This document shows, one piece after another, positions 1 through 56,914 of a stretch of DNA of 56,914 bases (the first letter of the stretch is position 1; each line of letters opens with the position of its first letter). The stretch covers positions 1 through 56,914 of the forward strand of contig CAZMIZ010000006.1 in NCBI GenBank assembly GCA_964566925.1, in the 5' to 3' direction. The notes below the pieces were generated by a model. That model searched no databases. It saw only the letters and a list, made by a program, of their open reading frames with translations, and was not told the DNA's origin. Source of the stretch: an uncultured Gammaproteobacteria bacterium. Its GTDB lineage: Bacteria > Patescibacteriota > Microgenomatia > PFEM01 > DATLAM01. Both the position numbers and the translations under genes were made by a program.

Positions 1-63
1 TCGTGAGCCATAATTAAGATTGATAGAATAAAAAGAAAAACAATTATCGTGATTAGCATTTTT

Positions 64-618
64 TTAAACCGTCAGAAGCTCTTTCTCTTTATTCTCTCCC
101 ATCTCCTCAACCCTTTTCATAAATTCATCCGTTAATTCTTGCAGTTCTTCTTCCAATCTAAACTTTTCGTCTTCCGAAAGCTCATTGTTTTCCGAAGCCC
201 GCTTGATTTCCGCTCTTATGTCTTGGCGAATCTGGCGAATGGTCACCCGGCCGGCTTCCAATTTTTGATTTAAAAGTTTAACAAACTCTTCACGGCGTTC
301 ACCAGTCAACGGCGGAATTTTGATCCGAATAACGTTGCCGTCAATCCGCGGGTTGAGTTTTAGCTCTTTATCTTGGGAAATGCCTCGCTCAATTTCTTTG
401 ATGACCGATTGATCAAAAGGGGTAACCACTAGCTGATCTGGTTCCGGGGCACTGATCGTAGCCAACTCAACCAAAGGCATCCGGGTTTCATAGGCTTCCA
501 CCGTAATCTTTTCTACCAGTGCTGGTGTGGCCCGGCCAGTTTTCAAAGTTCCCAGCTCACCCACCAAAAACTCAAGCGCCTGCTCCATCCTCTCTCTAAT
601 TTGATCTAAATCAATCAT
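64..618 (-). CDS. frr: Ribosome recycling factor
   Basis: TGRATPALVE...ATISAPEPDQLVVTPFD...IPPLTGERREE motifs; follows tsf. Confidence 0.97.
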   Translation of the reverse strand: MIDLDQIRERMEQALEFLVGELGTLKTGRATPALVEKITVEAYETRMPLVELATISAPEPDQLVVTPFDQSVIKEIERGISQDKELKLNPRIDGNVIRIKIPPLTGERREEFVKLLNQKLEAGRVTIRQIRQDIRAEIKRASENNELSEDEKFRLEEELQELTDEFMKRVEEMGENKEKELLTV

Positions 619-1078
619 CTTCTCTTAAGGCTAATCTAGTGAACTCCCTAACCTGAATATTTTCGCCAGTTTTAGCGCTTAGCTGTTTAATCAGATCAAC
701 TACTTCTCTTTTCTCATCCCTAATCCAAGCCTGTTTAAGGAGGCTTTTAATGTCTTTGGGTTTGGTGGCCGCCACCTGCATGGCTAGCTCGTGAGCTAAA
801 TCTCTAAAATCCTTGGTTCTGGCAACGAAGTCGGTCTCACAAGCCAAAACTACTAACGCGGCCACGCTGCTGTCGTGATGAGTGTAAGCGCTAATTACAC
901 CTTGACCAGTTTCTCGCCCGGCTCTTTTGGAGGCTGTTTTAATTCCCTTCTTCCGCAACCATTCTTCGGCTTTTTTCAGATCACCTTTGGTTTTGGTTAA
1001 AGCCTGACGGCAGTCCATCACCCCTGCTTTGGTTTCTTCTCTCAATTTTTTGATCTGATCAACGGTAATTTTAGTCAT
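611..1078 (-). CDS. tsf: Elongation factor Ts (short form, 155 aa)
   Basis: IKKLREETKAGVMDCRQAL, CETDFVA motifs; rpsB-tsf-frr order. Confidence 0.96.
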   Translation of the reverse strand: MTKITVDQIKKLREETKAGVMDCRQALTKTKGDLKKAEEWLRKKGIKTASKRAGRETGQGVISAYTHHDSSVAALVVLACETDFVARTKDFRDLAHELAMQVAATKPKDIKSLLKQAWIRDEKREVVDLIKQLSAKTGENIQVREFTRLALREDD

Positions 1079-1806
1079 TTATTTTCCTTTTCCTTTTTGG
1101 TTGTTTTCTTTCCTTTCTTTTCCCAAGCCAGCCGCCCCTCTTTAGCGGCTTCACCAATCACGCCGACCACTAATTTGACAGCTCCCACCGCATCATCATT
1201 GACCGGTATCACATAGTCTATCAAATCCGGATCAGAATTGGAATCAACCAAAGCCACCACCGGAATGTCTTTTTGGTCGGCTTCCCGAACCGCGGTTTCT
1301 TCTTTATTGGTATCAACCACAAAAATAGCGGCCGGTAATTCCTTAAGCCCTACCAAACCGCCGAAGAAACGCTCTAAGCGGATAATCTCTCGATCAATTA
1401 AAATGTTTTCTTTTTTAGTGAACTGTTTGTATTCTCCTTTTTCCCGCTTCTCTTTCATCTCCTCCAGCTTGCTAATGCTTTTTTTAATCATCTCCCAGTT
1501 GGTAATCGTTCCCCCCAACCAGCGCTCATAAACATAAGGCATGCCGGCTTTTTTGGCCTCTTCTTTAACAATTTCGGCGGCCTGACGTTTGGTGCCCACA
1601 AAAACGATCAGGTTCCCTTTAGCGGTGATCTCTTTAACAAAAGCAGCCGCTTTTTCCAAACCTTCTTTGGTTTTCACTAGATCAAAAATATGGACGCCGT
1701 TACGTACCCCAAACAGATAGGGTTTCATCTTCGGATTCCAACGTTTGGCCTGGTGGCCAAAATGGGCCCCCGCCTCAAGCAAATCTTTAAGGACAACTTT
1801 CGCCAT
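1075..1806 (-). CDS. rpsB: 30S ribosomal protein S2 (start moved from ORF-track 1848 to ATG at 1806)
   Basis: LLEAGAHFGHQAKRWNPKM, WLGGTITNW, IPVNDDA; extra 14 codons in the ORF track overlap the leader RNA structure. Confidence 0.97.
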   Translation of the reverse strand: MAKVVLKDLLEAGAHFGHQAKRWNPKMKPYLFGVRNGVHIFDLVKTKEGLEKAAAFVKEITAKGNLIVFVGTKRQAAEIVKEEAKKAGMPYVYERWLGGTITNWEMIKKSISKLEEMKEKREKGEYKQFTKKENILIDREIIRLERFFGGLVGLKELPAAIFVVDTNKEETAVREADQKDIPVVALVDSNSDPDLIDYVIPVNDDAVGAVKLVVGVIGEAAKEGRLAWEKKGKKTTKKEKENK

Positions 1807-1870
1807 GATTAATAATCCTTTGTTCCGCCATCTGCCAGAAGTCTTCAAGGATTAATGACAGATGTGTGTA
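1807..1870 (-). promoter_or_regulatory. rpsB (S2/t44-like) leader RNA
   Basis: ACACAC followed by a 9-bp stem CAUCUGUCA(1864-1856)/UGGCAGAUG(1837-1829), directly 5' of rpsB. Confidence 0.65.
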
Positions 1871-1880
1871 TTTAAGAATA

Positions 1881-1909
1881 ATTCTACAAGATTTTAGGAA
1901 AATAAGCAA
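1881..1909 (-). promoter_or_regulatory. sigma70-type promoter for rpsB
   Basis: TTGCTT-17 nt-TAGAAT on minus strand. Confidence 0.6.
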
Positions 1910-1931
1910 GGATTTTACCTTTTCAAAATCT

Positions 1932-2510
1932 TTAGGTTATTAAGCCACCCTCGGGATGAAGCTTGACTTCCGCCGCCGTTCTTACTGGAGCCGAAGGATC
2001 ATATCTAGCCATCAATTCAAGCAGCTCTATTCTCGTTTCTTTCTTTATTGCCCGGGGTTCAGTGATTAAGCCGATCAAGGCCATTCGAATCTCTTCTTCT
2101 GGATGGCACCAGACCACCTTGGCCATTTCGGTCCTGGCGACCACTGATCCTCGACCTTTTAGATCCCGCAGACAGCTAATTGCCTTCAAGCCGAAACCTT
2201 TGCCTATCTCGCCTGAAAAAATAAAAGAGTCAAACAGCCTCTCGCCAATCATATAAAGGCCATAAGTTCGAGCTCCCACCTCTTCTGAAACTTCAACTTT
2301 CAAATTAGGAAATCTTGCCGCCAAAACTCGACCCCGATGAAGTACAGGCGCAGCCATCATTTGCCGAATCTCCAAACGCCGACTCGAGTCTAGTTTCGGC
2401 TTACTCTTCACCAATCTCGCCCGAGCCGCTTCAGCCGGCTTTTTTGTCTTTGGTTGTGTTCTTAACCAAGACGGTGCCCAATCACTCAATCTTTCTTTCC
2501 AACCAGCCAT
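1932..2510 (-). CDS. Hypothetical protein
   Basis: 192-aa ORF with AAGGAGG SD 6 nt before ATG; no recognised motif. Confidence 0.65.
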   Translation of the reverse strand: MAGWKERLSDWAPSWLRTQPKTKKPAEAARARLVKSKPKLDSSRRLEIRQMMAAPVLHRGRVLAARFPNLKVEVSEEVGARTYGLYMIGERLFDSFIFSGEIGKGFGLKAISCLRDLKGRGSVVARTEMAKVVWCHPEEEIRMALIGLITEPRAIKKETRIELLELMARYDPSAPVRTAAEVKLHPEGGLIT

Positions 2511-2620
2511 CCACCGCCTCCTTTAAACCTTTAAAGCTGCCAAAGGCAGCTTTTCAATTTCTTATATCACAAAACCACCGACTTTTCAAGCAGATGAAAT
2601 TTTGATATTATAGGATTATT

Positions 2621-3325
2621 GTGAATGGAAATCAGAAAGAAGACGGCGTAATAACCGGGGAAGCCCAAAAGGCAGCCATCCGCCAAGCAGCTAAAGAGGA
2701 ACTTGATGAGGTAGTAAGAAAACATTCCCACCTAACCGGAGAGAAACCAATCGCCATATGGAAAAGCGGTCTTCATGGAGTAGTTTTCGAGGCGTTAGCT
2801 AAATATGACCCTCTTATTCCCAATAATGAACAGGAGAATCTTCAACGATTAAATGATTTACTCTTAGGAGCTATCCCAATTCATGGAGGCTTGCTTTATG
2901 AGGATCGCAATCAGAACACTCCGCAAATCCCTGATCGGCTTTTAATGAGTTATGACCCTGAAAATCAGGCTGCCACGATTATCGGCGTAGTTGAAGTCAA
3001 GATCAATCCCTTAAAGTTAAGAGCTAAATTAAGTAGATTTAAAAAAGATCCCTTGTCTTTGCTTGCGGATCAAATTGAAGAAACCAACAGCTTTCTTTCT
3101 GAGAGCGCCAGGGGGCATTACATCTCCCCGCCAGTAAGAAAACTACTCGTCGAGCCTCAAAAAACAATACGACGCTGCCTCGCAATTCCTCGCGGAGATG
3201 CTTTGGCTCGAAAAGGACACTATCGTCATTGGGAAATAGTCGAATCAACTTTTTCTCTCGAAGAAGTTAAGGCGATTACTCTAGATCTTTTTATGGCTGA
3301 GTCAAGACCTCAGCCCCGCTCGTGA
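2621..3325 (+). CDS. Hypothetical protein, possible PD-(D/E)xK nuclease fold
   Basis: HGVVFE...QIPDRLLMSY...IIGVVEVK pattern; GTG start after a TATTAT -10. Confidence 0.5.
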   Translation: MNGNQKEDGVITGEAQKAAIRQAAKEELDEVVRKHSHLTGEKPIAIWKSGLHGVVFEALAKYDPLIPNNEQENLQRLNDLLLGAIPIHGGLLYEDRNQNTPQIPDRLLMSYDPENQAATIIGVVEVKINPLKLRAKLSRFKKDPLSLLADQIEETNSFLSESARGHYISPPVRKLLVEPQKTIRRCLAIPRGDALARKGHYRHWEIVESTFSLEEVKAITLDLFMAESRPQPRS

Positions 3326-3839
3326 TTTCTCTCACTCTTTCCTTGATTGTCTTAATAAACTTTTTATCTTCAATAAAAGGAAGGTTAATTCTTACGTTTT
3401 CGAGGGCGCCGTAAATAGCAGCAGTTGCCAGCTCAATGGCACAATGGGCATCAGAGATGGTATTCTTATTGCCCTCTTTGGCGGCAAAAGCGGCCAGTTT
3501 CAAAACCTCCAAAGATTTTTGGGCCGTTTGCAAGGGAATTTCGGCCGCCGTTTGGATTGCCTCTTGGCTTTTAGTTTTAAAAACAGCTTGATAGGCTAAG
3601 GCATCCTCATCAGCTAAACGGAGAAGTTCGTCTTTTAAATCTTCAGCTTTATCTAAAATGCGTTGAAAATCATCTTCAACCTCTTGATACTTCTCCTTAC
3701 CAATGGTTAAATTGGCCACCATTGCTACTAAACTAGCGGCGATGGCGCCGGCCACAGCCGAAGCACTCCCCCCACCCGGCACCGGTTTCTTGCTAGCTAA
3801 ATCATCTAAAAATTGCTTGATCCTTTGATCTTTAATCAT
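3291..3839 (-). CDS. fchA: Formiminotetrahydrofolate cyclodeaminase
   Basis: FLDDLASKKPVPGGGSASAVAGA, NKNTISDA, ALENVRINL. Confidence 0.92.
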   Translation of the reverse strand: MIKDQRIKQFLDDLASKKPVPGGGSASAVAGAIAASLVAMVANLTIGKEKYQEVEDDFQRILDKAEDLKDELLRLADEDALAYQAVFKTKSQEAIQTAAEIPLQTAQKSLEVLKLAAFAAKEGNKNTISDAHCAIELATAAIYGALENVRINLPFIEDKKFIKTIKERVREITSGAEVLTQP

Positions 3840-4734
3840 GTTTCATCCTCTCTTCTAAAACCTGATCTTTCTTGAATTCAATTAATTGAAGTGCCTTTAG
3901 ATCGACTCCCTGAAGCGCGGCCCGAGGGATCATTCCGTAGATTTCCGAACCTAAAACTTCAACGCCTCTTTTTTGGGCTTCCTTTTTAATTTTAGCAAAA
4001 ACAACATCCATGTTCGTTTTCTCAAAATCACAAAGATTCATGGAAACTTGAACAAACCCTTGATCTTTAATTGCAAAACCCATCGCCTTGACTGCCGGGA
4101 AGCCGCCATCTTTTTCCCGAATCAGTTTAGCAATTTCTTTAGCTACCTGAACATCCTGGGTATCCAGGTTAACGTTGTAAGCAATCAGAAATTTGCGGGC
4201 GCCGATGACCATCGCTCCAGCGGCGGGGTGCATTTTGCTCGGCCCAAAATCAGGCTTCCGATCTGGATTAGTGACAATTTCTTTTTTTAACCCTTCATAC
4301 TCGCCTTTTCTAACGTTGGCTAAGTTGGCTCGTTCTGGCCGGGTCGCCGCCGCTTCATAAAGATAAACCGGAACCTTTAGCTCCTCGCCAACCTTCTTCC
4401 CTAGGCGCTTGGCTAAAGCCACACACTCCTCCATTGAAACATTGGCCACCGGAATAAAGGGAACCACGTCAGTGGCCCCAATGCGGGGATGTTCACCATG
4501 ATGTTTTTCCATGTCAATTAAGGCCGTTGCTTTTTTGATCATTCCCCAAACCGCCTGGAGAACCGCTTCCGGTTCACCCACTAAAGTTACTAAAGAGCGG
4601 TGATGATCTTTATCCCATTCAACATCAAGGACTTTAACTTTCTCCCGCCCCCGAGCGACATCGGCAATGGCTTTAATAACCTTTTGTTTTCTCCCTTCGG
4701 AGAAATTTGGTACGCATTCAACCAGTTTATCCAT
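3832..4734 (-). CDS. ftcD: Glutamate formiminotransferase / 5-formyl-THF cyclo-ligase substitute
   Basis: LVECVPNFSEGR, DHHRS, HHGEHPRIGATDVVPFIP, GARKFLIAYNVNL. Confidence 0.95.
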   Translation of the reverse strand: MDKLVECVPNFSEGRKQKVIKAIADVARGREKVKVLDVEWDKDHHRSLVTLVGEPEAVLQAVWGMIKKATALIDMEKHHGEHPRIGATDVVPFIPVANVSMEECVALAKRLGKKVGEELKVPVYLYEAAATRPERANLANVRKGEYEGLKKEIVTNPDRKPDFGPSKMHPAAGAMVIGARKFLIAYNVNLDTQDVQVAKEIAKLIREKDGGFPAVKAMGFAIKDQGFVQVSMNLCDFEKTNMDVVFAKIKKEAQKRGVEVLGSEIYGMIPRAALQGVDLKALQLIEFKKDQVLEERMKHD

Positions 4735-4761
4735 TTGGGAAATATTATAACAGAAAGCTTT

Positions 4762-5328
4762 TTACCCCCGATAGACCTGATGACATTTGGCACAAACCGG
4801 AAAATATTCAGCTTCTTTGGTGGAGGCAATTTTGCCGGTTTTGCCGCTTACCCGTTCTGTATGGCTGGCTTTTTTTCCGCACTTCACGCAAATAGCAAAA
4901 AGTTCAATTTTTTCATCCGCCTTTTTAAAAAGATCCAGCGTCACTCCAAACGGCTTTTTGGTGTAGTCATATAAAAGGCCGGTGGCGTAGACATCAATTC
5001 CTTTAGCTAAAAGTTCGGCCACTAGCTTCTTGGCCTTGTCTTTGGGGAAAAAATTGATATTGTCAATAATCACTTTCATCTCGTCAGTAAAAATATATTT
5101 TAAAATCCGCTCCGGCTGATCAGGGTCAATAAAAATCACCGGGAGGGAACGTTCATCATGAGAGTTAGTGTGGCCCATACCGCCGCTACCGGCTACCTCT
5201 GCTTTAAAACAGAGAACGGGGTAACCCAGTCTGGTTAAAACCCGAAAGAGGGTCAAAGCCTTGTTGGTTTTACCAGCAAACATGGGGCCGGCGATAACCG
5301 TCAATCTACCTTTTTTCTTTCTGCCCAT
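4762..5328 (-). CDS. tdk: Thymidine kinase (TK1-type), with DE->DN change in the catalytic motif
   Basis: IAGPMFAGKT P-loop; CVKC...CAKC zinc lasso; IIDNINFF where IDEGQFF is expected. Confidence 0.85.
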   Translation of the reverse strand: MGRKKKGRLTVIAGPMFAGKTNKALTLFRVLTRLGYPVLCFKAEVAGSGGMGHTNSHDERSLPVIFIDPDQPERILKYIFTDEMKVIIDNINFFPKDKAKKLVAELLAKGIDVYATGLLYDYTKKPFGVTLDLFKKADEKIELFAICVKCGKKASHTERVSGKTGKIASTKEAEYFPVCAKCHQVYRG

Positions 5329-5339
5329 TTGCCTCCATT

Positions 5340-6542
5340 TTATTTCCCTAGAAATTCTTTTTCAACCACCAGCTTGACTTGTTCAAAAACTTCCTCTATT
5401 GGCTTTGAAGCGTCAATGGTAACCACGTTAGGAATCTCTTTTAAAAGTCTCTTATATCGAGCTCGCTTCTCTCTTAAAAGTTTTAGCTTTTCAAATTTAC
5501 CATATTCCTCCCCGGTCTCTTGATGGCGCTTTCGGACTCGCGCCAGGGCCACTTCAGGCTTGAGGTCAAAGAAAAAGACTTTATCAGGCGTCGGTCGGAA
5601 CCAAGAAAACAAAAAATTAACTAGGGCTACCTCTTCTTCGGTTTTAGCCTGATAAACCAAAGCCGAAAGATAACAACGGAGACTGATTATCCAGCGGCCT
5701 TTTTTTAGGACTGGCAGGATAAACCGCTGGATGTAATCCAGTCGATCTCCAGCTAGTAAAAAAGCCTCAACCATTGACCCAATTGGTTCTTTTCGCCATT
5801 GTTTTATCGTTTCTTTCCACCTAAGACTAGGGTGAAAAATGATTTCAGCTCTTTTACCTTTCTTTACTAAAAATTTTTTAAGCAACTTGGCAATCGTTTC
5901 TTTGCCTGTCCCCGAAGTACCCTCAAAAGCAAAATAATTGCCTGAGAAAACAGGCCAATTCCTGTTCCCCCGATCAAGTAAGCTCAAATAAAGCGGAATC
6001 AGCGGATATTGGTTTTGGGCAATCTGGCGGCTTTGGCGAAACTCCAAACCCTTAACCCGATCTTTCATCTTCTTTAGCCTCACAAAAGCCTTGGTCAGAC
6101 TTTCCCCTGCTTCGGCTGTATAAAAAAAGGAACGCAAGATGCCTTTGGCACCAAAACCGTCTAAAAAATCCGCATCTTTTAAAATTTTCGCTTCTAAAAC
6201 TTGAGGTGAATGTTTAGGTTCATCGTGTTCAGCAATGATATGACAAACTTTTTCAATTTCTTCCTTTTTGAAGCCCGCCTTTCTTAAAATCGGTTTAGCG
6301 AAACTAATCGATTCCCTTCTCGTGGCTTCGCCGTGAAGTTCCGGCTTTTTTCTACCTAAGTCATGGAGGAGGGCCGCGGCGATTAAAATTTCTTTATCGC
6401 CACCATGGGTCTTAGCTAAAAAAAGACAGTTTTCCGCCACACCAATAAGGTGATTAAGATCATGGGTGGGGCTTAGTTTTTCTCTTTTCAGCTGGGCAAG
6501 AAGAGCTTTGATTCTTTCTTTCTGAAAATTTTTATCAGTCAT
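5340..6542 (-). CDS. HD-domain phosphohydrolase fused to thymidylate kinase-like domain
   Basis: N-term HDLNH...LLHDLGR...EHD...DADFLD; C-term FEGTSGTGKET, RCYLSALVYQ, PDKVFFFDLKPEVALAR, IDASKPIEEV. Confidence 0.85.
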   Translation of the reverse strand: MTDKNFQKERIKALLAQLKREKLSPTHDLNHLIGVAENCLFLAKTHGGDKEILIAAALLHDLGRKKPELHGEATRRESISFAKPILRKAGFKKEEIEKVCHIIAEHDEPKHSPQVLEAKILKDADFLDGFGAKGILRSFFYTAEAGESLTKAFVRLKKMKDRVKGLEFRQSRQIAQNQYPLIPLYLSLLDRGNRNWPVFSGNYFAFEGTSGTGKETIAKLLKKFLVKKGKRAEIIFHPSLRWKETIKQWRKEPIGSMVEAFLLAGDRLDYIQRFILPVLKKGRWIISLRCYLSALVYQAKTEEEVALVNFLFSWFRPTPDKVFFFDLKPEVALARVRKRHQETGEEYGKFEKLKLLREKRARYKRLLKEIPNVVTIDASKPIEEVFEQVKLVVEKEFLGK

Positions 6543-7467
6543 TTTTTTGGATTTCCTTCAGCTCGGCAGGCAAATTACGAATGTCTTTGATGATTCTCCC
6601 TAAGGGATGGTTCTTAACATACTCTTCACTCCAGGGAGGAACATAAGGGGTTTTAAAGAGGAAAAAAGGAAAACCCATCATCAACGGCACGGAGCCAACT
6701 AAAGAAAAAATATCGCCGACCGTCACCAGTCTGGCACCATCGTTGGCCTGATCTAGGAGAGCTCGGTAATAAACTGGCCGCCTCAAATCAACCTTAAACT
6801 CCCCATTAACCGGCAAAGTCTGAATCTTGCCAAGGTCAGGGTGGTTAAAATAATAATCCCAGCTGGCATCCATATGGTATTGGCGGGTATCGCCCAGGAT
6901 ATCAATCTTGTATTTGAATCCTTTCTTATCGTCTCCTTCTTCGGTAATCCCGATAGTTTCTAGGTTTTTCTTGACCTTGTCAGTTTTAGAATTGGTCAAA
7001 ACAATCGGCTGGATTTGGGGATGACCAATCATTTCAATCAAAGTTTCTTTGGCTCCTTCTCGAAAACTAGGCTCAAGAAAAGCGGTGTTCTTATGGAAAA
7101 GATAGTTGGTGCATTCGGCGACCGGATCATATTCTCGACCACCAAAAGCAGCTTTTACTCGTTCTTGATAAAAACCGTTGCTAGAAAGCATTTCTTGGAT
7201 GGTGGTCGTGTTTAGGGTAAAAGCGCCTTCATAACTGTAAGCCGCCGGCAGGCCGTTAACTTTCCAGAGATATTTTTGGGGTTCGGCCATAATTTTTTTC
7301 TGGGTCGCCCAATAATCTCTTTTAACCCGAGCCCTGGGAATGCCTAAAATTTCTTTGGCCAAAACATCAATCGCTTTCTCAATCAACTGATTAACTTGAT
7401 CTTCCTCTCGAGTCAAGGTGCCGTCGTAATCAATAATAACTTTCATCTTTTTCTTTTTTGGAGCCAT
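6535..7467 (-). CDS. HAD-superfamily hydrolase-like protein
   Basis: VIIDYDGTL motif I, VLTNS motif II, VGD motif IV. Confidence 0.7.
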   Translation of the reverse strand: MAPKKKKMKVIIDYDGTLTREEDQVNQLIEKAIDVLAKEILGIPRARVKRDYWATQKKIMAEPQKYLWKVNGLPAAYSYEGAFTLNTTTIQEMLSSNGFYQERVKAAFGGREYDPVAECTNYLFHKNTAFLEPSFREGAKETLIEMIGHPQIQPIVLTNSKTDKVKKNLETIGITEEGDDKKGFKYKIDILGDTRQYHMDASWDYYFNHPDLGKIQTLPVNGEFKVDLRRPVYYRALLDQANDGARLVTVGDIFSLVGSVPLMMGFPFFLFKTPYVPPWSEEYVKNHPLGRIIKDIRNLPAELKEIQKND

Positions 7468-8066
7468 TTTTTGACCTCGCTAGTTAGATATTCTTTGTCG
7501 GTTTTTCTTTTTACATAATTGATCTTTTTGGTATCGATTGTCAAGACAGGAATTTTAGTTTTTCCAATAAAACTTTCACAATTATCAATTAATCGCTGCC
7601 AATAATTTTTAGGGGTCTTCAATTCATACTTTCTCCCCCGGGAAGCAATCCTGGGCAACAGTTGGTCAAGACCAACCTGAAGGTAAATTAAAAGGTCGGG
7701 AACGGGCAGATCTTCAAGCAGGCTTTGGTAAATCATCTCATAAAGATCCCATTCTCTATCCTTAAGTCTGGCTTTAGCAAAAACCAGAGCGTCTTGAAAG
7801 ATGGGCGGCTCGTGAATAACTCCCTTTTTCACCAGCAAGGGAGTAATTTTTTTCATCTGCTTGGTCTTTTGGATCAAGAAAAAAACCTGAGAATGAAAAC
7901 TCCACCGCTTCATATCTTGATAGGAATCAGCTAAGAAGGGGTTGTTTTCAAACTCTTCCTCAAAAATTCGGAAGCCAAGCTCTTTTCCTAAAATCCGCGC
8001 CACCGTCGTCTTACCCGCTCCAACCGGCCCCATGATAGTAATGTAAGGATGTTTTTTCTTGACCAT
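7443..8066 (-). CDS. Deoxynucleoside kinase (Dgk/Dck family)
   Basis: ITIMGPVGAGKTT, ENNPFLADSYQDMKRWSFHSQVFFL, PDLLIYL, RIASRGRKYE. Confidence 0.88.
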   Translation of the reverse strand: MVKKKHPYITIMGPVGAGKTTVARILGKELGFRIFEEEFENNPFLADSYQDMKRWSFHSQVFFLIQKTKQMKKITPLLVKKGVIHEPPIFQDALVFAKARLKDREWDLYEMIYQSLLEDLPVPDLLIYLQVGLDQLLPRIASRGRKYELKTPKNYWQRLIDNCESFIGKTKIPVLTIDTKKINYVKRKTDKEYLTSEVKKWLQKRKR

Positions 8067-8068
8067 AG

Positions 8069-8779
8069 TTACGCCCGCTCTTTGTTAATCCCAGGTTGCC
8101 CTTCTTTGGCAAGATGGGCAGATAAGATTTGCGAGGCAACGGCTTCTACGTTTCGCCTGAAGACATCGAAGCATTCGGTCCCGTTTTCGATGATGTAAGT
8201 CGGCACCCCCATCTCCTTTAATCCAGGCAATAGCCTACCCATAAAATCGCTACCACCAAAGAGGGTTTCCATTGCCAAAGGAGGAACAAAAAAGGAAACT
8301 TCTCCAAGCTGGGACCGAGGGTTTTCTTTGCGCTTCTCATTCCAAGCAAAACGTAAATGCCGAGGCGTCCGAACATAAACCATCACCGATCTCTGCCAAA
8401 TTCCTCTAGGGACAAGGTTGTCTTCCAATAATCTTCCAAAGCTCAAGTCAAGTTCTGGATAACGACTGCCAATACCCCTAGCTACTTCAATGAGATTTAT
8501 TTGTCTTTCTTTTGCTAGAGGGACTTGGGCCACCCAACGACGAACGGCTTCATCAAGGGGATATTGGTGGGTGATACAGAAAGCTGGATTGCCTTCGTTT
8601 TCAAGAGGCCGAACATGCCAATTTCTCTCCTTATCTTCTTCGACTATACTCACCAGGGTCTCACCGTCACTTATCAGCTGACAGATAAAACCCTTCCGTC
8701 CCATTAGCTCTCTGGTAATTGACCGAGCAGCTGTCTTGCCTCCGCCGGCGACCCCGGCGAAGATAATAATGTCTCTCAT
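8069..8779 (-). CDS. Uncharacterised P-loop (nucleotide kinase-like) protein
   Basis: IIIFAGVAGGGKT at N-terminus, LIEVARG, VRTPRHLRFAWNEKR. Confidence 0.6.
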   Translation of the reverse strand: MRDIIIFAGVAGGGKTAARSITRELMGRKGFICQLISDGETLVSIVEEDKERNWHVRPLENEGNPAFCITHQYPLDEAVRRWVAQVPLAKERQINLIEVARGIGSRYPELDLSFGRLLEDNLVPRGIWQRSVMVYVRTPRHLRFAWNEKRKENPRSQLGEVSFFVPPLAMETLFGGSDFMGRLLPGLKEMGVPTYIIENGTECFDVFRRNVEAVASQILSAHLAKEGQPGINKERA

Positions 8780-9555
8780 TTTACTTTAAACTGCTTCCTA
8801 GCCTCGGGCCATTTATCCTTGTAGATATGCATGGAAACCGAGAAATGGGTATAGGTGCCGGTTTTGACCCCAATCCCATCAGCCAGGTATTTTTGGAGGG
8901 CAGTGAAAGCAAAAGCATTGCCTGGCCAGGCATTATATAAATCGTTCGTTTTCATCACCACAAACAGGTGAAGTCGCTTATCCACCAATTGGGGGTAAGC
9001 CAAGACGAGACAAGGAGAAGAAGTTTCCTCCCGTCGAGGCCCAAATTTCATCAGGTCCCGGTAGGGAATCCAGGTGTGCATCACCACCGTTCGCCGGGTT
9101 GGGTCTTTTTTCAAAGTCTTGATGGCCGCCTCCACCTGATCAATTCGCCTAACCACACATTTTTCGTCGGCCACAATCTTTTTAACCTGGAGCGTCAATT
9201 CTTTTTCGTCCGCCGAAACCGCTGGCAACCAAGCCCGAACCTTACAATCTGGATAACAACGAAGGCGCGAATGATAGGTGTATTCAAACTCTTTTTCTTT
9301 TTCTGGATCAGGATAGCCGTTAATTAGGGTTTCAGCGTATTCCTCCACTGTCTCTCTAGAATCGTCAGCCAGTTTTGAAAGCCGAGGTTCTTTAAAAGGA
9401 TCGCTTACTTTAATGATCATCGGCAGGTCTAAAGTGGCAATCTGGTACTCGGGGGCCTGAACATATCTCTTGTGGCCCTTTTTGAGCACCAATTTGCAAG
9501 CCTTTTCCCAGACCTGACCCAAAGTCTTAGCTTCAACGAGAGTGGTGTCGTACAT
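8776..9555 (-). CDS. thyA: Thymidylate synthase-family enzyme, archaeal-type
   Basis: YTYHSRL, DPTRRTV, SPCL (catalytic Cys), MKTNDL, AWPGN, SMHIY. Confidence 0.82.
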   Translation of the reverse strand: MYDTTLVEAKTLGQVWEKACKLVLKKGHKRYVQAPEYQIATLDLPMIIKVSDPFKEPRLSKLADDSRETVEEYAETLINGYPDPEKEKEFEYTYHSRLRCYPDCKVRAWLPAVSADEKELTLQVKKIVADEKCVVRRIDQVEAAIKTLKKDPTRRTVVMHTWIPYRDLMKFGPRREETSSPCLVLAYPQLVDKRLHLFVVMKTNDLYNAWPGNAFAFTALQKYLADGIGVKTGTYTHFSVSMHIYKDKWPEARKQFKVK

Positions 9556-10113
9556 CTATCTTTCGCCGGTGAAGCGCCAACCTCGCTTCTTTAAAATTAT
9601 CTGGGGGTAGCCTATCCGAACAAAGTTGCGCTTGTCAATCCCCAATTGGGAGAAAATTTGCATAATTTTTTGTTGAGCTTCTTTACCCTTCTCTTTTCCG
9701 GTAATGATCTCCATTTCAATAAAATCTCCTAATCCTTTAATTTGGTCAAGACAAAAAACAATTTTCCCTAACTTCCCTGGGATTCTTTTTTTCTCAAGGA
9801 TTAACGCCAACCCAAAACCCATGGCTTCGATTAACCTTCTTGCTTCTTGGGGGCTATCAATCCCAAATTCATACTCCACCCAAACACCCTTTCTTTCAGT
9901 CAAACCCTTGTAAGCCAGAAAATGCTTGCCGTTCTCACTCCGGATTCTTAAAAGATAGTCACCCGACTTTTGTGATTTTGTCTTAATCGCTTCTCTGTGG
10001 TAAAACAACCAGTCTTTCTGGTTTAAAACCGAGCCGAATTGAGCCCTCATGGCTTTCAGCTTTCGCCTCAGGGTGGAAAGATTTTTAACTTTAGCCTTGA
10101 CCTCTACTTCCAT
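9556..10113 (-). CDS. cyaB: CYTH-domain protein (class IV adenylate cyclase family)
   Basis: MEVEVKAKV ExExK motif, LRIR, LAYKG, LDQIKGLGDFIEME, GY. Confidence 0.88.
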   Translation of the reverse strand: MEVEVKAKVKNLSTLRRKLKAMRAQFGSVLNQKDWLFYHREAIKTKSQKSGDYLLRIRSENGKHFLAYKGLTERKGVWVEYEFGIDSPQEARRLIEAMGFGLALILEKKRIPGKLGKIVFCLDQIKGLGDFIEMEIITGKEKGKEAQQKIMQIFSQLGIDKRNFVRIGYPQIILKKRGWRFTGER

Positions 10114-10118
10114 TTTAA

Positions 10119-11138
10119 TTAAGAAGATTCTGGTTCTCTTAGATCTCTTTCTATTAGCGACAAAAGCATTTGTCGATGCCTCTTTGGATAGTCATTTTTT
10201 GCCTCCCCAGGTCTCTTTTCTAAGTTTTGAACGAAATTATCTATTTGGTCCGGCGTCATTTCTGCCCCGATCTTTCTCGACCAGGCTACCGGAAGCTTCA
10301 CCCCTCTCTGTTCAGACCACTCAATTGCCAAATCCCCTGAAATAAATTCCAAAAACGCTCTTAAATAATCTTCCTCTTCCACCTTCTCCTTTGTTTTGGG
10401 GAATCTTAACTTCCTTATAAGTTCATTCACCCGTTTAAAAATGAACCTTTCGGAAGAAAAAATGCGCCTAATTGATACATCCTTCTCTCTCGCTAATAAA
10501 TGACTGGGGTAAGTATGGGCTCCCCCCATGATAACGACTATCCTTCGCCTGGCCTGTTCTTCTTCAGAACCTGAGAAGATCCTATCCTTAATTTGGTCTA
10601 CCATTACGGTCTCCCGCGCTTCGACTTCTTGTACCGTCGCTTGAATCCAGTCTTTAAATAGGCGATACGCTTTCTTAATCTGACCAGCCTCTTTGACAGT
10701 CGATAGCCGCTCCTCTAACTGCTCTATCCGTTTTCCAAAAGTTTTCGTAACAGGTTCCTCTTCACTAACATCAATTAGAAAAAATTTTTTACCTGTTCCT
10801 CCGATTTTCCTAATCAGCGCCTTAATTATGTCTGGCTCTAAAGGTAATAAATCTGATAACCCCACTGTTGTAGAATGGGCTTTATCTGCGTCATAAGGGG
10901 TGTCTGAGAGTTCATTTATCCGCTTTTCAATTTTTCTTCTCTCTTCGTTGGATAACCCCATCGCTTCCACTAGAATCGTATCCCCTTCTTTTAAGGCGAT
11001 TTCTGCCGATCTAAAAACGTTTTTACTATGCCTCACAAAAATGAAAGTACAGGGTGCTTTAGGGTTCTCTATTTGCTCAGTAGCAACGTCGGGGGGCTCT
11101 GTTTTTCCTGGTTTTTCTAAGTTCGTTTCGCCACTCAT
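10119..11138 (-). CDS. Hypothetical protein (weak ChaN/TraB/EreA-like motif pattern)
   Basis: 339-aa ORF in operon orientation; IFVRH, LVE, RETVM, VVIMGGAH. Confidence 0.55.
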   Translation of the reverse strand: MSGETNLEKPGKTEPPDVATEQIENPKAPCTFIFVRHSKNVFRSAEIALKEGDTILVEAMGLSNEERRKIEKRINELSDTPYDADKAHSTTVGLSDLLPLEPDIIKALIRKIGGTGKKFFLIDVSEEEPVTKTFGKRIEQLEERLSTVKEAGQIKKAYRLFKDWIQATVQEVEARETVMVDQIKDRIFSGSEEEQARRRIVVIMGGAHTYPSHLLAREKDVSIRRIFSSERFIFKRVNELIRKLRFPKTKEKVEEEDYLRAFLEFISGDLAIEWSEQRGVKLPVAWSRKIGAEMTPDQIDNFVQNLEKRPGEAKNDYPKRHRQMLLSLIERDLREPESS

Positions 11139-11140
11139 TT

Positions 11141-12004
11141 TTAATCAAAAAAGCCGAATTCGTCGTCGGCTTGCTTCTTCTTTTTTTTCAAAACTACCGG
11201 TTCGTCTTGAACATAATCAAGGCCATTTTTTAAACAAACCTCTGCCTTAGCTAGTTCTCGGCCTAAATAAGCGGCATGGTCTTTAGCCTCCTTAAAATCA
11301 CCAATCAGTTTCTTATTAATAATAGTATCGGTGATCTCATGGGCTGTTTGGCCGGCAATTTTTAAATCCATTTCAAAATTAGAATTGTAGTGAGCAGCAA
11401 TAATTAATTTCTTCTTTTTATCAATTGTAATCTGGAACGAGCCTTTCGGATCAGTCATATATTGAGCGTCAACTTTCTTGGCTCTCACCATTTTTATTTT
11501 TCGTTTTTTAATCTTAACGACTTTCAATCGCTTGCCGGTAAATTTACCTGGTTTTTTGCGCCAAAGTTCCTCAATCTTAAACTGGATTTTTTGACTATTG
11601 GTTTCGCCTCGCAAATCGACCACTAAAATCTGTTTTCTAAACCTTTCAATTTCCTCAAGGGTTAGATGTTTTAAAAGAGGAATTGAGCCTTTGGAGCCAA
11701 CCACCCTCATTTCTTTATCCACCCCATTCTTGGCTAAAGCTAGAAGAGTTTGGCCAACCGCATGGCCTTTAGAAACTTTACCGCAAACAATCAAAAACCG
11801 AATATTGGGATTGGCGATTAAATTCTTAACAATCCGCTCCACCCCCACGTTTTCGGTCACGCATTTCCCAATCACCGCTATCTTTTCCAGGTCAACCTTA
11901 ATCCCGGAAATAGTGGCTTCAGTACAAACCGCCACCGGAGAATGAGAATTGCCCAACCGATAACGTCCCACCTCAACTGGCCAACTACCCGCCTTTTTTG
12001 CCAT
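11141..12004 (-). CDS. MtrA-like corrinoid-binding protein fused to DUF4346
   Basis: WPVEVGRY.LGNSHSPVAVCT, TENVGVERIVKNLIANPNIRFLIVCG..SKGH.VGQ, IERFRKQ; C-term DPKGSFQI...HAAYLGRELAKAE...YVQD. Confidence 0.88.
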   Translation of the reverse strand: MAKKAGSWPVEVGRYRLGNSHSPVAVCTEATISGIKVDLEKIAVIGKCVTENVGVERIVKNLIANPNIRFLIVCGKVSKGHAVGQTLLALAKNGVDKEMRVVGSKGSIPLLKHLTLEEIERFRKQILVVDLRGETNSQKIQFKIEELWRKKPGKFTGKRLKVVKIKKRKIKMVRAKKVDAQYMTDPKGSFQITIDKKKKLIIAAHYNSNFEMDLKIAGQTAHEITDTIINKKLIGDFKEAKDHAAYLGRELAKAEVCLKNGLDYVQDEPVVLKKKKKQADDEFGFFD

Positions 12005-12022
12005 CTTTCTTTAAAAACTTAA

Positions 12023-13795
12023 TTAAACTTTAAAAACTTTTCTCTCTTTAAACTCGCGCCGCTTTCCCTTATTCCACCATTTCACCGGCCGAAAATAGCC
12101 GACGATCCGCGAATAGACCTCCGTCTCTCGACCACAAGTTGGGCAGCGTTCCTGCTTACCTTTTAACCGGCCATGGTCAGCACAGATGCTAAAGGTAGGC
12201 GTAACCGTAAAATAAGGCAGTTTGGTATTCTCGGCAATCTTCTTGACCAATTTTTTTGTCGTTAGGTAACTGGGCATCTCTTCCCCTAAAAAGCAATGGA
12301 AAACGGTGCCGCCGGTATAAAGCGACTGGACTTCGCTTTGATGAAGTAAGGCCTCCCAAAGATCATCAGTGGCGTCCACTGGTAACTGAGTGGAGTTGGT
12401 TAAATAAGGCGCCTTTTTGGTCCCCGCGGTCACCACCCCCGGGCAAAACTGCTGATCTAAAAGGGCCAATCGATAGGTAGTTGATTCACCAGGAGTCGCC
12501 TCAAGATTATAAAGATGGCCTGTTTCTTTTTGGAATTTAATCAACTTATCGCGCATAAATTTCAAAACCTTAATGATAAACGCTTTTCCTTTTGGCTGAT
12601 CAATCCCCACCCCTAGAAGATTAAGGCAGGCTTCATGGCCCCCGATAATCCCCATGGTGGAAAAATAATTTCTGAAAGTGCCCAAATAAGCTTTGGTATA
12701 AGGCATTAAGCCTTTCTTGAGATTGGCGGTAATCTTTCCTCTCTTAATCTCCAAAGATTCCTTGGCCAATTCCATGTATTTTTCTAACAACTCAAAGAAA
12801 CGTTTTTCCGTCTTTGCCTTAAAAGCAAGTCGGTTAAGATTAATAGTCACGTTGCCAATCGACCCAGTCGAATCACCCTTACCCCAAAGATTGCCTGGCT
12901 GTTGCATCAGCTGTTGCAGGTTTAAGTGCAGACGGCAACACATCGCCCGGATAGATCGAGGATCAAGATTGCTACCAATATAATTTTGAAAGTAGGGTAA
13001 ACCATACTTGGCGGTTAATTGAAACAAAAGTCGGGCATTTTCAGAATCCCAATCAAAATCAGGAGTCAGATTGTAGGTGGGAATGGGAAAGGTAAAAAGT
13101 CTCCCTTTATCGTCACCCTCAAGCATGATTTCCAAGAAGGCTCGGTTAATCAGGTCCATTTCTTTCTGAAAGTCAGCATATTTTTTCTTTTGGGGCTTGC
13201 CGCCAATAATCGCCGGTTCTTTAGCTAAATCTTGGGGAACCACCCAATCAAAGGTGAGATTGGTAAAAGGCATCTCAAATCCCCATTTACTAGGAACGTT
13301 AAGAGAAAAAACGAGCCGCTGGATGTTCTGCTTAACTTTTTCGTAACCTAGCTTATCTTCGGCCACAAAAGGCGCCAGTAAAGTGTCCACCGAAGAGAAA
13401 GCTTGAGCCCCAGCAAATTCATTGTAGGTTGCTCTTAAAAAATTAATCATGTGAATGATGGCGGCATCAAAGTGCCTGGCCGGTCCGGAATCCATCTGCC
13501 CAGGAACATGCCCGAAACCCATTAACAAAAGATTTTTGAGTGACCAGCCAGCACAATAACCAGTTAAACCGTGGGTTAAGTCGTGGATATGGAAACAGCC
13601 TTCCTCATGAGCTTTTTTAATTTTTGGGGGGTAAACTTCATTTAAAGTATAGTTAGCCACAACTGCCCCGGCGGTGTGAAGAACTAGACCGGAAAAGGAA
13701 TAATTCGAATTACTATTAGCTTTTGTTTTCCAGCCATTTTCAGTAAGGTAATCTTCAACTACCTTTTTAACGTTAAGCAATTTCCCGTCTTCCAT
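12023..13795 (-). CDS. nrdD: Anaerobic (class III) ribonucleoside-triphosphate reductase, no ATP cone
   Basis: HIHDL, YCAGW, AMCCRL, NLEATPGEST, YTGGTVFH, CADHG..CPTC, YSRIVGY glycyl-radical loop. Confidence 0.96.
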   Translation of the reverse strand: MEDGKLLNVKKVVEDYLTENGWKTKANSNSNYSFSGLVLHTAGAVVANYTLNEVYPPKIKKAHEEGCFHIHDLTHGLTGYCAGWSLKNLLLMGFGHVPGQMDSGPARHFDAAIIHMINFLRATYNEFAGAQAFSSVDTLLAPFVAEDKLGYEKVKQNIQRLVFSLNVPSKWGFEMPFTNLTFDWVVPQDLAKEPAIIGGKPQKKKYADFQKEMDLINRAFLEIMLEGDDKGRLFTFPIPTYNLTPDFDWDSENARLLFQLTAKYGLPYFQNYIGSNLDPRSIRAMCCRLHLNLQQLMQQPGNLWGKGDSTGSIGNVTINLNRLAFKAKTEKRFFELLEKYMELAKESLEIKRGKITANLKKGLMPYTKAYLGTFRNYFSTMGIIGGHEACLNLLGVGIDQPKGKAFIIKVLKFMRDKLIKFQKETGHLYNLEATPGESTTYRLALLDQQFCPGVVTAGTKKAPYLTNSTQLPVDATDDLWEALLHQSEVQSLYTGGTVFHCFLGEEMPSYLTTKKLVKKIAENTKLPYFTVTPTFSICADHGRLKGKQERCPTCGRETEVYSRIVGYFRPVKWWNKGKRREFKERKVFKV

Positions 13796-13917
13796 GATCG
13801 ATGATTATTTTTCCTTTGATGAATTACCACGGACAGTAGCCGTGGTCTCTGTGTCCAAAATAGCATCCAAATGAAAGCTTGGTCAACTGGTAAAAACTGG
13901 ATCAAAGCAAACCTTTT

Positions 13918-15876
13918 TCACTTTGGCTTTCGCCAAGAAGCCCAGTTGCACTTCGGCCAGTTGGAGCAACCGTAAAACTGCCTTCCCTTCTTGGTTTTCT
14001 TAATCACCACGTCGCCCCCGCATTTCGGACATTTGACGCCTTCCAGTTTGGGGGTATAAGGGGCAGTGTAATCACATTCCGGAAATCGAGAACAAGATAG
14101 AAATTTACCAAATCTCCCAACTCGGATAACTAATTTACCCTTTTTACATTTCGGACAATTTTCCTCGGTCACCTCAGTCGGCACTTGAACCCTTTCCGCT
14201 ACTGCCGTTACCCCGGATATCTTCTCGTCAAAGGGTTGATAAAAATCCCGAATGACCGGCACCCATTTTACTTCGCCGCGGGCAACGGCGTCTAATTTGT
14301 CCTCCATCTGGGCGGTGAACTCATAATTGACAATGTCTGGAAAATATTCAACCAGAAAATCATTTACCGTTATTCCGAGGGGGGTCGGCTGAAAGCGTCC
14401 CTCAACTTTCTCGACATACTGCCGTCCCTGAATGGTCGAAACAATGGGTGCATAAGTCGATGGCCGGCCAATACCGCGCTCTTCAAGAGCTTTAATCAGC
14501 GTTGCTTCCGAGTATCTCGGCGGCGGTTGGGTAAACTTTTGCTCGGAATTAATTTTAATCAGGTCCAACTCGTCGCCTTTTTCCAGCTCGGGCATCGCTT
14601 CTTCTTTGTTTTGGACCCCACCGTAAATCTTTAGCCAACCATCAAACTTAATTACTTTTCCTTCAGCCATTAAAAGATAAATGTTCTTCTTACCAGCGGC
14701 TTGAACTAAAACCTTGGTTTGATCCCAAATAGCCGCTTTCATCTGGGAAACAATGGCTCTTTTCCAAATTAAATCATAAAGTTTTTCTTCGTCTCTTGTC
14801 CGATGTTTGACGCTTGATGTTTGCTTGGTCGGATCAGTCGGTCTGATTGCCTCGTGAGCCTCTTGAGCTACCTTTGACTTGGTTTTATAAAACAGGGGAT
14901 TCTCCGGGAGATACGGATTACCAAAAGTAGTCTTGATATATTGGCGAATCATCTCGATGGCTTCTTGAGACAGGACAACCGAGTCTGTCCGGTGATAAGT
15001 AATTAAGCCCTTCTCATATAAAGATTGGGCGACACGCATGGTTCTTTTACTAGAAAAGCGGAGAGTTGAAGCCGCTCTCTGTTGAAGGGTTGAGGTGGTA
15101 AAAGGAGGTGATGGCCTCTGCTTAACTTCCTTCTTCTTCACTTCGCCTACTTCATAACCAGCCTTTTTGAGTTCGGTGACAATCTCTTTGGCGGTTACCT
15201 CGTCTTCCACTTTAGCTTTCTGGCCGTTGATTTTTGCCAACTTGGCGAAAAAGCTCGGGACATCCGGCCGCTTCCCCCCCAGATGGCGCCTTAATTCGGT
15301 AATAATCTCCCAATATTCCTCGGGAACAAATTTCTCAATCTCTCTTTCTCGATCAACAATGAGACGAACCGCTACTGACTGAACTCGGCCTGCCGAAAGG
15401 CCGCGCCGAATCTTCCGCCAGAGGAGGGGCGAAAGTTTATAACCTACCAATCGGTCCAAAATCCGTCGGGCTTGTTGGGCATCGACTAATTGAAGATTGA
15501 TTTTGCCAGGTTGAGCCAGGGCTTTTTCAATCGCCGACTTAGTAATTTCATGGAAGACGATTCGGGCAAGATGATCCTCTTTTTTGCCTAATATCGTGGC
15601 CACGTGATAAGCAATCGCTTCTCCCTCCCGATCCGGGTCGGTGGCCAGATAAATCTTCTTGGCCGCTTTAGCCGCTTTTTTCAGCTCACTGACTACCTCT
15701 TTCTTCCCGGCCACCAATAAATAATCTGGCTTAAAATCGTGCTCGACATCCACGCCGAGCTTCTTCTTAGGTAGATCCCGGATATGTCCCATGGTGGAAG
15801 TAATCCGGTAATCGTTGCCCAAGAATCGAGTTAAGGTTTTGGCCTTAGTTGGTGATTCAACGATGATTAAATCCAT
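13918..15876 (-). CDS. topA: DNA topoisomerase I
   Basis: LIIVESPTKAK, ATDPDREGE, SAGRVQS, LITYHRTDS, C-terminal zinc ribbons. Confidence 0.98.
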   Translation of the reverse strand: MDLIIVESPTKAKTLTRFLGNDYRITSTMGHIRDLPKKKLGVDVEHDFKPDYLLVAGKKEVVSELKKAAKAAKKIYLATDPDREGEAIAYHVATILGKKEDHLARIVFHEITKSAIEKALAQPGKINLQLVDAQQARRILDRLVGYKLSPLLWRKIRRGLSAGRVQSVAVRLIVDREREIEKFVPEEYWEIITELRRHLGGKRPDVPSFFAKLAKINGQKAKVEDEVTAKEIVTELKKAGYEVGEVKKKEVKQRPSPPFTTSTLQQRAASTLRFSSKRTMRVAQSLYEKGLITYHRTDSVVLSQEAIEMIRQYIKTTFGNPYLPENPLFYKTKSKVAQEAHEAIRPTDPTKQTSSVKHRTRDEEKLYDLIWKRAIVSQMKAAIWDQTKVLVQAAGKKNIYLLMAEGKVIKFDGWLKIYGGVQNKEEAMPELEKGDELDLIKINSEQKFTQPPPRYSEATLIKALEERGIGRPSTYAPIVSTIQGRQYVEKVEGRFQPTPLGITVNDFLVEYFPDIVNYEFTAQMEDKLDAVARGEVKWVPVIRDFYQPFDEKISGVTAVAERVQVPTEVTEENCPKCKKGKLVIRVGRFGKFLSCSRFPECDYTAPYTPKLEGVKCPKCGGDVVIKKTKKGRQFYGCSNWPKCNWASWRKPK

Positions 15877-15881
15877 AATTT

Positions 15882-15953
15882 AGTAAAGACAGTAACTCAG
15901 TAATTCAGTAACTCAGTAAAGTCAGTAACCCAGTAACTCAGTAAAGTCAGTGA
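15882..15953 (+). repeat. Tandem micro-repeat array, 8-9-nt unit (C)AGTAA(CT/TT/AGT/CC), 9 units
   Basis: AGTAA at 15882, 15891, 15899, 15907, 15915, 15924, 15932, 15940 and AGTGA at 15949. Confidence 0.95.
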
Positions 15954-16325
15954 CTATTTAAATCTACTAACTATCGTAGCAAAAATTTTGGTAAATTCCA
16001 TCGCTTCTTTTCTAAGAGCATTAATTTCCTTCTTTAAATCCGGATTAAGCTCTAAAAGCAATTTTAGCCAATATTCCGTCTCCCTGGATTCTTTTTTGGC
16101 AATTTTGATTTTATGAACAAAGTCTTTAGCGCTTTCTGCTTCACAAGCCTCTCGATAGTTGGCCCCGACCGATGTCCCAGATCGAATAAGCTGAACAATC
16201 AATGGTTTATTAAGAGAATCTTTGGGAAATCTCTGTACCAATCTAAGTATTTTCTTGGCAAACTCTAAAGTTCTCTCAAGAAGTTTTTGATTGGCTTTCT
16301 TTCTGTCAAAGTCCTTCCTCACCAT
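15954..16325 (-). CDS. Four-helix-bundle protein (23S rRNA intervening-sequence protein / Avd-like)
   Basis: QLIRSGTSVGANYREA..AES.KDFVHKIKIAKKESRETEYWL. Confidence 0.92.
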   Translation of the reverse strand: MVRKDFDRKKANQKLLERTLEFAKKILRLVQRFPKDSLNKPLIVQLIRSGTSVGANYREACEAESAKDFVHKIKIAKKESRETEYWLKLLLELNPDLKKEINALRKEAMEFTKIFATIVSRFK

Positions 16326-16343
16326 AATTGTCCTTTATTTTCC

Positions 16344-16391
16344 TTACTCTTCTCTGTTTTTACTGGCTTTACTGGCTTTATTATCTTTACT
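16344..16391 (+). repeat. Micro-repeat array TTTACTGGC x2 plus TTACT units, inverted relative to 15882-15953
   Basis: TTACT at 16344, 16360, 16369, 16387; reverse complement TAAAGCCAGTAAAGCCAGTAAA matches left-array AGTAAAGTCAGTAA. Confidence 0.8.
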
Positions 16392-17499
16392 TATTTATTA
16401 TATAAACCATTCCGCCTAAGTTTTTTACTTTCCCTTTAATTTCCATTAAACTCATTATACTGGCCACTTGACCAGTTTCAAGTCCTGATTCCCGAACAAG
16501 TTGGTCCAAATGTTTTGCTTCGTCCTGAATAAGTGCTAAAAGCCTTTCTTCTTCTGGCGATTCCGGCAAAATTTTTCTTGATTCATATTTTTTAATTCTT
16601 GATTCTAAATTTAATCTCTCCAAAATATCATTAACATTAGAGACTAACTTTGCCCCCATCTTGATCAGATCCGCCGGTGCGGCCGACATTTGACTGGTGA
16701 TCGGCCCCGGAACCGCAAAAACCTCCCGCCCTTGGGCCGCTGCATGAGAGGCGGTAATTTTAGCCCCGCTTCTGGGGGCCCCTTCGGTCACCAAAACACC
16801 TAAAGATAAACCGGAAATAATTCTGTTTCTGGCCGGAAAAAGACCTTTGACTGGCGTCATCCCTAAGGGAAATTCGGAAACCACCGCCCCCTGGCCGGAG
16901 TTAACAATTTTTTCGACCAATCTTAATCTGCCCACCGGTGAGATGTGGTCCAACCCTGAAGCCAAAACACCAACTGTTCTCCCATCCACAGATAAAGCCA
17001 TTTCGTGGGCAACGCTGTCAACTCCATAGGCCAAACCAGAAACAATCGTCATTCCCGCCGCCACCAATTCTGAAACTAAAGCTTCGGTTGCCTGACGACC
17101 ATAACCAGTTATTCTTCTGGTTCCCACCACGGCTAAAGCCAGCTCATCCTCGGGTTTTAACTCTCCTTTTACGTAAAGAACAAATGGTGCATCATCGATC
17201 TTTTTAAGGTTCTCTGGGTAACCATTATCCTCTAAAGTTTTTGCCTTAATTTCGTTTTCACGCAACCGAAGAAAATACGAAGAGAAATCAAAGGATTTCC
17301 GGAATTTCAAAAAGCTTTCAACTAGGTTCGGACTAAGCCCAGCTTTTAACAGCTGTTTCTTATTCGCCCCCCACGCTTTTTTGGCTGAACCAAAATAATT
17401 TCTTAAAAGAGCAAATCTTTTCGGCCCAATCCCCTGGAAAACATTAAACCCCAACCAATAAAGCCTGTCCCGGTCAGATTTTTTTAAGCGCCTTTTCAT
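16387..17499 (-). CDS. dprA: DNA-processing protein DprA
   Basis: LAVVGTR, IVSGLAYGVDS.AH, FPARNRIISGLS, C-terminal winged helix; upstream of topA. Confidence 0.96.
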   Translation of the reverse strand: MKRRLKKSDRDRLYWLGFNVFQGIGPKRFALLRNYFGSAKKAWGANKKQLLKAGLSPNLVESFLKFRKSFDFSSYFLRLRENEIKAKTLEDNGYPENLKKIDDAPFVLYVKGELKPEDELALAVVGTRRITGYGRQATEALVSELVAAGMTIVSGLAYGVDSVAHEMALSVDGRTVGVLASGLDHISPVGRLRLVEKIVNSGQGAVVSEFPLGMTPVKGLFPARNRIISGLSLGVLVTEGAPRSGAKITASHAAAQGREVFAVPGPITSQMSAAPADLIKMGAKLVSNVNDILERLNLESRIKKYESRKILPESPEEERLLALIQDEAKHLDQLVRESGLETGQVASIMSLMEIKGKVKNLGGMVYIINK

Positions 17500-17501
17500 T
17501 T

Positions 17502-19088
17502 CTATCTGGTAAACCAGGCTTCCATCACCTTTTTGACAATCGGGGCGGCAACATAGGCCCCTTCGCCCCCGGCTTCCACCAAAGCGGTAACCACAATCTC
17601 GGGGTCGTCAGCCGGAGCATAAGCGGTTAACCAAGCATGGGTTCGGCCTTCTGGATCAGCAAATTCAGCTGTCCCCGTCTTACAAGCTACCTGAGGCGAG
17701 AACTCAAAAAAAGGAAAAGCGGTCCCTCCGGTTGAACAGGCTTCTTTCATTCCTTCCTTAACTAGTTTTAAAGTCTTTTCTTTAAGCTGGAGGTCCTGAC
17801 AACCACCATTAGTTTCTAGCTTAACTACTTCAGGTGAACACAATTTGCCGTTATTGGCGATCACGCTAGTCATCAGATTGACTTGAAGAGGGGTGGCCAA
17901 TAAATCTGCTTGGCCGATGGCAAAATGATAGGTATTACCTAAAAACCAAGACTCGCCTTTCGCCCTTTCTTTCCACTCCGGATCGGGCACTAAACCCGCC
18001 ACTTCTCCAGGGATATCAATCTCGCTTTTTCTTCCCAAACCAAAAGCCCGAGCCCATTCAGCCAATTTCGTGGCCCCCACCCACTCACCCACTTTATAAA
18101 AAAAGGTGTCGGTGGAACGCTTAATGGCCTGGACTAAACCAATTGCTCCTTCAGTCCGGCCGTACTGATTAAAATACCAATTTCGATAAACATACTCCCC
18201 GATTCTAATTTCACCGGTATCTTCATAAATAGTGTTTTCATCAACCTTTCCTTCTTCGACGCCGGCAACGGCGGTAACGATTTTAAAAGTTGATCCCGGC
18301 GGATAGATGCCGCCAATAGCTCGGTTGAACATCGGCAGAGATTCGTCAGTCAAAATCGCTTCGGTAATCTGATTAGGAAGAAAGGAAGGGCCGGAAATCA
18401 AAACTAAGACCTGGCCGGTTTTCGCTTCGGTCGCCACCACCGCTCCTTTCTGACCGCCTAAGGCCTGGTAGGCGACCTTAGAAAGTTCACCATCAATCGA
18501 TAGATGAAGATCTTTTCCGGAAACAGGCTCAAATTTACCAATTTCCCGGATTTTATTATCTTGGCTGTCCACTTCAAAGATTTCCCCGCCATCTTGACCA
18601 CGCAAAGATTGATCATATTTCTCCTCTACTCCCAGACGTCCCACTAAATCCCCCAATTGGTAGCGGCCAGTTCTAACCTCCTCCTGATTAGCCTCGCCTA
18701 AATAACCCAAAACATGAGCCAAAGCCGATCCATAGACATAATCCCGACCGACATCAACCCGCATTCTTTCTAATTCAGCTCCCTCTTCAGCTTCAATCTT
18801 TAAAGCCTCTTCCCGAGTGATAACCTGATATTCATCTGCTTCTCCTCCAACCTTTAGGCGGTACAAGGGAACATTTCTCACCAAAGCCTTCCCCTGCCAA
18901 TCATAAATTACTCCTCGAGGGGCCGGGTCAATTATTCTTTTGATTCGATTGCCTTCGGCAATGGCTCGATTTTTAGCTCCAAAAATAATTTGGAGTTCAA
19001 AAAGGCGGCCCATTAAAACCAAGAAGCCAAGAATCAAAATCCCATAGAAAAGATAAAGGCGGTTTTTCTTCATCATTGGTGATCTCAA
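17502..19088 (-). CDS. mrdA: Penicillin-binding protein 2
   Basis: PGSTFK (SxxK), RSTD (SxN variant), KTGTAE; after mreCD. Confidence 0.92.
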   Translation of the reverse strand: MRSPMMKKNRLYLFYGILILGFLVLMGRLFELQIIFGAKNRAIAEGNRIKRIIDPAPRGVIYDWQGKALVRNVPLYRLKVGGEADEYQVITREEALKIEAEEGAELERMRVDVGRDYVYGSALAHVLGYLGEANQEEVRTGRYQLGDLVGRLGVEEKYDQSLRGQDGGEIFEVDSQDNKIREIGKFEPVSGKDLHLSIDGELSKVAYQALGGQKGAVVATEAKTGQVLVLISGPSFLPNQITEAILTDESLPMFNRAIGGIYPPGSTFKIVTAVAGVEEGKVDENTIYEDTGEIRIGEYVYRNWYFNQYGRTEGAIGLVQAIKRSTDTFFYKVGEWVGATKLAEWARAFGLGRKSEIDIPGEVAGLVPDPEWKERAKGESWFLGNTYHFAIGQADLLATPLQVNLMTSVIANNGKLCSPEVVKLETNGGCQDLQLKEKTLKLVKEGMKEACSTGGTAFPFFEFSPQVACKTGTAEFADPEGRTHAWLTAYAPADDPEIVVTALVEAGGEGAYVAAPIVKKVMEAWFTR

Positions 19089-19519
19089 ATCTTGAGTCTA
19101 ATCCCTCTTTTCTCAAACCCTAAAGAGAAATATTTGATGAGCGGTCTCATTAAGAAAACTAAAAAGGCAAGAATTAGGGCTTCAACCCAGTAAAAATAAT
19201 GTCTGGTAATCAGCGAATAAAGACTGGCGCTCAAGAAAACAAAGAAAGGTAAAAAAGCCGGATGCAAGGGGTCAAATTTTCTGGAATAAAGATGGAGAAT
19301 ATAGGCGGTAAGCAGAAAAATTAAACTGGAAATTCCCCACGTGGTCCCCCAGGCGCAATCTAACAAAAGACCCGAGACAAAGGCAATAATAATCGTTTCC
19401 CGGACAGGCCTGATTGCCGCCCAAATCAAAATCATCAAGAGAACTAAATTCAAAGGTAAAAAGGCACCCTGGAGAAGGGCCAAAAGAAAAATGAGTATCA
19501 GAACAAAATAACTTCTCAT
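19085..19519 (-). CDS. mreD: Rod shape-determining protein MreD
   Basis: Hydrophobic 144 aa with AFVSGLLLD; between mreC and mrdA. Confidence 0.8.
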   Translation of the reverse strand: MRSYFVLILIFLLALLQGAFLPLNLVLLMILIWAAIRPVRETIIIAFVSGLLLDCAWGTTWGISSLIFLLTAYILHLYSRKFDPLHPAFLPFFVFLSASLYSLITRHYFYWVEALILAFLVFLMRPLIKYFSLGFEKRGIRLKI

Positions 19520-20316
19520 GGAATGACAACAAAAACAATTCTTAATAATGAATAATCAACTAAGGGGTAAACGGTTGCTTGTTGATAGACGGCCGCGGTT
19601 TTGGGTGAAACTTCTCCGACCTGACCAATCACCAAATCTGGCAACCAGCCTTCTTCGCCACTGGTAATCACCAAGTCGCCTTTTTGGATATCTTCATCTT
19701 GAAGAACTCGATCAAGAATGATTTTGCCGCCAAACTGGCCGATTAGAAGACCCCGGGCCTGGATACCACTGGAGGCGGGTTTTTTAACCACCACTGGGAT
19801 TTTGGAATTTGGATCGGTAGGCAGCTGAACTAAACAATCAACCTCTCCCACGGAAATCACCTTCCCTACCAAAATATTTTCTGAAACCACCATCATTCCC
19901 TCTTTTATCCCGTCTCTTTTCCCTCGATAAAGGCGCATCTTTTCTGTCCGACCAACAACTTTAGCATCAACAAACTGCCATTGGGGCGACAAAGGCGCAC
20001 TTAAAAGCCTCCTCAAATGTTCATTTTCTTCAAGACAGGAAGATAACTGATTTTGGTCGATGGCTAATTGGCGCAATTTGCCTTCCAGCTCCACTAATTC
20101 TTGGTCGCGTTTGCCGGAGTTAATCACTTGGTTGACTGGCTGATTAATTGATTGGCTGAAAAGATAGAGGGGTCTTTCCAGGGCGATAATCGGTCGCTCA
20201 ACTATCAGCCGAACCGGTGAAATTAAACGCCGTTGGTCGGCGATAATCAAAAAAAGAGAAACCAAAAAAAGCAAGAAAAAGAAAGGCAGTTCTCCTTTTA
20301 ATTCTTCTCTGTCCAT
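19516..20316 (-). CDS. mreC: Rod shape-determining protein MreC
   Basis: TM, coiled coil, LEENEHLRRLL, GIKEGM.V...LVGKV, GDLVITSG, IGQV. Confidence 0.92.
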   Translation of the reverse strand: MDREELKGELPFFFLLFLVSLFLIIADQRRLISPVRLIVERPIIALERPLYLFSQSINQPVNQVINSGKRDQELVELEGKLRQLAIDQNQLSSCLEENEHLRRLLSAPLSPQWQFVDAKVVGRTEKMRLYRGKRDGIKEGMMVVSENILVGKVISVGEVDCLVQLPTDPNSKIPVVVKKPASSGIQARGLLIGQFGGKIILDRVLQDEDIQKGDLVITSGEEGWLPDLVIGQVGEVSPKTAAVYQQATVYPLVDYSLLRIVFVVIP

Positions 20317-20379
20317 GCCCTCATTTTACCACACCATTATTTTAAGTGGCCTATCTCTGAAAAGGCGGGAGACAAGTTT

Positions 20380-22977
20380 CTACGGGGCGATTTCTTGCCA
20401 GGTGTAGCTGGCTTGTTGGATTTCAAGCGGTGTGTTAATCCAAAGTTCAGGCGAGAAAATAAAAGTTTCAGCCGGAGTATCTCCATTATCTCCTTCCAGA
20501 TCTCGTCCAAGACTAAATCCTTCCCAGCCGACAAACATCCCTTTGCCGGTGAAAACATTCGCTGAGGACTCAATCTCAATGGTGCCGTCGGCAATGAGAA
20601 TACCTTCTAAAGCCGGGTTAACACCCGCATCGGTGACATCGCCCTCAATGGTAATATCCTCGCCAACGATGAAGGCCAAGAAATTATTATTGGTGCCGAG
20701 ATTAATTCTTTCTTTAATCGTCAAATTGCCAGGAACCAAAATGACCACTTTCTGACCAGAACTGTTGACATTCCAAGAACTCTCAGGAAGACTAAGGTTG
20801 CCGTCACCCTCCACTTTGTAAAACCCATCTAGGGCATTCAAATCATCAATAGAAGGATTCTCACTTAAGGATTCTGGAGAGCTAATCAGGTGATCAAAGT
20901 AGTCATAGCCATAAGTCAAACCCCCATCAGAAGAGTTAGTCAACCAACCCTCTTCTGAGGCGGAATCATTACCAAAACTACAGCTGGTGCCATAGGAAAT
21001 CACTCCCGGTGAATCCCCGTCGCCTACAAGAGAACAATGTTCACCGGCGGGGAGAGGGTTAGAAAGAACCCCCTCGGCGTGAACATCACCATCCTTAGTT
21101 TGGAACCAAGCCCCAATCGTGCTGGTAAGGCCAATATTAACGGTCTTAACATCACCATCGCCGCTCAAAGTAACCGTGGCATTATTATTATCGTCGCCAT
21201 CACAATAATAAGGATCGCTATAACCATCAGGGAAGCCGGTCATCATTACCGTAAGAGGCTCCCCAACCGGTAAATCAGTAAACTGGTAGTCCGGATTAGG
21301 GGTTTGGGTTCCGTAACCAGCAATTTGAACCGTTCCCCCACTAAGGGTATCGCCATCCAAAGGGCAAGACTCACCTGATCCAGTGATATCATAAACCGTT
21401 CCATTAACCGTTCCGGTCGAAGGCTCATTAGGAGTAAAATCAATCGTGTCGGAACAGACCGTACACTCATCGGCTGAACTGGTAATCCCACAAACCTTAA
21501 TCCAGACCTGCAAACTCCGGCTACCAGTCCCGCTACAGTCTCCTTCTCTTCCCTCACAGATATCCCAATTAAAACCATGAAGGGTATCCTCGTCGTAAGT
21601 CGGTGTCCATTCACCTATGTCACCACTACTCCGATCAATTATTTTGGTCCAAGGGCCACTGCTGCTAAGATTGCTTAAAGAAACTCTACCGATCCCCTGG
21701 CTAATGTAGCCCGAGCCCAAGCCACCAATCGAGTTATCAACCGCGGCCACCAAATTTGAACTTTCTTCGGTTACCTCTTCTGTTTCATCCCAGGCACCAG
21801 TTAAGTAAGTATAGTTTCCCTCTGCCCCTTCTGCTCCGTTAACCTTAATCAGAGTAATCTCGATATTATAAATAAGCATCGAGCCGGTCTCCTCGGTGTG
21901 ATAAAAATAAAGGGCTTCGGAGGCGGGCCGAAGATAAACTGTTTTTGAACCAGTCCCTCTAACCTCCTTTAAACTATTATATGGGCTTCCAAAAGAGGCA
22001 CCATGGCGATATAAATTAATTTCAGGCGCCCCATCTAACCTTTTATGATTAAATTCGATCTTAAAAATCAATCTCCCACTAGGAATGTTATTGATAGCTA
22101 AAACCGAGCCTGGATAGAGAATGAAAAAATTACCCTCATAATTTAAATATTTCCGATGATCTGGTGGGGGCGGAGGAGGATCGCCGTCATAGGGACAACC
22201 CCATTTACCGCTTACCGAACAAGTGGCTTTATACCAATCAAGACCTGATGCCCCGGGACAAGCACCACCTGTTGTCTGATAGTTGGGTCGGCTCGGCACA
22301 CCGCTAGGCCTAGTCGAGCAGAAACTACCATTACAGGGCCAACCCGGAACTGATTCCCAATCATTCGTTTGGTTAGAAAAACCAAAGTAACAAACCTGTT
22401 CGGAAGCTCCTAGGTCAAATGGAATCCAGCCATTTTCAAAAGCCTGCCGGCCGGTTCTGGTGATTAATTCCTCATCCACTAAAACCTGATCAGTTTGATT
22501 AGGGTTACTTTCTTGACTGGGAACATAGTTGGCGGTGTTAACCGCAATCCGCTGAGAAAGCCTAATCCCACAATAATCTGGTGGTCGAGGCCCACCGCCT
22601 TTATTATGAACTCCAAAATCATTAGCAAAAAAGGTTTCTTTCCCATCAACCGAAAGATTATAAACATCCACCGGTTCTGGTTGGTAATCAAGCTTGGTAA
22701 TTGTTTCAGGTATTAAGTCTCCTGTCTCATTTTTTACAAAAACCCAATCACCAACCTTTAAATCTTTAACTTCAATAAACGAAGCATCTTCTAAATCCGG
22801 CCCAGGAACCTCTACCTCCTGGGCATGAACCGAACCTAATAATGCAAAACAAAGAACCAAGAACAAAGAACCAAGAACAAACGTTTTCAGTCCTACCTGC
22901 CCGCCGAAGTCTCGGCGAAGGTGGGAGTTTTTAGTTTTAAGTATTAAGTATTTAGTTAATTCGGGCAGTTTTTTCAT
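20380..22977 (-). CDS. Large secreted protein: signal peptide, C-terminal half of a Hint domain, Cys-rich region, CPR-type surface C-terminal domain
   Basis: h-region ending VHA/QE; FIEVKDLKVGD...VYNLSVDGKETFFANDFGVHN; C-term WFQTKDGDVHA...YTWQEIAP. Confidence 0.8.
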   Translation of the reverse strand: MKKLPELTKYLILKTKNSHLRRDFGGQVGLKTFVLGSLFLVLCFALLGSVHAQEVEVPGPDLEDASFIEVKDLKVGDWVFVKNETGDLIPETITKLDYQPEPVDVYNLSVDGKETFFANDFGVHNKGGGPRPPDYCGIRLSQRIAVNTANYVPSQESNPNQTDQVLVDEELITRTGRQAFENGWIPFDLGASEQVCYFGFSNQTNDWESVPGWPCNGSFCSTRPSGVPSRPNYQTTGGACPGASGLDWYKATCSVSGKWGCPYDGDPPPPPPDHRKYLNYEGNFFILYPGSVLAINNIPSGRLIFKIEFNHKRLDGAPEINLYRHGASFGSPYNSLKEVRGTGSKTVYLRPASEALYFYHTEETGSMLIYNIEITLIKVNGAEGAEGNYTYLTGAWDETEEVTEESSNLVAAVDNSIGGLGSGYISQGIGRVSLSNLSSSGPWTKIIDRSSGDIGEWTPTYDEDTLHGFNWDICEGREGDCSGTGSRSLQVWIKVCGITSSADECTVCSDTIDFTPNEPSTGTVNGTVYDITGSGESCPLDGDTLSGGTVQIAGYGTQTPNPDYQFTDLPVGEPLTVMMTGFPDGYSDPYYCDGDDNNNATVTLSGDGDVKTVNIGLTSTIGAWFQTKDGDVHAEGVLSNPLPAGEHCSLVGDGDSPGVISYGTSCSFGNDSASEEGWLTNSSDGGLTYGYDYFDHLISSPESLSENPSIDDLNALDGFYKVEGDGNLSLPESSWNVNSSGQKVVILVPGNLTIKERINLGTNNNFLAFIVGEDITIEGDVTDAGVNPALEGILIADGTIEIESSANVFTGKGMFVGWEGFSLGRDLEGDNGDTPAETFIFSPELWINTPLEIQQASYTWQEIAP
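22851..22957 (+). repeat. Composite repeat inside a coding N-terminus: heptamer array (AAAGAAC/CAAGAAC x4), REP-like palindrome, heptamer array (AGTWTTA)
   Basis: 22851-22878 four heptamers; 22892-22925 CCTACCTGCCCGCCGAAGTCTCGGCGAAGGTGGG; 22933-22953 three heptamers. Confidence 0.85.
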
Positions 22978-22978
22978 T

Positions 22979-23674
22979 TTATCTTAAAATCTCATTTACT
23001 GTCGCCTGCAAATTAGTAATCAATTTATAAGTGAGCGTCTGCGAGAGAATCTCTTTGACTTTATCCAAAACTGTTTCTTGGTTTTTTAGTTTTTCAGTTT
23101 CTCCGTCATTCTTAGCTTTAACGGCTAAGAACGGGTGTTCTCCGGTAACTTTGACTTTCTTCCCACTTTCAGTTTCCAATTCATAATAGCCTTCTCTGGT
23201 ATATTCCAGAATTCCAGAAACCGTATTTTCCTTAATTTCTCCTGTTTCTGGATCAAATGAAGAAACAAGATCACCTTCTTCCAAATCTTTTATTTGGAGT
23301 TTTGGAGTTTTGCCTGCCTTGCCGGCGGGCAGGGAGCTTTCGGTATTTACCTCCGTTTCTCCCGTAAAACATCCGCCGCCGCCGCAACACTGACTGTATT
23401 CGTTCCCGTCATCATCCGCGCATTCTTGATAACTAACAGTTTTTGTGACACCAGGAGGATTACATAAATCAACGCCGCATTCTTGGCAAGGTTCCCAACC
23501 TTCGTCACATAATGACTGTGGACAACCACTCGAAACACTATAACAAGCCAAACAGGTCCCTGGAGGAATCCAGGTATCTCCTGCTAAAACTATTTTAGGC
23601 AGAAGAAATAAAGATAAGATTAAAATGAAAAAAAATCCTAAAAATAACTTTTTAAGATTCATCAGGCTCCTCAT
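22979..23674 (-). CDS. Secreted Cys-rich protein ending in the N-terminal half of a Hint domain
   Basis: Signal peptide ending VLA/GD; GGGG-CFTGETEV...IKDLEEGDLVSSFD...KVTGEHPFL (Hint blocks A and B). Confidence 0.8.
   Translation of the reverse strand: MRSLMNLKKLFLGFFFILILSLFLLPKIVLAGDTWIPPGTCLACYSVSSGCPQSLCDEGWEPCQECGVDLCNPPGVTKTVSYQECADDDGNEYSQCCGGGGCFTGETEVNTESSLPAGKAGKTPKLQIKDLEEGDLVSSFDPETGEIKENTVSGILEYTREGYYELETESGKKVKVTGEHPFLAVKAKNDGETEKLKNQETVLDKVKEILSQTLTYKLITNLQATVNEILR
23313..23333. repeat. REP-like palindrome inserted in frame (encodes LPAGKAG)
   Basis: CCTGCC-TTGCCGGCG-GGCAGG. Confidence 0.65.
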
Positions 23675-24227
23675 ATCCTCTAATAACTATAATTGGAACA
23701 AAACCTTCAAAGCCCCCTATGCTCTCAATTTCGGAAAAAATCATCGAACTAGAAAAATAAGCCCTTACTACATAATCATTGGGAGATAAAAAATCTTCAA
23801 GATTATCTCTGGGGTAATTAAAATCATCATAGTAACCACACGGGTTTTGACAGACTAAAAATTCACTTCCTTCCTTAACAGTTAAAATTTTTTCTGAATT
23901 ATCAAGAAATCTAATCGTTAACTTCTCCCCAGCAATCTTAATAATTTCTCCTGAAATAGTAACCATATTTAAATTTTTATCTAATTTAAAATTATTTTTT
24001 TTAAATTCGCGCTCTGTTTCTCTTACCCCTGTTAATCTGGCTAAAAACGGAAAGGAAGAACCTACACGCAGAATACAAATATCAGAAGATAAACAATAAA
24101 AAGCCTCAATAAGGATAGTAATGAAAAGAAGCGGGATAATAACTCCAAGCACCAAAAAGAGTAATTTTCTCTTCGTTAAGAACATTTTTAACTTCCCTCT
24201 AGTGGCGACAAGCGATATTAATTTCAT
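23652..24227 (-). CDS. Hypothetical membrane-anchored protein (AT-rich)
   Basis: N-terminal TM helix; co-oriented in the mreB-mreC insert. Confidence 0.6.
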   Translation of the reverse strand: MKLISLVATRGKLKMFLTKRKLLFLVLGVIIPLLFITILIEAFYCLSSDICILRVGSSFPFLARLTGVRETEREFKKNNFKLDKNLNMVTISGEIIKIAGEKLTIRFLDNSEKILTVKEGSEFLVCQNPCGYYDDFNYPRDNLEDFLSPNDYVVRAYFSSSMIFSEIESIGGFEGFVPIIVIRGYEEPDES

Positions 24228-24278
24228 TAAAACAAACTAAACTACCCTTGTCAACCAATAACCAAGGCCAAAGTAAAA

Positions 24279-26054
24279 TTATGAATTTTCTTCTTCCCAA
24301 GCAGCTCTGATAAACAAAACATGATATCTGTTTATCAGGCTCGCGCCCTCCTCTGGCCAAATCTCTTCAGCTAATTCAACCAAATCATAACCTGTAACTT
24401 GCCTCTTTTCGCTTCTTGCTAACTCCCGGGCGGCACTAACAAGCTCCCCAAAAAAATCTGGATGGCCTTTTTCAACGGCTGTCTGATTAATCTCCCAGAT
24501 TGCCCAACCAGCGGAATTAGTCAGGGCTTGGTATCTTTTGAGAGAACTTTCATCATTAAAATCTAGATAAAGGGTTTCATTTCTAAGTTCTTCTAAATTA
24601 TTTTGTTCCAGTGTTTCTGCTTCCCCGAAAATAAAAGTTGATGGACTAAATTGCTCGCCCATTTTCTCGGCCCACCTTCTTGATCCAACATATTCAGCGA
24701 TTCCTTCATCAATTATCCGAGAGTAAACCGGAATCCAACTTCCATCCTCAAGTTGGACATTATTCCCGCCATGACAGAGTTCATGAGCTGGATCACCAAA
24801 GAATAGACTGCTTTTAATTACTATTCTACACCCACCCCCTTCTGGTTCGCAAAAAACCCCATTAAAGGAAGCTCCTACACCCTCCTGCGGTTCTGTAAGA
24901 TAAATTATTCTTTCAATTTTATTAATATCAAATCGACAATCCATTTGAACTTCAGGAAGAACAGTGTTAATTTCAAGGGCAACATGCTGAGCTGCTCCCT
25001 CCGGAAAATCGTAAGTTTCCATAGAGATAGATTGGCCAGAAAGCTCTAACTTCCAACGTAATCCCTCTCCAAAATTATTATCTATTATCTCCTCTGGAGT
25101 AAAACCGCAATCTATTAAAAAATTGCTGGGTGAAACTTCAAAATATTTATGACCCTCTATCTCGGTTATAAGATTGCCTGTTTCTGTATTCAACCCCACT
25201 ACAGTGGCCCTAATTGAAAAACTTTCAGATTGGCTATCGAAAATCCGCCCTTCCATCCCTTTTCCAACCACCCCGTTATCCCAAGCCCTAATACTGTTCA
25301 AGTCAGTTTCATCTACGTCCACTACGCCCTCAGGTAGGGCAATAAGTCTTCCACCGCGCAAAATCATTGGATCAAGACCGTAATAAGGACAATCTGGAGA
25401 ATTAATATCGCACTCTGTCGATAAAAATTTATTAACCCCCAAGAGCTCATCCTCAGTTACATTAAATCTCTCGGCAATTTGATTTAGATAAAGTGGGCGT
25501 TTAAGAAAAAATAGGGTCGGAGCGGTGGAAGAAGGTATTTCGCTTATCTCAGTCCCAGCCACCACTGTTTTTTCGAGAACTGAAGTTTCTTTCTGTGCTT
25601 GTTGAATTTCGGTCGGTTGTGGCGTGGCTTCGCTAACAACCATTTGTGGTTCTTGATTAATGGCTTCAATTGTTGCCTCAAACTCCTTCATCTCTCTACT
25701 TACTTCTCCCGGAGTCGGAAGAACTTTTGGAGTTGGGCCTAATTCAGAGGCTGAAGTAAAACCCGCCTTAGCGGCTTCTCCAACTTGAAAGGCCAGCAAT
25801 AAAGCAAGAACAACAGCTGGGGGGGCAATTTTGAGGAACCTTCTTCTTGTTATTGGCTCCCTGAGGTCTAATCCAGTCAATCCGCCCTTAGAAACCCCCA
25901 CCTCTTCAGGTAATCCTTCCGGAACTTTAGGAGATCCTTGGCCACTTTCCCTCTGTCTCACCACCCCCTTAAGGCTATCTCTCTGAGTTTCTCTTAAAGC
26001 TTGTTGATACAATGGCCCACCTAAGCTGCTTTCTTTGCCCATTTTATCTTCCAT
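24279..26054 (-). CDS. Membrane-anchored protein with LysM-like module and HExxH (gluzincin-like) metallopeptidase motif
   Basis: ITRRRFLK+TM; YLNQIAERFNVTEDELLGVNK; PAHELCHG...IIDEGIAEY. Confidence 0.62.
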   Translation of the reverse strand: MEDKMGKESSLGGPLYQQALRETQRDSLKGVVRQRESGQGSPKVPEGLPEEVGVSKGGLTGLDLREPITRRRFLKIAPPAVVLALLLAFQVGEAAKAGFTSASELGPTPKVLPTPGEVSREMKEFEATIEAINQEPQMVVSEATPQPTEIQQAQKETSVLEKTVVAGTEISEIPSSTAPTLFFLKRPLYLNQIAERFNVTEDELLGVNKFLSTECDINSPDCPYYGLDPMILRGGRLIALPEGVVDVDETDLNSIRAWDNGVVGKGMEGRIFDSQSESFSIRATVVGLNTETGNLITEIEGHKYFEVSPSNFLIDCGFTPEEIIDNNFGEGLRWKLELSGQSISMETYDFPEGAAQHVALEINTVLPEVQMDCRFDINKIERIIYLTEPQEGVGASFNGVFCEPEGGGCRIVIKSSLFFGDPAHELCHGGNNVQLEDGSWIPVYSRIIDEGIAEYVGSRRWAEKMGEQFSPSTFIFGEAETLEQNNLEELRNETLYLDFNDESSLKRYQALTNSAGWAIWEINQTAVEKGHPDFFGELVSAARELARSEKRQVTGYDLVELAEEIWPEEGASLINRYHVLFIRAAWEEENS

Positions 26055-26060
26055 TTTCGT

Positions 26061-26086
26061 AAAAAATCCTCCAAACTTTGGAGGAT
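26061..26086 (-). terminator. Intrinsic terminator-like hairpin plus U6
   Basis: ATCCTCCAA-3 nt-TTGGAGGAT followed by TTTTT on minus strand. Confidence 0.6.
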
Positions 26087-26175
26087 ATTAAATTAATCCT
26101 GTCTTCTTATTATTTAATTTTTGCCCTAAAATCATCGTGGCAGATTCTTAAACCATTATATCTTTTTAAAGATGC

Positions 26176-26757
26176 TTAGTCAATTCCTAGGATCTTAAAA
26201 CCCAAAGGCATGAGGATGAGAGGGAGGATCACGGCTGACCAGACCTGCCAGTAAGTATGGTAACCAAGCTTGATTCGCGACCAGGCCACCGGAAAGATGA
26301 AGAGAAACAAAGGCAGATGACGAAAACCGAAAAAGAGATTAATTAAAAGGATTAAGGCGGTTGTTGTCCCCACATGGACGCTAATTTTGGTAATGACCGT
26401 TAGGATTGAAAAAAGGTAGGCTAAAAGGTTGAAAATTAAAAGAATGTTAAAAAGGAATTCATTCCCATACATTGAGATTAAAATTAAGCCGGCAAACCAG
26501 CAGGCAACCGTAAATAAGTAAAGCCGGTAGCGCTCCTCCTTTTTGGTAATTTCCAAATCAGAAATTTTCCCGGTGCTTAAGGAGTACATAAAAAATCCCA
26601 CCGGGGCTGCCACTTCAAAAATTAAGAAAACGGCTAGAGCAAATGGCGGAATCCCCGCTGCCAGTCGAGGCTTAAACAAAAGGAGAATGATACCCAGAGG
26701 AATCACATAAATCGGGTTGGAAACCGCGGAAACAAATTTGGCTATTTTTAACTTCAC
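26176..26757 (-). CDS. PAP2-like integral membrane protein (start moved to GTG at 26757, overlapping the mreB stop)
   Basis: Multiple TM helices; KISVH...WSRIKLGYHT resembles the PAP2 C2/C3 motifs. Confidence 0.65.
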   Translation of the reverse strand: MKLKIAKFVSAVSNPIYVIPLGIILLLFKPRLAAGIPPFALAVFLIFEVAAPVGFFMYSLSTGKISDLEITKKEERYRLYLFTVACWFAGLILISMYGNEFLFNILLIFNLLAYLFSILTVITKISVHVGTTTALILLINLFFGFRHLPLFLFIFPVAWSRIKLGYHTYWQVWSAVILPLILMPLGFKILGID

Positions 26758-27803
26758 CTTAAACCTCCGGTCACCCGGACTTTTTTCAAAAGATCCGGTT
26801 CGGCTAAAACCTTGGCGCACCCCCGAACGACAGCGGTCATCGGGTCATCCGCCACCCAAACCGGCATTTTCGTCTCCTCGGCAATTAGTTTATCCAAGCC
26901 CGATAGTTGAGAAGCCCCTCCTACCAAAGTAATTCCCCGGGAAACAATGTCTGAAACCAGCTCTGGAGGCGTTTCCTCAATCACTTCGGAAAGCTGATCA
27001 ACAATTTGGCGAACAATCGGGGCAATCGCCTCCCGAACCTCACCGCTGGCCAGTTTTAAAGATTGAGGCAAGCCTGTTTCTAGCCCCCGCCCGCGAACGA
27101 CTATCTGTTTTTCTTTTTCGCCTGGGTAAGCACTGCCAATCTCAATTTTGATTTCTTCAGCCGTCACCTCACCTAACAAAAGCGAATATTTAAGCCGGGC
27201 AAAGGTCACAATCGCCTGATCCATCTCGTCTCCGGCCACCCGCAAACACCGCTCAATGACAATCCCGCCTAAAGAGATAACGGCAATTTCGGTTGTTCCC
27301 CCACCAATGTCTACTAAAAGCATTCCTTGAGGCTCATCAATAGGTAAATCCACCCCAATCGCCGCGGCCATTGGTTCTTCTACTAAATAGGCTTTACGGG
27401 CGCCGGCAGAAAGACAAACATCCTGAACCGCCCGGCGTTCAACTTCAGTCACCCCAGTCGGAATGCCAACGGCCACCCGCGGCTTAGGAATCTTGGGAAT
27501 TAAACCGCCTGATTGATGGGTTTCCTTAATGTAACGGGTCAACATTGCCTCGGCCGCATCAAAATCGGCAATTACCCCATCCCGTAACGGCCGAACCGCT
27601 TCAATTGTATTAGGGGTCTTCCCCATCATCTTTTTAGCCTCAGAGCCAATGGCTAAAATTTCCTTAGTTTTTTTATGGCGGGCCACCACTGAAGGCTCTC
27701 GAATGACAATCCCTTTGCCACCAACCAAAACTAGGGTATTAGCCGTTCCTAAATCGATCGCCAAATCGTGGGAAAAAAGGCCGAAAATTGAGTCAATAAT
27801 CAT
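26754..27803 (-). CDS. mreB: Rod shape-determining protein MreB
   Basis: DLAIDLGTANT, IREPSVVA, PLRDGVIADF, VDIGGGTTE. Confidence 0.98.
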   Translation of the reverse strand: MIIDSIFGLFSHDLAIDLGTANTLVLVGGKGIVIREPSVVARHKKTKEILAIGSEAKKMMGKTPNTIEAVRPLRDGVIADFDAAEAMLTRYIKETHQSGGLIPKIPKPRVAVGIPTGVTEVERRAVQDVCLSAGARKAYLVEEPMAAAIGVDLPIDEPQGMLLVDIGGGTTEIAVISLGGIVIERCLRVAGDEMDQAIVTFARLKYSLLLGEVTAEEIKIEIGSAYPGEKEKQIVVRGRGLETGLPQSLKLASGEVREAIAPIVRQIVDQLSEVIEETPPELVSDIVSRGITLVGGASQLSGLDKLIAEETKMPVWVADDPMTAVVRGCAKVLAEPDLLKKVRVTGGLR

Positions 27804-27861
27804 GATGAATAACCTTCAGTTAACGAGGGCAGGAAACCTTGAAGTTAGTATACCATAATAC

Positions 27862-28167
27862 TTATTCTTTTTTGGGAGAAAAACAAACCACTCTTTTCCC
27901 ATCTTGGGAGATCCATGAAGAGGCCAGGGGTAATTTTCGGAGTAATTCTGGATCCCAACCAGTTAGTCGAGCCACTTTCCAAGTGGTTAAACCACTCTTT
28001 TTGGTATAGATTTTACCACCAGTTAGATAATCATAAGGATCAAGTTCAGCCAAACCTCTCGCTTCATCTAGGGTGGTTGGGACAAAACTGTTGCGAAAAC
28101 GGAAATAGCCACTCTCCTTGCCTAAAGCCATGGGGTGAATGATAACAAAATGTTTGTTCCTTAGCAA
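27862..28167 (-). CDS. Hypothetical protein
   Basis: 101-aa ORF filling the gap before mreB; no motif. Confidence 0.5.
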   Translation of the reverse strand: MLRNKHFVIIHPMALGKESGYFRFRNSFVPTTLDEARGLAELDPYDYLTGGKIYTKKSGLTTWKVARLTGWDPELLRKLPLASSWISQDGKRVVCFSPKKE

Positions 28168-28197
28168 GGAATCTGTTAAACTGAAAATCGAAAACCT

Positions 28198-30294
28198 ATG
28201 GAAAAACTGGAAAATCTAATTGATAAGACTATTGAACGAAGCTTTTGTCTTCTCTTCTTTCTGGTTCCTCTCATTCTCACCCCTTTTAACTACGAGCTCT
28301 TCGAATACAATAAAATGCTGCTCGTTTATCTCTTTACCGCCATTATTGTGGCTGCCTGGCTAATCAAGATGATTCTTCAAAAAAGAATTATCTTTACCCG
28401 GACTTTTCTGGATCTTCCCTTACTTATTTTCTTAATTTCCCAATTACTTAGTTACTTTTTCTCTATTGACCGCCACACCAGCTTCTGGGGTTATTATTCC
28501 CGCTCTCATGGCGGCCTAGCCTCAACTTTTGCCTATCTCTGTCTTTATTGGGCTTTTGTTGCCAACATGGATCTCAAAAAAACACTTTCGGCTCTTCACT
28601 TTTCCCTTTTCGCTGGCGGTTTGGTGGCTGGCTACGGAATTCTGGAACATTTTGGCATTGATAAAAACTACTGGGTCCAGGATGTTCAAAACCGAGTTTT
28701 TTCAACCCTCGGCCAACCTAACTGGTTAGCCGCCTATTTGGTTGCCCTTCTTCCCTTAACCTGGGCCTTAACCCTTGAAACTCAAAAGAAGAAATCAAAA
28801 ACCGCTCTTTACTTTTTCCTCTCAGTCCTTTTTTATCTGGCCCTTACTTTTACCAAGTCCCGTTCCGGCTTTTTAGGCTTGAGCGCTGCCTATCTTGTCT
28901 TCTGGGGGATGATTTTCCTGCAACGTCTTCTCAGGCGTAAAAAAATCGCCCCTCTTTTGGCGCTGCGCCAAATGCCCAAAACCTTTTTCATTCTCACCGT
29001 TGTCATGATTCTTTTAAGCATTATTGCCGGCACTCCCTGGACACCAAAGCTAGAGCACCTCATCCGAAAGCCCCAAGCTAAACAACAAGCCTCCCCGATT
29101 CCTGCTGGCGGAACCGAGTCCGGTGAAATCAGGAAAATTGTCTGGCAAGGAGCAATTGATGTCTGGCGCCATTATCCCCTCTTAGGCACCGGTCCAGAAA
29201 CCTTTGCCTATTCTTATTACAATTTCCGTCCCCGGGAGCATAATGACGTCTCTGAATGGGATTTTCTTTACAACAAGGCCCACAATGAATATCTCAACTT
29301 TGCGGCCAACACCGGCACCCTAGGACTTTTGGCCTATTTAGGGGTAATTGGAGGGTTCATCTTTTGGTCGCTTAAAAAAATAATAACGGCAATCAGAGAA
29401 AATAAGAAAATTTCTAATTTCCCAAGATTTTATTATTTTAGTCTTGCCCTTTTGGCGGGTTACGCCAGCATCCTAGTCACCAACTTCTTTGGTTTTTCGG
29501 TGGTGGTCGTCGGCCTGCTCTTCTTCCTCTACCCTGCGTTCGCTTTCGTGCTCAGTCAGGAAGAAAATAATACAAAGGGCATAGCGCATAGGAACGAAAA
29601 AAAATCTTTGGATTGGCCACAAAAAATCTTTACATTTTTCTTTGCGCTGTGCGCTATTTACTTTTTCCTGCGCCTGGCGCAGTTTTGGTATGCCGACACT
29701 CTTTTTGCTAAAGGTAAAAAGCTTAATGAGGTCAATCAATATAATCAAGCCTTCGGGGAACTCCAAGCCGCTGTCCAGCTAAATTTTTCTGAACCTTTTT
29801 ACCATGATGAGTTGGCCCAATCCGCCGCCAGCCTGGCCGTAGCCGCCCACCAGCAAGAGGAAGCTAGTTTAAGCGCGGAATTAACTACCCTGGCGATTTC
29901 CGAATCTGATCAAACCTTAAAAATTTCTCCCTGGCATCTGAACTTCTGGAAAAACCGGACTCGGGTCTTCTATACTCTCGCCGAGATCGATGAAAGCTAT
30001 TATCAGGAGGCGCTTTCTTCTCTCCTCAAAGCCGCGGAAATTGCGCCCACTGATGCCAAAGTCTTCTATAATTTAGCCGTTCTTTATGGCCGGTTGGGCC
30101 AAAATCAAACCGCTATCGAGACCCTGGAAAAGACTATCCAATTGAAACCCAATTATGAAGCCGCCCGTTGGGCCCTGGCCCTTTTTTATGAACAAGAAGG
30201 AAATTTAGAGAAAGCCAAAGAAGAGTTAAATTATATCTTGGAAAAAATCAATCCCAACAACCAAACAGTCAAAGAGAAACTGGAGGAGCTTTGA
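28198..30294 (+). CDS. O-antigen ligase/Wzy_C-family membrane protein with C-terminal TPRs
   Basis: RVFSTLGQPNWLAAY, TKSRSG, GTGPETF, KAHNEYL; TPR helices at the C-terminus. Confidence 0.9.
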   Translation: MEKLENLIDKTIERSFCLLFFLVPLILTPFNYELFEYNKMLLVYLFTAIIVAAWLIKMILQKRIIFTRTFLDLPLLIFLISQLLSYFFSIDRHTSFWGYYSRSHGGLASTFAYLCLYWAFVANMDLKKTLSALHFSLFAGGLVAGYGILEHFGIDKNYWVQDVQNRVFSTLGQPNWLAAYLVALLPLTWALTLETQKKKSKTALYFFLSVLFYLALTFTKSRSGFLGLSAAYLVFWGMIFLQRLLRRKKIAPLLALRQMPKTFFILTVVMILLSIIAGTPWTPKLEHLIRKPQAKQQASPIPAGGTESGEIRKIVWQGAIDVWRHYPLLGTGPETFAYSYYNFRPREHNDVSEWDFLYNKAHNEYLNFAANTGTLGLLAYLGVIGGFIFWSLKKIITAIRENKKISNFPRFYYFSLALLAGYASILVTNFFGFSVVVVGLLFFLYPAFAFVLSQEENNTKGIAHRNEKKSLDWPQKIFTFFFALCAIYFFLRLAQFWYADTLFAKGKKLNEVNQYNQAFGELQAAVQLNFSEPFYHDELAQSAASLAVAAHQQEEASLSAELTTLAISESDQTLKISPWHLNFWKNRTRVFYTLAEIDESYYQEALSSLLKAAEIAPTDAKVFYNLAVLYGRLGQNQTAIETLEKTIQLKPNYEAARWALALFYEQEGNLEKAKEELNYILEKINPNNQTVKEKLEEL

Positions 30295-31316
30295 AAGAAA
30301 CACTTTTAGCTAAAAAGCGCCCAGGCAAAAAAGTGGCTTGTTTTACCTGCCAACGGCGCTGTCTCGTCGCTCCTGGTAAATGGGGCTATTGTCAAACCAG
30401 AGTTAACAAAAACGGCAAACTTTATTCAGTCATTTATAATCTGGTTTCCTCGGTTAACATTGACCCAATTGAAAAGAAGCCGGTTTTCCATTACCAGCCT
30501 GGTTCGCCCTGTCTCTCTCTAGGCACCTACGGCTGCAACTTCCGTTGTAAATTCTGTCAAAACTGGCTTATTTCCCATGTTAACGGCGGTTCATTAAATA
30601 TCGACAACGAAAAAGCTCTTTCTCCTAAGGAGGCGGTTAAATTGGCCAAGAAATCAAAAGCCTCGGGCATTGCCTGGACCTACAACGAGCCCGCCATTTG
30701 GCTGGAATATTCGCTTGAAGGCGCCAAGCTAGCCAAAAAAGAAGGTCTTTATACCTGCTGGGTAACCAACGGCTACGCCACCAAAGAAGCGATTGACGCC
30801 ATTGCCCCTTATCTTAGTATTTACCGAGTGGATCTCAAAAGCTTTGATGACCGCCTTTATCAAAAACTAAGCAACATTCCTTTGGCGGCTGGCGTTTTTA
30901 AAACCCTAAAATATGTTCATGACAAATATCCCCAGATCCACATTGAGTGTATTACCAATGTCGTCCCTACCTGGAATGATAGCGAAGACAATCTCAAGCG
31001 GATAGCAAACTGGATTATCAAAAACATTGGCCCTAAAACCCCCTGGCATGTCACCCGCTTTTTTCCTTACGCCGATTTGACTGACGTCCCTCCAACCCCT
31101 GAAGAAACCCTTTATCAAGCCCGGAAACTAGGCATGAAAGAAGGATTAGAGTTTGTTTATATCGGCAATATGGCGGTGGACAAAGAGGACGACACCTTTT
31201 GCCCGAAATGTAAAAACCTGGCCATCCGCCGCACCGGCTACTCGGTTGAGGTTTTGGGGGTGGACAAGGAAGGAAAATGTGAAGATTGCGGTGAAGATTT
31301 GAATATTAAAATGTAA
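30291..31316 (+). CDS. amrS: AmmeMemoRadiSam system radical SAM enzyme
   Basis: IDPIEKKPVFHYQPG, GCNFRCKFCQN, WTYNEP, PWHVTRFFP, FVYIGN. Confidence 0.93.
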   Translation: MKETLLAKKRPGKKVACFTCQRRCLVAPGKWGYCQTRVNKNGKLYSVIYNLVSSVNIDPIEKKPVFHYQPGSPCLSLGTYGCNFRCKFCQNWLISHVNGGSLNIDNEKALSPKEAVKLAKKSKASGIAWTYNEPAIWLEYSLEGAKLAKKEGLYTCWVTNGYATKEAIDAIAPYLSIYRVDLKSFDDRLYQKLSNIPLAAGVFKTLKYVHDKYPQIHIECITNVVPTWNDSEDNLKRIANWIIKNIGPKTPWHVTRFFPYADLTDVPPTPEETLYQARKLGMKEGLEFVYIGNMAVDKEDDTFCPKCKNLAIRRTGYSVEVLGVDKEGKCEDCGEDLNIKM

Positions 31317-31319
31317 GAA

Positions 31320-32783
31320 ATGAAAACCAAGAAATTCACCATTCTTCACTCCAACGACATGCATGGCGACTTCTTTGCTGAAGACCAACGGGGTAAATTA
31401 ATCGGTGGCTTAGCTCTCCTTTCCGGCTATATCAATCAAGTCAGAAAAGAGGAAGAAAACGTTCTCTTTGTTATCTCCGGCGACATGCTCCAAGGCTCAA
31501 TCATTGATTCGGAGTACAAAGGCATCTCCACCATGGAAATTATGAACTATCTGGCTCCAGATGTGGTCTCTACTGGTAACCACGAGTTTGATTATGGCCT
31601 CCCCCATCTTCTTTTCCTGGAACGAGTGGCCAACTTCCCAATTGTCAATGCCAATCTTTATATTAAAGGTTATAACAAGCGCTTGATGAAACCTTATCTT
31701 ATCCTTAGAAAAGCTGGGTTTGATATCCTCTTTACCGGCATTATCACCGAGAAGGTCATGGATAGTATTAACCAAGATGAGCTCATCGGCAGTTTTATTA
31801 GCCTAGAGGAAGCCAGCCATGAGGTCGGTAAAATCTGTAATGCCTACAAAAATGACGATATCGACCTAACCGTCCTTTTAACCCATATTGGCTTTGACTC
31901 CGATGTTGAGCTGGCCAAACTTTTAAAGCCCCAGTGGGGCGTGGATCTAATCATTGGTGGTCATTCTCACACAATCTTGAAAAAACCAGCTAAAGTCAAT
32001 AACATTCTGATCACTCAGGCCGGAGTCGGCACCAACCAGGTCGGCCGGTTCGATCTGGTGGTTGATGACGATACTAACAGCATTATTGACTATCGATGGA
32101 AGCTGATTCCCATTGAAAGTGGCCTCGCCAAACCAGATCAGAAATTAAAAGACTTTATTGCTTCCTTTAAGGGCAAAGTAGATCATAAATATAATACCGT
32201 TATCTGTAAATTTGCCAAAAAATTAATCCACCCGAAAAGGGAAATCGAAACTTCACTGGGTAATCTCATTGCTGATGCTTTTGCCGAAAACGCTGAATGT
32301 GATGTGATGCTGGTGGGCAGTGGCTCAATCAGGGTAAAAGAAATGGGACCGGTGGTCACTTTGATGGATTTGATGGCCTGTTTCCCTTATGATGACACCT
32401 TAACGCGTTTTTCCATTCCTGGCTCAAAGCTTAGGAAAATCTTCGAACATTTTATGAGGAAGAAAAATCGAAACAGCGAGGGTGAGTGCTATCAGGTCAG
32501 CAGTAATGTCCGGACAGTTTACTCAGACAAGGAAGGCAAACTCCTGACTTTTGAGATTAATCAAGTATCAGTCAAAGACACCCAGTTTTATACTCTTTGC
32601 TTACAAAATTATCATTTTAAAAACTCGGCTGAATACTTAAATATCACCAATCAAGAATTGCTGGAGTCGGGCAAGCAAAAAGTAGTCACCACTTCGGCCC
32701 AAGATGTTCTGGAAGAATATTTGAGAAGTCATCAAAACATCAGCCGCGAAACTGAAGGCAGGCTTCAATATAAACCAAAATAA
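31320..32783 (+). CDS. Bifunctional metallophosphatase / 5'-nucleotidase
   Basis: LHSNDMHG, SGDMLQG, GNHEFD, LTHIG, IIGGHSHT, 5'-NT C-domain. Confidence 0.92.
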   Translation: MKTKKFTILHSNDMHGDFFAEDQRGKLIGGLALLSGYINQVRKEEENVLFVISGDMLQGSIIDSEYKGISTMEIMNYLAPDVVSTGNHEFDYGLPHLLFLERVANFPIVNANLYIKGYNKRLMKPYLILRKAGFDILFTGIITEKVMDSINQDELIGSFISLEEASHEVGKICNAYKNDDIDLTVLLTHIGFDSDVELAKLLKPQWGVDLIIGGHSHTILKKPAKVNNILITQAGVGTNQVGRFDLVVDDDTNSIIDYRWKLIPIESGLAKPDQKLKDFIASFKGKVDHKYNTVICKFAKKLIHPKREIETSLGNLIADAFAENAECDVMLVGSGSIRVKEMGPVVTLMDLMACFPYDDTLTRFSIPGSKLRKIFEHFMRKKNRNSEGECYQVSSNVRTVYSDKEGKLLTFEINQVSVKDTQFYTLCLQNYHFKNSAEYLNITNQELLESGKQKVVTTSAQDVLEEYLRSHQNISRETEGRLQYKPK

Positions 32784-32849
32784 CAAAAGATTTTGGCTTC
32801 TTAGTCATCTGATAGCCCGAGTCTTGCTTTAGTATGATAAAATCCAGGT

Positions 32850-33275
32850 GTGACAGAAAGACTTTCTCCAATAACAGTTGGGTTTCAAAGAACCGTCATT
32901 AACGTTGCCAGTCTTAGGGTCAATGCTAAAAACCCAGAAGAAAGAATCCAAGCGGTTCCCAACTCGGAAAGCATAAGGGCGGCTGTTTTTCTTCCAGAAG
33001 ACGGCCATTTAGAGATTGCGGATAAGCCTTGGGAAGGCCACGCTGGGCTTTGGCTTAAAAGGGCAGGTGTTTGCCAAGAAGAAGGGCTTAATCCGCCATC
33101 AGCTGAGACCGTTTCCGGAGAATGTTTTGAGTTTGAAGGCGAAAGATATCTTCATCTTTACATTGACCCAAGCCAAGAGGTCATTGAAGCTCTGCAAACA
33201 AATTATCCTGAGTTAATTCTCTTAGGCCTGGGTTTTAAACCTCTCCCTTCTGTCAAGGAAGCTTCAGGAGCCTAG
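32850..33275 (+). CDS. Hypothetical protein
   Basis: 141-aa ORF, GTG start 6 nt after TGA-TAAAAT. Confidence 0.55.
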   Translation: MTERLSPITVGFQRTVINVASLRVNAKNPEERIQAVPNSESIRAAVFLPEDGHLEIADKPWEGHAGLWLKRAGVCQEEGLNPPSAETVSGECFEFEGERYLHLYIDPSQEVIEALQTNYPELILLGLGFKPLPSVKEASGA

Positions 33276-33326
33276 AACCACCTTTCTCTTTTGAAAATTC
33301 TTCTTGGCTGCTGTAAAATCTAACCA

Positions 33327-33944
33327 GTGTTGGTTTTTGCGTGTCTCAGTCCTCATCCACCAATTATTTTGCCTACGGTTGGCTCGGAAACCGATCGAGC
33401 CCAGGTAAAGAAAACGATCGCATCGCTGGAAAAATTAGGTAAACAATTAGCTAAAGCCAAACCTGATTATCTCCTTATCTCCTCCCCTCATCCGGACTGG
33501 GGGTTCAATGTCCCCCTTCACTTCTTAGCCAAAGATGTTCGCGGGATTGAGGTGAAAACTTATCTCACCGATTCTGCCTCTCCTGGAGTCCATTTCAAGC
33601 GCGGAAAAGAACTCATTAAAAGTTTACCTCGAGCCAGGCGGTGGGCCTGGATTGCCTCCGGGGACATGAGTCATCGCTTAAAAGAAGACGGCCCCTATGG
33701 CCTCCACCCTTCAGGCCTAAAATTTGATAAGAAGCTTATTAACCTTTTAAAGAAAAAAGATGTCCCGGGAATCTTAAATCTTGATCCAAGACTGGTTGAA
33801 GAGGCTGGCGAATGCGGTTTGCGCTCCTTTTGTCTACTTCTGGGGGTTTTAGAAGGAGCGAAAATCAAATGGAAGCCGGAAATTTTATCCTACGAAGGCC
33901 CATTCGGCGTCGGTTATTTAGTGGCCAATTTCAAACTCAAATGA
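33327..33944 (+). CDS. amrB: AmmeMemoRadiSam system protein B (MEMO/LigB-like, shortened)
   Basis: SPHPPII, ISSPH, IASGDMSHRL, AGECGLRS, SYEGPFGVGY. Confidence 0.88.
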   Translation: MLVFACLSPHPPIILPTVGSETDRAQVKKTIASLEKLGKQLAKAKPDYLLISSPHPDWGFNVPLHFLAKDVRGIEVKTYLTDSASPGVHFKRGKELIKSLPRARRWAWIASGDMSHRLKEDGPYGLHPSGLKFDKKLINLLKKKDVPGILNLDPRLVEEAGECGLRSFCLLLGVLEGAKIKWKPEILSYEGPFGVGYLVANFKLK

Positions 33945-34462
33945 GAAATGCTTACGTTAATTTAGCCAAAAAAACAATTAAAACCCATCTGGAGACAGGA
34001 AAGGTTCCTTCTCTCCCAAAAAACCTGCCTGTTGAAATGCTCGCCAGAAAAGCCGGGGTCTTTGTTTCCCTTCATCAAAAAAACGGCTCCCTTCGAGGCT
34101 GCATTGGCACTTTTAAGCCAACCAAAGAAAATTTGGCCCAAGAAATCACCACCAACGCGATTGCCGCCGCCACCCAGGATCCCCGTTTTCCTCCCGTCAC
34201 CTTAAAGGAATTACCTAATCTTGTCTTTTCTGTTGACATCCTTTCTGCCTCAAAAAAAGTATCAAACCATAAACTTTTAGATCCCAAAAAATACGGCCTG
34301 ATTGTTTCCACGGGAGATGGCCGAAGGGGCTTACTTCTCCCTGATTTACCAGGCGTGGAGACGGCCGAAGATCAAATGGTGATTTGCCGGCGCAAAGCCG
34401 GAATTGGGTCAAAAGAAAAAGTCGCTCTAAAAACCTTCACGGTGAAACGTCACCACGAATAG
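33941..34462 (+). CDS. amrA: AmmeMemoRadiSam system protein A (AMMECR1 family); start moved to ATG 33941
   Basis: GVFVSLH...LRGCIGT, AATQDPRFPPV, GLLLPDL; ATGA overlap with amrB stop. Confidence 0.92.
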   Translation: MRNAYVNLAKKTIKTHLETGKVPSLPKNLPVEMLARKAGVFVSLHQKNGSLRGCIGTFKPTKENLAQEITTNAIAAATQDPRFPPVTLKELPNLVFSVDILSASKKVSNHKLLDPKKYGLIVSTGDGRRGLLLPDLPGVETAEDQMVICRRKAGIGSKEKVALKTFTVKRHHE

Positions 34463-34494
34463 ATTTCCAGCCTCACTTTTGTTAAAATAAAGTT

Positions 34495-35043
34495 ATGGCA
34501 ATTCAAAAAATCATCACTGTGTCTAATCCGTCGCTGCGCAAGAAGTCAAAGCCGATCAGAAAAGTAGACCAAAAGATCAAAAATTTGGCTAAAGATTTAA
34601 TTGATACGGCTAAGGCCGCCAAAGAGCCTAGGGGTGTTGGCCTTTCCGCGGTTCAAATCAACCAGCCAGTCAGGATTTTCGTGATTAAGCGGGGTAAGAA
34701 ATTTGTCCCTTTTATTAATCCCCAGATCGTTTGGCAATCAAAAAAGCGCTTCAGTCAAGTTCTGGAAAAAGAAAAACTCTTCATGGAAGGTTGTCTTTCA
34801 ATCCCGGGCTACTACGGCTTTGTTGATCGACCTCATGCAGCGAAGCTTAAATGGCAGGATCTTCAGGGGAAAACCCACCAAGAACAATTCGAAAATCGAG
34901 AATCGGCTTATGTCCAGCATGAACTTGACCATTTGAACGGTGTCCTTTTCGTTGACCGAATCTTAAAGCAAAAAGGCAGTGTCTATAAACTGGGTAAAGA
35001 TGATCAAGGCGAGGAAACCTTGGTTGAAGTTAATCTTCCATGA
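34495..35043 (+). CDS. def: Peptide deformylase
   Basis: GVGLSAVQI, EGCLSIP, QHELDHLNG. Confidence 0.97.
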   Translation: MAIQKIITVSNPSLRKKSKPIRKVDQKIKNLAKDLIDTAKAAKEPRGVGLSAVQINQPVRIFVIKRGKKFVPFINPQIVWQSKKRFSQVLEKEKLFMEGCLSIPGYYGFVDRPHAAKLKWQDLQGKTHQEQFENRESAYVQHELDHLNGVLFVDRILKQKGSVYKLGKDDQGEETLVEVNLP

Positions 35044-35918
35044 AACCAAGAGTCATTTTTTTTGGTTCTGATAAATGCTCTGTTATCGTGCTGAATCAAT
35101 TGGTTAATGACAGCCGGTTCAAGATTGTGGGCGTGGCCACCCTTGAACCCAAGCCAAAAGGGAGAAAGCGCGAAGTAACCCCTAATCCGGTTGAAGAATA
35201 CACGAAAACTCTTTTTGAGATTAAATTTTTCCCTATTAAAAGATTTGATCAAAAATCAATCAATCAATTCAAGAAACTCAAAGCCGATGTCGGTATCTTG
35301 GCCTGGTACGGTAAGATTCTGCCTAAAGAAATCCTGGCAGTTCCTAAGTATGGAGTGCTAAACATCCACCCTTCTCTCCTCCCCAAATATCGCGGGCCTT
35401 CTCCGGTCCAAGATGCCATCATCAATGGCGATCAGGAAGCTGGAGTAACTATCTTTAAGATGGATGAGCAAATGGACCATGGCCCGATTGTGGCTCAATT
35501 CAAAGAAGAGATTAAGTCTAACGACACCGCCGAATCTTTGTACGAACGGCTTTTTACTCTCGGCGGTCAAGTACTAACCACTATTCTTCCTTCTTATCTA
35601 GAGAGCCAGATTAAACTCCGCCCCCAGAATCATCGCCAAGCCACTTTTACCCGAATCCTCAACCGAGATAGCGGCAAAATCGACTGGACGTTAGCCGACC
35701 AGCAAATTGAACGTCTTATCCGAGCCATGCACCCCTGGCCTGGCGCCTGGACCCTCCTTCGCTCTCCGAGCTTCGAAGGGCAGGCAAAAAGGTTAAAAAT
35801 CCTGGAAGCCCATCTTGAAAAAGGTAAGCTAATCTTAGATCGGGTTCAGCTTGAAGGGAAAAAACCAGTCGCCTGGAAGCAATTTCAAGAAGGCTATCCT
35901 GATTCGAAACTGATTTAA
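35040..35918 (+). CDS. fmt: Methionyl-tRNA formyltransferase
   Basis: NIHPSLLPKYRGPSP, MDEQMDHGPI, RAMHPWPGAW. Confidence 0.96.
   Translation: MKPRVIFFGSDKCSVIVLNQLVNDSRFKIVGVATLEPKPKGRKREVTPNPVEEYTKTLFEIKFFPIKRFDQKSINQFKKLKADVGILAWYGKILPKEILAVPKYGVLNIHPSLLPKYRGPSPVQDAIINGDQEAGVTIFKMDEQMDHGPIVAQFKEEIKSNDTAESLYERLFTLGGQVLTTILPSYLESQIKLRPQNHRQATFTRILNRDSGKIDWTLADQQIERLIRAMHPWPGAWTLLRSPSFEGQAKRLKILEAHLEKGKLILDRVQLEGKKPVAWKQFQEGYPDSKLI
35752..35785. repeat. REP-like palindrome inserted in frame in fmt (encodes LLRSPSFEGQA)
   Basis: CCCTCCTTCGCTCTCCGAGCTTCGAAGGGCAGGC; resembles the reverse complement of 22892-22925. Confidence 0.6.
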
Positions 35919-36172
35919 GCAGCTTTAGGGGTAAGGGGTTTTTTAGGGGCAGGTTTAACTTCTTCAGTTTTTGTTTCTTTTTTAGGCTTCTGGGCTTTTT
36001 TGACCGTTCTTAAACACTTGGTACACAGCCGCCATCTGCCAAACTTACCATTGAGCACCCCTCGAAAGGGTTGAAGGTTAGGCAAACTTATCTTCCGAGT
36101 TCTATTTTTAGCGTGGGAAACATTGCGGCCAATCATCACGCCTTTACCACACCGGTCGCATGCGTAAGCCAT
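35915..36172 (-). CDS. rpmB: 50S ribosomal protein L28 (start moved to ATG 36172)
   Basis: MAYACDRCGKG...GRNVSHAKNRTRK..LPNLQ...LCTKCLR. Confidence 0.95.
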   Translation of the reverse strand: MAYACDRCGKGVMIGRNVSHAKNRTRKISLPNLQPFRGVLNGKFGRWRLCTKCLRTVKKAQKPKKETKTEEVKPAPKKPLTPKAA

Positions 36173-36194
36173 ATGTGTTATACTATAGCACAAA

Positions 36195-36265
36195 CAATGA
36201 CAAATTTCTAATGTCTAATTTCTAAATTTTTTAGATCAATTAGTCATTAGGTCAATTAGAAATTG
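36195..36265. repeat. Pair of mutually inverted heptamer arrays with no intervening gene
   Basis: Left CAATGAC AAATTTC TAATGTC TAATTTC TAA; right arm reverse complement CAATTTC TAATTGACC TAATGAC TAATTGATC TAA. Confidence 0.75.
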
Positions 36266-36270
36266 CCCAT

Positions 36271-36918
36271 ATGTTTGCTAACCCAATTCTTTTAATTGTC
36301 GCCTTTCTTTTCTCTCTTTCTATTCATGAAGCCGCTCATGCTTACATGTCTGATCGACTTGGTGATCCAACCGCTCGGCTCTCCGGCCGAGTGACTCTTA
36401 ATCCCCTGGCCCACCTTGATCCAATCGGCACCCTTCTACCCTTATTCCTTCTTTTCAGTGGTTCGCCAATCATCTTTGGTTGGGGTAAACCGGTCCCTTT
36501 TGACCCTTTCAACCTAAGAAATCCAAGGCGTGATTCGGCCCTAATTTCTTTTGCCGGGCCTGCATCCAATCTTATTCTGGCTACCATTCTGGCTGTAGTG
36601 ATCCGTTTTGGTTACCTCTTTTTTGGCACCAGCGGCTTAATCTTTGAATCTTTTCTAGTTCCAGTAATCGCTTTAAACGTCATGTGGGCTCTTTTTAACC
36701 TGATTCCCCTTCATCCGCTTGATGGCGGTAAAGTTTTGATCGGCCTTTTGCCGCGCAATTGGGCCATTAAGTGGGACGAAATCTTAGGCCAATACGGCTT
36801 AATCATTCTGATCTTTCTTATCTTTCCCTTTTTCGGTGTTTCCGGTATTATCTTGATCCTCTCCCCATTAGTTAGTCTAATCTTAAATATTCTTCTTCCA
36901 GGCACACCCTTAGTCTAA
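36271..36918 (+). CDS. Site-2 protease (M50 family)
   Basis: HEAAH, NPLAHLDP, FAGPASN, FNLIPLHPLDGGK. Confidence 0.94.
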   Translation: MFANPILLIVAFLFSLSIHEAAHAYMSDRLGDPTARLSGRVTLNPLAHLDPIGTLLPLFLLFSGSPIIFGWGKPVPFDPFNLRNPRRDSALISFAGPASNLILATILAVVIRFGYLFFGTSGLIFESFLVPVIALNVMWALFNLIPLHPLDGGKVLIGLLPRNWAIKWDEILGQYGLIILIFLIFPFFGVSGIILILSPLVSLILNILLPGTPLV

Positions 36919-36948
36919 AATTGACCCCTTTTGTTATAGTTTAGCCTC

Positions 36949-36977
36949 TTGACTGTGAAAAGGATTTTTGCTATCCT
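36949..36977 (+). promoter_or_regulatory. sigma70-type promoter for 6S RNA
   Basis: TTGACT-17 nt-TATCCT with TG extension. Confidence 0.6.
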
Positions 36978-36985
36978 AAAACCAT

Positions 36986-37134
36986 CCTGCCGTGACGGGC
37001 TTGAGCCGTAAGAGATTTTTTCCTCTACAGATGCTCACGCCGGGAGCGCGACTTCCTAAGGTCCGTGGACTTTAGGAGAGTGCACCCACTTGTTCGTTCG
37101 GGGAAAACACCCTACGGTAACCTGGGCGGCAGGG
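36986..37134 (+). ncRNA. ssrS: 6S RNA
   Basis: Closing stem CCTGCCG/CGGCAGG, CCGTA/TACGG, central bubble, GGGAGC...GTGCACCCAC motif, terminal hairpin CCTAAGGTC..GACTTTAGG. Confidence 0.72.
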
Positions 37135-37167
37135 CTTTCTATCCTCAATTTTTACCATTCTCAATAA

Positions 37168-37197
37168 TTGCTAACTATCGCCAGAATTTAGTATAAT
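37168..37197 (+). promoter_or_regulatory. Promoter of the tRNA cluster
   Basis: TTGCTA-18 nt-TATAAT; AATTTAGTATAAT recurs before tRNA-Thr(GGU). Confidence 0.6.
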
Positions 37198-37210
37198 ATT
37201 GTTAGAACAC

Positions 37211-37396
37211 GCTGGTGTCGCTCAGTGGTAGAGCAACGGTTCTGCCTGGCCCGTTAATTGCCGAGGTAGTTCAGCGGCAGAACACTTGTTTTGTAAACAA
37301 GATGTCGTGGGTTCGACTCCCACCCTCGGCTCAAGATTCGGGCAATTTTACGGGCTAAACCGTCGGTCGTGAGTTCGATCCTCACCGCCAGCTCCA
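37211..37396 (+). tRNA. Interrupted tRNA-Thr-like gene: 5' half 37211-37244, 111-nt insert, 3' half 37356-37396 with encoded CCA
   Basis: Acceptor GCTGGTG/CGCCAGC, D-arm GCTC/GAGC, anticodon stem ACGGT/ACCGT, T-arm GTGAG-TTCGATC-CTCAC, U73, CCA; insert lies in the anticodon loop. Confidence 0.8.
37260..37331 (+). tRNA. tRNA-Thr(UGU), nested inside the interrupted tRNA
   Basis: GCCGAGG/CCTCGGC acceptor, CTTGT-TTTGTAA-ACAAG anticodon arm (TGT at 37292-37294), GTGGG-TTCGACT-CCCAC. Confidence 0.93.
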
Positions 37397-37479
37397 GCCA
37401 GGGTGGCAGAGTGGACAATTGCACCGGTCTGTAAAACCGGCGCCGCAAGGCTTCGGGGGTTCGAATCCCTCCCCTGGCA
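37397..37479 (+). tRNA. tRNA-Tyr(GUA)
   Basis: GCCAGGG/CCCTGGC, CCGGT-CTGTAAA-ACCGG, long variable arm. Confidence 0.95.
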
Positions 37480-37506
37480 CCGCGTTCAACGCGGACTATT
37501 AATTAA

Positions 37507-38433
37507 ATGAAATATCTTGCCCAGCTAGTTAAGCTTTTCCTTTTGAGTGCTCTTCTCTCCTCTCCCTTGATCAGCGCCTCATATCTTTTCCCGGCCCAGT
37601 CAGCATCAAATTCTGTTCCGATCACCCCAATTATTTTCCATTACCAGGAAAGAGAGCCGGTCCACCCATCAGAAAGCAAATTCGCCCTTTTGATAGCTCA
37701 AGAACCTCAACCAAAAGTTTTGGGTGCCCAAATTGAAAAAGAGATAGTCGAAGAAGAAAGTCTTCAATCCGAAGTTTCTGGTACTTACACCATTGCTGTT
37801 CTTGGCGATTCAATGGTGGATGTTTTACAGCCTGAGCTGCCCCAACTGGAAAATGCCTTGAAGAAATACTATCCCCTGGCCGAATTTAAACTCCTAAACT
37901 ATGGCGTCGGCGCCTCTGACCTTGAATACGGCTTAACCAGGCTGACTTCTGGTTACACTTACCTCGGCCACTCCTTTCCCTCTCTCCTTTCCCAAAATCC
38001 GGATATCATTGTCGTTGAATCATTTGCCTACAATCACTGGACCAATAACCAGACCGAGCTTGATCGCTATTGGTTAACTTTAGCTGATTTGACCAACATC
38101 ATTAAAAGCCAAACTAGAGCCAAAATTGTTCTGGCGGCCACCATTGCGCCGGATGTTAATACCCTTTGCGATGGCATTGAAGGCCTTCAATTGAACTCTG
38201 AACAAAAGCGGGAAAAGGCCGCTGCCATTAAGGCCTATTTACAAAATCTGATCAACTTCGCCTCTTCTCAAAATTATCCCCTGGCTGATGCCTATCATCC
38301 CAGCCTTGACAGTGAAGGCAATGGTAACCCTCTCTATATAAACGCCGGTGATCACCTTCACCCTTCAGGCCCAGGCGGTGAACTTTTTGCCCAAAAAGTG
38401 GCTGAAGCGATTTACAAAAACAGCCTTCTTTAA
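37507..38433 (+). CDS. Secreted SGNH/GDSL hydrolase
   Basis: Signal peptide; VLGDSM, NYGVGA, YN, DHLHP. Confidence 0.85.
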   Translation: MKYLAQLVKLFLLSALLSSPLISASYLFPAQSASNSVPITPIIFHYQEREPVHPSESKFALLIAQEPQPKVLGAQIEKEIVEEESLQSEVSGTYTIAVLGDSMVDVLQPELPQLENALKKYYPLAEFKLLNYGVGASDLEYGLTRLTSGYTYLGHSFPSLLSQNPDIIVVESFAYNHWTNNQTELDRYWLTLADLTNIIKSQTRAKIVLAATIAPDVNTLCDGIEGLQLNSEQKREKAAAIKAYLQNLINFASSQNYPLADAYHPSLDSEGNGNPLYINAGDHLHPSGPGGELFAQKVAEAIYKNSLL

Positions 38434-38479
38434 ACTGGTAATTTATTCCCAAAATTTAGTATAATAGTCACATCGTTTA

Positions 38480-38506
38480 CACTGAGCGAGCAAAGTGAGT
38501 CGAAGT
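38480..38506. repeat. REP-like element CACTGAGCG...AGTCGAAGT abutting the tRNA 5' end
   Basis: CACTGAGCGAGCAAAGTGAGTCGAAGT(G) resembles the CTGAGCG..GTCGAAG class of bacterial palindromic repeats. Confidence 0.5.
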
Positions 38507-38580
38507 GCTCCTGTAGTTAAGTGGTATAACAGCAACTTGGTAAGTTGCAATCTCGGGTTCGATTCCCGACGGGAGCTCCA
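38507..38580 (+). tRNA. tRNA-Thr(GGU) with encoded CCA
   Basis: GCTCCTG/CGGGAGC, GCAAC-TTGGTAA-GTTGC, TCGGG-TTCGATT-CCCGA. Confidence 0.95.
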
Positions 38581-38641
38581 TATAGGAATGCCTTCTCAAT
38601 TTCTCCAAATTTAGTCTGAAGTATTGGTATAATGTGAATAT

Positions 38642-39679
38642 ATGAACTCGTATTTTTCAATCTTCATTACCGGTTTTGATCGGGTTATAGAAAAAGCCTT
38701 AACTAATTCGATTAATGGTGTCCAGATTGAGTTATTGACTGATGGGCTGGTCATTTATAAAACCACAGCAGGTCTCAATAAAATTAGGGGCTTTAAGTTT
38801 CTAAACAATAGCTTCATTTTATTAAGAAAATTTGATCATCTATCCTCTAATCCAGTCAGGGACATAGTTAAAACTTTGATCAAAGACCGAAATCTTAGAA
38901 AGGCAATAAAAAACCATTTTTCAGGCAAAAAACTGAAATTCAGAATCCGAGCTTCGATAAAAAACCAATTTGTACTAATAGACAAAAACTTATTAAGAAG
39001 CTTAGAGGAAAGGATCGTAAAAGATGTCCCAAACCTGACAGTGGATCGAAGTCTTCCAGATATTGAAATTCTTATTTCTATAAGAAGTGAAGGGTTTGGA
39101 CTTGTTGGAATCCAGTTTAGCAAAAGACCAAATTATGAAAAAATTCTAGCCAAAGGAGAACTCTATCCTGAATTAGCATATATTCTCTGTTTGATTTCTG
39201 AGCCTGATAAAAAAGATGTGTTCTTTGATCCGTTTGCGGGGCACGGCGCCATCCCAGCTCAACGACTAAACTTTCCCTACAAACAAATAAGAGCAGGTGA
39301 AATAGACAGAGATTTACAAAAGGAGCTTAAGAATAAGTTTAGCGAAAAAGTAATTGTGGATCCAGTTAACGCACTCAGTTTAAGCACTGTTCCAGATGAT
39401 TCAATTGACAAGATTGTAACCGATCCTCCATGGGGCCTATATGATACTAATAAAGATATTCTAAAATTTTATAATTTAATGCTCAAGCGGTTTGTTCGTG
39501 TTATAAAACCCAACGGAATTATGGTAATTCTCACGGCACAAAAAGAGCTTTTTAAAGGGTTGATTAATCGTTACAAAAACCAGTTAAAACTCGAGGAAGA
39601 ATATAGCACTTTAGTTTCTGGTAAGAAGGCAGGGGTATACAAAATCAGAAAAATCAGCACTCAGTCATGTGGTTTTTGA
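38642..39679 (+). CDS. SAM-dependent RNA methyltransferase (THUMP + UPF0020/Trm11-like)
   Basis: FFDPFAGHG motif I, IVTDPPWG motif IV, N-terminal THUMP-like region. Confidence 0.75.
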   Translation: MNSYFSIFITGFDRVIEKALTNSINGVQIELLTDGLVIYKTTAGLNKIRGFKFLNNSFILLRKFDHLSSNPVRDIVKTLIKDRNLRKAIKNHFSGKKLKFRIRASIKNQFVLIDKNLLRSLEERIVKDVPNLTVDRSLPDIEILISIRSEGFGLVGIQFSKRPNYEKILAKGELYPELAYILCLISEPDKKDVFFDPFAGHGAIPAQRLNFPYKQIRAGEIDRDLQKELKNKFSEKVIVDPVNALSLSTVPDDSIDKIVTDPPWGLYDTNKDILKFYNLMLKRFVRVIKPNGIMVILTAQKELFKGLINRYKNQLKLEEEYSTLVSGKKAGVYKIRKISTQSCGF

Positions 39680-39758
39680 ATTCGTTCATTTGTAAAGTTA
39701 AGTCCTGGGAGATAAGTGGTGATCGGAGGATTATTTTTGCCTGAATACCATCCCTAAT

Positions 39759-40367
39759 TTATTTAGTGATTTTTAAGCTCACTTCTTCATTAGCCACTTC
39801 AAATATAAAGGTCACTGGATAATCAAACCCGTTTTTAACATAAAGGTTTTGGGTGGGACTTTGGGAACGAATTGAGGTTCCGTACTCGCGCGGCACCCCA
39901 GGTACAGGCGAAAAGTCATGGTTGGCTAAGGCGGTCACTTCTAAACCGGCTTCAGAGGCCACCCAGTTAATTAAAGTGGCCAAATGGCAAACACCATTAC
40001 CGCCCAATCCCCCAATCGCCCGATAGCCCTCTTCAATATAAAACTTAGAGTTCATCGTGATTTTGGGACCCTCAAATTCGGGCAAAACATTGGCATGGAA
40101 AGCAAAAACCTCACCCGGTTCCAAAGTAAAGCTTTCAGCGCCTAAATATTCAAGTGCCTTTAAGATATTGAAGGCAAAAACCTCATTAACAATCTCGACT
40201 TCATCACGAGTGGTTAAATCAAGCGCCTGCTCAGCCAAAACCTGCTCCTGATTACCTAAAACCCGAGCATATTCAGGAATTGGCGCCAATAAAGGCCCAG
40301 CCGCTTGAGAAACAGGGAAAATAGCGGTTGAAATTAAAGTAGCAAGACCGATGATTGTTTGTTTCAT
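39759..40367 (-). CDS. VanW-family secreted protein
   Basis: LEPGEVFAF, GGLGGNGVCHLAT, NLYVKN..DYPV. Confidence 0.75.
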   Translation of the reverse strand: MKQTIIGLATLISTAIFPVSQAAGPLLAPIPEYARVLGNQEQVLAEQALDLTTRDEVEIVNEVFAFNILKALEYLGAESFTLEPGEVFAFHANVLPEFEGPKITMNSKFYIEEGYRAIGGLGGNGVCHLATLINWVASEAGLEVTALANHDFSPVPGVPREYGTSIRSQSPTQNLYVKNGFDYPVTFIFEVANEEVSLKITK

Positions 40368-40374
40368 AAAACCT

Positions 40375-40398
40375 AAAAGCCTCTGCTCGCGCAGAGGC
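40375..40398 (-). terminator. Intrinsic terminator-like hairpin
   Basis: GCCTCTGC-4 nt-GCAGAGGC followed by TTTT on minus strand. Confidence 0.55.
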
Positions 40399-40441
40399 CA
40401 AATATAACTTAACAGGTATTATTATAACTTAAAACATCAAA

Positions 40442-41206
40442 TTATTCAAGTTCGTGGCCTTGAAAATAAGGAACTAAATGAGGGTCTTTGTGGTCGGGAA
40501 CAAAAACAAAAGCCAGTCGGAATTTATTGGCGGCCCTTTCCTTGGTGGCTGGAACAGTCATCGTTTTCGCACCCATAATAATCTCCCAATCCTCAAACTC
40601 ATCAAACGGAGTTCCTGTTTCCTTTTCGAGCCATTGATTAGCTGATTGCCTCTTTCCGTTTATATCCAAACCAAACTCTTCTTGAAAAAGTCGGTAAAAG
40701 GCCCTTTTTTGTTCATCATTCAACTGTTCCCACCAATCATGATCGTTGGCTACCAAAACCTCTAAGACTTCTTGAGTACTTGGCCCTTTAAGTTGAAGTC
40801 TATTTTTAAAATCCAGATAAACAGCCCCTCTTCTCTTATTACCCATTTCATCCCAAGCCGCACGAGTTTCTTCATCAAGATGGGGCTTTAGTGTCGGGAA
40901 AAATAACTCTTCCAGCTGTTCAAATCGCGGCGGCAAGGCTAGCTCCGCTAAAGACAACCTCACCATCTCGGACATCCCCAATCCCATTTCCAGAGTAACT
41001 ACTCCCAGAGGCAGGTCCATCACTTCGGCTAGGCTTTCGGTATTGCTGACAATCTCATCCATCCCAAAGCGAATTCTCCTAACAACCACCTCTTTATTTT
41101 TTAAAATCTCTTCTACCCCGAATTTTCCCACCCTTTCCTGCTGGCTGGCAAGAATTTCTTCTTCTCTAACTCCTAATCCTTCTCCGACTTCTGTTTCATC
41201 AGGCAT
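40442..41206 (-). CDS. Hypothetical acidic protein
   Basis: 254-aa ORF, no motif. Confidence 0.6.
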   Translation of the reverse strand: MPDETEVGEGLGVREEEILASQQERVGKFGVEEILKNKEVVVRRIRFGMDEIVSNTESLAEVMDLPLGVVTLEMGLGMSEMVRLSLAELALPPRFEQLEELFFPTLKPHLDEETRAAWDEMGNKRRGAVYLDFKNRLQLKGPSTQEVLEVLVANDHDWWEQLNDEQKRAFYRLFQEEFGLDINGKRQSANQWLEKETGTPFDEFEDWEIIMGAKTMTVPATKERAANKFRLAFVFVPDHKDPHLVPYFQGHELE

Positions 41207-41223
41207 CTTTTATTTAAATCAAA

Positions 41224-41934
41224 TCACTCTCGCACTTCGCCGAACTCAAAAAAAACGGTTTCACCAAACAAGGTCAGGCTCGCTACATTAATGGCTCCTT
41301 TAAGGCAATAAACCACTCCTCCCCAGCCTTGAAACCGCCGGCTCGAAGCAACAACTGGATCATTCCAGAGAAAAACCATCTTTCCTTTTCTTTTAGCTCG
41401 CAAACAAAGATCAAAATCGGTGTCAAAATTGATTTCTTTTCTGAAGCCACCAATCTTTTGATAAATATCCTTCCTAATCGAAAGATTAAACCCAGGCGAA
41501 AATTTAAAAAGCCAGCCACCAAAATTATAGACAAATTCCACTAGGAGGGCCAGGAAACTTCTTGGTTGATGAGCCACTCTGCCTCCCACTAAAACTACCC
41601 GGCCATCGTCTAAATAGGTCTGATAAATCTTTTTTAACCAATCTCTGGGGACAAGGGAGTCAGCGTCGGTGATGGCAATAATCTCTCCTTTAGCCTGGGA
41701 ACAACCCTTTCTTAAGGCAAAAACATAGCCTTGCTTTTCTTCAGAAACCACTTTTACTCTTGCTTTTTGGGCAATTTGGGCCGTTTTGTCAGTAGAATTG
41801 TTGTCGACGACAATAATCTCGTAATTACTTTTAGGAAAGGTCTGGGCTTTAAGGGCTTTGAGGCAGCTGCCAAGCCATTTTTCTTCATTATAAGCCGGCA
41901 CGACCACTGAAATTAGGAGTTTTCTTTTTTTCAA
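41224..41934 (-). CDS. Family 2 glycosyltransferase
   Basis: SVVVPAYNEE, VVDNNSTDKT, ITDADS, SSRRF. Confidence 0.93.
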   Translation of the reverse strand: MKKRKLLISVVVPAYNEEKWLGSCLKALKAQTFPKSNYEIIVVDNNSTDKTAQIAQKARVKVVSEEKQGYVFALRKGCSQAKGEIIAITDADSLVPRDWLKKIYQTYLDDGRVVLVGGRVAHQPRSFLALLVEFVYNFGGWLFKFSPGFNLSIRKDIYQKIGGFRKEINFDTDFDLCLRAKRKGKMVFLWNDPVVASSRRFQGWGGVVYCLKGAINVASLTLFGETVFFEFGEVRE

Positions 41935-43250
41935 CTTTGGAGAATTTCCTTAATTGCTTGAACCAGCTCCGGATAATTAAAATAGTCTAAAAGTTCATTT
42001 TCCCAGCCGGCATTGGTGGTGTTAATCAGGGGCTTCACTCCCCTATCTTGAATTGGCTGGCCGTCATCACCCAAAGTCAAACTATGAACTAGAAAAACCG
42101 AATATTTTTCACTGGAATCAATCTGTCTCTCCAGCGGGAAAACCTTCTCCACCGTCCCCCAGCCCTTGGTGGGTGTTCCCACTAAAACCCCAACGTTATA
42201 TTTCTTCAACGCCGCCGCCATGACCTCGGCTGAAGACTGGGTGCCCTCATTAACTAAAATTACCACCTTTTTATAGCGCACTAAACTCGGCAACCAACCG
42301 GTGGTCGTTTTAAAATCGGTCCGCTCACCTTGATGGAAAAATTGATAGGCATATTGATCGGCACCGATAAAAGGACCAAGAAAAGAAGGTAGGCCGTCAA
42401 TCGACCCGCCAATGTTATCCCGTAAATCTAAAATCAGGGTATCTAAACCGGCCTGATCGTCAACCTTTTCGGTCACTCTTTTAAGCTCATCAAAAGTGGT
42501 AGGCGAAAACTTTTTAATATGAAGCCAAAAAATGGTTGGCCGAACTAGCTTATAATCCATGGTGGGTTCCACTCCAGACTGATCATAGAGCTGGCGATTG
42601 GATTCGTCCCCAAGAACTTTGTAGGCCTGCTGGAGCTTCTCATATTCTTGTTCGGCTTCGGGTGAGGCTTCTTTCAGCGACTCCAACTGATTAGCTTTCT
42701 CTTCATAGGCCAAATTCAGTTCATCCTGGCTGGCATTTTTCTCTATGCCCAAAATATCGTATTGGTTGACTTCAGGGTTAATATTTTGAACTTGGTTACT
42801 TAGAGCTTTTTCGCTTTTTTTGGTGTAAAGACGGCTATGACCAAAGGGCTCCAGGTTTGCCAGGACAATATCTGCCAACTGGACTGAGAATTCTTTCTTT
42901 TTCTCTTCCTCCAACTCCTTGATAATTCCAGCCACCATCTTTTCCACTCCCTCTTTGTTATTGGTACTTAAAACCTGGGGGGCGCCGGTTAGTTTCTCTG
43001 CGCCCAACTGAAAAAGATGACTTAATTGTTCATCCGAGATCTTATCCCAATAATTTTCTTGAATCTTATCGTAGACCTCATCTAAAAAAGTAAGATAGGT
43101 GTCTCTAGGGATGAAGCGGAAAAGACTAATTCCTTCCTGTTTGGCGCGGAAAAAATAGCCTGAAGCCGAACCAACTCCAAAGATTAAAAGGAGAAGAAAA
43201 ATGACTAAAGCCTGGCGCCGGTGGCTTTTTAAAAATTGCTTCATGACCAT
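41931..43250 (-). CDS. S41-family peptidase with a J-domain-like insert in place of PDZ
   Basis: DLRDNIGG, VNEGTQSSAE, TKGWG; insert QYDILGIEKNASQDEL...QAYKVLGDESNRQLYDQ lacking HPD. Confidence 0.8.
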   Translation of the reverse strand: MVMKQFLKSHRRQALVIFLLLLIFGVGSASGYFFRAKQEGISLFRFIPRDTYLTFLDEVYDKIQENYWDKISDEQLSHLFQLGAEKLTGAPQVLSTNNKEGVEKMVAGIIKELEEEKKKEFSVQLADIVLANLEPFGHSRLYTKKSEKALSNQVQNINPEVNQYDILGIEKNASQDELNLAYEEKANQLESLKEASPEAEQEYEKLQQAYKVLGDESNRQLYDQSGVEPTMDYKLVRPTIFWLHIKKFSPTTFDELKRVTEKVDDQAGLDTLILDLRDNIGGSIDGLPSFLGPFIGADQYAYQFFHQGERTDFKTTTGWLPSLVRYKKVVILVNEGTQSSAEVMAAALKKYNVGVLVGTPTKGWGTVEKVFPLERQIDSSEKYSVFLVHSLTLGDDGQPIQDRGVKPLINTTNAGWENELLDYFNYPELVQAIKEILQS

Positions 43251-43331
43251 TAATATACCCTACTAGATTTTACCTGTAAACCCCACGAATAAATTTAATA
43301 AGGAGATAGTCAAGTCGTGTTTAAGAAGCAG

Positions 43332-43808
43332 CTAGCTAAAGTTCTGGGCAATCCAATCACCAACGAAATAGGTAATCACAATCACGATTAAGGCAATCAC
43401 CAAGTGTTCCAGGATGACTTTAAGAGGATCAGCGCCTCTTCTCCTGCCCAGCCAATAACTAAAAACCGAAAGCACCAAAAGTCCCCAAACAATCCCCACC
43501 AGAATGGCTGGCAAAAGTTCAAAAAGAAGAAACGGAATGATAAAGGTCAGGGCAAAAAGAAATTTGGAGAAGAAGGTGCTCAGGGTCGCTAGCCAAATTT
43601 GCTTACCGGTGTGTTTATCTTCTGTTTCCTCGGCAATATGAATTCCTAAAGCATCAGAAAAAGCATCGGCCACGGCCACAGTCAAAATCCCGCCAATAAC
43701 CACCATCTTGGAGTGGGTGCCCGAATTGAGGCCGACCATTAAACCTAGGGTGGTAATCACCCCAGAAGTTAAGCCAAAGCTAAATCCGGTCTTTAAGGAC
43801 CGCCTCAT
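43332..43808 (-). CDS. VIT1/CCC1-family membrane protein
   Basis: FSFGLTSGVITTLG, AVADAFSDALG. Confidence 0.85.
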   Translation of the reverse strand: MRRSLKTGFSFGLTSGVITTLGLMVGLNSGTHSKMVVIGGILTVAVADAFSDALGIHIAEETEDKHTGKQIWLATLSTFFSKFLFALTFIIPFLLFELLPAILVGIVWGLLVLSVFSYWLGRRRGADPLKVILEHLVIALIVIVITYFVGDWIAQNFS

Positions 43809-43871
43809 AATCCCATTCTATCATAAAAATAAAAAGGAAAATTGGGTAGAAGTTAAAGAAAAAAAGGGTTT

Positions 43872-44225
43872 TTAAATCTCTGGCTCCTCGTGGCCAAAGA
43901 TATCACCATATTTTTTATCCCATCTCGAATTCTTCCCAGGGTGGCCAGAAACTGATTTTCCCAGACTAGGCGAATCTTTACCAACCTTTATTCCACCTGC
44001 CAACTTCATTTCCTCATCTACCTTCCTCCTCGCTTCTTCTGATCCCGCCACCGTGACTACTACCCTTTTCCCAGGAATGATTTCTTCTCCAGGAATTATG
44101 GATCTCGCCATCTCGCCAGTCCCTATCGTCCGGCTTAAAAAATAACCACCTGTATCAAAAAGATCGGCTATGGGTTCACCCTCGGGGGTTCTTCTTAATC
44201 TGGCCATATTTGGTTTTTTTGACAC
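43872..44225 (-). CDS. Hypothetical protein (start moved to GTG 44225)
   Basis: AAGGAGG SD 4 nt before GTG. Confidence 0.55.
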   Translation of the reverse strand: MSKKPNMARLRRTPEGEPIADLFDTGGYFLSRTIGTGEMARSIIPGEEIIPGKRVVVTVAGSEEARRKVDEEMKLAGGIKVGKDSPSLGKSVSGHPGKNSRWDKKYGDIFGHEEPEI

Positions 44226-44247
44226 TTCGCCTCCTTTTAAAAAAAGT

Positions 44248-44742
44248 TTAAGTAGAATCTTCAGCAACCGAATACTCCCACAACGCCTCAACTAATCTTT
44301 CTGCCCTGTGAGTATCGTAAGGTTTCATCCTCTCTTCCCGGCCGACAAGTTTGCTAAAAGCTCGCCTAGCTCCTTGAAGGATTCTCATTGTCTCCTGCTC
44401 ATCAGTTCCCAGCGCCTCTCTACAACAATTCCAAAAGTCTAAACCAGGCAATCGTAAATCAGGTGATTCCTCCGTTTCTCCCAAAAGCCCTCTGGTAGTA
44501 ACGGCTGATTCACAAAGGGAAAACCAACCCAAGACTAAAATTCCAAGAGCCATCTCTACTTTGTCTGTGTCTAATGGTATTGAGGGAATTTGCCATGAAT
44601 TTCTCTCCCTCATAAGAGTAATAAACTCCCCTGTAAGCCTTAAGAAACGTTCATTCATAGGCTCAGGCAATCTTAAGGAAGCATCTACCTGTTCAGTGGT
44701 TGGTTCTCCCCTCTGATCGGGGCTTAAGTCAGGACTTCTCAT
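44248..44742 (-). CDS. Hypothetical protein
   Basis: 164-aa ORF with TTGACT-17-TATTTT promoter upstream. Confidence 0.55.
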   Translation of the reverse strand: MRSPDLSPDQRGEPTTEQVDASLRLPEPMNERFLRLTGEFITLMRERNSWQIPSIPLDTDKVEMALGILVLGWFSLCESAVTTRGLLGETEESPDLRLPGLDFWNCCREALGTDEQETMRILQGARRAFSKLVGREERMKPYDTHRAERLVEALWEYSVAEDST

Positions 44743-44847
44743 TTTTTAAAAAACAAAAACTGCTCTTTGGAGCAGCTTGCCAATAAAATAACAAATTGTT
44801 TCTCAAAAGTCAAGGCAAATTTAAAAGCAGGGAATTTCATCAAAACC

Positions 44848-45069
44848 CTAGCTTTCTCGATCGGTTGGAGCTTTACCCTGTGCCTTAGAAGATTGAGTTC
44901 GCAAATAATCAGCAGCTTCCTCTAGGAGATCAAAACATTCTTCTCCATTTACCTCAAGGGATTGTTTTTTAGCCTGCTCAAGCGCCTCGTCTAAGCTCAT
45001 CCCTTTTCGCATAAAACATTTCAAACCTGAAATGTAAGGCTCTCCAGGTTCCTTCATTTCTGAACTCAT
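44848..45069 (-). CDS. Small hypothetical protein
   Basis: 73 aa; TGG-TAGAAT 6 nt before ATG. Confidence 0.55.
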   Translation of the reverse strand: MSSEMKEPGEPYISGLKCFMRKGMSLDEALEQAKKQSLEVNGEECFDLLEEAADYLRTQSSKAQGKAPTDRES

Positions 45070-45161
45070 AGTGATATTCTACCAAAAACAAGACTAGATT
45101 GCACCTCAACAAACCGGGGAGGGAAGTTCCCCTTTGTGTAGTTGAAGATCGAAAGATTGCC

Positions 45162-45695
45162 CTACTCCTCCATTGCTCCCTGCATCAGCTCTTCTATGTC
45201 TAAAAAGTTGACGCTGGCGGGAGGATCAAATTTTGAGTCAGAGAAAACCGCTGGTGCACAGCGATACTCGGCGTCAGTAGGCACGGAGGCCTGACTTTCT
45301 TCGGCATATTCCTCATCCATTTCCCAAAAATCTTCCTCAAAACAAGTCTTAATTCCTTGGGCTTCCCCTTCGGTCCAGCTCCAAAGACAATTGTCTTTAA
45401 TAATCACGTATCCCTGTTTGCCCTCCGTGGTTACTTCGCCATACATTTTTTTACCTTGGATATAGCTTGTGCCCGAGGTGCCACCTTGAGTGTAAGTACA
45501 TTTCATCGGCGCACCTAGAGTCATCGCATCTTTGATTTTCCCCACAAACTCTCCGCCCGCCTCCCCAGCTTCTTTAGTGATCTCTGCTCCCGGAACCGGT
45601 AAAGAAACTTCGCCTTTACCTAGAAAGTTCCAGGCAATAAAACCGATACCTACCACGACGACCGCTATCACAATAATCGGTAATCCTTTTTTCAA
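45162..45695 (-). CDS. Membrane-anchored hypothetical protein
   Basis: N-terminal TM; two Cys pairs. Confidence 0.7.
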   Translation of the reverse strand: MKKGLPIIVIAVVVVGIGFIAWNFLGKGEVSLPVPGAEITKEAGEAGGEFVGKIKDAMTLGAPMKCTYTQGGTSGTSYIQGKKMYGEVTTEGKQGYVIIKDNCLWSWTEGEAQGIKTCFEEDFWEMDEEYAEESQASVPTDAEYRCAPAVFSDSKFDPPASVNFLDIEELMQGAMEE

Positions 45696-45715
45696 GTTTT
45701 CTCACCCCCTTTCTT

Positions 45716-45742
45716 TGCCCTCCGTAACTTTAGTGGAGGGGG
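45716..45742. repeat. Intergenic REP-like palindrome
   Basis: TGCCCTCC-GTAACTTTAGT-GGAGGGGG; same layout as 22892-22925. Confidence 0.55.
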
Positions 45743-45751
45743 GTTTAAAAT

Positions 45752-46384
45752 TTATTCAATTACTTCCTCGACTTCCCAAATAACACCACTGCCAGCCGGC
45801 GCTCCTCCGCCGTCCGCAGGTTCAGCCACTTCTTCGCCTTCAATCGGGATAAAAGCAAAACTCTCTAGAATCTGGTCAAAAACTTCCAGCCAAAAGTCTT
45901 CTCCTTCAGGTTCCATTTCCAACAAAACCAGGGCATCCACATCAATCGCTGCTACCACCAGTTTTTCCGGATCAGAATAAGCAATTTTCTTGGCTGATTC
46001 TTCGCCTAATTGAGTATCTAAAATCTGGCCGCCAGGAGAAGCTTCTTCGTCAACCCAAGAATCGATATCTTGATAATCAGTCTCTTTAGCCCAAATCAAA
46101 ATCTTACCGGAATGATCAGTAGAAGTTAATTCAAGATGGGCATAATTTTCGGTGTCTTCTTCATGAGGATCAATTTCGACCTCTTCAGGATATAAAAAGC
46201 TAAAGCCTGCCTGATCCTCCCAGGCAAGAGCTTCTGCCTCTTCTGTTTGCTCGCCAATCGGAGTCACTAACGGCCCTATTTTTTTGAAGCGCCAAACCAA
46301 AATTGCCCCACCCACCACCAAAACAACGATAATTAAGCCGATTCCTATCAACTTTTTGTCTATAGGCGGCAATTTAAAATTCAT
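45752..46384 (-). CDS. Membrane-anchored hypothetical protein (PsbP-like)
   Basis: N-terminal TM; GFSFLYPEE...FDQILESFAF pattern. Confidence 0.6.
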   Translation of the reverse strand: MNFKLPPIDKKLIGIGLIIVVLVVGGAILVWRFKKIGPLVTPIGEQTEEAEALAWEDQAGFSFLYPEEVEIDPHEEDTENYAHLELTSTDHSGKILIWAKETDYQDIDSWVDEEASPGGQILDTQLGEESAKKIAYSDPEKLVVAAIDVDALVLLEMEPEGEDFWLEVFDQILESFAFIPIEGEEVAEPADGGGAPAGSGVIWEVEEVIE

Positions 46385-46487
46385 TATTCTCTCTATTAAA
46401 TTAAACGGCTACCCCTATCCTAACTTTCTTGACAAACGAATGTCAAATAACTAGAGTGGATAGTGAAAGTAATTAAGTAATTAATTA

Positions 46488-46919
46488 ATGAAAAAACTGT
46501 TGATCATTGGCCTTCCCCTCTTATTACTTCTTTCTCCTTTTAATTGGGTTTTGGCGGCCAAAAAGAGGCCACCCAGAAGTAGTGGGGAAGGTGCTCCAGT
46601 CCGGGCTTACTACACTCGTGGAGTCCGGGCTTCAATTCGCTTTCGGCCTGATCGACTTGGCTTGCTAGTTAATTTCTCTGGCTTTAGTAATATTGCTTCG
46701 GTCACCTATTCACTCACTTATACTGCCAATGGTATTCCCCAGGGTGTCTCCGGCACGGTTACCGCGGCCACGGCTGGCGAGCAAAGAGAAATTTTGTTCG
46801 GTACCTGCTCAGGTGGAATCTGCCGCTACCATACCAATATCACCAACGCCCGCCTGATTATTGATTCTAAGCTTTATTCGGGCACAATCATCCGCAAACC
46901 CTACCGGATTAAAGTTTGA
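46488..46919 (+). CDS. Secreted basic hypothetical protein
   Basis: Signal peptide; SVTYSLTY...GTCSGGICRYH. Confidence 0.65.
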   Translation: MKKLLIIGLPLLLLLSPFNWVLAAKKRPPRSSGEGAPVRAYYTRGVRASIRFRPDRLGLLVNFSGFSNIASVTYSLTYTANGIPQGVSGTVTAATAGEQREILFGTCSGGICRYHTNITNARLIIDSKLYSGTIIRKPYRIKV

Positions 46920-46934
46920 TTAAATGCTTGTAAC

Positions 46935-46963
46935 TAAAGACCTAAGACTCAATACTTGCGACT
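46935..46963 (+). repeat. Degenerate heptamer array upstream of the second four-helix gene
   Basis: TAAAGACC TAAGACT CAATACT TGCGACT. Confidence 0.6.
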
Positions 46964-46975
46964 AGATAGTGAAAG

Positions 46976-47338
46976 ATGGGGTTTCGGTTTCAGAAGTTTC
47001 CAATTTATAAAGAATTACGTTTATTTGTAAAGGAAATCTATCGCCTTTCCAGGACTTTTCCAAAATCTGAACAATTCGAATTGGGCGCCCAATTAAGGAG
47101 ATCGGCCTCATCAATTCTTCTTAATATTGCTGAAGGCTCTGCCAAAAAGTCTGATGCAGACTTTAATCGCTTTGTTCTCATTGCCATAGGTTCTCTGACA
47201 GAAATAGCTGCCATTCTGGACATTTCTCTAGATCAAAAATACATCACCATTAAGATTCACGGAGAATATATTAAGAGGTGTCAAAGCTTTGCCCGCCGCC
47301 TTTACGGCTTTAGCAGAAAATTGACAAAAAACGGCTAA
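46976..47338 (+). CDS. Four-helix-bundle protein (23S rRNA intervening-sequence protein / Avd-like)
   Basis: FQKFPIYK, FPKSEQFELGAQLRRSASSILLNIAEGS, F..IAIGSLTE. Confidence 0.93.
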   Translation: MGFRFQKFPIYKELRLFVKEIYRLSRTFPKSEQFELGAQLRRSASSILLNIAEGSAKKSDADFNRFVLIAIGSLTEIAAILDISLDQKYITIKIHGEYIKRCQSFARRLYGFSRKLTKNG

Positions 47339-47366
47339 AATTATAAAATTACCCTATATTCCCATT

Positions 47367-47396
47367 CGTATTTTGTATTAAGTATTAGGTATTAAG
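47367..47396 (+). repeat. Heptamer array downstream of the second four-helix gene, inverted relative to 46935-46963
   Basis: CGTATTT TGTATTA AGTATTA GGTATTA. Confidence 0.8.
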
Positions 47397-47403
47397 CAAT
47401 ATT

Positions 47404-47577
47404 ATGGCAAAGAAGGGTCCAAGGCAAATTTTAGCTTTAGTTTGTACGGCTTGCAAAAGCCAAAATTATGTTACGGAAAGAAATAAGGTTAATACGCCTG
47501 AGAAGCTGGTTTTGAAAAAATTCTGTCGAAGATGTAGGCGCGTAACCGAGCATAAAGAAACAAGCAAGCTTAAATAA
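47404..47577 (+). CDS. rpmG: 50S ribosomal protein L33, zinc-ribbon type (57 aa; absent from ORF track)
   Basis: Manual translation: MAKKGPRQILALVCTACKSQNYVTERNKVNTPEKLVLKKFCRRCRRVTEHKETSKLK*. Confidence 0.95.
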   Translation: MAKKGPRQILALVCTACKSQNYVTERNKVNTPEKLVLKKFCRRCRRVTEHKETSKLK

Positions 47578-47663
47578 GCCTATATCGGAGATCCTGCTAA
47601 ATCGCTCCTTGAGCCGTGTACGAATAGTACTGAAAAGGCGAAAGGTAAGATTATGTAGGGCAA
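47578..47663 (+). other. Putative 5' fragment (P3-P4-P5abc-like) of a group I intron
   Basis: GCCTATATCGGAGA start; TCCTGC/GTAGGG and TCGCT/GGCGA helices, GTAC-GAATA-GTAC hairpin, TGAAAA bulge, ends GGGCAA; no P7/P8 seen. Confidence 0.45.
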
Positions 47664-47712
47664 AAGGTGTCGCAAAGTAACCGAACACAAGGAAACGAGT
47701 AAATTAAAGTGA
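47662..47712 (+). pseudogene. Duplicate of the rpmG 3' end (KRCRKVTEHKETSKLK*)
   Basis: 14 of 16 residues identical to the L33 C-terminus; in-frame TAG at 47656-47658 precedes it. Confidence 0.88.
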
Positions 47713-47715
47713 TTT

Positions 47716-47788
47716 AGGCGAGTAGCTCAGCTGGTAGAGCACCGGTCTCCAAAACCGGCGGTCGGGGGTTCGATTCCCTCCTCGCCTG
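47716..47788 (+). tRNA. tRNA-Trp(CCA)
   Basis: AGGCGAG/CTCGCCT, CCGGT-CTCCAAA-ACCGG, G73. Confidence 0.96.
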
Positions 47789-47906
47789 CAAAACACCCTA
47801 TAATATTGAATCCTCCCCTCTCTTAAGATATAATTCTCCTGTTTAAATCAAGCTTTTCTGAAAAGACCCTTGCTTTTCTGGGAAACATCATTTTATTATA
47901 GTCTTA

Positions 47907-49259
47907 ATGCAGCTTTCTGTGCCTTTAAAGCTGATCTTAGCCTTGGTTCTGGGTGCAGTGATCGGCCTGGAAAGAGAATCTCATGAGAAGAAAAAACAGT
48001 CGCGGAAAGAAGCTCTTGGCACCATAGGCGTCAGAACTTTCTCCTTGATCACCGCTCTGGGGGCCATTGCCGGCCTCTTAAGAGAAGATTACTTCAGTCT
48101 TTTTCTGTTAATCAACGCCACTTTCATGGCTCTGTTAATCGCCTACTATACTCTCCAGAGCTTGCTGACTAAAGACCAAGGGATCACCACCGAAATTGCC
48201 ATCATCTTCAGTTATTTAATTGGATTGCTTATCATCTTGGAGATCTTTCCGATCCAACTGGTTTTAGCAATCACCATTGTTCTCGTCCTGATTCTAGCCC
48301 GAAAAGGAGAAATTAAGGCGCTGGTGGCCGGGATTAAGAGAAGCGAAATCAATGCCTTTATTAGCTACGCGATTATCGCTTTGGTTATTCTCCCTTTCCT
48401 GCCCAACCAATCATTCTTCCTGGCGGACATTCCCAACCTAGAGATGATTTTAAGTCCCTACGGGATCGATCTTGGTAAACTATCCCAAATCGAAATCATC
48501 AATCCCTTCTGGCTCTGGTTGATTGTCGCTTTAATTACTGGGGTGGAGATGCTTGGCTACCTCCTGGAGCGAACCGTTGGCCAAAAAAAAGGGTGGCTCT
48601 TAACCAGTATTGCCGGCGGCTTTATTTCCTCCACCGCCACTACCCAATCCTTAGCCCAACAGAGCCAAAAAGGCAAAATGGTCAACCTCTTGGTGGCTGC
48701 TGCCCTTTTTGCTAATCTAGCTTCCTTTTTCCAGGTCTTTATCTTTATTGCTCCAATTAACAGCCTTTTCTTAGTGAAAGTCACCCCCTTAATTTTGGCT
48801 ATTGTTCTCAGCGCTCTTTTAATGGGCTTGTTTTTCTTAAAGATTAAAGGAAGTTCAGATGAAGAAGATCTGCCGGCCACCAAAGAACGCTTAAAAAGAG
48901 AACAAATCTTTGCCCTTGGCCCGGCTTTAAAGTTCGCTTCTATCTTCTTGATAATTAGGATCGCTACCAAAATCTCTTTAGCTCTTTTCGGCAGCGGCGG
49001 ATTTTTAGCCACTGCGGTCATCGCCTCCGTCCCCGGAATTGATGCCGTGACCATTAACTTAGCGGAAATGGCTGGAAAAACAATTAATTTTCAAACTGGG
49101 GTTTTGGCTCTAATTCTGGTTAATGCGGCTAATCTTTTAAGTAAGGTCATCTACAGCTTTGTTCAAGGGAAACGGGAGTTTGCCCTTAAATTTGCCGCCA
49201 GCGTGGCGGTAATGATCCTCGCCAGCCTCTTAGGCCTCCTCCCCTTCTATAGCCTCTAA
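47907..49259 (+). CDS. MgtC/SapB + DUF4010 membrane protein
   Basis: LGAVIGLERE, GVRTFSL, GITTE, GGFISSTATT. Confidence 0.88.
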   Translation: MQLSVPLKLILALVLGAVIGLERESHEKKKQSRKEALGTIGVRTFSLITALGAIAGLLREDYFSLFLLINATFMALLIAYYTLQSLLTKDQGITTEIAIIFSYLIGLLIILEIFPIQLVLAITIVLVLILARKGEIKALVAGIKRSEINAFISYAIIALVILPFLPNQSFFLADIPNLEMILSPYGIDLGKLSQIEIINPFWLWLIVALITGVEMLGYLLERTVGQKKGWLLTSIAGGFISSTATTQSLAQQSQKGKMVNLLVAAALFANLASFFQVFIFIAPINSLFLVKVTPLILAIVLSALLMGLFFLKIKGSSDEEDLPATKERLKREQIFALGPALKFASIFLIIRIATKISLALFGSGGFLATAVIASVPGIDAVTINLAEMAGKTINFQTGVLALILVNAANLLSKVIYSFVQGKREFALKFAASVAVMILASLLGLLPFYSL

Positions 49260-50128
49260 GGCTGCGCCCACTCGGACCATAAGTTTCTTACCTCTTCAAA
49301 CTGGATTTTTCTTGCTTCCCTTTCGCTTGTCTCATAATTTTGGAAAACTGAATCAGGCATCCCCCAGAAAGCGCTGGAAATAAGGACCTTTCTGCCAGTT
49401 AAATACTCAAGGACTGGCGGGTAAATCCTTGCGTGTTCCATTAAAGCCGACACCTGATTTGATAAGACATCGGCTGTTAGCCACCGGAGTCGGAGAGATA
49501 AATCGACCTGGACTTCATCCTCGGCTTGCCTGCTAATTTGCCAGGCTTCTAAACCGGTCTCTAGGTAACCCAATCTCTCAATTGCATTAAAGGCTCGGCC
49601 CAATTTTGAATCAGGCATGGAAACCACTTTAAACGCTCGCTTTAATAGTTTCCGAAGAATTGGACTCTCGGGAAAAAGTTCTCTAATTATTTCTTGTTGA
49701 GAGATTAATTCTAACCTTTCATTCTCTGGGGTTTTCCTCCCGTAAGGGGCATCACCAGCGACCGCTTCGCCCCAATCATGCTCCAGACCAGCCAAACAAA
49801 GAATCACTTTGTCTTCAGGCGAAAACCGGGCTTCTTCTGGAACATTGCCTACCCAAAGCGGAAAAGGGTCAGCACAAGCAGAGATAAACCTCTGGACTTG
49901 TACAAGCGTTAGTTTTAAATGTTCAAGCCCATTAATATCCGGCCCAAGCAAATTCTGCCATTCATCATCCTCAACCCCGTCTGGTTTGTACCGACTGTAT
50001 CGGCAGATTCCAGCTAGCGACTGACCGTAGGTCGAAGCCGCAAGTTGGTCGTGGATCTCTTCAAAGGAAAAGGGCCTCTCTTCTTCGATCACCACCCCGG
50101 TGGGACGATCAATTTCTTGCATAGTCAA
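49256..50128 (-). CDS. HD-domain protein (YfbR/5'-deoxynucleotidase-like motif)
   Basis: LEHL...EHDWGEAVAGDAPY. Confidence 0.55.
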   Translation of the reverse strand: MTMQEIDRPTGVVIEEERPFSFEEIHDQLAASTYGQSLAGICRYSRYKPDGVEDDEWQNLLGPDINGLEHLKLTLVQVQRFISACADPFPLWVGNVPEEARFSPEDKVILCLAGLEHDWGEAVAGDAPYGRKTPENERLELISQQEIIRELFPESPILRKLLKRAFKVVSMPDSKLGRAFNAIERLGYLETGLEAWQISRQAEDEVQVDLSLRLRWLTADVLSNQVSALMEHARIYPPVLEYLTGRKVLISSAFWGMPDSVFQNYETSEREARKIQFEEVRNLWSEWAQP

Positions 50129-50188
50129 TCATTATATTATAAGTATCCGTTTGGACTTAAACAGGCAGGAGATAAAAACTGATCGGCT

Positions 50189-50467
50189 TTAAACCAAGAC
50201 CAAAAAGGAAAAGGCCAAGAGGATCAGTAAGGCGCCAAAGCCGATACTAATAGCCGTTGGTTCAAAAAACCCCGTGGCGGGGATGGTGGGCGTCGCCGTG
50301 GCCGTAGCGGTGGAGGTTGGGGTTACGGTGGCCGTAGGTGTATTGGTGGGAGTCGACGTGGTGGTCGGCGTCGGGGTAGAAGTTACCGCCTGAACTAAAT
50401 TTACTTGAACAAACAAACAAAAGAAAGAAAGAAAAAGGAAAATTAATAAAACTTTAAAGGGCTTCAT
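50189..50467 (-). CDS. Small Thr/Pro-rich exported protein with IPATG + hydrophobic tail
   Basis: Signal peptide, (TPT/TAT)n, LPxTG-like motif. Confidence 0.65.
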   Translation of the reverse strand: MKPFKVLLIFLFLSFFCLFVQVNLVQAVTSTPTPTTTSTPTNTPTATVTPTSTATATATPTIPATGFFEPTAISIGFGALLILLAFSFLVLV

Positions 50468-50549
50468 CCTTATTTGAGTTTAAAGCATTTTCAAGAACTT
50501 TGTCAACCCTTTGACAAATTTGAGCCTTTATTATATAATCGCCCCATCA

Positions 50550-51446
50550 ATGAAGCGGGTTAAGTTATTAGTCTTTCTCCTGCCCGCCCTCATTCTTCTT
50601 TTCTGCCCTAGAAGTGTTCTCGCGGATTCAAAAACCTTTGATACGGTCAAAGACACCTACGCCAACCAGGCCTATCCAGACCAAAATAGAGGAACTCTAG
50701 GGAGCGTTATCGTTAGTAATAAATACACCACCCGCCTCGGCTATCTTCAGTTTGAAGACCTTGACTTGCCTGAAGGGGCAATTTTTGATCAGGCCGTTAT
50801 CAACTTCTCCCTCTCCGAGGTCCATTACAGTGATCGGGCTAAAGTCAATATTGGCCCAATCAGTGGGAATTGGGAAGAAACCACCGTTACTTGGAACAAT
50901 AAGCCTACCATTAACCAGGCTGAGGCGATTGAGGCGGAATTCTCTTTAACCGCCACAGGCTGGAGACAGGTTGATATTAGCCCGGTAGTCCGACGCTGGA
51001 TCGAGGGGACAACTGAAAATAGGGGTATCTTTATTTATCCTTACGGCTTTCTGTACGGCGGCACCGAAACGGAATACGCCTTCACTCTTAGATCAAAAGA
51101 ATCGGGAACGGAGAGAGCCAATTTAGTCGTCGAATATCATTTCGAGGCCGCGCCCACCTCTTCACCTACACCTGAACCCACGGAGACTCTCGCTCCGGAA
51201 GCCAGTCCGGTTGAGGAAGAAGAAGTCCTTGAAGAAGAAACTCCTACTCCGACGCCTGAAGAAGAAAAAGAGGGCACCGTTTCCGGTCTTTCCACTGGTC
51301 AAATGGCGATTGGCGGCTTAATCCTTCTCTCCTTAGCTGGAGTCGGGATTGCTCTCCTGGTTTACGCCCTGCGCAAACCGAAAAAGAAAGCGGAAGAGAA
51401 GAAAAAAGAGGAAGAACCTCAGAAAGAAACCCCAGAAGAGGCTTAA
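50550..51446 (+). CDS. DNRLRE-domain surface protein with C-terminal TM (start moved to ATG 50550)
   Basis: KDTYANQAYPDQN, YLQF, VTWNNKP, VDISPVVRRW, FTLRSKE. Confidence 0.75.
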   Translation: MKRVKLLVFLLPALILLFCPRSVLADSKTFDTVKDTYANQAYPDQNRGTLGSVIVSNKYTTRLGYLQFEDLDLPEGAIFDQAVINFSLSEVHYSDRAKVNIGPISGNWEETTVTWNNKPTINQAEAIEAEFSLTATGWRQVDISPVVRRWIEGTTENRGIFIYPYGFLYGGTETEYAFTLRSKESGTERANLVVEYHFEAAPTSSPTPEPTETLAPEASPVEEEEVLEEETPTPTPEEEKEGTVSGLSTGQMAIGGLILLSLAGVGIALLVYALRKPKKKAEEKKKEEEPQKETPEEA

Positions 51447-52093
51447 CTAGATCTCTTGTTTCTCCAACTCTCCACGAATCTCTTCCGATGAAACCTAGTC
51501 AAACCACATCTTAATATGGCTTTTCGATGCAGCTTCGTTCCGTAGCCCTTATTCTTCCCCCATCCATAGAGCTTATATTTTGATCTTCTCGCCAAACTGC
51601 GCATGATTTTATCCCGATGAACTTTGGCCAAAATCGAGGCGGCGGCGATTGAAAAAGACCGCTGATCACCGTGTCTAATCCCTTTCTGTCTTGCCTTGCC
51701 TACTCCATGAAGATAGGGGATATAATAATAGTCAATTAAAACAAAATTGGGTAAAAAACCTTTTTTAGCTAAATCACGGATCGTTTTTCTCATCGCTTTC
51801 TCGGTTGCCTTGCCAATCCCGATCCGATTAATAACCCTGACTCCCACTTCAGTCACATCCCAAGTTAAAGCTTTTTTCTTAATCTGGATGGTTAATTGCT
51901 CCCGAAACCTGGGTTTCAAGAGTTTGGAATCATTAATTCCGTCAATCTGAACTATTTCTCTAGGAAAAATGACGGCGCCGACAACCACGGGACCGGCGAA
52001 AGCCCCCCGGCCAACTTCATCAATGCCAGCAATTAATTTAAACCCCTTCTGCCAAAGTTGTTTTTCAAAAGAAAAATTAGGCTGGTTCATCAA
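51443..52093 (-). CDS. rnhB: Ribonuclease HII
   Basis: AGIDEVGRGAFAGPV, INDSK, GDQRSFSIAAASILAKV, NKGYGT. Confidence 0.96.
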   Translation of the reverse strand: MMNQPNFSFEKQLWQKGFKLIAGIDEVGRGAFAGPVVVGAVIFPREIVQIDGINDSKLLKPRFREQLTIQIKKKALTWDVTEVGVRVINRIGIGKATEKAMRKTIRDLAKKGFLPNFVLIDYYYIPYLHGVGKARQKGIRHGDQRSFSIAAASILAKVHRDKIMRSLARRSKYKLYGWGKNKGYGTKLHRKAILRCGLTRFHRKRFVESWRNKRSS

Positions 52094-52965
52094 TCAAGTT
52101 TGAGGCTGCGAAGATATTTTTTGAATTCTTTGCCAAAATCCGGCCGGTCAAGAGCAAACTCAACCATTGCTTCCATGTAGTGCAAAGGGTCGCCAGTCGT
52201 GTGCCAACGACCCTCAATTTTAGCCACGACTGCTTTATGTTTCTTGGCGTAACGAGAAATCGCGTCAGCCAACCACAACTCTCTCCCTTTGCCCAACTTT
52301 CTTTCCGCCAAAATCTCAATCACCTTTTCGTTAAGAATAAACCGGCCAAATTGAGCCAAATTTGAGGGTGCTTCAGAGGGGTCAGGCTTTTCAATGATAT
52401 CGGCAATCCGGGTTTGGTTTCCCTTTTTAAATTTAATGATTCCATAACGGTTAACCTCCTCTTTAGGAACAGCCTGAGTGGCCACCACGACGGCACCAGC
52501 ATTTTCCCGCCAAACCGAAATCAATTGTTTGGTGGCCGGCACCTTACTTTTAACCAAATCGTCTCCAAACATATAAACAAAGCTTTCTCCTTTTTCGATT
52601 AAGTCAGCGGCCACCAAAAGGGGGGCACCGTTACCATAGGGTAAGTCTTTGGTCTGGCGCAAGTAAATAAAATTAGCCAGCTGGGGAATTTTTTTAACTT
52701 TTTTAAGGAGGGCTTTTTTGTTATTAGCCATCAACTGATGTTCAATCTCAAAAGCGGAATCAAAGTGATCTTCAACTGCATGAAGCCCGGCTCGGGTAAC
52801 AATAATAATATCCGTAATTCCGGAATCAACCGCCTCTTCCACCAAATACTGAACAATCGGCTTATCAATAATCGGCAACATCTCTTTTGGTTGGACTTTG
52901 GTGGCCGGCAAAAAACGGGTTCCGTAACCCGCTGCCGCAATGATCGCTTTTTTAATTTTGGGCAT
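52090..52965 (-). CDS. galU: UTP-glucose-1-phosphate uridylyltransferase (start moved to ATG 52965)
   Basis: KAIIAAAGYGTRFLPATK..PKEMLPIIDKP, FGDD, IIEKP. Confidence 0.93.
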   Translation of the reverse strand: MPKIKKAIIAAAGYGTRFLPATKVQPKEMLPIIDKPIVQYLVEEAVDSGITDIIIVTRAGLHAVEDHFDSAFEIEHQLMANNKKALLKKVKKIPQLANFIYLRQTKDLPYGNGAPLLVAADLIEKGESFVYMFGDDLVKSKVPATKQLISVWRENAGAVVVATQAVPKEEVNRYGIIKFKKGNQTRIADIIEKPDPSEAPSNLAQFGRFILNEKVIEILAERKLGKGRELWLADAISRYAKKHKAVVAKIEGRWHTTGDPLHYMEAMVEFALDRPDFGKEFKKYLRSLKLD

Positions 52966-53026
52966 GGCTAAATTTCTTCGTTGAACAATTGTAGCATATG
53001 TGGTAAAATTTGACCAGTAAAACAAA

Positions 53027-53233
53027 ATGGCAAAGCCTGTTTTCGGAAGGCAAAAACCTTTCGTCTTTTTAAAAGAAGTCAAAAACGAATTAGGTAAGGT
53101 CATCTGGCCCACCCGAGCCCAAGCAATCAAGCTGACGGCAATCGTGGTTGGGGTTTCGGTGATCGTCGGTATCTTTATTGGCACTTTAGATTTTCTTTTT
53201 ACAAAGCTAATGGGTATCATCCTGGGAAGATAA
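53027..53233 (+). CDS. secE: Preprotein translocase subunit SecE
   Basis: FLKEVKNELGKVIWPTR + TM; before nusG. Confidence 0.95.
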   Translation: MAKPVFGRQKPFVFLKEVKNELGKVIWPTRAQAIKLTAIVVGVSVIVGIFIGTLDFLFTKLMGIILGR

Positions 53234-53234
53234 A

Positions 53235-53888
53235 ATGACCACTGTTAAAAACCAGAAAAAAACAGCCGTTAAAATAACCAAGAAGCCTAAGAAAAAGGTG
53301 AGAAAGAAGGCTGGACCTCGCCAGCCGGAACCTGGGCACATCATTATCAAAAAAAGCGATGATAAACGGGCTTCATGGTACGTCGTTCATACCTATTCAG
53401 GTCATGAAGCCAAGGTTGCCGAACAACTGAGACAAAGAGTCATTTCAATGGGTTTAGAGGATAAGGTTTCGGAAGTGCTTATCCCTACTCAAGACAAAAT
53501 CCAAATCCGCTCCGGTAAAAAAGAAACGGTTAAGGAAAAAATCTTCCCTGGCTATTTGCTTATCCGGATGGTTTTAACTGATCAATCCTGGCTCACGGTT
53601 CGGACCACTCCGGGGATCACCGGTTTTGTTGGCCTGGGAACCAAGCCAACGCCTCTAGAAACAGAAGAAGTTAAAGCTATCCAGAAATTTTCGGAAATCA
53701 AAGCACCTAAGTTTAAAGCTAAATTTAGCCTGGGCGAAGCGATCAAAATCATTGACGGCCCCTTTGCGGACTTTCTGGGAACAATTGATAAAATTGATGA
53801 AGACAAAGGCAGGTTGAGGGTTCTGGTCTCCATTTTCGGACGAGAAACACCAGTGGAACTAGACTTCCTTCAAGTTTCTAAAATTTAA
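53235..53888 (+). CDS. nusG: Transcription factor NusG with Lys-rich N-terminal extension
   Basis: WYVVHTYSGHE, IFPGY, TPGITGFVG, KOW, VSIFGRETPVEL. Confidence 0.97.
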   Translation: MTTVKNQKKTAVKITKKPKKKVRKKAGPRQPEPGHIIIKKSDDKRASWYVVHTYSGHEAKVAEQLRQRVISMGLEDKVSEVLIPTQDKIQIRSGKKETVKEKIFPGYLLIRMVLTDQSWLTVRTTPGITGFVGLGTKPTPLETEEVKAIQKFSEIKAPKFKAKFSLGEAIKIIDGPFADFLGTIDKIDEDKGRLRVLVSIFGRETPVELDFLQVSKI

Positions 53889-53890
53889 CC

Positions 53891-54316
53891 ATGCCAAAAA
53901 AAGTCAAAACGACCATTAAACTTAATCTCCCGGGCGGCGAAGCAACGCCAGCTCCCCCAGTGGGTCCCGCCCTAGGCCAGCACGGACTAAACATTATGGA
54001 ATTTGTCAAGGCTTACAATGAAAAAACAGCTGATAAAAAAGGTGAGGTTATTCCGGTGGTAATTACCGTTTATGAAGACCAAACGTTTATTTTTGAAACT
54101 AAACTTCCGCCGGTAACCGCCATGATTAAAAAAGAATTAAGCTTAGAAAAAGGTTCAAGCACGGCTGGCAGAGAAGAAGCTGGTTTGCTAACTAAAACCC
54201 AGGCAGAAAAGATTGCTCAAGCAAAAATGGGAGACCTAAATACCGAAGACTTAGACGCCGCCAAAAAAATGGTGGAAGGTACCGCCAGAAGCATGGGGAT
54301 AAAAGTAGAGGAGTAA
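53891..54316 (+). CDS. rplK: 50S ribosomal protein L11
   Basis: ATPAPPVGPALGQHG, GTARSMGI. Confidence 0.98.
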   Translation: MPKKVKTTIKLNLPGGEATPAPPVGPALGQHGLNIMEFVKAYNEKTADKKGEVIPVVITVYEDQTFIFETKLPPVTAMIKKELSLEKGSSTAGREEAGLLTKTQAEKIAQAKMGDLNTEDLDAAKKMVEGTARSMGIKVEE

Positions 54317-54318
54317 AG

Positions 54319-55128
54319 ATGGGGAAGAAAAGAATTACCGACATGGCCGGAGGAAAAGAGGCCGAAAAAAAACGAAAGCTAGTCAAAACCGGCAAAGAGC
54401 ATGGTCGGATCACAGACATGGGCGCCGAGGCTTTGGCTGAGGCAGAAAAGATTAAAGAAAAGGAAACAGAGTTAGAAAAACTGGCTACCGCCGAAAAGCC
54501 GAAGAAGTCAAAAAAACAAAAGAAAGCCAAACCAACCAAAAAGAGGGGTAAACGCTATTTAGCTGCCCGAGATCAAATTGATCGGACTAAACTCTATTCT
54601 CTATCAGAAGCCATCAAACTATTAAAAAAAACATCAATATCTCACTTTAATGGTGCGGTGGAAGTTCATCTTAATGTTAAGGAAAAGGGCCTCAAAGGCG
54701 AAATCAAGTTCCCCCACCCGACCGGGAAAACCCAAAGAATAAAGGTGGCTGACGATAAATTAGTAAGCCAACTGGAAAAAGGGAAGATTGACTTTGATCT
54801 TTTAGTTGCTTCACCAGCAATGATGACCAAACTGGTTAAATTCGCCAAACTCTTAGGCCCTAAAGGACTAATGCCCAACCCTAAAACGGGCACCATTAGC
54901 GAAAAACCAGCAGAGTTAGCTAAAGAGTTGGTTGGCAAAACCCAGTTCCGGACTGAAACTAAAGCCCCTTTGATCCATCTCGTTATTGGCCGAATTGAGG
55001 CTAAAGAAAGCGAATTAGTTGAAAATTTTAAAACTCTGATCAACACCATTGGCCCCAGCAATATCCAAAAGGCAGTTTTAACCACCACTATGGGGCCAGG
55101 CATCAAGGTTGACATCAGTTCGCTTTAA
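54319..55128 (+). CDS. rplA: 50S ribosomal protein L1 with long N-terminal extension and shortened domain II
   Basis: PHPTGK, LGPKGLMPNPKTGT, LTTTMGPG. Confidence 0.95.
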   Translation: MGKKRITDMAGGKEAEKKRKLVKTGKEHGRITDMGAEALAEAEKIKEKETELEKLATAEKPKKSKKQKKAKPTKKRGKRYLAARDQIDRTKLYSLSEAIKLLKKTSISHFNGAVEVHLNVKEKGLKGEIKFPHPTGKTQRIKVADDKLVSQLEKGKIDFDLLVASPAMMTKLVKFAKLLGPKGLMPNPKTGTISEKPAELAKELVGKTQFRTETKAPLIHLVIGRIEAKESELVENFKTLINTIGPSNIQKAVLTTTMGPGIKVDISSL

Positions 55129-55150
55129 AAAGATAATTAAATCAAGCAAA

Positions 55151-55672
55151 ATGGATGAACTTGGTGAATTAAGAAAATCCCCTCTTCCAGTGAAAGAAGC
55201 TGAAAGGTATTTTGTCGGTGCCGTTGCTGCTCCTCACTTAAAAAGCGCCATTTTAGAAACCCTTCTTCGTGGTGGTAAAATCCGAATTTCAATTTCTAAA
55301 GAAGATATAAAAGAAGGTTATTATCGGGACCAAGAGAGACGCAATGACTGCTTTCGAGCCTATCTGGTTGCTTTAGGCCCGAGCCGGCGAAGCTTTTTAG
55401 GTAGGCGCAAAACAGAAGAGCAGCTTGAAAAAGAAAATCAAAAGAAAAGAGATCGGCTTGAGGAAGAAAGTCGGAAAAAAATTGGGCCGGAAATAATTGA
55501 GCCCCTTCACGAGTTGGCTACTCTCCGCAACCAAAACCTGGGATCTCTTTTGCTTGAAGCTGGAGAAGGGGAAGATGAAAAACTTACCGAGATCGTGAGA
55601 AAGAAGCTTTCTGATTTCGGTCTTGAAGTTAACAAGCTTATCAATGAAGTTCGTCTAAGCACGAAACGATAG
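55151..55672 (+). CDS. Hypothetical protein between rplA and rplJ (start moved to ATG 55151)
   Basis: Avoids overlap with rplA; charged helical sequence. Confidence 0.55.
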   Translation: MDELGELRKSPLPVKEAERYFVGAVAAPHLKSAILETLLRGGKIRISISKEDIKEGYYRDQERRNDCFRAYLVALGPSRRSFLGRRKTEEQLEKENQKKRDRLEEESRKKIGPEIIEPLHELATLRNQNLGSLLLEAGEGEDEKLTEIVRKKLSDFGLEVNKLINEVRLSTKR

Positions 55673-55692
55673 AATTCCAATCATCCTTCAGC

Positions 55693-55722
55693 TTGACAGA
55701 AGCAAGCTTTTTGTGATATAAA
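55693..55722 (+). promoter_or_regulatory. sigma70 promoter of rplJL
   Basis: TTGACA-18 nt-TATAAA with TG extension. Confidence 0.65.
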
Positions 55723-55728
55723 TTGGGT

Positions 55729-55824
55729 TGCCAAAGACAGTAGGCATCCGCCAACTGGCGGAAGAAGACCTACCGAGGTAAAACTAATTACTTTATTTAC
55801 CTCGGTAGATGCCGAGGATTTTTT
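55729..55824 (+). promoter_or_regulatory. L10 leader with antiterminator/terminator
   Basis: AAGACAGTAGG...AGACCTACCGAGG motif; 13-bp hairpin 55770-82/55796-808; CCTCGG/CCGAGG + T6. Confidence 0.85.
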
Positions 55825-56337
55825 ATGGTTCAGCAACGAAAAATTTTTACGGTTCAGAACCTAACCCAAAAGCTTAAGGATACTCAGGCTTTGGTTTTGG
55901 CGGACTATCGGGGTTTGACTGTTGAACAAATGGGAGAATTGCGGGCTAAAATTAAAAAGGCAGGGGGCGAGCTGGAAGTCATCAAAAACCGGCTTTTGGG
56001 CCGGGCAGCCAAAGAAGCCAAGGTTGAAATTGATGATGAAGCTCTAACTGGTCCCACCGCGGCTCTTTGGGCTTGGGAAGATAAAATCGAGCCCATCAAA
56101 GCCCTTTATCAGTTTGCTCAAGAATCAGGTCTTCCTAAAATTAAATTCGGGATTTTTGATGAAGAAACAGTCTCTTTAGAGCGAATCAAGCAATTAGCTA
56201 CTCTACCCAGTAGCGAGGAACTGAAGGCTAAACTGGTCGGTACTCTTAAATCCCCCACTTTTAGGCTGACTTCTTCGTTGAATTCAAATTTAACCAAACT
56301 AATCTTAGTTTTAAAAGCGAAAGGTGGTGAAAATTAA
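55825..56337 (+). CDS. rplJ: 50S ribosomal protein L10
   Basis: [28 protein letters not shown]. Confidence 0.97.
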
Positions 56338-56339
56338 AT

Positions 56340-56914
56340 ATGGCGGATAAACCCGATAAACCAACCGAAGATCAAAAAACAGAAAAACCAAAGGAAAAAC
56401 CGGTTGAGGCAAAACCAAAAACGCCTCCAACTGAACCTGCTGTTAATAAACCTGAAAAGAAAAAAGCTGAGGAAAAACCAGCTGCTCCAGCACCTGAAAA
56501 GCCGGAAAAAGCAAAAAAACCAGAAAAGCCGGTCAAAGTTTCTGGTAAATTAGCGAAAATTATTGAAGAAATCGAAACTCTTTCTGTCTTAGAGTTGGCC
56601 GATCTAGTCAAGGCTTTAGAAGACAAATTTGGTGTGGCTGCCGTTGCCCCAATGGCTACCTCAGCCGCTCCTGCTGGCACCCCAGCCGGAGAGGAAAAAG
56701 GCGCCCCGGAACAAACAACGTTCAATGTCGTCTTAACCGCGGCCGGAGCCAATAAGATCAACGTTATTAAAACCGTCCGTGAGGTCAACCAGAATCTTGG
56801 TCTTAAAGAAGCTAAGGATCTCGTCGAAGCGGCCCCCAAAGAGGTTTTGAGTGGGGTCAAAAAAGAAGAAGCTGAAGGAGCTAAGAAAAAACTGGAAGAA
56901 GCCGGCGCTAGCGT
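56340..56914 (+). CDS. rplL: 50S ribosomal protein L7/L12 with ~65-aa Lys/Pro/Glu N-terminal extension; runs off the window
   Basis: Manual translation: [13 protein letters not shown]...[34 protein letters not shown]...[11 protein letters not shown]...LEEAGAS. Confidence 0.95.

Follow-up and report, generated by a model that had tools for sequence, protein, structure and literature searches.

The PF05635 four-helix-bundle gene at 46976-47338 on the forward strand of the window, meaning the whole 56,914-nucleotide stretch of DNA that was analysed, forms a cassette with its flanking repeat arrays, and this cassette is the member in the genome under study (G000) of an old, site-bound lineage located directly 5' of rpmG. 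Proteins of the same clade, at 52-85% identity (53-78% in the protein search), were found at 11 loci, comprising that of G000, eight metagenomic contigs, and the genomes G063 and G406; nine metagenomic loci had been fetched, of which L068 and L069, identical in protein and flanks, were counted once. At all 11 loci the clade member lies directly 5' of rpmG, across a spacer of 26-86 nt that is mostly 3' arm, and at six of them the upstream neighbour is tRNA-Thr(GGT), with the 5' arm starting 3-6 nt past the tRNA. The ancestral site of the lineage is between tRNA-Thr(GGT) and rpmG, in a tRNA-Thr / rpmG / tRNA-Trp unit for which tRNA-Trp(CCA) is the conserved downstream landmark. A more distant homologue (L135, 45% identity) sits elsewhere, in a T4SS-like locus.

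The age of the lineage and the constraint upon it are evident both in the gene and in its flanks. Orthologous PF05635 genes show a dN/dS of 0.04-0.10, with dS at about 2 or beyond calculation, values that mark a functional protein and an old lineage. A single heptamer family is common to all 11 loci (AAAACTT, AAAGCTT or AATACTT on the 5' side and AAGTTTT or AAGTATT on the 3' side), and the 25 nt past the ORF stop are identical at 21 of 25 positions between G000 and the orthologous locus L067. Since the arms and this post-stop segment remain alignable despite saturated synonymous sites, the flanks are themselves constrained. Further, across the 11 orthologues the match between a cassette's own two arms is closer on average (26.5) than the match with arms of other cassettes (20.7; permutation p = 0.0003). 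Complementarity itself is thus maintained, with G000 as the exception to this within-cassette advantage.

To our knowledge, where rRNA intervening sequences come from and what they do has gone unexplained since the 1990s, and the same holds for the very large PF05635 'four helix bundle protein' family. The gene within a heptamer stem described here keeps to one position in a tRNA/ribosomal-protein operon, a position that is filled in some relatives and empty in others, and it comes with a putative recombination footprint. Together these features offer a tractable model outside rRNA, in which the stem as an RNase III excision signal, the binding of the protein to its own arms, and the movement of enzyme-less cassettes all become testable. 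What the rpmG cassette adds is a conserved insertion site, an orthologue series in which the arms are inherited and complementary, a predicted internal promoter for rpmG, and the footprint. The finding further ties a protein family to the heptamer repeat arrays long noted in bacteria.

The cassette and its neighbours in G000

G000 is an 870 kb genome in 11 contigs, estimated as 93% complete, and the closest homologues in the protein search carried the source names 'Candidatus Daviesbacteria' and 'Patescibacteria group'. The 120-aa product of 46976-47338 is a full-length match to PF05635 / TIGR02436, covering profile positions 2-105 of 106 with an E-value of 1.4e-29 and 102.9 bits against a cut-off of 33.8, and its residues 11-84 match PDB 2GSC chain A (XCC0516), a solved four-helix-bundle protein, in a phmmer search (E 1.4e-14). 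The Pfam assignment, together with the arm pairing described below, bears out the earlier note on this DNA, which had described a second four-helix-bundle cassette with inverted flanking arrays. That note was also right to call the protein a divergent paralogue of the product of the first cassette at 15954-16325 (40% identity over 55 residues, E 4e-6).

The upstream neighbour is a gene for a 143-aa secreted-type protein without a Pfam family (46488-46919, forward strand, as are all features described here), orthologues of which precede rpmG in G001, G010, G018 and L067; the G000 protein is 81% identical to that of G001 and 71% identical to that of L067. This gene is followed by an outer 5' pairing segment, TGCTTG (46925-46930), which pairs with TAAGCA at 47393-47398, and then by the 5' arm (46934-46962), an eroded heptamer array with the units (C)TAAAGAC, CTAAGAC, TCAATAC and TTGCGAC. 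The 13-nt gap between the 5' arm and the ORF contains no Shine-Dalgarno sequence. Beyond the ORF, the 3' arm (47368-47395) is a heptamer array with the units GTATTTT, GTATTAA, GTATTAG and GTATTAA that ends 8 nt short of the ATG of rpmG (ribosomal protein L33; 47404-47577; PF00471, E 3.2e-19), so that the cassette lies directly before rpmG, as had been stated earlier. Downstream of rpmG are an older rpmG 3'-end remnant (GKRCRKVTEHKETSKLK*; 47659-47712) and, 3 nt further, tRNA-Trp(CCA) (47716-47789; ARAGORN and Rfam), in an order common to relatives. An Rfam scan of 46400-47900 returned tRNA-Trp alone, with no known leader or RNA motif and no rRNA.

A promoter-like site, TTGACA-17-TAAAAT (47321-47349), overlaps the ORF stop and is directed into the 3' arm and rpmG. 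It agrees with the consensus at 11 of 12 positions, is the best such site in 46300-47950, and is retained as TTGACA-17-TAnnAT in the orthologous loci L067, L066 and L068. This predicted promoter at the 3' end of the ORF probably drives rpmG directly in G000, L067, L066 and L068. Given its position between the ORF and the 3' arm, transcripts starting there would carry the 3' arm only.

Complementarity of the flanking arrays

Within G000 the two arms are unequally preserved. Tandem Repeats Finder reports the 3' array (47375-47396, period 7, 3.1 copies, score 37) but not the 5' array at a score of at least 30, and because of this difference the upstream array is regarded as degenerate; its neighbouring units are alike at just 3-5 of 7 positions. 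The upstream array of G000 is eroded, and of the two flanking arrays described in the earlier note, the downstream one is recovered as such and the upstream one is not. The G000 5' arm is nonetheless homologous to a clear 9-unit array in the orthologue L067. The unit-level observation that TAAGACT and CAATACT each agree at 6 of 7 positions with TAATACT, the reverse complement of AGTATTA, is correct by sequence, and the repeat unit bears, as was claimed, no relation to the 8- and 9-nt units of the first cassette.

In the best ungapped pairing, 18 of the 22 positions of CTAAAGACCTAAGACTCAATAC (46934-46955) match the reverse complement of 47375-47396. The outer helix TGCTTG/TAAGCA (46925-46930 / 47393-47398) adds six pairs and is present in the duplex fold as well as in the minimum-free-energy and centroid folds of 46920-47403, both of which are closed by this pairing. 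In the shuffled-sequence control that the earlier note had named as a possible refutation, the flanks paired better than approximately 99% of shuffles: their local alignment score was 24 (z 3.3, p ~0.01, 100 dinucleotide shuffles) and their RNA duplex energy was -20.0 kcal/mol against -11.9 +/- 2.9 in 1000 shuffles (p 0.011). Taken alone, the pairing of these flanks is modest. The first cassette (15954-16325) pairs more strongly (-37.0 kcal/mol, p 0.001), the antisense-strand duplex energy of the 46976-47338 flanks is similar to the sense-strand value, and the z-score of the whole-cassette fold is only -1.07, with the ORF dominating the fold.

An improbable explanation for this state is that the G000 copy is a decaying relic, in which a formerly working stem is now eroding at its arms and rpmG expression has passed to the internal promoter; the 3' arm would now be a mere A/U-rich leader, and the PF05635 gene would be kept for an arm-independent function. 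Such a history is consistent with a 5' array below the detection threshold, with pairing at just 18 of 22 positions, and with arms that fit those of the orthologues as well as each other (an own-pair score of 24, vs 28-29 against the arms of L066 and L067), as well as with the conservation in L067 of TTGACA-17-TAAAAT and the downstream 25 nt and with an ORF under purifying selection regardless. However, the flank pairing still exceeds that of nearly all shuffles and closes both predicted folds, and the conservation of the arms with L067 past the saturation of synonymous sites argues for continued constraint.

Complementary flanks are a general property of the family. G000 has six PF05635 genes, all of which carry tandem units upstream and reverse-complement units downstream, with a different unit in each. 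A flank score was calculated for 902 ORFs of G000 by aligning the upstream 90 nt with the reverse complement of the downstream 90 nt, alignment scores being used instead of RNAduplex energies, for which the ranking was dominated by GC-rich coding flanks. The six PF05635 genes ranked 1, 3, 8, 13, 19 and 25, with 46976-47338 in 13th place, and by our own arithmetic the chance of all six falling within the top 25 of 902 is approximately 2e-10; there were no tandem arrays at the other high-scoring ORFs. Of 91 PF05635 genes sampled from G000, from approximately 25 related genomes of its class and from five metagenomic contigs with close homologues, 62 had significantly complementary flanks (p <= 0.02), each built on a unit of its own. 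Recurrence of the layout with unrelated units, proposed in the earlier note from the two cassettes of the window, is therefore borne out in six of six paralogues and 62 of 91 family members. The further claim that this recurrence is independent does not survive, as the present cassette is an orthologue within an old rpmG-bound lineage and its heptamer family has been inherited past synonymous saturation.

It had also been argued that structure rather than sequence is selected. The 11 orthologues uphold this to the extent that complementarity is maintained, whereas selection on RNA structure is not demonstrated. In the 62 armed cassettes, G·U mismatches (66) and A·C mismatches (51) did not differ significantly, a comparison that a C-to-T bias on the coding strand would confound, and transversion-type mismatches were dominant (171). 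These mismatch classes carry no sign of selection acting specifically on the sense RNA. A correlation between repeat unit and protein clade, suggested as a check, was observed over a limited range: arms had at least three 6-mers in common in 9 of 18 cassette pairs at 60-70% protein identity, but such sharing was seen in 1-6% of cassette pairs below 60%. The repeat unit follows the protein clade among close relatives only.

This range of co-variation bears on the possibility that the heptamers are iterons, bound on both sides by an oligomeric PF05635 protein or another factor that auto-regulates the cassette and modulates rpmG, which we consider very unlikely. The repeats are short and tandem, in arrays of typically 4-5 units, the unit co-varies with the clade among close relatives, and the 3' arm lies between the promoter-like site and the rpmG start; the solved relative of the protein is a homopentamer. 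Against this, units are unrelated below approximately 60% protein identity even though one conserved core persists in the proteins, simple operator arrays would need neither inverted symmetry nor a closer match between a cassette's own arms, and array copy number varies freely between the two sides. We also know of no DNA-binding motif in the PF05635 family, which likewise counts against iterons.

Comparison with known systems and a proposed mechanism

The cassette looks like an rRNA-type intervening sequence placed in an ordinary tRNA/ribosomal-protein operon, because the same gene-plus-arms unit is found at this very position in only a few, scattered relatives, and most lack it. In the 23S rRNA intervening sequence of Coxiella burnetii (helix 45), a PF05635 ORF is accompanied by a 28-bp stem with tandem GACAGAT heptamers, and RNase III cleavage has been mapped inside this stem (Warrier et al. 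2016, PMC4990558). As in the rRNA intervening sequences of Coxiella and Leptospira, the G000 cassette holds a PF05635 ('S23p') ORF of approximately 120 aa in the loop of an inverted-repeat stem, within a conserved, highly transcribed stable-RNA-type unit, with a patchy distribution and no known mobility enzyme (PMC4990558), and, as in Coxiella, there are tandem heptamers in the arms (here GTATTAA in 3.1 copies in the 3' arm, with a degenerate 5' arm). The differences are that the site lies outside 23S and 16S rRNA, between a protein gene (ancestrally tRNA-Thr) and rpmG; that the stem has fewer pairs and is far more imperfect (18 of 22 positions, vs 28 bp with one mismatch and one bulge); that RNase III cleavage, mapped in Coxiella, is here a prediction; that a promoter for the downstream gene is predicted within the cassette; and that the protein clade is under strong purifying selection (dN/dS as above), unlike the Coxiella ORF, which is described as decaying.

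Other known systems resemble the cassette in single features. Avd, the accessory variability determinant of diversity-generating retroelements (DGRs), comprises small, basic, oligomerising four-helix-bundle proteins. The PF05635 product belongs to the same structural superfamily and has a weak match to PF22296 bAvd (E 8.4e-4, 20.2 bits, under the Pfam cut-off of 40), but neither a reverse transcriptase nor template and variable repeats adjoin the cassette; with this match below cut-off and no reverse transcriptase alongside, a DGR/Avd identity was rejected. MITEs and other palindromic elements are likewise short, non-autonomous and intergenic, with inverted ends and with filled and empty sites among relatives, but unlike these the cassettes do not share their ends between copies, have tandem arrays instead of unique terminal inverted repeats, and have neither a target-site duplication nor an identified partner transposase. 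A transposon or MITE was accordingly rejected on the basis of six copies with unrelated arm units, no target duplication and no adjacent transposase.

Intergenic tandem arrays of 7-nt units, in many cases immediately before a start codon, have been described in several bacterial groups (PMC4692102, PMC4679880). The intergenic GGGAATC arrays of Xanthomonas frequently occur as convergent inverted pairs able to form stem-loops (PMC4692102), and TAACTGA repeats are found in Beggiatoaceae, cyanobacteria and Bacteroidetes (PMC4679880). Those arrays are gene-less and built from one genome-wide unit, whereas each PF05635 cassette has its own unit and a gene, and neither the Xanthomonas and Nostoc study (PMC4692102) nor the Beggiatoaceae study (PMC4679880) mentions the PF05635 family. 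The titles and abstracts returned by a full-text literature search on the PF05635/TIGR02436 and related names contain no description of such a cassette design outside rRNA. Gene-less hairpins of like build occur in G000 itself, at 36195-36265 of the window and at C4:99786-99868; when cassette units were compared with foreign units at gene-less sites, counts of 11-14-mers were swamped by low-complexity and conserved-gene matches.

By analogy with ORF-bearing 23S rRNA intervening sequences, the arms most likely form an RNase III-cleavable RNA stem round the ORF. The cassette would be transcribed from upstream along with its host unit; at the six loci with tRNA-Thr, the 3-6 nt gap leaves no room for a separate promoter, and for this reason the 5' arm is presumably co-transcribed with the tRNA. 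The arms would then pair into an imperfect stem, in G000 of approximately 15-22 bp and -20 kcal/mol, looping out the ORF and providing, on the Coxiella precedent, a substrate for the RNase III of G000 (rnc, C2:44609-45001). Cleavage would free the flanking RNAs in near-native form, in this case a short-leadered rpmG mRNA, and the release of these RNAs would allow the insert to be tolerated within an essential transcription unit. In the subclade of G000, L067, L066 and L068, the promoter at 47321-47349 probably drives rpmG in addition. The cassette would spread by travelling with its conserved neighbours through recombination, no transposition enzyme being evident. The points against the stem are its weakness in G000 (18 of 22 positions plus six outer pairs), arms that match those of orthologues equally well, the lack of a G·U excess among the mismatches, a promoter-like site from which transcripts would carry a single arm, and the low z-score of the whole-cassette fold. 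The joint reading of 46925-47398 as an intervening-sequence-type cassette of a lineage fixed at rpmG, with an RNase III-cut stem and spread by recombination, is given an approximately even chance.

Filled sites, empty sites and movement of the cassette

Members of the clade are present in just two (G000 and G063) of 401 species-level genomes of the class. There was no PF05635 gene within 700 nt upstream of rpmG at 29 other loci of G000's relatives, 20 from its family and order and nine from the wider class, and in the family of G063 two of 30 rpmG loci are filled and 28 are empty. The sister genome G001, the only other genome of G000's family searched, has an empty site in which the 143-aa gene and rpmG are separated by a 42-nt spacer, and its L33 is 93% identical to that of G000. 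L067, an outgroup to G000 and G001 by its L33 (81%) and its 143-aa protein, yet has the full three-gene layout, which would favour loss in G001. Across the clade loci, identities of the PF05635 protein and of L33 correlate poorly (r 0.30); for example, G063 and G406 are 85% identical in PF05635 and 61% in L33, whereas L133 and G063 are 65% and 80% identical, respectively. This discordance counts against a simple vertical descent of the cassette.

The remnant of rpmG in G000 adjoins tRNA-Trp at the point where rpmG ends in G001 and L067. It differs from G001 rpmG at 10 of 54 nt, with eight codons differing synonymously only, while over the same stretch the present G000 rpmG shows 15 differences in 54 nt from that of G001 and 20 in 54 nt from the remnant, where 11 codons carry synonymous changes only; the remnant is nearer to the rpmG of G001 than the present gene is. 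As the differences are almost all synonymous, both copies appear to have been functional genes until recently. The simplest reading would be that a block of cassette and rpmG was placed upstream of a resident rpmG and the resident copy was then truncated, and the remnant points to a joint arrival of cassette and rpmG through recombination. Gain by recombination in G000 competes with loss in G001, and a long-standing two-copy state is an alternative source of the remnant. The ten other cassette-bearing loci contain no rpmG remnant, and the footprint is unique to G000.

A different route of movement would be as DNA. The inverted arrays would then mark, by their hairpin or cruciform structure, the ends of a mobile cassette that enters and leaves its site at the DNA level, with the PF05635 oligomer serving as a nucleic-acid-binding accessory factor like Avd and with catalysis supplied in trans. 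This is judged unlikely. The mismatch classes are strand-symmetric, as a DNA process predicts, presence is patchy with clean empty sites, and the gene-less hairpins of G000 are of like build. Arrays can also expand on one side, as in L131, where a 3' arm of seven perfect GTTGTAA units faces a degenerate 5' arm, and G000 does encode a reverse transcriptase elsewhere, its sole RVT_1 gene (C2:135877-136494) being on a different contig from the cassette. However, there is no transposase, recombinase or reverse transcriptase inside the cassette or adjoining any of the six PF05635 copies, nor a reverse transcriptase among the ORFs of 45500-49000, and no direct repeat or target-site duplication is visible at the cassette junctions. 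Moreover, the arms differ among the copies of one genome and so offer no common end for recognition by an enzyme, and the clade is old, with all 11 members at one site rather than many and no near-identical copies found at differing sites.

Returning to spread by recombination with conserved flanks, a broader reading, possible but rather doubtful when taken with all its parts, is that PF05635 cassettes are widespread selfish, structure-defined inserts of which rRNA intervening sequences would be merely the best-known members. Such inserts would persist in essential units (rRNA and tRNA/ribosomal-protein operons) since RNase III cuts the stem formed by their arms, and would spread without an enzyme of their own, carried along with conserved flanks in homologous or homology-facilitated recombination, of which the rpmG remnant of G000 would record one event. 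The complementarity of the arms would be upheld by a concerted process, with the PF05635 protein itself as a participant.

The empty sites also indicate what the cassette displaces. In cassette-free relatives, tRNA-Thr(GGT) is followed after 20-60 nt by rpmG and then by tRNA-Trp, and a TATAAT or TGnTAAAAT box stands 6-9 nt ahead of the rpmG ATG, a position that suggests a leaderless-type rpmG mRNA. Annotation of these candidate-phyla-radiation (CPR) bacteria should allow for an insert 5' of rpmG that can take the place of the native promoter of leaderless type.

The rpmG site with and without the cassette

In the sister genome G001, which lacks the PF05635 cassette, the spacer between the gene for the 143-aa secreted-type protein and rpmG (locus L037) is 42 nt long and reads AAAACTT C AAAAAAACTT AAGTTGTGTTAAAAT. 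This empty-site spacer contains two copies of the 5'-arm unit of the rpmG-associated clade directly next to a 3'-arm-like unit, and the 5'-arm and 3'-arm-like units form the palindrome AACTTAAGTT. The spacer may be a deletion scar, or the arm-like units may be there by chance, the spacer being A/T-rich.

Where the relatives' rpmG loci (L037-L065 and L146-L174) lack the cassette, a TATAAT or TGnTAAAAT box, often immediately 3' of tRNA-Thr(GGT), ends 6-9 nt 5' of the rpmG ATG, which suggests that the rpmG mRNA is leaderless or near-leaderless across the class to which the genome studied here, G000, belongs. The window also contains a truncated second rpmG 3' end (GKRCRKVTEHKETSKLK*) at 47659-47712, 3 nt 5' of tRNA-Trp. 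This remnant is nearer to the sister-genome rpmG than is the intact rpmG (47404-47577), with nearly all differences being synonymous.

Hairpins and solo arrays without a gene

A hairpin without a gene, built from AATTTCTAA-type heptamer/nonamer arrays in inverted orientation, occupies 36195-36265 in the window, where it lies within the 5' region of a site-2-protease-like gene. The unit of this hairpin is similar to the arms of the cassette at 188 kb on contig C1 and also to those of the foreign cassettes L130 and L115. Another gene-less heptamer-array hairpin, on contig C4 of G000 (C4:99786-99868), consists of TAATGAC x4.9 followed by CATTAAT x5.0. A solo array (AGTTTTT AGTTTTA AGTATTA AGTATTT) adjoins a small GC-rich hairpin at window 22885-22966, between two secreted-protein genes, both on the minus strand; its unit family is that of the 3' arm of the rpmG cassette, and no partner array was seen for it.

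Array growth, paired genes and reverse transcriptase

In the cassette-bearing orthologue locus L131, the 3' arm comprises seven perfect GTTGTAA units (L131:2861-2916), whereas the 5' arm is degenerate; arrays can therefore grow on one side only. On the metagenomic contig L135 (positions 1422-2854), a PrgI-like gene lies between two PF05635 genes, with a TraC-like gene after them, and this arrangement is a parallel to the two cassettes at C1:188-190 kb in G000. The sole reverse transcriptase (RVT_1) gene in G000 (C2:135877-136494, within an open frame of 372 aa) adjoins no PF05635 gene, and a CAAAATTC x3.6 array lies approximately 1 kb from it, at C2:137527-137556.

Follow-up and report, generated by a model that had tools for sequence, protein, structure and literature searches.

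The rpmG locus and its two tails

The window, i.e. the whole 56,914-nucleotide stretch of DNA analysed here, carries an rpmG gene whose 3' end (the tail) occurs a second time in front of a tRNA-Trp gene. The locus contains the following features.

47404-47577, forward strand: rpmG (ribosomal protein L33), translated gene of 57 aa (ORF list; PF00471 precomputed on homologues)
47527-47577, forward strand: tail copy 1 (RRCRRVTEHKETSKLK plus TAA), the expressed 3' end; putative incoming segment from ~47525
47531-47586, forward strand: hairpin 1 (MFE fold), enclosing tail copy 1 and its stop codon
47578-47659, forward strand: non-coding spacer between the tails, 81-82 nt, without an ORF of substance
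47593-47659, forward strand: hairpin 2, a conserved structured element whose 3' foot abuts tail copy 2
47660-47712, forward strand: tail copy 2 ((C)KRCRKVTEHKETSKLK plus TGA), untranslated, in the ancestral position by tRNA-Trp
47699-47704, forward strand: TAAATT, a possible -10-like hexamer within copy 2 (codons S-K-L), 16 nt before tRNA-Trp
47716-47789, forward strand: tRNA-Trp (cca), the downstream partner at the insertion hot spot (ARAGORN; Rfam tRNA 71.1 bits)

The L33 of the window shares 60-93% identity with L33 at 160 Microgenomates loci. Its gene ends with the tail FCRRCRRVTEHKETSKLK and the stop TAA at 47575-47577, and the second tail, read as GKRCRKVTEHKETSKLK over 47659-47712 with the stop TGA at 47710-47712, ends 3 nt upstream of tRNA-Trp. 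When 47527-47577 was compared codon by codon with 47662-47712, 18 of the 51 nt differed and 33 were identical (~63-65%), with 4/3/11 differences at codon positions 1/2/3. Thirteen of the 17 codons are affected, 15 encode the same residue or stop, and both residue changes are R to K. The sequence-only reading had described a recoded second copy of the rpmG 3' end with protein-level selection on both copies, and both statements held up: a simulated copy 2 carrying 18 random substitutions had two or fewer amino-acid changes in 0 of 200,000 trials (minimum 4). Moreover, when all six frames surrounding rpmG were scanned with BLOSUM, both in the window and at the first 80 related loci, the second tail scored 72 against a 99th percentile of per-frame maxima of 25, and the one other comparable locus (69) itself has a genuine second copy. 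The duplication is thus confirmed as real, and both copies bear the signature of selection on the protein.

The two copies share a reading frame, with in-frame stops at 47575 (TAA) and 47656 (TAG). Stop-codon read-through or bypass as a way to join them was considered and rejected, as the frame of the second tail is random across the 15 extra copies in relatives (frame 0, three; frame 1, seven; frame 2, five). The copies are homologous precisely as far as their stop codons and have unrelated flanks, and the longest identical run is GTAACCGA (8 nt).

Had the gene end been duplicated locally in tandem, through slippage during replication or through template switching, and then diverged, direct repeats such as these, which lie 135 nt apart, would result, and template switching can also yield an inverted repeat like hairpin 1 beside the stop. 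However, an untranslated copy would then gain mostly non-synonymous changes, whereas the 18 differences here include only two conservative replacements, which chance does not reach, and the abrupt end of homology at the stop codons also speaks against it, as does a related locus (L044) whose upstream tail is no recent copy of the resident one when compared with the empty-site locus L145. Since the copies are as far apart as tails from different genera and nearly all their differences are synonymous, plain tandem duplication, the fallback of the sequence-only reading, is rejected as very unlikely. Concatenation of two strain variants of the rpmG end during assembly is equally hard to credit. 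The window is a single metagenome-type contig, and its L33 ORF has no gene catalogue record although a neighbouring gene has one; but copies ~65% identical with unique structured sequence between them are not what such an artefact predicts, and comparable architectures occur in independent assemblies, including an identical pair (L147/L148) from two samples.

Structure of the insert and the intron question

The 135-nt insert (47525-47659) folds into two hairpins (-40.3 kcal/mol, z = -3.9). In hairpin 1, GATGTAGGC (47531-47539, codons R-C-R-R) pairs with GCCTATATC (47578-47586) right after the stop. A 9-bp helix as strong as this is found at 3 of 148 loci without duplications, and a similar pairing of the tail with post-stop sequence is present in L104 and in units from Collierbacteria. 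The enrichment of such pairing at duplicated loci is weak (p = 0.025), and hairpin 1 was dropped as a hallmark of these loci.

Hairpin 2 consists of an outer stem (CCTGC/GTAGG), the stems AATC/GATT, CCTT/AAGG, GCC/GGC and GTAC/GTAC, and a tandem GA.GA internal loop. Two other genomes have homologues in the vicinity of rpmG, namely L158 (432-507, minus strand) and L123 (1440-1510); neither has a tail duplication. The covariance model of this family (R1) gives scores of 87, 91 and 75 bits, every paired cell of the alignment holds a standard pair, and 4 of the 15 pairs show compensatory double changes, so that the spacer hairpin is a conserved structure. The family has no Rfam match in the window, L158 or L123.

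Searches for further copies with BLAST, nhmmer and covariance models, with filters off, returned one copy of the hairpin element in the 56.9-kb window, where no second copy of the spacer was found either, and a multi-copy MITE/REP-like element was rejected on this ground. Judging by the sequence itself, a 22-bit match at 50167-50235 seems to overlap what may be a coding region on the minus strand. Direct repeats of AAATNANCCTATA (47346, 47572 and 47790) and the resemblance of copy 1 to the tRNA junction (76%) were judged compatible with chance.

The sequence-only reading had taken the insert for a group I intron that once brought a replacement 3' exon and whose P7/P8 core was subsequently deleted. 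In candidate-phyla-radiation bacteria, rRNA and tRNA genes often contain group I introns with endonuclease genes, and the insert is indeed strongly structured, has tandem GA pairs and an A-rich strand, begins after a U and ends in G. Of the fold that had been likened to P4-P5-P5abc, the two stable hairpins stand, but the group I assignment does not. When 46900-48000 was scanned against Rfam 15, even a cutoff of E<=10 gave only the tRNA and noise, with no group I or group II match; at gathering thresholds the whole window gave four tRNAs and an L10 leader and nothing else; and seven related loci with tail or tRNA-Trp duplications were likewise without a match to group I or group II models. No group I catalytic core (P3-P9, with the guanosine site in P7) was detected by covariance model. 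Known group I introns measure roughly 200 nt or more, and the candidate intron, at 135 nt, is too short. None of 169 related rpmG loci has an intron-bearing allele or a longer intron-like insert at this position, and hairpin 2 occurs free-standing, with no surrounding intron, in L158 (on the opposite strand) and L123. In addition, a self-splicing intron needs no replacement exon. We therefore regard a degenerate group I intron as highly improbable, and the part of that reading which survives is that the insert brought a replacement end with which L33 is still made.

The proposed splice from U47524 to G47660 does restore the frame, as T47524 together with G47660 and C47661 makes TGC (F-C-K-R-C) and the joint of TTCT with GCAAAAGG reads FCKRCRK. 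This is uninformative, because any partial duplication of colinear homologues rejoins in frame. T47524 and G47659 are present, but the boundary is arbitrary within the shared TG/GC and no guide sequence or P1/P10 can be defined. A group II intron was also rejected: GAGCCGU resembles domain V, but its partner strand forms G.A/A.G pairs with it in place of the domain V helix. A splice-like helix between exon and spacer (ACCGAG/CTCGGT) in L022 was discarded as well, since it is not conserved in L031 or L029.

Empty sites and affinities of the two tails

The rpmG end of L001 (L33 93% identical) is FCKRCRKVTEHKETSKLK, which equals the copy 2 peptide and lies 4 nt before tRNA-Trp, and the same peptide ends rpmG in L167 (L33 89%), 29 nt before tRNA-Trp. 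The gap from rpmG to tRNA-Trp is 2-20 nt at many loci, or 2-29 nt when L001 and L167 are included. Because these empty sites put the rpmG end beside tRNA-Trp, copy 2 occupies the ancestral position.

At the nucleotide level, copy 2 and the L001 tail are 81% identical, and both encode the same peptide, while copy 1 is 87% identical to the native L081 tail and 72% to that of L001; overall, copy 2 is closer to L001 and L167 and copy 1 to L081. Copy 1 is of the tail type that is native in L081. The divergence between the two copies is at the level seen between tails of different genera. The N-terminal 40 residues of L33 differ from L001 at 2 positions and from L081 at 4, and the window tRNA-Trp is 78% identical to that of L081 and 65% to that of L001. 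Since tRNA-Trp points to L081 and copy 2 to L001, the picture is a mosaic in which the resident tail is ambiguous. Codon usage does not discriminate between the tails (log-likelihood -19.8 versus -18.2). An identical end product would arise if the spacer and copy 2 had been inserted behind a native copy 1, or if the entire 5' part had been replaced.

A second locus also bears on polarity. L044 has an empty-site relative, L145 (rpmG 137/150 identical), and its downstream tail matches the L145 tail at 22 of 24 positions, its upstream tail at 20 of 24. For the window, the closest L33 overall is 93% identical (L001, L081). A search of the protein catalogue with L33 gave a best match of 89%, the added loci being empty sites or lacking tRNA-Trp, and the best match to the downstream MgtC/DUF4010 gene was 82% identical and not syntenic. 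The genomes found hold no filled/empty polymorphism for the window cassette, because the closest has ~82% nucleotide identity.

Recurrence at the rpmG/tRNA-Trp junction

Of 161 Microgenomates loci, 13 have extra rpmG tails, and these fall into at least five unit types or contexts. In L019 a Gp49/HTH_3 toxin-antitoxin pair lies between the tail copies, whereas units of ~50-70 nt without any ORF are found in L104 and L113, in L047 and in eight Collierbacteria loci, which include the two duplicate assemblies L147/L148. Reusable unit types form arrays of varying order, namely tail1-A-tail2-B-tail1 in L022 and tail2-B-tail1-A-tail2 in L029, and the junctions of extra-tail units sit at hairpin feet. 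The identical stretch between tails is 15 nt in L019, where the old copy reaches further upstream with a frameshift, and at most 5 nt in Collierbacteria. In Collierbacteria the divergence of type B units is about that of the host genes, which fits old inheritance as well as mobility.

Some of the displaced tails have decayed (L113, L021, L030 and L037), for example by S to P and stop to Y in L113 and K to I in L037. By contrast, the downstream tails of five Collierbacteria arrays show ~10 synonymous changes versus 1 non-synonymous change in a hand count from the sequences, a count biased towards synonymous changes because detection needs tail-like copies.

The same gap also contains protein-coding genes. 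GIY-YIG genes (PF01541) lie between rpmG and tRNA-Trp in relatives, outside duplicated tails, and those of L081, L150 and L031 are bordered at one end by the complete tRNA and at the opposite end by a diverged 5' fragment of tRNA-Trp together with a hairpin, a layout that mirrors the rpmG architecture. A family of 217-aa HTH ORFs adjoins tRNA-Trp at 11 loci, again outside duplicated tails; in this family the N-terminal HTH alone is recognised, and its C-terminal domain gave no PDB or NCBIfam match. By eye, these proteins may contain a LAGLIDADG-like motif.

Proposed origin of the arrangement

We consider it probable that the locus records a "bring-your-own-C-terminus" insertion where rpmG adjoins tRNA-Trp. 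Short DNA from a different Microgenomates lineage would have recombined into rpmG at codon 41, and the incoming piece, now 135 nt (~47525-47659), would comprise the last 16 codons and the stop followed by the 82-nt two-hairpin spacer. Translation would enter the incoming tail and stop at 47575-47577, and it is for this reason that a normal 57-aa L33 could still be made. The resident tail, displaced downstream, would now be untranslated; that it is still intact beside tRNA-Trp would reflect either a recent event or the presence, within copy 2, of the tRNA-Trp leader or -10 region. The synonymous "recoding" would then be the ordinary divergence of orthologous tails, each selected in its own lineage, and not adaptation in place. 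That copy 1 and the spacer are the incomer, and that a nuclease drove the event, is what we infer. The junction is a hot spot that homing-endonuclease-like genes and other cargo enter, often partly duplicating the flanking gene, and double-strand-break repair or homing-type recombination was therefore probably responsible. The present ORF-less insert may be a degenerate remnant or a non-autonomous miniature cassette.

A rival course of events is a one-off recombination scar made by no dedicated element, with the old tail left as junk. The rpmG of another Microgenomates lineage with its downstream hairpin, perhaps together with the upstream PF05635 gene, would have replaced the resident region through one homologous crossover and one illegitimate join that fell inside the old rpmG. 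In keeping with this, Pfam scans of 27 window ORFs over 36.3-56.3 kb gave no nuclease, integrase, resolvase or transposase, so that no mobility gene was seen in or near the insert, and the window type of cassette is seen once. Immediately before rpmG the window has an inserted PF05635 gene that L001, L081 and L167 lack at this place; colinear homologues automatically yield a clean in-frame joint; and the upstream extension and frameshift of the old copy in L019 are what an arbitrary junction predicts. A scar does not account, however, for like architectures at 13 of 161 loci, for junctions at hairpin feet and reusable unit types in the differing array orders of L022 and L029, or for the endonuclease-type genes that occupy this gap and are accompanied by partial target duplications, and the N-terminal 40 residues, slightly nearer to L001 than to L081, go against wholesale L081-like replacement. 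We hold this explanation to be unlikely on balance.

[quoted passage not shown] Copy 2 has no damaging change, its TAAATT lies at -16, and TAnWWT hexamers pile up at -23 to -14 before tRNA-Trp (75 unique loci), from which we infer a possible promoter role for copy 2. The covarying hairpin stems and the predominantly synonymous changes of the Collierbacteria downstream tails point the same way. But a promoter would constrain ~6 nt and not 51, a consensus promoter scan calls none at copy 2, and decayed relics exist at four other loci, which makes retention for function distinctly improbable as the explanation.

Beyond the insertion footprint, we raise more tentatively, as a doubtful option, that ORF-less micro-cassettes of ~50-135 nt, a previously undescribed class, may target Microgenomates rpmG tails. 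Each would consist of a synonymously diverged tail, a segment pairing with the first codons of that tail, and a covarying second hairpin whose foot abuts the displaced tail. Such cassettes would insert into each other's tails and so produce A-B and B-A arrays, and their spread would be of a homing type or guided by hairpins, possibly with GIY-YIG or HTH proteins from the same gap helping in trans. Alternatively, the silent tails would be coding-selected because cassettes come and go frequently and with precision. In this scheme the window insert would belong to the class and have a new conserved hairpin motif at its core.

Comparison with known systems

Phage T4 seg and mob genes encode free-standing homing endonucleases that spread by "intronless homing", in which break repair co-converts the flanks. 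They resemble the present case in that endonuclease genes sit between conserved genes, and we know of no T4 case in which the end of the target gene is duplicated. Rickettsia palindromic elements are miniature palindromic insertions in coding genes, and they are likewise small, hairpin-forming and ORF-less and tolerated inside essential genes. However, they are present in multiple copies, undergo in-frame translation and bring no replacement for a gene end, whereas the window element is single-copy within 57 kb. Group I introns with homing-endonuclease genes share with this insert the character of selfish insertions in conserved genes whose function must survive, and they are structured RNAs. 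The window insert differs in having neither a catalytic core nor a model match, and we found no evidence of its excision as RNA; here the duplicate tail solves the problem at the level of DNA and protein, not by splicing.

The closest analogues are the mORF "gene hybrids" of fungal mitochondria and the elements that integrate at rpmG 3' ends. In the former, a foreign C-terminus is followed by an endonuclease ORF and the native C-terminus (PMC3630166), as in Allomyces macrogynus atp6, Glomus atp6, atp9, cox2 and nad3, Rhizopus atp9 and Mortierella cox2 (PMC3630166 and work cited there). The order of gene body, foreign C-terminal segment, insert and displaced native C-terminus is the same. Low nucleotide but near-identical protein identity is also shared: the duplicated ends of Glomus atp6 have 63.5% nucleotide and 91-100% amino-acid identity (PMC3630166), and those of the window ~65% and 88%. 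The upstream end is the expressed one in the fungal hybrids, and copy 1 is contiguous with rpmG. That the native end is nearer to the relatives' ends is true of L044 with L145 and weakly so of the window. The differences are that the fungal insert contains a LAGLIDADG or GIY-YIG ORF shown to drive mobility, while the 82-nt window spacer is ORF-less; that the host is a bacterium and the gene one for a ribosomal protein; and that the endonuclease-type genes of the relatives lie in the same gap but not between duplicated tails.

Integrative elements (ICEs and IMEs) integrate site-specifically at the 3' ends of housekeeping genes, including rpmG in streptococci (PMC4701971). The gene end is the same, and there too a replacement 3' end keeps the gene intact and the original is displaced to the far side. 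These elements are kilobases long, with a tyrosine integrase and att repeats sharing an identical core, whereas the window insert is 135 nt, has no integrase within ~10 kb and has a longest shared run of 8 nt, and the short Collierbacteria units are without a common core.

Implications

Selfish DNA that enters an essential gene must not abolish its function. In the textbook cases, introns and inteins, the product is mended once transcription or translation has taken place. A further way out is to bring along a spare for the gene end that is pushed aside, and this third solution has been documented mainly in fungal mitochondria and large integrative elements. The window and its relatives indicate that the spare-end solution recurs in a ribosomal-protein gene of ultra-small candidate-phyla-radiation bacteria and is mirrored in tRNA-Trp, and some of these inserts are ~50-135 nt long and encode nothing. 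Annotation pipelines can miss or miscall such genes, as illustrated by the absence of the window L33 from the gene catalogue. If the micro-cassettes are mobile, they would represent a new minimal form of homing element and a source of cryptic allele replacement in phylogenetic marker genes; if they are immobile, they would still be useful markers of past endonuclease attack.

A complete, recoded second rpmG tail

The window carries a complete rpmG gene (ribosomal protein L33) whose tail is repeated shortly before tRNA-Trp. The features are as follows.

47404-47577, forward strand: complete rpmG, 57 aa, ending in FCRRCRRVTEHKETSKLK-TAA (its tail, 47527-47577, is copy 1)
47578-47659, forward strand: spacer between the tails, 81-82 nt
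47593-47659: spacer hairpin, stems CCTGC/GTAGG, AATC/GATT, CCTT/AAGG, GCC/GGC and GTAC/GTAC
47659-47712, forward strand: copy 2, repeating the final 16 codons and the stop, (G)KRCRKVTEHKETSKLK-TGA
47716-47789, forward strand: tRNA-Trp(cca), beginning three bases after copy 2

The tail duplication is real and stands on firm statistics. Of the 51 aligned bases, 18 are different between the copies, with 4, 3 and 11 of these falling at codon positions 1, 2 and 3; 13 of 17 codons are affected, yet only two residues are replaced, both R to K. When 18 random substitutions were put on copy 2 in 200,000 simulation runs, none of the simulated tails had two or fewer amino-acid changes, the lowest number seen being four. 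When the window and the first 80 related loci were scanned in six frames with BLOSUM scoring, copy 2 reached 72 against a 99th percentile of per-frame maxima of 25, and only L019, a related locus with a genuine second tail, was comparable (69). These results bear out the sequence-only reading that the tail was duplicated in synonymously recoded form and that both copies were under protein-level selection; each was clearly moulded during service as a functional L33 tail.

The window L33 ORF (47404-47577) is absent from a large gene catalogue that holds the neighbouring MgtC gene of the same contig, and was apparently missed or miscalled by the gene caller. AAATNANCCTATA occurs three times (47346-47358, 47572-47584 and 47790-47802; spacing 226 and 218 nt), bracketing rpmG and the spacer-tail-tRNA block, and 47531-47551 in copy 1 matches the stop/tRNA junction (47711-47731) at 76% over 21 nt; both are probably due to chance.

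Comparison with related loci

We collected 160 loci by L33 searches, nearly all labelled Microgenomates/Patescibacteria or mislabelled bins thereof, and nine further loci through a protein catalogue, six via the downstream MgtC/DUF4010 gene and three via L33. The nearest L33 proteins (L001 and L081) are 93% identical, with a nucleotide identity of about 82%, and no closer relatives were found in the collections searched. The rpmG of L001 ends in FCKRCRKVTEHKETSKLK and a stop, exactly the copy 2 peptide, with tRNA-Trp 4 nt further on; L167 has the copy 2 peptide too, 29 nt ahead of the tRNA; and rpmG-to-tRNA gaps of 2-20 nt are common among the loci. Therefore, copy 2 occupies the normal position of the rpmG tail. 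Copy 1 is 87% identical to the native L081 tail, with the RRCRRV peptide in both, and copy 2 is 81% identical to the L001 tail, with an identity between the two copies of only about 63-65%, as is usual for tails of different genera.

The tRNA-Trp genes of close relatives are of two very different D-arm types, 62-80% identical to that of the window (compared at 47716-47789 in the window, 2752-2823 in L001 and 655-727 in L081). These types do not track L33 similarity, which suggests that the tRNA-Trp gene is itself frequently exchanged.

An intron origin is unsupported

The insert had been read as a group I intron-like fragment with a replacement 3' exon, later truncated. We found no support for an intron: no group I, group II or ribozyme model matched 46900-48000 in Rfam at a permissive E<=10, where only tRNA and noise appeared, and at gathering thresholds the whole window gave four tRNAs and the L10 leader, nothing else. 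At 135 nt, the candidate intron (47525-47659) falls short of the length that a group I core needs. It folds into two adjacent hairpins (-40.3 kcal/mol, z = -3.9). Joining T47524 to G47660 does restore FCKRC in frame, but this carries no weight for an intron, because any two homologous segments that are colinear allow such a join at matching positions. Copy 2 is in the same reading frame as rpmG; elsewhere, among the loci that carry extra tails, the downstream tail falls in a random frame (frames 0, 1 and 2 in 3, 7 and 5 cases), so read-through or bypass is no common logic of the duplicated loci. The broader proposal, that the insert brought along a replacement end for the gene, is supported.

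Extra tails in relatives

Extra rpmG tails were present in 13 of 161 loci. In L019 the tails lie 730 nt apart and enclose a minus-strand Gp49/HTH_3 toxin-antitoxin pair; L104 and L113 have a short unit in common, the downstream tail of L113 having decayed (S to P, stop to Y); and L047 carries a different duplicated-tail unit. Eight Collierbacteria loci (L147 and L148 being duplicate assemblies) contain one or two units of 53-62 nt each. A unit comprises the final 7 codons and the stop, then a segment complementary to the first codons of its own tail (GGTGTC/GACACC, GGAAGT/ACTTCC or AAGAGGT/ACCTCTT), and then a hairpin whose conserved loop includes UACU and whose foot adjoins the following tail. 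At least four compensatory versions of the hairpin stem were seen on inspecting the aligned units. The unit types occur in both orders (tail1-A-tail2-B-tail1 in L022, tail2-B-tail1-A-tail2 in L029); conservation of the type A units exceeds that of the genes hosting them (89-94% vs 78-82%), and type B units diverge about as much as host genes. For L044, which has two tails, an empty-site relative (L145; rpmG 137/150 identical) matches the downstream tail at 22/24 and the upstream tail at 20/24, suggesting that it was the upstream tail and spacer that came in.

The spacer hairpin

The spacer hairpin contains a tandem GA.GA internal loop and the conserved strands AUCGCUC and UAAGAU. It has homologues in L158 (432-507, on the opposite strand, between tRNA and rpmG start) and L123 (1440-1510, 340 nt downstream of rpmG), neither with a tail duplication beside it. 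Our covariance model scored the three elements at 87, 91 and 75 bits, with no further convincing match in about 0.93 Mb, and no Rfam family matched the hairpin. All paired cells in the alignment are standard pairs, both-side changes occur in 4 of 15 pairs, and the G.U pairs and GA motif fix the strand. Given this covariation, the conserved pairs and the homologues, the hairpin is a real structured element linked to rpmG. Just upstream of it, GATGTAGGC in copy 1 pairs with GCCTATATC directly after the stop, forming a helix matched in strength in only 3 of 148 control loci and resembling the tail-to-post-stop pairing of the Collierbacteria units.

An insertion hot spot

The distance from rpmG stop to tRNA-Trp varies from 2 to about 2,900 nt across loci, and this junction is an insertion hot spot. 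The gap cargo includes the following.

Small GIY-YIG genes (PF01541)
A family of 217-240 aa proteins with an HTH at the N-terminus, in 11 loci, whose ORFs invariably run up to the tRNA
Probable dCMP deaminase genes, from conserved motifs seen by eye
TrpR-like genes and others

The HTH family is carried by L087, L105, L124, L029, L147, L026, L041, L043, L074 and L142, with a relic in L027, and by eye L111 has a C-terminal peptide like the family's. Its ORFs end 0-10 nt ahead of tRNA-Trp and encode TATAAT in their last codons. The C-terminal domain is unrecognised; a putative LAGLIDADG-like motif (YWxEG.K ... NSDP) is visible by eye, with no database match. Trp-repressor-family (PF01371) ORFs lie beside tRNA-Trp in L039, L060, L068 and L153.

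On the tRNA side, one order of parts is common to three loci: first a diverged 5' tRNA-Trp fragment of 20-42 nt that extends to the D-loop or the anticodon loop, then a GC-rich hairpin, then a GIY-YIG ORF and last a complete tRNA-Trp.

L081: fragment 163-200, complete tRNA-Trp 655-727
L150: fragment 4328-4369, complete tRNA-Trp 4659-4731
L031: fragments 4470-4489 and 4737-4756, complete tRNA-Trp 5051-5122

This arrangement mirrors the duplication of the rpmG tail, and here partial duplication is physically associated with endonuclease-type genes. The fragment-hairpin-GIY-YIG unit is itself tandemly repeated in L031, and L058 retains only a C-terminal relic of a GIY-YIG-type gap ORF. In L003 the 5' end of rpmG (MAKKGPRQI) is duplicated at 2182-2208, with two synonymous differences from the complete gene (2596-2769). 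Thus, partial duplication of the interrupted conserved gene is general for insertions here. The L003 insert, roughly 390 nt, encodes small hydrophobic peptides.

A second hot spot seems to lie 5' of rpmG. A PF05635 '23S rRNA intervening-sequence protein' gene lies directly upstream in the window (46976-47338, forward strand), and such genes, only 34-53% identical in amino acids, one frameshifted and one a fragment, precede rpmG in five distant loci (L023 2380-2724, L035 242-592, L060 2656-2955, L059 2543-2886, L131 2422-2541). In L001, L081 and L167 a 143-aa secreted-protein gene adjoins rpmG, with no PF05635 gene between.

About 5.4 kb of unrelated genes (47907-53220: MgtC/DUF4010, a 290-aa ORF, a CBM96 protein, RNase HII and a nucleotidyl transferase) separate tRNA-Trp from nusG (53235), L11, L1 and L10; the closest MgtC homologues do not adjoin rpmG. 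The Pfam L1 model covers only residues 146-260 of the 269-aa L1 ORF (54319-55128), a sign of either a wrongly placed start or a long, unexplained N-terminus.

Origin and meaning of the duplicated tail

The window structure is best read as a C-terminal replacement insertion, in which a diverged rpmG tail with its structured spacer would have recombined into rpmG and displaced the other tail. Such replacement explains the purely synonymous divergence, since the tails are orthologous and come from two lineages, and accounts for homology stopping exactly at the stop codons, for copy 2 in the ancestral position and for recurrence in relatives. Copy 1 plus spacer, rather than spacer plus copy 2, may have been the incomer, on mixed polarity evidence: the N-terminus and copy 2 are like L001, and copy 1 and the tRNA like L081.

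Among described systems, two come closest: the mobile-ORF gene hybrids known from fungal mitochondria, in which a foreign C-terminus is followed by an endonuclease ORF and then by the native C-terminus (63.5% nucleotide and 91-100% amino-acid identity; PMC3630166), and the streptococcal elements that integrate site-specifically into the rpmG 3' end (PMC4701971). Unlike these, the window has only 82 nt between tails, with neither the endonuclease of the former nor the integrase of the latter; Pfam scans of 27 window ORFs between 36.3 and 56.3 kb found no gene of either kind. The insert may be what is left of a degenerate endonuclease element. Alternatively, it may be a non-autonomous micro-cassette or the scar of a single illegitimate recombination.

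Across 75 unique loci, the 45 nt preceding tRNA-Trp show a cluster of -10-like hexamers (TAnWWT) 14-23 nt before the tRNA. Where rpmG abuts the tRNA, these hexamers lie within the codons for S-K-L-K, and the L33 tail may thus also serve as a promoter for tRNA-Trp. Copy 2 holds a -10-like TAAATT at 47699-47704, a position typical of tRNA-Trp promoters, to which it may owe its persistence. The duplicated tail is of moderate interest in itself, and would be of higher interest if ORF-less cassettes prove mobile.
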